Shown here: in pieces, positions 1 to 25,267 of the stretch
Position numbering within the stretch: position 1 is the stretch's first letter
Layout of the letters: each line of letters opens with the position of its first letter
Source of the DNA: an uncultured Candidatus Saccharibacteria bacterium
GTDB taxonomy: Bacteria; Patescibacteriota; Minisyncoccia; Minisyncoccales; MHMH01
Reading direction: 5' to 3'
NCBI GenBank assembly: GCA_964477885.1
Contig: CAYZHR010000001.1
Location: forward strand, 1-25,267
DNA: 25,267 nucleotides
Program-made: the position numbers and the translations under genes
The notes under the pieces: model-generated
Database searches by the model: none
What the model saw: only the letters and a program-made list of their open reading frames with translations
Told to the model about the DNA's origin: nothing

Positions 1-43
1 AAAAATTATCTATAATTTTTTCTGACTAAGACTTCTAACGGGG
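1..43. mobile_element. Right end of MITE-like element, copy A (truncated by window edge)
   Basis: 1-43 is identical to 9209-9251 and ends in the TIR AGACTTCTAACGGGG; it abuts the tsf stop codon (44-46). Confidence 0.85.
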
Positions 44-484
44 TCATATTTGGTAGCGAGCGAACTTTTTAACAATGACGTTTTCGCCTAATCTGGCTAT
101 AACTTCATCAATCAAGTCCTTAACGGTCTTCGCCTCATCTTTTATCCAGGGCTGTTCCAGCAAGAGCGCTTCCTCCTCGCCGAGAGCCGCAATCTGCAAA
201 CATAATTCATGGGCTAAGTTTTGGAAGTCCTGGTTCTTGGCGACAAAATCGGTTTCGCAACCCAGCTCCAAAATAACGCCCACTTTCTTGTTGGGATGAA
301 CATAACTGGCAATAATTCCCTGGCTGGTTGCTCTTTCAGCTTTCTTTTGAGCTAAATTTTTACCCCATTTCTTCAAAATCTCCTTGGCTTGCGCCAAATC
401 GCCCTTAGCTTCTTTTAAAGCTTTCTTGCACTCGGTAATGGAAACTTCCGTTTCTGTTCTCAGTTGTTTGATTTTGTCAATCAT
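44..484 (-). CDS. tsf: Elongation factor Ts, short form (146 aa)
   Basis: N-terminal UBA-like IKQLRTETEVSITECKKAL, ELGCETDFVAKN motif, adjacent to rpsB. Confidence 0.95.
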   Translation of the reverse strand: MIDKIKQLRTETEVSITECKKALKEAKGDLAQAKEILKKWGKNLAQKKAERATSQGIIASYVHPNKKVGVILELGCETDFVAKNQDFQNLAHELCLQIAALGEEEALLLEQPWIKDEAKTVKDLIDEVIARLGENVIVKKFARYQI

Positions 485-499
485 CGAGATTTTAATTCA

Positions 500-1207
500 T
501 CAACTCTTCGCTTTTGGTTTCTTGACGCCTTTGATCGCTTCCTGCACTTTGTCTAAAATATACTTGACCGAAGATATGGCATCGTCACTCGCTGGAACGG
601 GAAAATCCGCTAAGGTGGGATCGGCGTTGGTGTCGCAAATGCCGATTACTTTAATCCCTTTCGCTCTCGCTTCCTTCACCGCCAGCTTATCTTTAATCAT
701 ATCACAAACGAAGATGGCGTCGGGCAAGCGAGTCAGATTCTTGATGCCGCCGAACTTTCTCTCAAATTCCCTTAATTCTTCGTCAATGTCGGCTCTCTCT
801 TTCTTGGTGTATTTTTCCAATTCGCCGGCTGTTTTCTTTCTTTCCAAATCCTTAAAGTATTCTATCCTTTTGAAAATGGAACCGAAATTGGTGAAAGTTC
901 CACCCAGCCACCGCTCAACCACGTAGTAAAAACCGCCGGCTTCAGCCGCTTCCCGAACCACGTCTTTAATCTGGACCTTAGTCCCTACTAACATTAGCGT
1001 TTTGCCTTCGGCGGTAAGTTTCTGGACAAATTCCAAAGCTTCAATCAGTTTTTCTTTGGTTTTTTCCACATCAATAATATGGATAGTGTCTCTGACCCCA
1101 AAAAGAAATGGCTGCATCTTCGGATTGATTTTAGATGTTCGGTGGCCGAAATGGAGACCCTGGCGGGTCATCTCTTCGGTATCGATATTGAATTTTTCTT
1201 TAGTCAT
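500..1207 (-). CDS. rpsB: 30S ribosomal protein S2
   Basis: GLHFGHRTSKINPKM, RWLGGTFTNF and DTNADP motifs. ATG at 1207 preferred over the TTG at 1210, which lies in the element's flanking repeat. Confidence 0.97.
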   Translation of the reverse strand: MTKEKFNIDTEEMTRQGLHFGHRTSKINPKMQPFLFGVRDTIHIIDVEKTKEKLIEALEFVQKLTAEGKTLMLVGTKVQIKDVVREAAEAGGFYYVVERWLGGTFTNFGSIFKRIEYFKDLERKKTAGELEKYTKKERADIDEELREFERKFGGIKNLTRLPDAIFVCDMIKDKLAVKEARAKGIKVIGICDTNADPTLADFPVPASDDAISSVKYILDKVQEAIKGVKKPKAKS

Positions 1208-1210
1208 CAA

Positions 1211-1342
1211 CCCCGTTAGAAGTCTGTCTTATTTAGCATAATACTAATTTCAGATAGACCCTGGTTGTTTAATTTTACCCCCGTTATTAGAAAGCAGAAA
1301 AAATTTAATCTAAATTTTTTCTGACTAAGACTTCTAACGGGG
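1211..1342. mobile_element. MITE-like element, copy B (132 bp, non-autonomous)
   Basis: Perfect 15 bp TIRs CCCCGTTAGAAGTCT...AGACTTCTAACGGGG, TCAA on both flanks (1207-1210 and 1343-1346), no transposase ORF, similar to 9122-9251. Confidence 0.85.
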
Positions 1343-1351
1343 TCAAGTTCT

Positions 1352-1360
1352 AATATAACA
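1352..1360 (-). promoter_or_regulatory. Candidate extended -10 promoter for rpsB-tsf (TGtTATATT)
   Basis: Motif match only; the same motif and spacing is seen upstream of gpmA once the element is removed in silico. Confidence 0.5.
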
Positions 1361-1362
1361 TA

Positions 1363-1392
1363 TTGTCAAAAAAAAGAAAAGTATGGTAAAAT
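1363..1392 (+). promoter_or_regulatory. Candidate sigma70 promoter for pyrH (TTGTCA-18-TAAAAT, with TG extension)
   Basis: -35 at 1363-1368, -10 at 1387-1392, ATG 7 nt downstream at 1400. Confidence 0.55.
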
Positions 1393-1399
1393 GAAAGAG

Positions 1400-2077
1400 A
1401 TGATCAAGAAGCCCGAAACCATTGTTATTTCCCTGGGCGGCTCGATTATTGTGCCGGGCAAAATCCAGGTGGCATTCCTTAAAAAGTTTAGGGAATTTAT
1501 TTTGAAATTTCTCAAAAGGAACTGCCAGTTTATCATTGTGGCGGGCGGCGGGGCGGTCGCCCGGCAATATCAGGAAGCGGCTACCAAAATCACCAAAGTG
1601 TCGGACGAAGATAAAGACTGGCTGGGCATTCATGCCACCCGTTTCAACGCCCACCTGCTAAGAACCATTTTCAAAGAAGAGGCTTATCCGGTCGTACTGG
1701 ACAGCCCTCACAAAGAGATTGACGCAGAAAGGTACAATCTTTTCATTGCTTCCGGCTGGCGGCCCGGCTGGTCCACTGATTATGACGCCGTTATTCTGGC
1801 CGACCGTTTCAAAGCCGATAAAATCATCAACGCTTCCAACATAACCCATGTATATGACAGAAATAAAAAACTGCTAAACGGAATCAGCTGGAAGGACTAT
1901 CGAAAATTAATCAGCTCCGCCTGGGCTCCAGGCATGAATGTTCCTTTCGACCCCATTGCCGCCAAGGCCGCTCAAGAATTAAAGATGACCGTAATTGTCG
2001 CCAAAGGAACGAATTTGAACAACTTAGCCGACATCTTGAACGACAAACCTTTCCAAGGCACCGTCATCCATCCTTGA
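1400..2077 (+). CDS. pyrH: UMP kinase, archaeal-type
   Basis: ISLGGS, VAGGGAVAR, DWLGIHATRFNA, GWRPGWSTDYDA and PFDP motifs. The ORF track starts at 1391, but that ATG overlaps the -10 box. Confidence 0.9.
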   Translation: MIKKPETIVISLGGSIIVPGKIQVAFLKKFREFILKFLKRNCQFIIVAGGGAVARQYQEAATKITKVSDEDKDWLGIHATRFNAHLLRTIFKEEAYPVVLDSPHKEIDAERYNLFIASGWRPGWSTDYDAVILADRFKADKIINASNITHVYDRNKKLLNGISWKDYRKLISSAWAPGMNVPFDPIAAKAAQELKMTVIVAKGTNLNNLADILNDKPFQGTVIHP

Positions 2078-2103
2078 TTTTTTTTAATAAAATTTGCTAA
2101 GAT
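2074..2103 (+). promoter_or_regulatory. Candidate promoter for rpmE-prfA (TTGATT-18-TAAGAT, TG extension)
   Basis: Motif match and position upstream of rpmE. Confidence 0.4.
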
Positions 2104-2118
2104 AAAAAATCGGCAGTC

Positions 2119-2138
2119 GATGAATCTAAAGATTCATC
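2119..2138. repeat. 9 bp-arm palindrome between pyrH and rpmE
   Basis: GATGAATCT-aa-AGATTCATC, followed by a T-rich tract. Confidence 0.6.
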
Positions 2139-2172
2139 TTTATCTTCATTTTTTAATAAATTAAAAAATTCG

Positions 2173-2403
2173 ATGAAACAAGACATTCATCCAAAGTATT
2201 ATCCCAATGCCAGAGTGCAGTGCGCCTGCGGCAACTCTTTTACGGTTGGCTCGACCAAAGAATACATTGAAGTTGAAATCTGTTCCAAGTGCCATCCTTT
2301 TTACACCGGCAAAGAAAAGATGGTTGACGCTATGGGACAGGTGCAAAAATTCAGGAAGAGGCTCGCCAAAAAGGAAGAAATGAAAAAAAGGAAGAAAAAG
2401 TAA
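2173..2403 (+). CDS. rpmE: 50S ribosomal protein L31 (Zn-binding type)
   Basis: [25 protein letters not shown]. Confidence 0.97.
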
Positions 2404-3438
2404 ATGGCCGACATTAAGCAGGTTAAACAAGAATACGACGGACTCTTAGAGCAGCTCAGCGATCCTGAGCTGATTTCAGACTGGGAGAAATTTGAGAAGC
2501 TTTCTAAAAGAAAAGGAAATCTGGAGAAAATAATCACCAAAGAGGAAGAACTTAAAGAGGTGAAAAATAAAATTGAAGAGAATAAAGGAATCGTCAAGGC
2601 CCAGGAAGACAAAGAATTAATCTCTCTGGCTGAAGCAGAAACCGTGCAGCTGCAAGAAAGGGGGAAAGTCTTGGAAAAAGAATTGGAGGAACTTTTAAAG
2701 TGCGGCGACAGCGAACCTCAGGCAGTCATTGTCGAAATCAGAGCCGGCACCGGCGGCGAGGAAGCGGCTCTTTTTGCCGGCGACCTTTACCAAATGTATT
2801 CCAAATACGCCCAGTTGCAGGGCTGGCGGCAGAAAGTTCTGGAATCCCATCCGACAGAACTTGGCGGGTTCAAAGAAATTATTTTTGAATTGAAAAACGG
2901 CAACGTTTTCGCCAAAATGCAGTTTGAAGGCGGAGTCCACCGCGTCCAGAGAATACCGCGCACCGAAAAAGCAGGCCGAGTTCACACTTCCACTGCCTCT
3001 GTTGCCGTTCTGCCTAAACCGAAAGCAACCGAAATTAAAATCAACCCAAAAGATTTGAAAGTTGACGTTTACAAATCTTCCGGCCCGGGCGGGCAGTACG
3101 TCAATAAAAGAATGACGGCCGTCAGAATAACTCATCTGCCCACTGGCATCGTCGTCACTTCCCAAACGGAAAGAAATCTGCAGCAGAACAAAGAAAACGC
3201 CATGAGTATTTTGGGAGCCAGGGTTTTGGAAAAAAACAAAAGCGAGCAAGTTGAAAAAATGGGAGAAAAAAGAAAAGCCCAGATTAAGAGGGCTGAACGG
3301 GCCGATAAAATCAGGACTTACAACTTCCCTCAAGACAGAGTCACCGACCACCGCATTCAGAAATCCTTCCATAATATAGAAGGCATCATGGCCGGAAAAT
3401 TAGACCCCATCATTGAAGCGCTCACTAAAATTGATTGA
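2404..3438 (+). CDS. prfA: Peptide chain release factor 1
   Basis: GGQ motif (GPGGQYVN), PxT motif (QRIPRTE), IRTYNFPQDRVTDHR; follows rpmE. Confidence 0.96.
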   Translation: MADIKQVKQEYDGLLEQLSDPELISDWEKFEKLSKRKGNLEKIITKEEELKEVKNKIEENKGIVKAQEDKELISLAEAETVQLQERGKVLEKELEELLKCGDSEPQAVIVEIRAGTGGEEAALFAGDLYQMYSKYAQLQGWRQKVLESHPTELGGFKEIIFELKNGNVFAKMQFEGGVHRVQRIPRTEKAGRVHTSTASVAVLPKPKATEIKINPKDLKVDVYKSSGPGGQYVNKRMTAVRITHLPTGIVVTSQTERNLQQNKENAMSILGARVLEKNKSEQVEKMGEKRKAQIKRAERADKIRTYNFPQDRVTDHRIQKSFHNIEGIMAGKLDPIIEALTKID

Positions 3439-3447
3439 AGCCCGCCT

Positions 3448-4794
3448 TCACTCAATTTCTTTTATATCTTGTTCGTATCGGGCGGCGATGGCCATGACGG
3501 AATCGCCGTAAAACTCATAACGTATCTGATTGCTCAAAGAACAGCTGCCGGAAAAATAGGAAACGGCCGCACACCACTCATAGTCGTGCGTTTTTTTAGT
3601 CGCACCGACGTCAGAAAGATAAACGGCGGCGGCCAAAAAAGCGTCGCTGATGTTCCAGGGATCGGCAGCGCTTCCCTTCAATTGGGCGATACGGTCTTTA
3701 TATATCATCCAGGTGGAGGGAATGAATTGAGCCGGACCCATGGCTCCCCCGTACCCCCCCACGCTGGGAATCGGACAGGAAACAGGCGTATTAAAGGGGT
3801 CTCTCCCCAAGGCTTGCGTTATTTGCAGAAAAGGCTGCACGTCCCGAGACGACTTCATCACTTTGGAGATGGGTGTTCCGTTCACCCTCACTCCGTTTCC
3901 GGTCGCTGCGTCTTTCAGATAACACTGCCCGACATTGCTGCCGATATTGGACTCTTGAGTTAAGACGGCCAGCAAGAAGGCCGGACGCACGCCGGTCAAT
4001 GAAGAAACCACTTTGGCGATTTCCAAAGCCTCGCCGAAAGTGGGGGCTTCCGGCACGCCAATCAATTCAAAAATCCTCTCTCTGATCGCTTGGGCTCTTT
4101 TTTCTACGCTTTCTTTCTCTTCTAATTGTTTTTGGTATTCCGCTTCAGTCATCTGCAGTAAATAATTTTGCTCTACCCGCGTCTTCTCGTTTTCTTGTTT
4201 TTGCAGAGTTTGAATAACCACCTGCCTCTCCAGACTCTCTTTCTCTTCGTCCAAAGACTGTCTCTGCGCTTCTAAATAAGATTTAAGAGTTTTAATCTGG
4301 CTTAACACCTCCTGATTCTTAGTATTCAAAGATTCCAAAGCCACTAAATTGTCGAAGAAATCGGAAACCCCTTCGGCCAGCAGGATTTCAATCAGGGGGC
4401 GTTCGTCTTCTTCGTAAACTTCTCTTAAAATAACCGCTAGCCTGTCTTTTGTTTCGTCAATCTTTAAGCTGGTTTTTTGAATCGAAGTTTGAGTGTCTTG
4501 AATCTGCAAGCCCAAATCTTTAATAATGACGTTGCTCTGGTAAATCTGCAAATCTAATTTTTTTATCGTATTTCTCAGAATATATATTTTATTTTCCAAA
4601 GATTTTTTCTCTTGCTCTGTTTTGGTAATGTTTGTTTTATATTGAGCAATTTCTTCCTCTAACTGCCTTAATTCCTCTTCCAGGGCTTGCCTTTCCTCGG
4701 TCGGACTCATCTCCGCCAAAATAAAAAAAGACGGCAACGCAAAAGCCGCCGTAATGCTGAAAAACAGAACAATTTTTAAAAATTGTTTGTTCAT
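3448..4794 (-). CDS. Exported coiled-coil protein with C-terminal lytic transglycosylase (SLT/MltB-like) domain
   Basis: Hydrophobic N-terminus, long heptad E/Q/K-rich region, then LTQES, GAMGPAQFIPSTW and ADPWN lysozyme-like motifs. Confidence 0.8.
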   Translation of the reverse strand: MNKQFLKIVLFFSITAAFALPSFFILAEMSPTEERQALEEELRQLEEEIAQYKTNITKTEQEKKSLENKIYILRNTIKKLDLQIYQSNVIIKDLGLQIQDTQTSIQKTSLKIDETKDRLAVILREVYEEDERPLIEILLAEGVSDFFDNLVALESLNTKNQEVLSQIKTLKSYLEAQRQSLDEEKESLERQVVIQTLQKQENEKTRVEQNYLLQMTEAEYQKQLEEKESVEKRAQAIRERIFELIGVPEAPTFGEALEIAKVVSSLTGVRPAFLLAVLTQESNIGSNVGQCYLKDAATGNGVRVNGTPISKVMKSSRDVQPFLQITQALGRDPFNTPVSCPIPSVGGYGGAMGPAQFIPSTWMIYKDRIAQLKGSAADPWNISDAFLAAAVYLSDVGATKKTHDYEWCAAVSYFSGSCSLSNQIRYEFYGDSVMAIAARYEQDIKEIE

Positions 4795-5489
4795 TTCCCC
4801 TTTTTCTCTTCCTTGCCCGCAGTTTCAGTCGGCTTCTCTTCTTCAACTTCCTCTGCCTCTTCCTTTTTCTCCTTTTCCACTTTTTCTACTTCTTCCACTT
4901 TCTCTTCAATCGGTTTTTCCAATTCTTCCTCAACCTTTTCGGGCTGAGCGATGGAGGCTACAATTTCATCCGGCTCTTTCAATATCTTAATCCCCTCCGC
5001 CAACTTCAAGTCTTTTATCAAAAGGTGGTTTCCAAACGTTGCCAAACCACTGATGTTGACCTTGATCTCCTTGGGTAGATTCTGCGGCAAGGCTTTAACT
5101 ACCACTTCGCCAATGTTTTTAATTAAAGTGCCGCCCAGGTTTTTGATGGCCGGCGACTCTCCCTCTAAGATTATGGGGACGTGGGCTTCAATCTCTTTTT
5201 CCAGGGAAGGCTGGTATAAATCAACGTGGATGACTTCAGATGTCAAGGGGTCTCTTTTCAAATCATGAATTAAAACCAGGTATTTTTTCTTTCCGCTTTC
5301 AATCTCCAGAGAAATCAAAGTGCTCTCCCCCGTCTCTTGGTAAACCTTCTGGAATTCTTTGGCGTCGACTTCCAGGGATGCCGTCTTGATTTCCGGCCCG
5401 TATAAAACAGCCGGCAAAACACCCTTTATTCTAAAGGCTTTTGTTTTCCTGCCTTGAGTTTTTCTAATTTTAGCGGATAAACTTAACAT
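4791..5489 (-). CDS. rplY: 50S ribosomal protein L25 / CTC with acidic tail
   Basis: LPAVLYG, IHVDLY, VKALPQNLPKEI; E/K-rich C-terminal tail. Confidence 0.93.
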   Translation of the reverse strand: MLSLSAKIRKTQGRKTKAFRIKGVLPAVLYGPEIKTASLEVDAKEFQKVYQETGESTLISLEIESGKKKYLVLIHDLKRDPLTSEVIHVDLYQPSLEKEIEAHVPIILEGESPAIKNLGGTLIKNIGEVVVKALPQNLPKEIKVNISGLATFGNHLLIKDLKLAEGIKILKEPDEIVASIAQPEKVEEELEKPIEEKVEEVEKVEKEKKEEAEEVEEEKPTETAGKEEKKGK

Positions 5490-5686
5490 TATTTTTCAAT
5501 GTGGATGCACTGAACCGGACAGGTGTCGACTGCTTCCTGATTGCAGCCAATGTCTTTGTCTTCTAATTCCGACGGACCCAGATATTTGGCTTTGCCGTCA
5601 TCGGCCAGCTGCCAGTATTTCGGGCAGACGGCCTGGCACGAACCGCAACCAATGCATTTTTCTTTTTCTAAAATAATTTTAGCCAT
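5489..5686 (-). CDS. Single-cluster ferredoxin
   Basis: CIGCGSCQAVCP ... CPVQCI pattern, 65 aa. Confidence 0.9.
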   Translation of the reverse strand: MAKIILEKEKCIGCGSCQAVCPKYWQLADDGKAKYLGPSELEDKDIGCNQEAVDTCPVQCIHIEK

Positions 5687-5688
5687 AA

Positions 5689-6792
5689 CTATCTCTTCCT
5701 AATAATAAACTTCTTATCCAGTTCCTTCAAAGCATCGATCACCCCGGTATATTCGAGTTCCGACATCGGCAACATGGCGCTTCCTGCAAACCCCTGCCGC
5801 CTTATTTCTTCGGCTTTGCGAGAAACCTGATGACGCACATAATCCCAATAGGGCTGGTCGAAGGCGTCGGCTGGCTCGGTCAGCTTACCATTTTTCATTG
5901 AAAAAGCCAAGCAGGAAACTATCGGAGGTCCGTCAAAAAAAGAGATGGAAGAGTTTTTCTTAACCGGCATCAAGGGGCCATTATGAGAACCCCGCATGAA
6001 ACCAGCGACATAATGTCCGATGCTATAAGGCGAAAGAATTTCGCCGGTGGCAGGGAAATTTTTCTGAACCCTCACCAGCATGACCGGATCGTCTTTCCCG
6101 ACGTATTTGCCGGCAATATTGTGTAAACGAGAAGTGCAGGCCGAAACCACTTGTTCTCCCGAAGCTCTCGACCAAATCGATTCCACCACGTATTTCTCGG
6201 CATCCCGCAACAAAGCGGCGATGTTATAATTATCTTCCGGGGCACTGAGCTCGATGATTCTATCGGCTTTGGTGTAAGAAACGTCCATAATGACGAATTT
6301 AAAGCCTTTTTTTAATTCTGGAGAAAGCATCAAACCGGCATTGTGCATGGGGTCGGTAAAAGAAAGAAACAGGGGCAGATTGTAAGCTCCCGGGTCGGTC
6401 TTGTCGGCGGCGAACATCAAAAACGGTTCAGCCTCTCTCTCTTCAATCTCCATTTCGGCTATAGCCGGACCCATGCCTTTGACGTTGCCCGAAAACGTGT
6501 CTTTCAGCAAATCCTGTCCTGCGCCGTAGAGCCCCTGCTCTTTGGCGACTTTGGTGCCGGCTAAAAAAGCTTCCCAGCAGAATTTATGGATTTTTTCATT
6601 TAAAACTCCCTTTTGGTGGGTGGTCAAAATGGCAATGTCGTCGCCAGTGTGGCCAATATAAAAATCAATGACCAGACCTTTGCTTTTGCTTTTAACGTAG
6701 TTCTCGACGGTTTCCAATAGTTTCTGACTCGGCTTCAAGTGGCCGCCGATGCTGCCGATGTCGGCTTTGATAATACTTAAAGTGGTTTTCAT
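5689..6792 (-). CDS. fbp: Bifunctional fructose-1,6-bisphosphate aldolase/phosphatase (FBPase class V)
   Basis: KADIGSIGGH, GNVKGMGP, DKTDPGAYN, GKYVGKDDP (Schiff-base Lys and Tyr), RGSH. Confidence 0.93.
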   Translation of the reverse strand: MKTTLSIIKADIGSIGGHLKPSQKLLETVENYVKSKSKGLVIDFYIGHTGDDIAILTTHQKGVLNEKIHKFCWEAFLAGTKVAKEQGLYGAGQDLLKDTFSGNVKGMGPAIAEMEIEEREAEPFLMFAADKTDPGAYNLPLFLSFTDPMHNAGLMLSPELKKGFKFVIMDVSYTKADRIIELSAPEDNYNIAALLRDAEKYVVESIWSRASGEQVVSACTSRLHNIAGKYVGKDDPVMLVRVQKNFPATGEILSPYSIGHYVAGFMRGSHNGPLMPVKKNSSISFFDGPPIVSCLAFSMKNGKLTEPADAFDQPYWDYVRHQVSRKAEEIRRQGFAGSAMLPMSELEYTGVIDALKELDKKFIIRKR

Positions 6793-6812
6793 ATTTATTT
6801 AAACTTAATGAT

Positions 6813-14214: not shown

Positions 14215-15270
14215 ATGAGTCAAAAAGGTGAAAATGCTTATGCTGAAGCTGGCGTAGATATTGAGGCGGGAAAAAAAGCAGTGGAATTAATAAAACCACA
14301 TATCCGTTCAACTTATGGCAGCAGGGTGCTGAGCAATATCGGCTCTTTCGCCGGACTGCTTGACGTCTCTTTCTTGAAACAATACCAAAACCCAGTCCTG
14401 GCGATGAGCTGCGATGGTCCTGGCACTAAAATCATCTTAAGCGAGATGACGGATAATTATCAGGTGGGCCGCTGCATTGTTAATCATAATGTCAACGATA
14501 TTCTCTGTTCGGGAGCCCACCCCATTGCTTTCTTGAATTATCTAGGTTCAGCCAAGTTAGAACCGGAAGTGATAGAAAAAATTGTGGCTGAGATGGCAGT
14601 GGCTTGCCGGGAACTGGGCATTCCCATAATTAGCGGGGAAACGGCTGAAATGCCCAGCGTCTATCAAGCAGAACGGCATGAAGCAGTCGGCTTTATTGTC
14701 GGTGTAACGGAAAAAGACAGAATACTCGACGGCAGCAAAATTAGAGAGGGAGACGCATTGATTGGCCTGCCGTCGAACGGCCTCCATACGAGCGGCTACT
14801 CTCTGGCCAGAAAAGCTTTCTTTGAAACCGCTGGCTGCAATGCCAATACTTATCTCAGGGAACTTGGCTGTACTGTCGGAGAAGAACTGCTCAAAGTCCA
14901 CAAATGCTATCTTAAATCGGTCGAAAGAGCTCTGGCAATCGGCAGCAAAGTTCACGCTATGGCGCATATCACCGGCGGGGGTTTTTACGACAACATTGGC
15001 CGACTCCTGGAAGACGGACTCTGCGCTGAGATTTCTGGCCGATGGAAAATACCGTCAGTCTTCCGCCTAATCCAGCGGATAGAAAACCTATCAAGCAAAG
15101 ATATGCGTCATTTTTTCAACCTAGGCGTTGGTTTCGTATTGATTGTCCCGCCCGAACAGACAAAATACGTCAGAGGCAACTTGTGGCTGGCCGGCGAAAC
15201 AAACAATGTCCTGATGGGGAAAATAAAGAAAACCCGTTTAAAGAAGAAAAAAGTTGTCTTCACCTATTAA
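14215..15270 (+). CDS. purM: Phosphoribosylformylglycinamidine cyclo-ligase (AIR synthetase), divergent
   Basis: YAEAGVDIEAG, DGPGTK, NDIL, GETAEMP, SNGLH, AHITGGG, FNLGVG. Confidence 0.88.
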   Translation: MSQKGENAYAEAGVDIEAGKKAVELIKPHIRSTYGSRVLSNIGSFAGLLDVSFLKQYQNPVLAMSCDGPGTKIILSEMTDNYQVGRCIVNHNVNDILCSGAHPIAFLNYLGSAKLEPEVIEKIVAEMAVACRELGIPIISGETAEMPSVYQAERHEAVGFIVGVTEKDRILDGSKIREGDALIGLPSNGLHTSGYSLARKAFFETAGCNANTYLRELGCTVGEELLKVHKCYLKSVERALAIGSKVHAMAHITGGGFYDNIGRLLEDGLCAEISGRWKIPSVFRLIQRIENLSSKDMRHFFNLGVGFVLIVPPEQTKYVRGNLWLAGETNNVLMGKIKKTRLKKKKVVFTY

Positions 15271-15272
15271 CG

Positions 15273-15300
15273 AAAAACCCGTTCCGAGAACGGGTTGTTT
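15273..15300. terminator. Probable intrinsic terminator between convergent purM and gap
   Basis: AAAAACCCGTTC-cga-GAACGGGTTGTTT: 9 bp GC-rich stem with an A-tract before and a T-rich tract after. Confidence 0.75.
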
Positions 15301-15308
15301 ATTTAATT

Positions 15309-15327
15309 GAGGTTTCGCCTCGATCAA
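15309..15327 (-). repeat. REP-like motif, family B, overlapping the gap stop codon
   Basis: Minus strand TTGATCGAGGCGAAACCTC. Confidence 0.55.
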
Positions 15328-16304
15328 ATTTTTTGGCCGACGAATTCGGTGAATTCGGCTAAACGGCAAGCGTAGCCGTATTCGTTGTCATACCAGGCCA
15401 GAACTTTAACCAGGTTACCATTGACTATGGTGTTTTCAGCATCAACAATCGCTGAGTTAGTATTGCCGATGAAGTCTGAAGAAACCAAAGGCAGTTCCTC
15501 CACTGCTAAAATTCCTTTAAGTTCTTCAGTCTGGGCAGCTTTTTTAAAAGCGGCACTGACCGTTTCCGCCGAAGGTTTCTTTTGCACTTCGCAAACTAAA
15601 TCAAGAATGGAAACGGTAGGAGTCGGCACTCTTATGGCAATGCCGTCCAATTTCCCTTTAAGTTCGGGAATCACATTGCCAATGGCTCTGGCCGCGCCGG
15701 TCGAGGTCGGTATCAGGTTCAAAGCAGCGGCTCTCGCCCTTCTCAGATCTTTGTGGGGCAGATCTAAAATTCTCTGGTCGTTGGTGTAGCTGTGAATGGT
15801 GGTCATAAAACCCCGCACAATGCCGAAATTGTCATTTAAAACTTTGGCCACCGGCGCCAGGCAATTGGTCGTACAGGAAGCCATATCTAAAACATCATAT
15901 TTTTTGAGGTCTAATTTATCTTCATTGACTCCTAAAACATGGGAGGGAATTTTATCCGGACTTTTGGAAGGAGCGGAAATTATCACTTTCTTGGCGCCAG
16001 CAGCAATGTGTTTTTTAGCGCCTGCCAAATCCGTAAAAATGCCGGTTGATTCAATCACTACGTCAACCCCCAACTTCTTCCATGGCAGGTTGGCCGGGTC
16101 TTTCTCAGCTAAAATCTTCACCTCCGAGCCGATGGATTTATCAAACCGGCCGTAAATGGAGTCGTATTTTAAAAGGTGGTTTAAGGTTTTAGGGTCGGTC
16201 AAGTCGTTGATCGCCACCACCTGCAAATTGGGGTGGCTCTCTAAAATCCTCCGGAGAACCGGCCGACCGATGCGCCCGAAACCGTTAATGGCAACTTTTA
16301 CCAT
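15324..16304 (-). CDS. gap: Type I glyceraldehyde-3-phosphate dehydrogenase
   Basis: INGFGRIGR, ASCTTNCLAP, RVPTPTVS, WYDNEYGY. Confidence 0.96.
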   Translation of the reverse strand: MVKVAINGFGRIGRPVLRRILESHPNLQVVAINDLTDPKTLNHLLKYDSIYGRFDKSIGSEVKILAEKDPANLPWKKLGVDVVIESTGIFTDLAGAKKHIAAGAKKVIISAPSKSPDKIPSHVLGVNEDKLDLKKYDVLDMASCTTNCLAPVAKVLNDNFGIVRGFMTTIHSYTNDQRILDLPHKDLRRARAAALNLIPTSTGAARAIGNVIPELKGKLDGIAIRVPTPTVSILDLVCEVQKKPSAETVSAAFKKAAQTEELKGILAVEELPLVSSDFIGNTNSAIVDAENTIVNGNLVKVLAWYDNEYGYACRLAEFTEFVGQKI

Positions 16305-16308
16305 GGAT

Positions 16309-16548
16309 TTATTCTTGAATATTTAATAATTTTACGATTTTCTCTTTGTCAAAACCAACAATAAATTCTCCGCCTATATCAACTACCGGCGCTCCCATCT
16401 GTTTTGATTTTTGAATCATTTCTTCACGGGCTTGGGCGTTGGTGGCCACATCAACATCTTCAAATTCAATTTGGTGTTCCTTCAGCCACTCTTTCAAAGT
16501 GTAGCAATAGGGGCAAGCGGGGGTGGAAAAAACGCGAACTTTAGGCAT
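16309..16548 (-). CDS. Glutaredoxin/NrdH-like redoxin
   Basis: CPYC active site, GAPVV cis-Pro, IVGFD. Confidence 0.9.
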   Translation of the reverse strand: MPKVRVFSTPACPYCYTLKEWLKEHQIEFEDVDVATNAQAREEMIQKSKQMGAPVVDIGGEFIVGFDKEKIVKLLNIQE

Positions 16549-16556
16549 AAATAATT

Positions 16557-17402
16557 TTAACGGTTAGTTAATAAAGCAGCACCAATGGCACCCGCCAATT
16601 CTCCTAGCTTGGCTTTTCTTATTTTAACATATTTTCTGGAAAGGGGCGAAATGGCTCTCTTGTCAACTTCTTTTTTGGCTTGTTCAATAAAAAGGGGGAA
16701 AGAGTTGGCTATGCCTCCTCCCAAAATAAAAACTTGCGGATCTAAAATGTTGACAATATTGCTCAATCCTATTCCCAGATAGCGGCCGTATTCCCGATAT
16801 ATTTTTTGGGCTTTTTTGTCGCCTCTCTTAGCCATTTCGGATAATTCTTGGGGCGAAAATCCTTGCTTCAGGAAAAATTTAGCCGAGCAGTAATCTTCCA
16901 AAGAACCGTCGGAATCAATCATCATGTGGCCGGCTTCCCCGGCTGAACCGAAAGTTCCCCGATAAATTTTCCCAGCCATAACTATTCCTCCGCCCACGCC
17001 GCTTCCCAGAGTCATGCCAAAAACCGTTCTTGCCCCTTTGCCCGCTCCCCATAAAGTTTCAGCCAAAGCAAAACAGTCGGCGTCATTGGCCATGACTGTT
17101 TTTATCTTAACCTTCTTTTGGATAATTTTCGCCAGACGGACATTCCGAAGGCATCTTATATTCACAGGATTCAAAATTAAATCCCCTTTCAAATCAAGGG
17201 GAGAGGGTACGCCCAAACCGATTCCTGAAATCTTTGATTTGGGCAGGTTTGAAATTAAGCGTTCAATGTTTTTCACCAAAACTTCAATCAGCTTTGCCTT
17301 GCTTTTTGGAGTAGCAATCCGTCCGGTTCTGACAATTTTAGAGTTCTTGAGTAAAACAAAATTTATTTTAGTGCCGCCAATGTCAACGCCAATTTTATAC
17401 AT
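16557..17402 (-). CDS. ROK-family sugar kinase (glucokinase-like)
   Basis: GVDIGGTK, ANDADCFALAE, TLGSGVGGG, GEAGHM; no DNA-binding N-terminus. Confidence 0.88.
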   Translation of the reverse strand: MYKIGVDIGGTKINFVLLKNSKIVRTGRIATPKSKAKLIEVLVKNIERLISNLPKSKISGIGLGVPSPLDLKGDLILNPVNIRCLRNVRLAKIIQKKVKIKTVMANDADCFALAETLWGAGKGARTVFGMTLGSGVGGGIVMAGKIYRGTFGSAGEAGHMMIDSDGSLEDYCSAKFFLKQGFSPQELSEMAKRGDKKAQKIYREYGRYLGIGLSNIVNILDPQVFILGGGIANSFPLFIEQAKKEVDKRAISPLSRKYVKIRKAKLGELAGAIGAALLTNR

Positions 17403-17420
17403 AATTGCGAAATTAAAATC

Positions 17421-18071
17421 TTACTGTAGGGGACAACCCGACAATTCGGCCAGCTCCTCCAAAGTTTTGTAGCCGGACGACATCTCGCCGCTGGACAGCT
17501 GCCAAGTCGGCACTCCCAGACCGCCTGCAACATAAATCCCTTCGGCCGCACAAGCAGCGGTGGCTCCGCCCGTTTCTTCATCCAGGCATTCGACGTAATC
17601 AACGTACTGCATTGAATCGCCGAACAGTTCTTTTTCCTGGGCGCACCAACCGCAAGTCTGGGAACCGTAAAACTTCATTCCTTTTTCGGTCAGACACTGC
17701 GCAAAACCATCTAAATCGGAGTAAGAAGTGGTTTCTTCGACAGAAGTTCCTTCAAGAGGAGTTTCCTCAACTGTCTGCTCTTCTAGGTTAAAACCCGAAG
17801 GAAACAAAAACTTGCCGCTTTTGGTCATAAAAGAGTCGTATTCCGTGTCGGCGATTTTAAGATGAATCCGGAAAACTTCGTCTTCGTCCACCACCTCAAT
17901 CAAGGAAGCAGTCACTCCCTGATCGGCAATGCTTTGGTTAATGAAAGCAATGGATTTCTCGCCGGCTTCTTGGATTGAAATTGAAGCGCTACCTTGCTTT
18001 ACATAAATAAAAGCGCCGGCAATCAAAAGAGCAGCGAGTATTATGGCTATGGGTATAAAATGTTTCTGCAT
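17421..18071 (-). CDS. Membrane-anchored extracytoplasmic thioredoxin-like protein
   Basis: N-terminal TM helix, acidic linker, FYGSQTCGWC CxxC domain with further Cys (YVEC, CAAEG, VPTW). Confidence 0.65.
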   Translation of the reverse strand: MQKHFIPIAIILAALLIAGAFIYVKQGSASISIQEAGEKSIAFINQSIADQGVTASLIEVVDEDEVFRIHLKIADTEYDSFMTKSGKFLFPSGFNLEEQTVEETPLEGTSVEETTSYSDLDGFAQCLTEKGMKFYGSQTCGWCAQEKELFGDSMQYVDYVECLDEETGGATAACAAEGIYVAGGLGVPTWQLSSGEMSSGYKTLEELAELSGCPLQ

Positions 18072-18085
18072 ATGTTTATAGGATA

Positions 18086-18685
18086 TTACAAATCCTCTTT
18101 TTTGTAAAGTCCGTGGTTGAATTCATATTTTATTAAGCCGGCATAAGGAACTTCAAGGTTAATAATATCTTCATCGGATATTTTTTCAATGTATTTTATT
18201 ACAGCCCTTAAAGAATTGTGGCTGGCGACAATTAAAACATTCTTTCCTTCTTTCAAGTCTTTCTCAACGTACTTCTTGAAAAATGTCACCGCTCTTTGAT
18301 AAACGTCTTTCAGGCTTTCGCCAGCAGGCGGCGCCACGTCCCAGCTTCGCCGCCACAAGCGAACTTTCTCCTCGCCGTATTGTTTTTTAACGTCGTCTTT
18401 ATTCAAACCCTGAAATTTTCCGTAATTTCTTTCGTCCAACGCCTTATCAATGACAATCGGCAAACCATCTTTACCGAGTTCTTTTAAAATTAAAGAGACC
18501 GTTTCTTTGTTTCTAATTAGGGGCGAAGTATAAACTTTATCAATCTTAAAATTGGCCAGTTTTCCGGCGGTCTCTTTGGCGCTTGCAATTCCCTCTTGGC
18601 ACAAAGGCACATCTGTCCAGCCGGTAAACCGGTTTTCCAAATTCCACTGCGATTTAAGATGCCTCAACAGAATCAACTTTGCCAT
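18086..18685 (-). CDS. gpmA: 2,3-BPG-dependent phosphoglycerate mutase
   Basis: [41 protein letters not shown]. Confidence 0.88.
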
Positions 18686-20873
18686 GTTCTCTTAATATAC
18701 CATATCTGTACCTTTTCATTAAGAGGGAATTGGAAACCACGCTGACCGAAGAAAAAGCCATAGCCGCAGCTGCAATTGTTGGATTGAGCAAAAATCCGAA
18801 AAAAGGATAAAGGATGCCGGCCGCTACCGGAATACCCACGATGTTGTAGAAAAAAGCCCAGAAAAGATTTTGTTTGATTTTGCTTAAAGTGTATTTACTC
18901 AAATCAATCGCTTTAATAACGTCTCTCAAATCGTCTTTAATTAAAACTATTTCTCCGGTCTCCATGGCGACATCGGTGCCCGAACCCAAGGCAATGCCTA
19001 AATCAGCCTGGGCTAAAGCCGGCGCATCATTAATCCCGTCGCCCACCATGGCCACGATATTGCCCTCACTTTGTAATTTTTTGATTTCGGCTGATTTTTC
19101 CTGCGGTAAAACCTCGGCTAAAACCCTATCAATCCCAAGTTCTTTGGCTATGGCCTGGCCCACCCGTTCGTTATCGCCGGTAATAATAGCTACCTTCTTC
19201 CCCATTTTATGAAGCATCTTGACGGCTTCTTTGGAATATTCTTTAAGCGTATCAGCCACAGCAATTAAGCCGATTATTTGACTGTCAAAAGCCAATACCA
19301 TCACGGTCTGGCCTTGATTTTCTAAGGCGACCATTTTTTCTTCCACTATAGCTGGATTAATTTGATTATCTATCATTAATTTTCTCGTTCCCAAGAGAAT
19401 TTTCTCATTTTCTAAATTGGCTGAAACGCCGTGGCCGGGAATAGCTTGAAACCCTTTGACTTCGCTCAGGGCAAGATTTTCCTCTTTCGCCTTTTTAACA
19501 ATTGCTTGAGCTAAAGGATGTTCTGAATTTCTTTCTATCGAAGCGGCTATTTGTAAAACATTAAGTTCAAAGTCCGAAGTTTTGACAATGTCAGTCACCA
19601 CCGGCTCTCCTTTGGTGAGCGTCCCTGTTTTGTCAAAAATCACCATGTTCACATCACGAGCGATTTCTAAGGCCTTGCCGCTTTTGATTAGAATGCCGTT
19701 TTGCGCGGCCAAACCCGTGCCCATCATGACGGCGGTCGGCGTGGCTAAACCCAAAGCGCAGGGACAAGCAATAATTAAAACAGCCACGAAAACCGTTAAG
19801 GCAAAAGCCAGTGGCTGTCCTAAAACCAGCCAGACAGCTGCGGCCAAAATAGCGATCGCCATTACCGTTGGTACGAAATAAAAAGAAACTTTGTCGGCCA
19901 AAAGCTGAATCGGGGCTTTGGACCCCATCGCATCTTCGACGATTTTAATAATCTGAGCAAGCATCGTGTCTTTGCCGACTCTGGTCGCCTTGAATTTCAA
20001 AACGCCGGTTTTATTGATAGTAGCTCCGATCACTTCGTCCCCTTTCTTTTTTTCGACCGGAATGCTTTCTCCGGTAATCGCCTTTTCATCGACTCCCGAA
20101 TAACCATCGATGACCATACCGTCAACAGGGATTTTCTCACCCGGTTTAACTAAAACAATATCACCGATCTGAACCTCTGAAATGGATGTTTTCATTTCTT
20201 CGCCATTTTTAATAATCGTCGCCTCTTTGGGTTGCAGACCGATAAGTTTTTTTATCGCAGCTCCTGTTTTCCCCTTAGTTAATTCTTCCAAGTAATGACC
20301 CAAAGAAATGAAAATCAAAATGAAAACTGCACTTTCGTAATACAGATTTTGATCTGAAGATAAAACCGAAATGACTACGCTGTAAAAGTAAGCGGTGGCT
20401 GTCCCAATAAAAATCAAGGAATTCATATTGGGATGCAGTCTTCTCAAGCCTCTGAAGCCGTCAGCCCAGATATTAAAAGAGGCTAAAATCACGACCGTGG
20501 CTAAAATAAATTGTAAGGGTATGGCGTATTCTTCCAAAATCATCGGTATGGGTAAGCCAATCATCCCGCCCATTACCATATAAATAATGGGCAGGCCGCA
20601 AACAAGAGCGACGACGAATCGCTTTTTTAATGTTTGGGCTTTGCCGTGATGATCTGTGCTCCCATCCTCCATAAGTTTATAACCCAATTTATCAACCGCG
20701 TTTTTTACTTTTTCCAAAGAAATTTGCGCGGGATCGTATTCCAAATAAAGTTTCTCTAAGGCAAAATTAACATTGGCTGATTTAACGCCCGCTTCTTTTC
20801 CAAGCGCATGTTCGATATTGGCCGCGCAAGAAGCGCAATGCATGCCGGAAATTTTTAAGATTGTTTTTTTCAT
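18654..20873 (-). CDS. copA: Cu(I)-exporting P1B-1 ATPase
   Basis: GMHCASC HMA domain, [26 protein letters not shown] and MAFSS motifs. ATG at 20873 preferred over TTG at 20879. Confidence 0.93.
18694..18702 (-). promoter_or_regulatory. Candidate extended -10 promoter for gpmA embedded in the copA 3' end
   Basis: TGgTATATT 8 nt before the gpmA ATG. Confidence 0.5.
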
Positions 20874-20883
20874 GGTCAAATAA

Positions 20884-21411
20884 TTAAAATAAGTTGGAGG
20901 CCTGTTCTAAGTCTGCCTGCTCAATAACAATTTCGCCGTTTCTAACTTCCAAATTGGGACTAATCGGCCCGGGATTGCAACCGCCTTTTTCGGTGGCGAT
21001 TTTTTCTATCGGATAGCGGTTGCCGCAATTATTGCAAACAATCATGTCCCCTTCCTGACGAAATCCTTTGTACGTTTTAAAACAGACCGCACAGGCGTTG
21101 GCGGCGGCTCGATAAATTCCGTTTTTGTCTTTAACGACAAAAAAGTATATCTTCTTCCCGTCGGACATTTTAACGTTGTAAAAACGCGCTTGGTTATCGT
21201 CGAAAATTGAGGCGTTTAGTTTTATCTCGCCGTTTTCCAGGCTCACGCTTTTTCCCTTTTCTCCGATAAAGCCTGCTTCGGGTTTAATCGGCAACTGAAG
21301 AGAAGCAGCCACATTAGAAGCTTCCGGTTTAGAAAATTTATCAACTAACAAAAATCCGCCAGCAATTAATATTAAGACCCCAATTAGAATAATAAAGATT
21401 TTTTTGGTCAT
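20884..21411 (-). CDS. DUF2318-like membrane-anchored Cys-rich (predicted Fe-S) protein
   Basis: [22 protein letters not shown] pattern; N-terminal TM; ATG 21411 overlaps the upstream stop. Confidence 0.75.
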
Positions 21412-22874
21412 TTTATTCCGCAGCCACAACTGCATCCTTGAGCGCCTGATGAAACAGTGATTGAGGTTTCCGCTGAATCGTTCTGGTCAATAACTTCTAT
21501 AATCCCGGAAATCATTCCCATCCAGCAGCTGAATTTGTATTTACCCGCTTTCGCCGGCGTGAATTCTTTAACGCTGGTTTGCCCGGGAGTGAGGTTGATT
21601 TCGTCAGAGAAAAGACCTTGGGAGATAACCGCATTAGTGCAGCCGCTGGTGCCGGCATCGGTGATTTCCCACCTAACCGGAATCCCGGCTTTTACCTTGA
21701 AATAATTAGGGCTGTAGCCAGCAGCATAGGCATCCATTTTTAAAACTTGCTTGCCATCGATAATGGAAGCAAAACCATCGTTACCTTGGGAAGAAGTTAA
21801 GGAAACTGATTTGAGCGTTAAATCGCTAAAACTGGCAACGCCCAAAATATTCAATTGGTTGTTAAGGTTGAAAAAAGCGAAAAATAGAATTAAAATGCCA
21901 GCCACTTTTGAAAATTGGTAAGTTAGGTGCGGCCGAGTGGAAACTTTGACAGCGGAAAAACCAATCAGTAAAAGAGCGGGGGCCGTCCCCAAAGCGAAGA
22001 AAGCCATTATCAACCCGCCCTGAACAGGGTTGCCAGAAAGCAAGGCCAGTCCTTGAGACGTAATGGTGAAGCCGCAGGGCAGGAAAAAGGTCAAAGCTCC
22101 CATTATAAATGGCATGTAACGTCCCTTGAAATTAGTCTCATCGGCGATGTATCTTGTGGCGAACTTGGGCAAAGTGGGTTGGAATCTCCGTAGGCTTTTC
22201 ACGCCGAGCATTTGAAGGGCCAAAAACAACATGATAATAGAAACGGTGATAATCAGAAATGAAGTAAACTGTAGGGAAATCTGTAATTTGCTGCCGATGA
22301 CCCCAAGTATTGCGCCCAAAATGGCGTAAGAAACGATTCTGCCTGCGTTAAACATCAGATGCGGTTGGAGTTTCTCCAAAACAGAGTTGTGCTCGGAATA
22401 GATTGCTAACCACTGTTTTGACATGGAAAGAACCATGCCTCCAACCAAAGCGGCACAGCTCGAGATGCCGGCGATAAGACCGAGAAAAAAGAAAGCGGGC
22501 AAAGACGATTTTGAGTTGACGCTGACCAAAGCCGCCAGTCCTGATTTGTTGATGAACAAAAAGGCGGCAATCAATAATAACGAAATGACAAGTATAACAA
22601 ATAAATTCTTTCCATGTTTGTTTCTTTTTTCTTCAAAAGGCTTGTTAGAAAATAGATAATTTTCTTTTTTGAAAAGAGAGTTTAACGTTTCCGTTTTCGG
22701 CCTTTCCCCCACATATTCAATCAAAACCTCTCCCTTGGCGGCTTTCGCTTCCACCGATTTGATTCCTGCTAATTCCAGCAATTTCTTTTCAATTAAAACT
22801 TCACAGGAAGCGCAATGCATCCCCTTCACATAGTAAAGATGTTCCTTTATTTGGGGTTTATTGTCTGGAGACAT
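21408..22874 (-). CDS. HMA + TauE/SafE (DsbD_2)-like membrane domain + cupredoxin-like domain protein
   Basis: GMHCASC, SSCAALVGG, FNAGRIVSY, FLPCG, GCT...FSCWMGM, terminal CSCGC. Confidence 0.85.
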   Translation of the reverse strand: MSPDNKPQIKEHLYYVKGMHCASCEVLIEKKLLELAGIKSVEAKAAKGEVLIEYVGERPKTETLNSLFKKENYLFSNKPFEEKRNKHGKNLFVILVISLLLIAAFLFINKSGLAALVSVNSKSSLPAFFFLGLIAGISSCAALVGGMVLSMSKQWLAIYSEHNSVLEKLQPHLMFNAGRIVSYAILGAILGVIGSKLQISLQFTSFLIITVSIIMLFLALQMLGVKSLRRFQPTLPKFATRYIADETNFKGRYMPFIMGALTFFLPCGFTITSQGLALLSGNPVQGGLIMAFFALGTAPALLLIGFSAVKVSTRPHLTYQFSKVAGILILFFAFFNLNNQLNILGVASFSDLTLKSVSLTSSQGNDGFASIIDGKQVLKMDAYAAGYSPNYFKVKAGIPVRWEITDAGTSGCTNAVISQGLFSDEINLTPGQTSVKEFTPAKAGKYKFSCWMGMISGIIEVIDQNDSAETSITVSSGAQGCSCGCGIK

Positions 22875-22876
22875 TT

Positions 22877-23149
22877 TTATTTATTGAATAATTTTGTCAC
22901 TTTTAAAATCTCGTCTACCATTTCCTGTTTCCTTTTCTCGGAACTCGCGGCCATCGCCTTTTTGAAACAAGTATTTAAATGGTTCTCCATCAACATCTGG
23001 TGAGCCGATTTCAAGAGCCCTAAAACCGCCAAGTTCTGCTGCATAATATTAATGCAATATTCGTTGCTCTCCACCATTTTAATGATTTTTTCAATGACGC
23101 TTTGCGCCTTCTTGAAATTAATTAAAGTTTTTTGTTTTGTCTCTTTCAT
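22877..23149 (-). CDS. csoR: CsoR-family copper-sensing repressor
   Basis: EYCINIMQQ...NHLNTC, giving the Cys/His/Cys Cu(I) ligands; first gene of the copper locus. Confidence 0.85.
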   Translation of the reverse strand: MKETKQKTLINFKKAQSVIEKIIKMVESNEYCINIMQQNLAVLGLLKSAHQMLMENHLNTCFKKAMAASSEKRKQEMVDEILKVTKLFNK

Positions 23150-23183
23150 AATTTTAAAATTGAAAATTGATAATTAGCTATCC

Positions 23184-23236
23184 ATACCCCGACCATAGGT
23201 ATAGGTATATGTTAACAAACCAAGGAGGCCCGTCAA
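23184..23236 (-). promoter_or_regulatory. Copper-locus promoter (TTGACG-16-TAACAT) with CsoR-type operator
   Basis: -35 at 23236-23231 and -10 at 23214-23209; ATACC-N9-GGTAT inverted repeat with an internal C/G tract at 23184-23202, plus an extra half-site to 23208. Confidence 0.65.
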
Positions 23237-23266
23237 GACCCCCCAGCTGTTTTGTTTGAGATACTT

Positions 23267-24499
23267 TTATTTTTTAAATTCTTCCGCTATTCTCAATAAA
23301 CGATTGTATTTGGCCACTCGCTCTCCCCGGTTGGGAGCGCCGGCCATTAAAAAACCCGTCCCCAGGCCGACGGCCAGGTCGCTGATGAAAGCATCGTTGG
23401 TCTCGCCGGACCGGTGTTTAACGAAAACTTGCCAGTCGTATTTCAGAGCCAGTTTGGCCGCTTCGATGGTTTCAGAAACAGTGCCGATTTGGTTCGGTTT
23501 TAGAATCAACGCGTTGCACGCTCCCGCTTCCCTGGCTTTTTTAATTCTTTTTAAATTCGTTGCCAGAAGATCGTCGCCAATAATTTTTATTTTATCTCCC
23601 AAACTTTGGTTGATTTCCCGGAAACTCTGCCAGTCTTCCTCTTCGAACGGATCTTCTATCCCCTCAATCGGATATTTCTGGAAAAGCTTTAAGTAGAAAT
23701 CCGCCATGTCCTTCTTCTCCCAGATTTCTCCTTCAAAATAATATTTCCCTTCCTTAAAAAAGGTGCTCGCCGCCATGTCCAAAATAATCTTCACTTTGGG
23801 GCTGCCCGCTTTTTCAACCGCCTTCATCAGTACATCCAAAGCTTCTGTGCTGTCTTGAACGGGCGGTGTAAATCCTCCCTCCAAACCGACGTTAGTGGCC
23901 GATTTGCCGTATTTATCCCTCAAAACCTCCCTTAAAGTATGATAAAGTTCCACTCCCAGGCGCAACTCCTCTTGATAAGAATCAGCTTCCAAAAGCATCA
24001 TAAACTCTTGCGTGTCCAAATCGCCCCGGCCGTGCAGACCTCCCTCGAAATACAGAAGGCAGGGATGAGGCAGAACCGGATTCCTTTTGGCGAGCTTCGA
24101 GAGCCACTGCCAAAGAGCCATGTCTTGTGAAGCGGCTCCGGCACGGGCCACGACCAAAGACACTCCCAAAATGGCGTTGGCGCCAAGTTTGGACTTGTTA
24201 TCCGTTCCGTCAAGTTTAATCATTGTCTCATCTATCGCCCCTTGGTCAGCCGGGTCTTTGCCTTTGAGTTTTGAAGCAATGAGTTGATTAACGTTTTTCA
24301 CGGCCTTACTGATTCCAAAACCGCGGTATTTTGCTCCCCCGTCCCTCAATTCCATTGCTTCGTACTTGCCGGTGGAAGTGCCGGCAGGCACGGCCGCCCG
24401 GAAAATCCCGAGTTCCGTTTCCATATCAACCTCTACGGTCGGGTAACCCCTAGAGTCCAAAATTTCTCTGGCTTTAATTGTTTTAATTTTCGAAGGCAT
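23267..24499 (-). CDS. eno: Enolase (divergent)
   Basis: REILDSRGYPTVE, EAMELRD, KLGANAIL, QEFM, IEDP, GDDL, HRSGET, ERVAKYNRLL. Confidence 0.93.
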   Translation of the reverse strand: MPSKIKTIKAREILDSRGYPTVEVDMETELGIFRAAVPAGTSTGKYEAMELRDGGAKYRGFGISKAVKNVNQLIASKLKGKDPADQGAIDETMIKLDGTDNKSKLGANAILGVSLVVARAGAASQDMALWQWLSKLAKRNPVLPHPCLLYFEGGLHGRGDLDTQEFMMLLEADSYQEELRLGVELYHTLREVLRDKYGKSATNVGLEGGFTPPVQDSTEALDVLMKAVEKAGSPKVKIILDMAASTFFKEGKYYFEGEIWEKKDMADFYLKLFQKYPIEGIEDPFEEEDWQSFREINQSLGDKIKIIGDDLLATNLKRIKKAREAGACNALILKPNQIGTVSETIEAAKLALKYDWQVFVKHRSGETNDAFISDLAVGLGTGFLMAGAPNRGERVAKYNRLLRIAEEFKK

Positions 24500-25034
24500 T
24501 TAATATTTTATTTAAAATTTCAATGGTTGATTGTTGCTCGGCCCACTTTTTAATGTAAGTTAAATCGGGCTTGGCAATTTTCAAAAGCGACCTGATATCT
24601 TCTAATTGTTTTGCTCCTTGGCCTTCTTTATACCAAATTAACTTGCTCAAAATTAAATCTTCGGGCGAAATAAAATTTACTTTTTGGCCATCAACTTTTT
24701 TAACAACCGCTTTCTCAAATCTTTCAAAAGAATATCTCCACATCCAAAAATCTACTTTTAAGCCGGTCTGAGGGTGGATAAAATTGAATTCTCCTTTATT
24801 TTTTAAAGCACCCTTGATTGATTCCTCATTAACATAAACATCCTTATCAATTAATAACAGTTCTCTGGATAACTGGGGAATTTTTTGAGGTAATAGCTCT
24901 ATAACAATATCAATATCGGCCGTAAAACGGGGCTTGGCTAAAACCGCCACTGCAAACCCGCCGGTAATTATATATGGTATCTTAAGATTCTCTAAAATTT
25001 TTGCGATTCTACAAAGAAGCTTCTCGGGAGTCAT
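24483..25034 (-). CDS. Nucleotidyltransferase-fold protein (DUF6036 / MenT-like putative toxin)
   Basis: GGFAVAVLAKPRFTADIDIV (GG...DxD), VDF, PEDLILSKL and QLEDI motifs. Confidence 0.7.
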   Translation of the reverse strand: MTPEKLLCRIAKILENLKIPYIITGGFAVAVLAKPRFTADIDIVIELLPQKIPQLSRELLLIDKDVYVNEESIKGALKNKGEFNFIHPQTGLKVDFWMWRYSFERFEKAVVKKVDGQKVNFISPEDLILSKLIWYKEGQGAKQLEDIRSLLKIAKPDLTYIKKWAEQQSTIEILNKILNAFEN

Positions 25035-25179
25035 TAGATTTTTGCTTTTTTAATTTATCTAATTTTCTACCAAGTAAAAACAACTGGCTGGCAATTTTAA
25101 TTTTTTTATCAGCCGACATTCTCCGATAAATTTCATTCTGTAGTTCTTCTGCTTTTTCGGGGATTATAGCTTGGTTCAT
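25009..25179 (-). CDS. Small helical protein (56 aa, below the ORF-track cutoff), putative antitoxin
   Basis: Hand translation MNQAIIPEKAEELQNEIYRRMSADKKIKIASQLFLLGRKLDKLKKQKSNDSREASL. Its ATG overlaps the upstream stop (ATGA) and its end overlaps the NTase start. Confidence 0.65.
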   Translation of the reverse strand: MNQAIIPEKAEELQNEIYRRMSADKKIKIASQLFLLGRKLDKLKKQKSNDSREASL

Positions 25180-25267
25180 AATTTTCCTAAATAATTAGCT
25201 ACGGCTAAGGCCGCTTTGGCTCCCTCGCCGCAAGCTATGACAATTTGTTTGTAGGGTACGTCGTCAG
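25176..25267 (-). CDS. trxB: C-terminal end of thioredoxin reductase-like FAD oxidoreductase (truncated by window edge)
   Basis: Hand translation DDVPYKQIVIACGEGAKAALAVANYLGKL*. Confidence 0.8.
   Translation of the reverse strand, partial: DDVPYKQIVIACGEGAKAALAVANYLGKL

What the first reader, a model, noticed from the sequence alone, without database searches (positions are those of the whole stretch)
1205..1360. MITE sits between the promoter and start codon of rpsB, turning a near-leaderless mRNA into one with a 130 nt structured leader
Seen: removing copy B and one TCAA gives TGtTATATT-agaacttg-ATG, the same motif and 8 nt spacing as upstream of gpmA (TGgTATATT-aagagaac-ATG). With the element, the essential rpsB-tsf transcript would gain a long TIR-closed hairpin ending 3 nt before the ATG, a 7-codon uORF (1239-1216) and a GGGG tract 3 nt upstream of the start. 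Established: in many bacteria rpsB is autoregulated through a structured leader. Inference: the element may be tolerated, co-opted or processed out.
Basis: partly seen in the sequence, partly recalled or inferred. Interest (0 to 1): 0.7.

Follow-up and report, generated by a model that had tools for sequence, protein, structure and literature searches.

The report
Mobile hairpin element before rpsB
A 132-base mobile DNA element landed exactly between the promoter and the start codon of the essential ribosomal protein S2 gene in an ultra-small groundwater bacterium; it belongs to a large, apparently undescribed family that habitually parks on gene start codons.

Summary
Window 1211-1342 is a 132-bp element with perfect 14-bp inverted ends (CCCCGTTAGAAGTC) and a 4-bp target duplication, TTGA on the gene strand. 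The last A of that duplication is the A of the rpsB ATG.

Three relatives (71-77% identical S2) lack the element. They carry the same extended -10 box (TGnTAnAyT) exactly 8 nt before the ATG, so the ancestral mRNA was leaderless or nearly so. The insertion is identical in eight independent assemblies.

The element is one of a Patescibacteria-wide family. About 72% of roughly 100 sampled copies sit on a start codon with the same end facing the gene, mostly inside operons. Coding relatives of about 282 bp share the same ends and carry only a 91-96-aa GIY-YIG nuclease gene, read from the host's own ATG.

Whether the element lies in the rpsB mRNA could not be shown, because no usable RNA data exist. 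Co-transcription from the intact old promoter, as a leader of about 137 nt, is the best-supported reading. An internal promoter and RNase III trimming remain open. Nothing supports co-option for S2 autoregulation.

The parts
500..1207 (-). rpsB coding sequence (235 aa, Ribosomal_S2); ATG at 1207-1205
   Evidence: PF00318; 71-77% identity to relatives over 95-100% of its length
1207..1210 (-). gene-side copy of the 4-bp target-site duplication (TTGA on the gene strand); its A is the A of the rpsB ATG
1211..1342 (-). 132-bp non-coding TIR element (copy B). Its gene-front 'L' end (ACAGACTTCTAACGGGG on the gene strand) faces rpsB
   Evidence: absent at the same site in relatives L010, L119, L121
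1211..1224 (.). gene-side terminal inverted repeat (GACTTCTAACGGGG on the gene strand)
   Evidence: (invariant in 77 copies)
1329..1342 (.). promoter-side terminal inverted repeat (CCCCGTTAGAAGTC on the gene strand)
1343..1346 (-). promoter-side copy of the target-site duplication (TTGA); the predicted native transcription start is G1344 or A1343
   Evidence: inference from -10 spacing
1352..1360 (-). extended -10 promoter box TGTTATATT of rpsB, 8 nt from the ancestral ATG
   Evidence: conserved as TGnTAnAyT + 8 nt + ATG in three relatives; same architecture at pyrH and the gpmA-like gene
1295..1323 (.). internal hairpin hp1 (CAGAAAAAATT / AATTTTTTCTG)
   Evidence: 10 of 12 pairs show double (compensatory) changes across the family
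1278..1286 (.). internal third copy of the terminal motif (TAACGGGGG on the gene strand). It can pair with the promoter-side TIR to give an alternative two-hairpin fold
1222..1260 (-). gene-side 'L-half' module: outer stem GTCTATCT/AGACAGAC, inner hairpin hp3 (TTAGTA/TGCTAA) and an A/T-rich box (TAAATAAG)
   Evidence: hp3: 5 of 5 pairs covary; kept alone in front of genes in L038 and L090
1216..1239 (-). 7-codon uORF MLNKTDF* that ends at the TAA inside the TIR, 8 nt before the rpsB ATG
   Evidence: not conserved in the family
1..43 (-). end of copy A, cut by the window edge. It abuts the tsf stop codon (44-46). The complete copy A, with a second element nested inside, is seen in L001 at 4165-4434
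   Evidence: the empty site ATATGA (tsf stop overlapping the next gene's ATG) is seen in L119
9122..9251 (-). copy C (130 bp, TSD TAAA on the gene strand). It lies inside the first codons of the PEP-synthase-like gene
1384..1402 (+). divergent pyrH promoter TGGTAAAAT + 7 nt + ATG (1400), the same leaderless-type architecture

Best explanation
Copy B (1211-1342) is a selfish, non-coding member of a Patescibacteria-wide family of small TIR elements. The family has a 14-bp TIR and a 4-bp TSD of loose TNNA type. Its coding members carry only a ~93-aa GIY-YIG nuclease gene. Copy B inserted into TTGA at -3..+1 of the rpsB start codon, one base downstream of where the old extended -10 promoter starts transcription. 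The duplication left the ATG intact, and the insertion became fixed.

Most likely the old promoter still fires and transcribes straight into the element. The rpsB-tsf mRNA would then carry a ~137-nt leader whose two ends form a ~20-bp stem closing just before the AUG. S2 would still be made from the same AUG. The element would be tolerated, not recruited.

Shown: identity, position, empty site, promoter conservation, fixation, family behaviour and the coding partner. Inferred: that the element lies in the translated mRNA, and how the ribosome copes with the stem.
For: Identity and position:
- TIR, TSD and three copies in the window.
- Element-free orthologous sites in three relatives, with TGnTAnAyT + 8 nt + ATG conserved.
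- The 211 nt across the site are identical in eight assemblies, and both junctions are confirmed in Logan contigs.

Family behaviour:
- More than 107 loci in many CPR classes carry the element.
- 72 of about 100 complete copies are parked on a start codon with the L end toward the gene.
- 51 of those 72 have a same-strand upstream gene ending within a few nt. These copies are operon-internal and have no obvious way to be expressed other than co-transcription.
- At least 6 other copies sit directly behind an intact TGnTAnnnT box, 6-8 nt from the orphaned start codon.

No barrier and no clear internal promoter:
- No terminator-like site on either strand in 1000-1500, and no sigma-70-like promoter inside the element.
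- The family's A/T box is mostly TATATAA(A/G), without T at -7. Its upstream TG lies in a covarying hairpin arm and is not conserved.
- For copy C, the only in-frame ATG for the PEP-synthase-like gene lies 32 nt inside the element, upstream of that box. At least there, the element must be transcribed from further upstream.

Coding partner:
- Coding copies are read from the host ATG, so they are co-transcribed by design.

Folding:
- With the full leader the AUG itself stays 0.71 unpaired, although -12..-1 is paired.
Against: - There is no RNA evidence. No RNA run holds the window. The one aquifer metatranscriptome that holds a relative has depth of about 2 and no contig over any element.
- This organism rarely uses Shine-Dalgarno sites. 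A 20-bp stem abutting the AUG of an essential, highly expressed gene looks unfavourable for initiation.
- Unlike typical copies, copy B leaves no start codon on the promoter side. No upstream translation could open the stem.
- The L-half module is conserved, is kept even when the other half is lost, and holds TATTAT and TAAATA hexamers in copy B. An internal start site cannot be excluded.
Confidence: 0.6

Rival explanations
1. The gene-side half of the element carries its own outward promoter (the A/T-rich box 17-19 nt from the end; in copy B, TATTAT at 1243-1238 or TAAATA at 1235-1230). The working rpsB mRNA would then start inside the element with a leader of about 12-26 nt and would lack the long hairpin.
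For: - Strong orientation bias: about 72 copies face genes with the L end, against about 5 in reverse.
- The box is conserved, and some copies read TGnTATATA or TATAAT.
- L halves are kept alone in front of genes in L038 and L090.
- Correia and other MITEs are known to supply promoters (review PMC10969869).
Against: - Most copies lack T at -7, whereas all four orthologous rpsB promoters keep A-11 and T-7.
- The TG is not conserved, because it lies in the covarying arm of hp3.
- The generic scan finds no promoter in the element.
- In copy C the usable ATG lies upstream of the box.
- Short-leader RNAs fold with the AUG paired, only 0.08 unpaired.
- The orientation bias has another possible cause: a hairpin followed by a U-rich tail on the antisense strand, with at least 7 U of 12 in 38 of 77 copies.
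Confidence: 0.2
2. The element is co-transcribed and the long TIR stem is then cut by RNase III, as shown for Correia/NEMIS elements in Neisseria. This would leave a short, unstructured leader on rpsB.
For: - An uninterrupted stem of about 20 bp is formed by the TIRs plus TSD pairs.
- RNase III cleavage at the TIRs of Correia-containing mRNAs is a published precedent (review PMC10969869).
Against: - Nothing could be tested here.
- A cut 3' arm alone is predicted to pair with the coding region.
Confidence: 0.15
3. The element has been recruited as a structured leader through which protein S2 feeds back on rpsB-tsf translation.
For: Only the general fact that rpsB is autoregulated through a leader in some bacteria (my own knowledge), together with the presence of a stable structure at the AUG.
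Against: - The same element sits on dozens of unrelated genes.
- Three relatives have no leader at all.
- There is no Rfam match.
- No feature specific to copy B stands out in the family alignment.
Confidence: 0.04

Closest known systems
Correia / NEMIS elements of Neisseria (MITEs co-transcribed with neighbouring genes)
   Same: - Size of about 100-150 bp, with TIRs that fold into a long hairpin in the mRNA.
- Often sit just upstream of genes, including between a promoter and the gene (mtrCDE).
- Can be cut by RNase III and can supply promoters (PMC10969869).
   Different: - Correia duplicates TA, has 26-bp TIRs and an IHF site, and has no known coding partner.
- This family duplicates 4 bp and has unrelated 14-bp TIRs.
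- It parks on the start codon itself, in one orientation.
- It shares its ends with GIY-YIG-coding copies.
Chunjie MITE of Geobacter uraniireducens (inserted in an operon without disturbing it)
   Same: A TIR/TSD element tolerated inside a transcription unit (PMC10969869).
   Different: Chunjie shows no start-codon precision, no rebuilt start or stop codons, and no GIY-YIG partner, and it is reported from one species only.
Rickettsia palindromic elements (RPE)
   Same: Small palindromic elements tolerated inside genes. Some copies of this family are likewise read through in frame (L058, L063, L086; copy C).
   Different: RPEs sit within coding regions as in-frame inserts. Here most copies carry stops (64 of 68) and lie at the gene boundary.
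Ssn single-domain GIY-YIG ssDNA nucleases with their SRM/NTS hairpin repeats (Chenal et al. 2025, PMC11893778)
   Same: - A small single-domain GIY-YIG protein gene flanked on both sides by a hairpin-forming repeat.
- That repeat is also scattered in many copies around genes (Pfam GIY-YIG E = 1e-15).
   Different: - The SRM/dRS3 motif is absent here.
- The repeats here are the two ends of one element with a TSD, and the gene fills the element and borrows the host ATG.
- Membership in cd10448 and ssDNA cleavage were not tested.
- Ssn repeats are not reported to sit on start codons.
Introner elements of algae and fungi (DNA transposons whose TSD helps rebuild a splice site)
   Same: The same logic: a transposon stays harmless inside a gene because its own end plus the target duplication rebuilds the signal it interrupts. 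This comparison rests on my own knowledge.
   Different: Introners are eukaryotic, rebuild splice sites rather than start or stop codons, and are removed from the RNA by splicing.

Membership tests
Bacterial MITE (non-autonomous TIR element) | terminal inverted repeats | tested here: met
   14 of 14 bp perfect, at 1211-1224 and 1329-1342; invariant in 77 copies
Bacterial MITE (non-autonomous TIR element) | target-site duplication, and an empty site in relatives | tested here: met
   TTGA on both sides. Three relatives have the uninterrupted site. Family TSDs: TGAA 42, TATG 10, TGGA 5, and others
Bacterial MITE (non-autonomous TIR element) | many dispersed copies and no coding capacity | tested here: met
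   3 copies plus 1 nested copy in or next to the window. More than 107 loci in genome contigs. The end motif has a depth of about 13,000 in the source metagenomes against about 8 for the flanks. The reading frame entering from the host start codon is stopped inside the element in 64 of 68 copies
Bacterial MITE (non-autonomous TIR element) | a longer coding element with the same ends that could mobilise it | tested here: inconclusive
   Elements of about 282 bp with identical TIR cores carry a 91-96-aa GIY-YIG gene. They share nothing but the TIRs with copy B. That this nuclease moves either form is untested
IS-derived MITE of a DDE transposase family (e.g. IS5 or IS1380, which give 4-bp TSDs) | a DDE transposase gene between the same TIRs | tested here: not met
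   None was found among 179 fetched loci. The only coding partner found is GIY-YIG. The resemblance of end and TSD length to IS1380 is from memory only
Correia/NEMIS | TA duplication and the Correia TIR sequence | tested here: not met
   4-bp TSD and an unrelated TIR
Correia/NEMIS | RNase III cleavage of the TIR stem in mRNA | not testable with these tools
   no RNA data
rpsB (S2) autoregulatory leader | a conserved structured leader upstream of rpsB in related genomes, or a match to a described leader family | tested here: not met
   Relatives have an 8-nt spacer between the -10 box and the ATG. There is no Rfam match at gathering score, and only chance-level hits at E <= 1
Ssn nuclease / SRM repeat system | single-domain GIY-YIG protein | tested here: met
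   PF01541, E = 1e-15 to 2e-14, for three coding copies. The nearest solved structures are UPF0213 (1zg2) and SLX1
Ssn nuclease / SRM repeat system | SRM/NTS motif (ATTCCC-N8-GGGAAT core) | tested here: not met
   1 match with 2 mismatches in the window, against 1.76 expected by chance
Ssn nuclease / SRM repeat system | site-specific cleavage of single-stranded DNA next to the repeat | not testable with these tools
   needs purified protein

The most novel reading that the evidence does not exclude
The element is more than a tolerated hitch-hiker. The family would be a start-codon-seeking class of transposon moved by a ~90-aa GIY-YIG nuclease. Its gene-less copies would have evolved a conserved, covarying gene-front module (the L half) that keeps the interrupted host gene expressed. 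That module could work by holding the start codon open, by letting ribosomes pass or restart across the closed stem, or by supplying a start site. At rpsB it would have replaced leaderless initiation on an essential gene.
Probability: 0.25. Interest if true: 0.85.

Novelty: new variant of a known kind. Interest (0 to 1): 0.6.

Why it matters
- **A natural experiment in translation initiation.** An essential, highly expressed gene that was transcribed without a leader, in an organism that hardly uses Shine-Dalgarno sites, now sits behind a 132-nt hairpin, yet the insertion is fixed. Finding out how S2 is still made would show how initiation works in these uncultured bacteria.
- **An undescribed kind of mobile element.** The family parks on start codons, rebuilds them from its own last base plus the duplication, and has coding copies that borrow the host's ATG for a tiny nuclease. 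I found no paper describing it. It also matters for annotation: the rebuilt GTG starts and the true gene boundaries are easy to miscall.

Tried and rejected
- **Own genome.** There is therefore no copy count in the organism's own genome, no search for rnc, and no check for a second rpsB.
- **RNA evidence.**
  - No RNA run holds the window or the element.
  - One aquifer metatranscriptome (X24) holds a related MAG at a depth of about 2, with no contig over the elements of L058, L045 or L030.
  - Nothing in X24 is at least 80% like copy B.
- **One reading frame from the orphaned host ATG across the element.** I asked whether such a frame stays open and couples to the rebuilt start. Rejected for the gene-less copies: 64 of 68 stop inside.
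- **A conserved short uORF ending at the TAA in the TIR.** Only 19 of 77 copies have one, against 7 in each control frame. It is not a family feature.
- **Strand test for an RNA structure.**
  - Only the promoter-side half is more stable in the sense strand (p = 1e-5).
  - G-U versus A-C counts are mixed: hp1 24 vs 29, hp3 33 vs 23, L outer stem 41 vs 87.
  - The test is inconclusive. The covariation could also come from DNA-level processes in palindromes.
- **A longer autonomous element with a DDE transposase.** None was found in the fetched loci.
- **Composite-transposon idea** (rpsB-tsf bracketed by copies A and B). The synteny pyrH | rpsB-tsf-116-aa gene is the same in element-free relatives, so the operon has not moved.
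- **Rfam.** No family matches.
- **Ssn-type SRM motif.** Absent.
- **Empty-site allele in the population.** None was seen among the joints listed at about 5-10x depth. Sensitivity is low.

Full report
**What is there**

rpsB lies on the minus strand (1207..500), followed by tsf (484..44). pyrH diverges on the plus strand. Between the rpsB ATG (1207-1205) and pyrH lie 183-192 nt, depending on which pyrH ATG is used. Of these, 132 nt (1211-1342) are an element with perfect 14-bp inverted ends. On the gene strand these read CCCCGTTAGAAGTC ... GACTTCTAACGGGG.

The element is flanked by a direct 4-bp repeat, TTGA on the gene strand, at 1343-1346 and 1207-1210. The A of the gene-side repeat is the A of the ATG, so the start codon survived the insertion.

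The window holds two more copies. Copy C is at 9122-9251. The end of copy A is at 1-43. The 12-nt TIR core occurs five times exactly. With up to 2 mismatches it occurs eight times, against 1.85 expected by chance. As RNA, the gene strand folds at -49.5 kcal/mol (z = -5.9).

**The empty site and the promoter**

I fetched the rpsB regions of three relatives whose S2 proteins are 71-77% identical. L119 and L121 keep the gene order pyrH | rpsB-tsf-116-aa gene; in L010 two other genes lie between pyrH and rpsB. None of the three has the element.

Aligned with the window minus the element and one TTGA, all four read AATATG(G/T)TAnA(C/T)T, then 8 nt ending in TTG, then ATG. TG, the A at -11 and the T at -7 are invariant, while the middle of the hexamer varies. 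That is the pattern expected of a working extended -10 box.

The window shows the same architecture in two other places: at pyrH (TGGTAAAAT, 7 nt, ATG at 1400) and at the gpmA-like phosphatase gene (TGGTATATT, 8 nt, ATG at 18685). Only about 2-3 of the 26 gene starts in the window have a Shine-Dalgarno-like sequence.

The ancestral rpsB mRNA therefore began at or 1 nt before its AUG.

**The insertion is real and fixed**

The 211 nt across the site are identical in eight assemblies from different samples and pipelines (ENA, JGI, NCBI). Contigs from four further runs confirm both junctions. No empty allele was seen, although the organism's depth is only about 5-10x.

**The family**

Nearly all hits are Patescibacteria of many classes.

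- About 100 copies have both ends. Most are 124-136 bp, with a shorter form of about 100 bp.
- The duplications are TGAA (42), TATG (10), TGGA (5), TTGA, TAAA, TGAG, TTCA and others. This is roughly TNNA.
- 72 copies have a start codon with an open frame of at least 60 codons at the junction, always next to the same (L) end.
- The usual form is ...ATGAA | element | TGAA.... The last G of the element plus the duplicated TG rebuilds a GTG in the old frame. With TATG the ATG itself is duplicated.
- In 51 of the 72 the upstream gene is on the same strand and ends within a few bases. In 13 cases its TGA lies inside the ATGA overlap. Most copies therefore split two coupled genes of an operon and leave both the stop and the start intact.
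- About five copies sit on start codons in the reverse orientation (L086 twice, L063, L088, L099). Two of them (L063 and one L086 copy) are read through in frame.
- At least six other copies lie directly behind an intact TGnTAnnnT box, as at rpsB.

Copy B is unusual in one respect. Its duplication covers -3..+1, so no start codon is left on the promoter side.

**The coding partner**

I followed a lead from earlier notes of this scan. I scanned the metagenome collection for the same two TIR cores placed 240-270 nt apart and found 72 loci.

- About 21 carry an open frame of 91-96 codons. It starts at the flanking host ATG (ATGAA|CCCC gives MNPVRSQ...), fills the element, and stops at the TAA inside the far TIR or 7 nt earlier.
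- Three of these proteins match Pfam GIY-YIG at E = 1e-15 to 2e-14.
- The nearest solved structures are UPF0213 and SLX1.
- Some coding copies come from the same JGI sample series as the window's own assemblies.
- Copy B shares only the 14-bp ends with them.

Whether this nuclease moves anything is untested.

**Inside the element**

A 77-copy alignment shows four internal features:

- a strongly covarying hairpin hp1 (10 of 12 pairs with changes on both sides);
- a third, internal copy of the terminal motif (AATAACGGGG), which can pair with the promoter-side end;
- an A-rich linker;
- an 'L half' made of an outer stem (GTCTGTCT/AGACAGAC), a covarying inner hairpin hp3 (5 of 5 pairs) and a conserved A/T box.

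For hp1, the outer stem and hp3 together, 79.7% of cells pair, against at most 52% when the partners are slid by 1-3 columns. None of 500 shuffles reaches the observed covariation score.

The element can therefore fold in two ways: as one long TIR-closed hairpin, or as two local hairpins that leave the gene-side end free. L halves survive alone in front of genes in L038 and L090. Tests for which strand carries the structure were inconclusive.

**How rpsB is expressed now**

I could not get RNA evidence, so this part is inference. I favour co-transcription from the old promoter for these reasons:

- The promoter is intact and lies one base from the element.
- Neither strand has a terminator-like site.
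- Most family members are inside operons.
- Coding copies are translated from the host ATG.
- In copy C the only in-frame ATG lies 32 nt inside the element, upstream of the A/T box.

An internal promoter is less likely. The box usually lacks T at -7, and its upstream TG is part of a covarying hairpin arm. Copy B does hold TATTAT and TAAATA hexamers, however.

The orientation bias could reflect such a promoter. It could equally reflect the hairpin with a U-rich tail that the element presents on the antisense strand, which is moderate (38 of 77 copies).

Folding predictions cut both ways:

| Transcript | -12..-1 unpaired | AUG unpaired |
|---|---|---|
| Full ~137-nt leader | 0.07 | 0.71 |
| Short leaders from an internal start | about 0.35 | 0.08 |

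RNase III trimming of the ~20-bp stem, as in Neisseria, would solve the access problem, but it could not be tested.

**S2 feedback**

Nothing supports co-option for autoregulation. The relatives have no leader. The same element fronts unrelated genes in many lineages. Rfam gives no match.

**Comparison and novelty**

In behaviour, copy B resembles a Correia element sitting between a promoter and a gene. It fails membership on the TSD and the TIR. The family's start-codon precision, its rebuilt codons and its GIY-YIG partner have no description in the papers I could search. The nearest published relative of the protein side is the Ssn nuclease/SRM repeat system, whose motif is absent here. Earlier agents of this scan have noted the family repeatedly. 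My start-codon statistics were obtained before I read those notes, and I re-tested the GIY-YIG claim here.

**Limits**

- The family sample was drawn with an end-specific 17-mer, so that end is invariant by construction.
- All statements about transcription and translation are inferences.

Noticed in passing
window 9118-9262: Copy C sits inside the first codons of the PEP-synthase-like gene, 7-10 nt after the original ATG (9262-9260; originally MPIKSKKFILWF...). The gene now has its first in-frame ATG at 9152, inside the element, giving MSYIKQTSNGV-KSKKFILWF.... The upstream pilin-like gene keeps its TAA through the duplication.
   Followed up: partly
window 1-48; L001 4160-4440: Copy A split the ATGA overlap between the tsf stop and the start of a conserved 116-aa gene. 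A second element is nested inside it. Relatives L119-L121 have the intact 4-nt overlap.
   Followed up: partly
L141, L144, L162, L164, L171, L172, L176, L179, L188 and others (file L122): Elements of about 282 bp with the same TIRs carry a 91-96-aa GIY-YIG nuclease gene. It starts at the host gene's own ATG and stops in or just before the far TIR. This is a possible mobilising enzyme and a very small coding mobile element.
   Followed up: partly
L058 7343-7473(-); L063, L086 (reverse orientation): Some copies of 131 bp plus the 4-bp TSD (135 nt) are open in frame from the orphaned ATG into the host gene. This adds a 45-aa N-terminal extension (MNPVRS...KTSNGV).
   Followed up: no
L038 ~3605-3660; L090 ~370-420: Solo gene-side halves (outer stem, inner hairpin, A/T box and TIR) remain directly in front of genes, without the promoter-side half.
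   Followed up: no
L032, L076, L079, L090: The start codon of the same gene carries an element in four different genomes. The gene begins MNLNKV and is probably ssb, named from its N-terminus only. This is either recurrent insertion or an old shared one.
   Followed up: no
window 1384-1402: pyrH probably starts at the ATG at 1400, not 1391. This gives TGGTAAAAT + 7 nt + ATG, a leaderless-type start.
   Followed up: partly
window 13288-13320, 13843-13875, 14044-14076: Three copies of a different palindromic repeat (CCGACGAGAA...TTCTCGTCGG followed by T-rich sequence) flank the gene at 13325-14041. They may be terminators or a second repeat family.
   Followed up: no
window 1305-1358 in runs X1-X4: The promoter-side end of the element has a summed contig depth of about 13,000, against about 8 for the organism's flanks and about 1,700 for the gene-side end. 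This end is therefore shared by a very large number of elements in the aquifer community.
   Followed up: no
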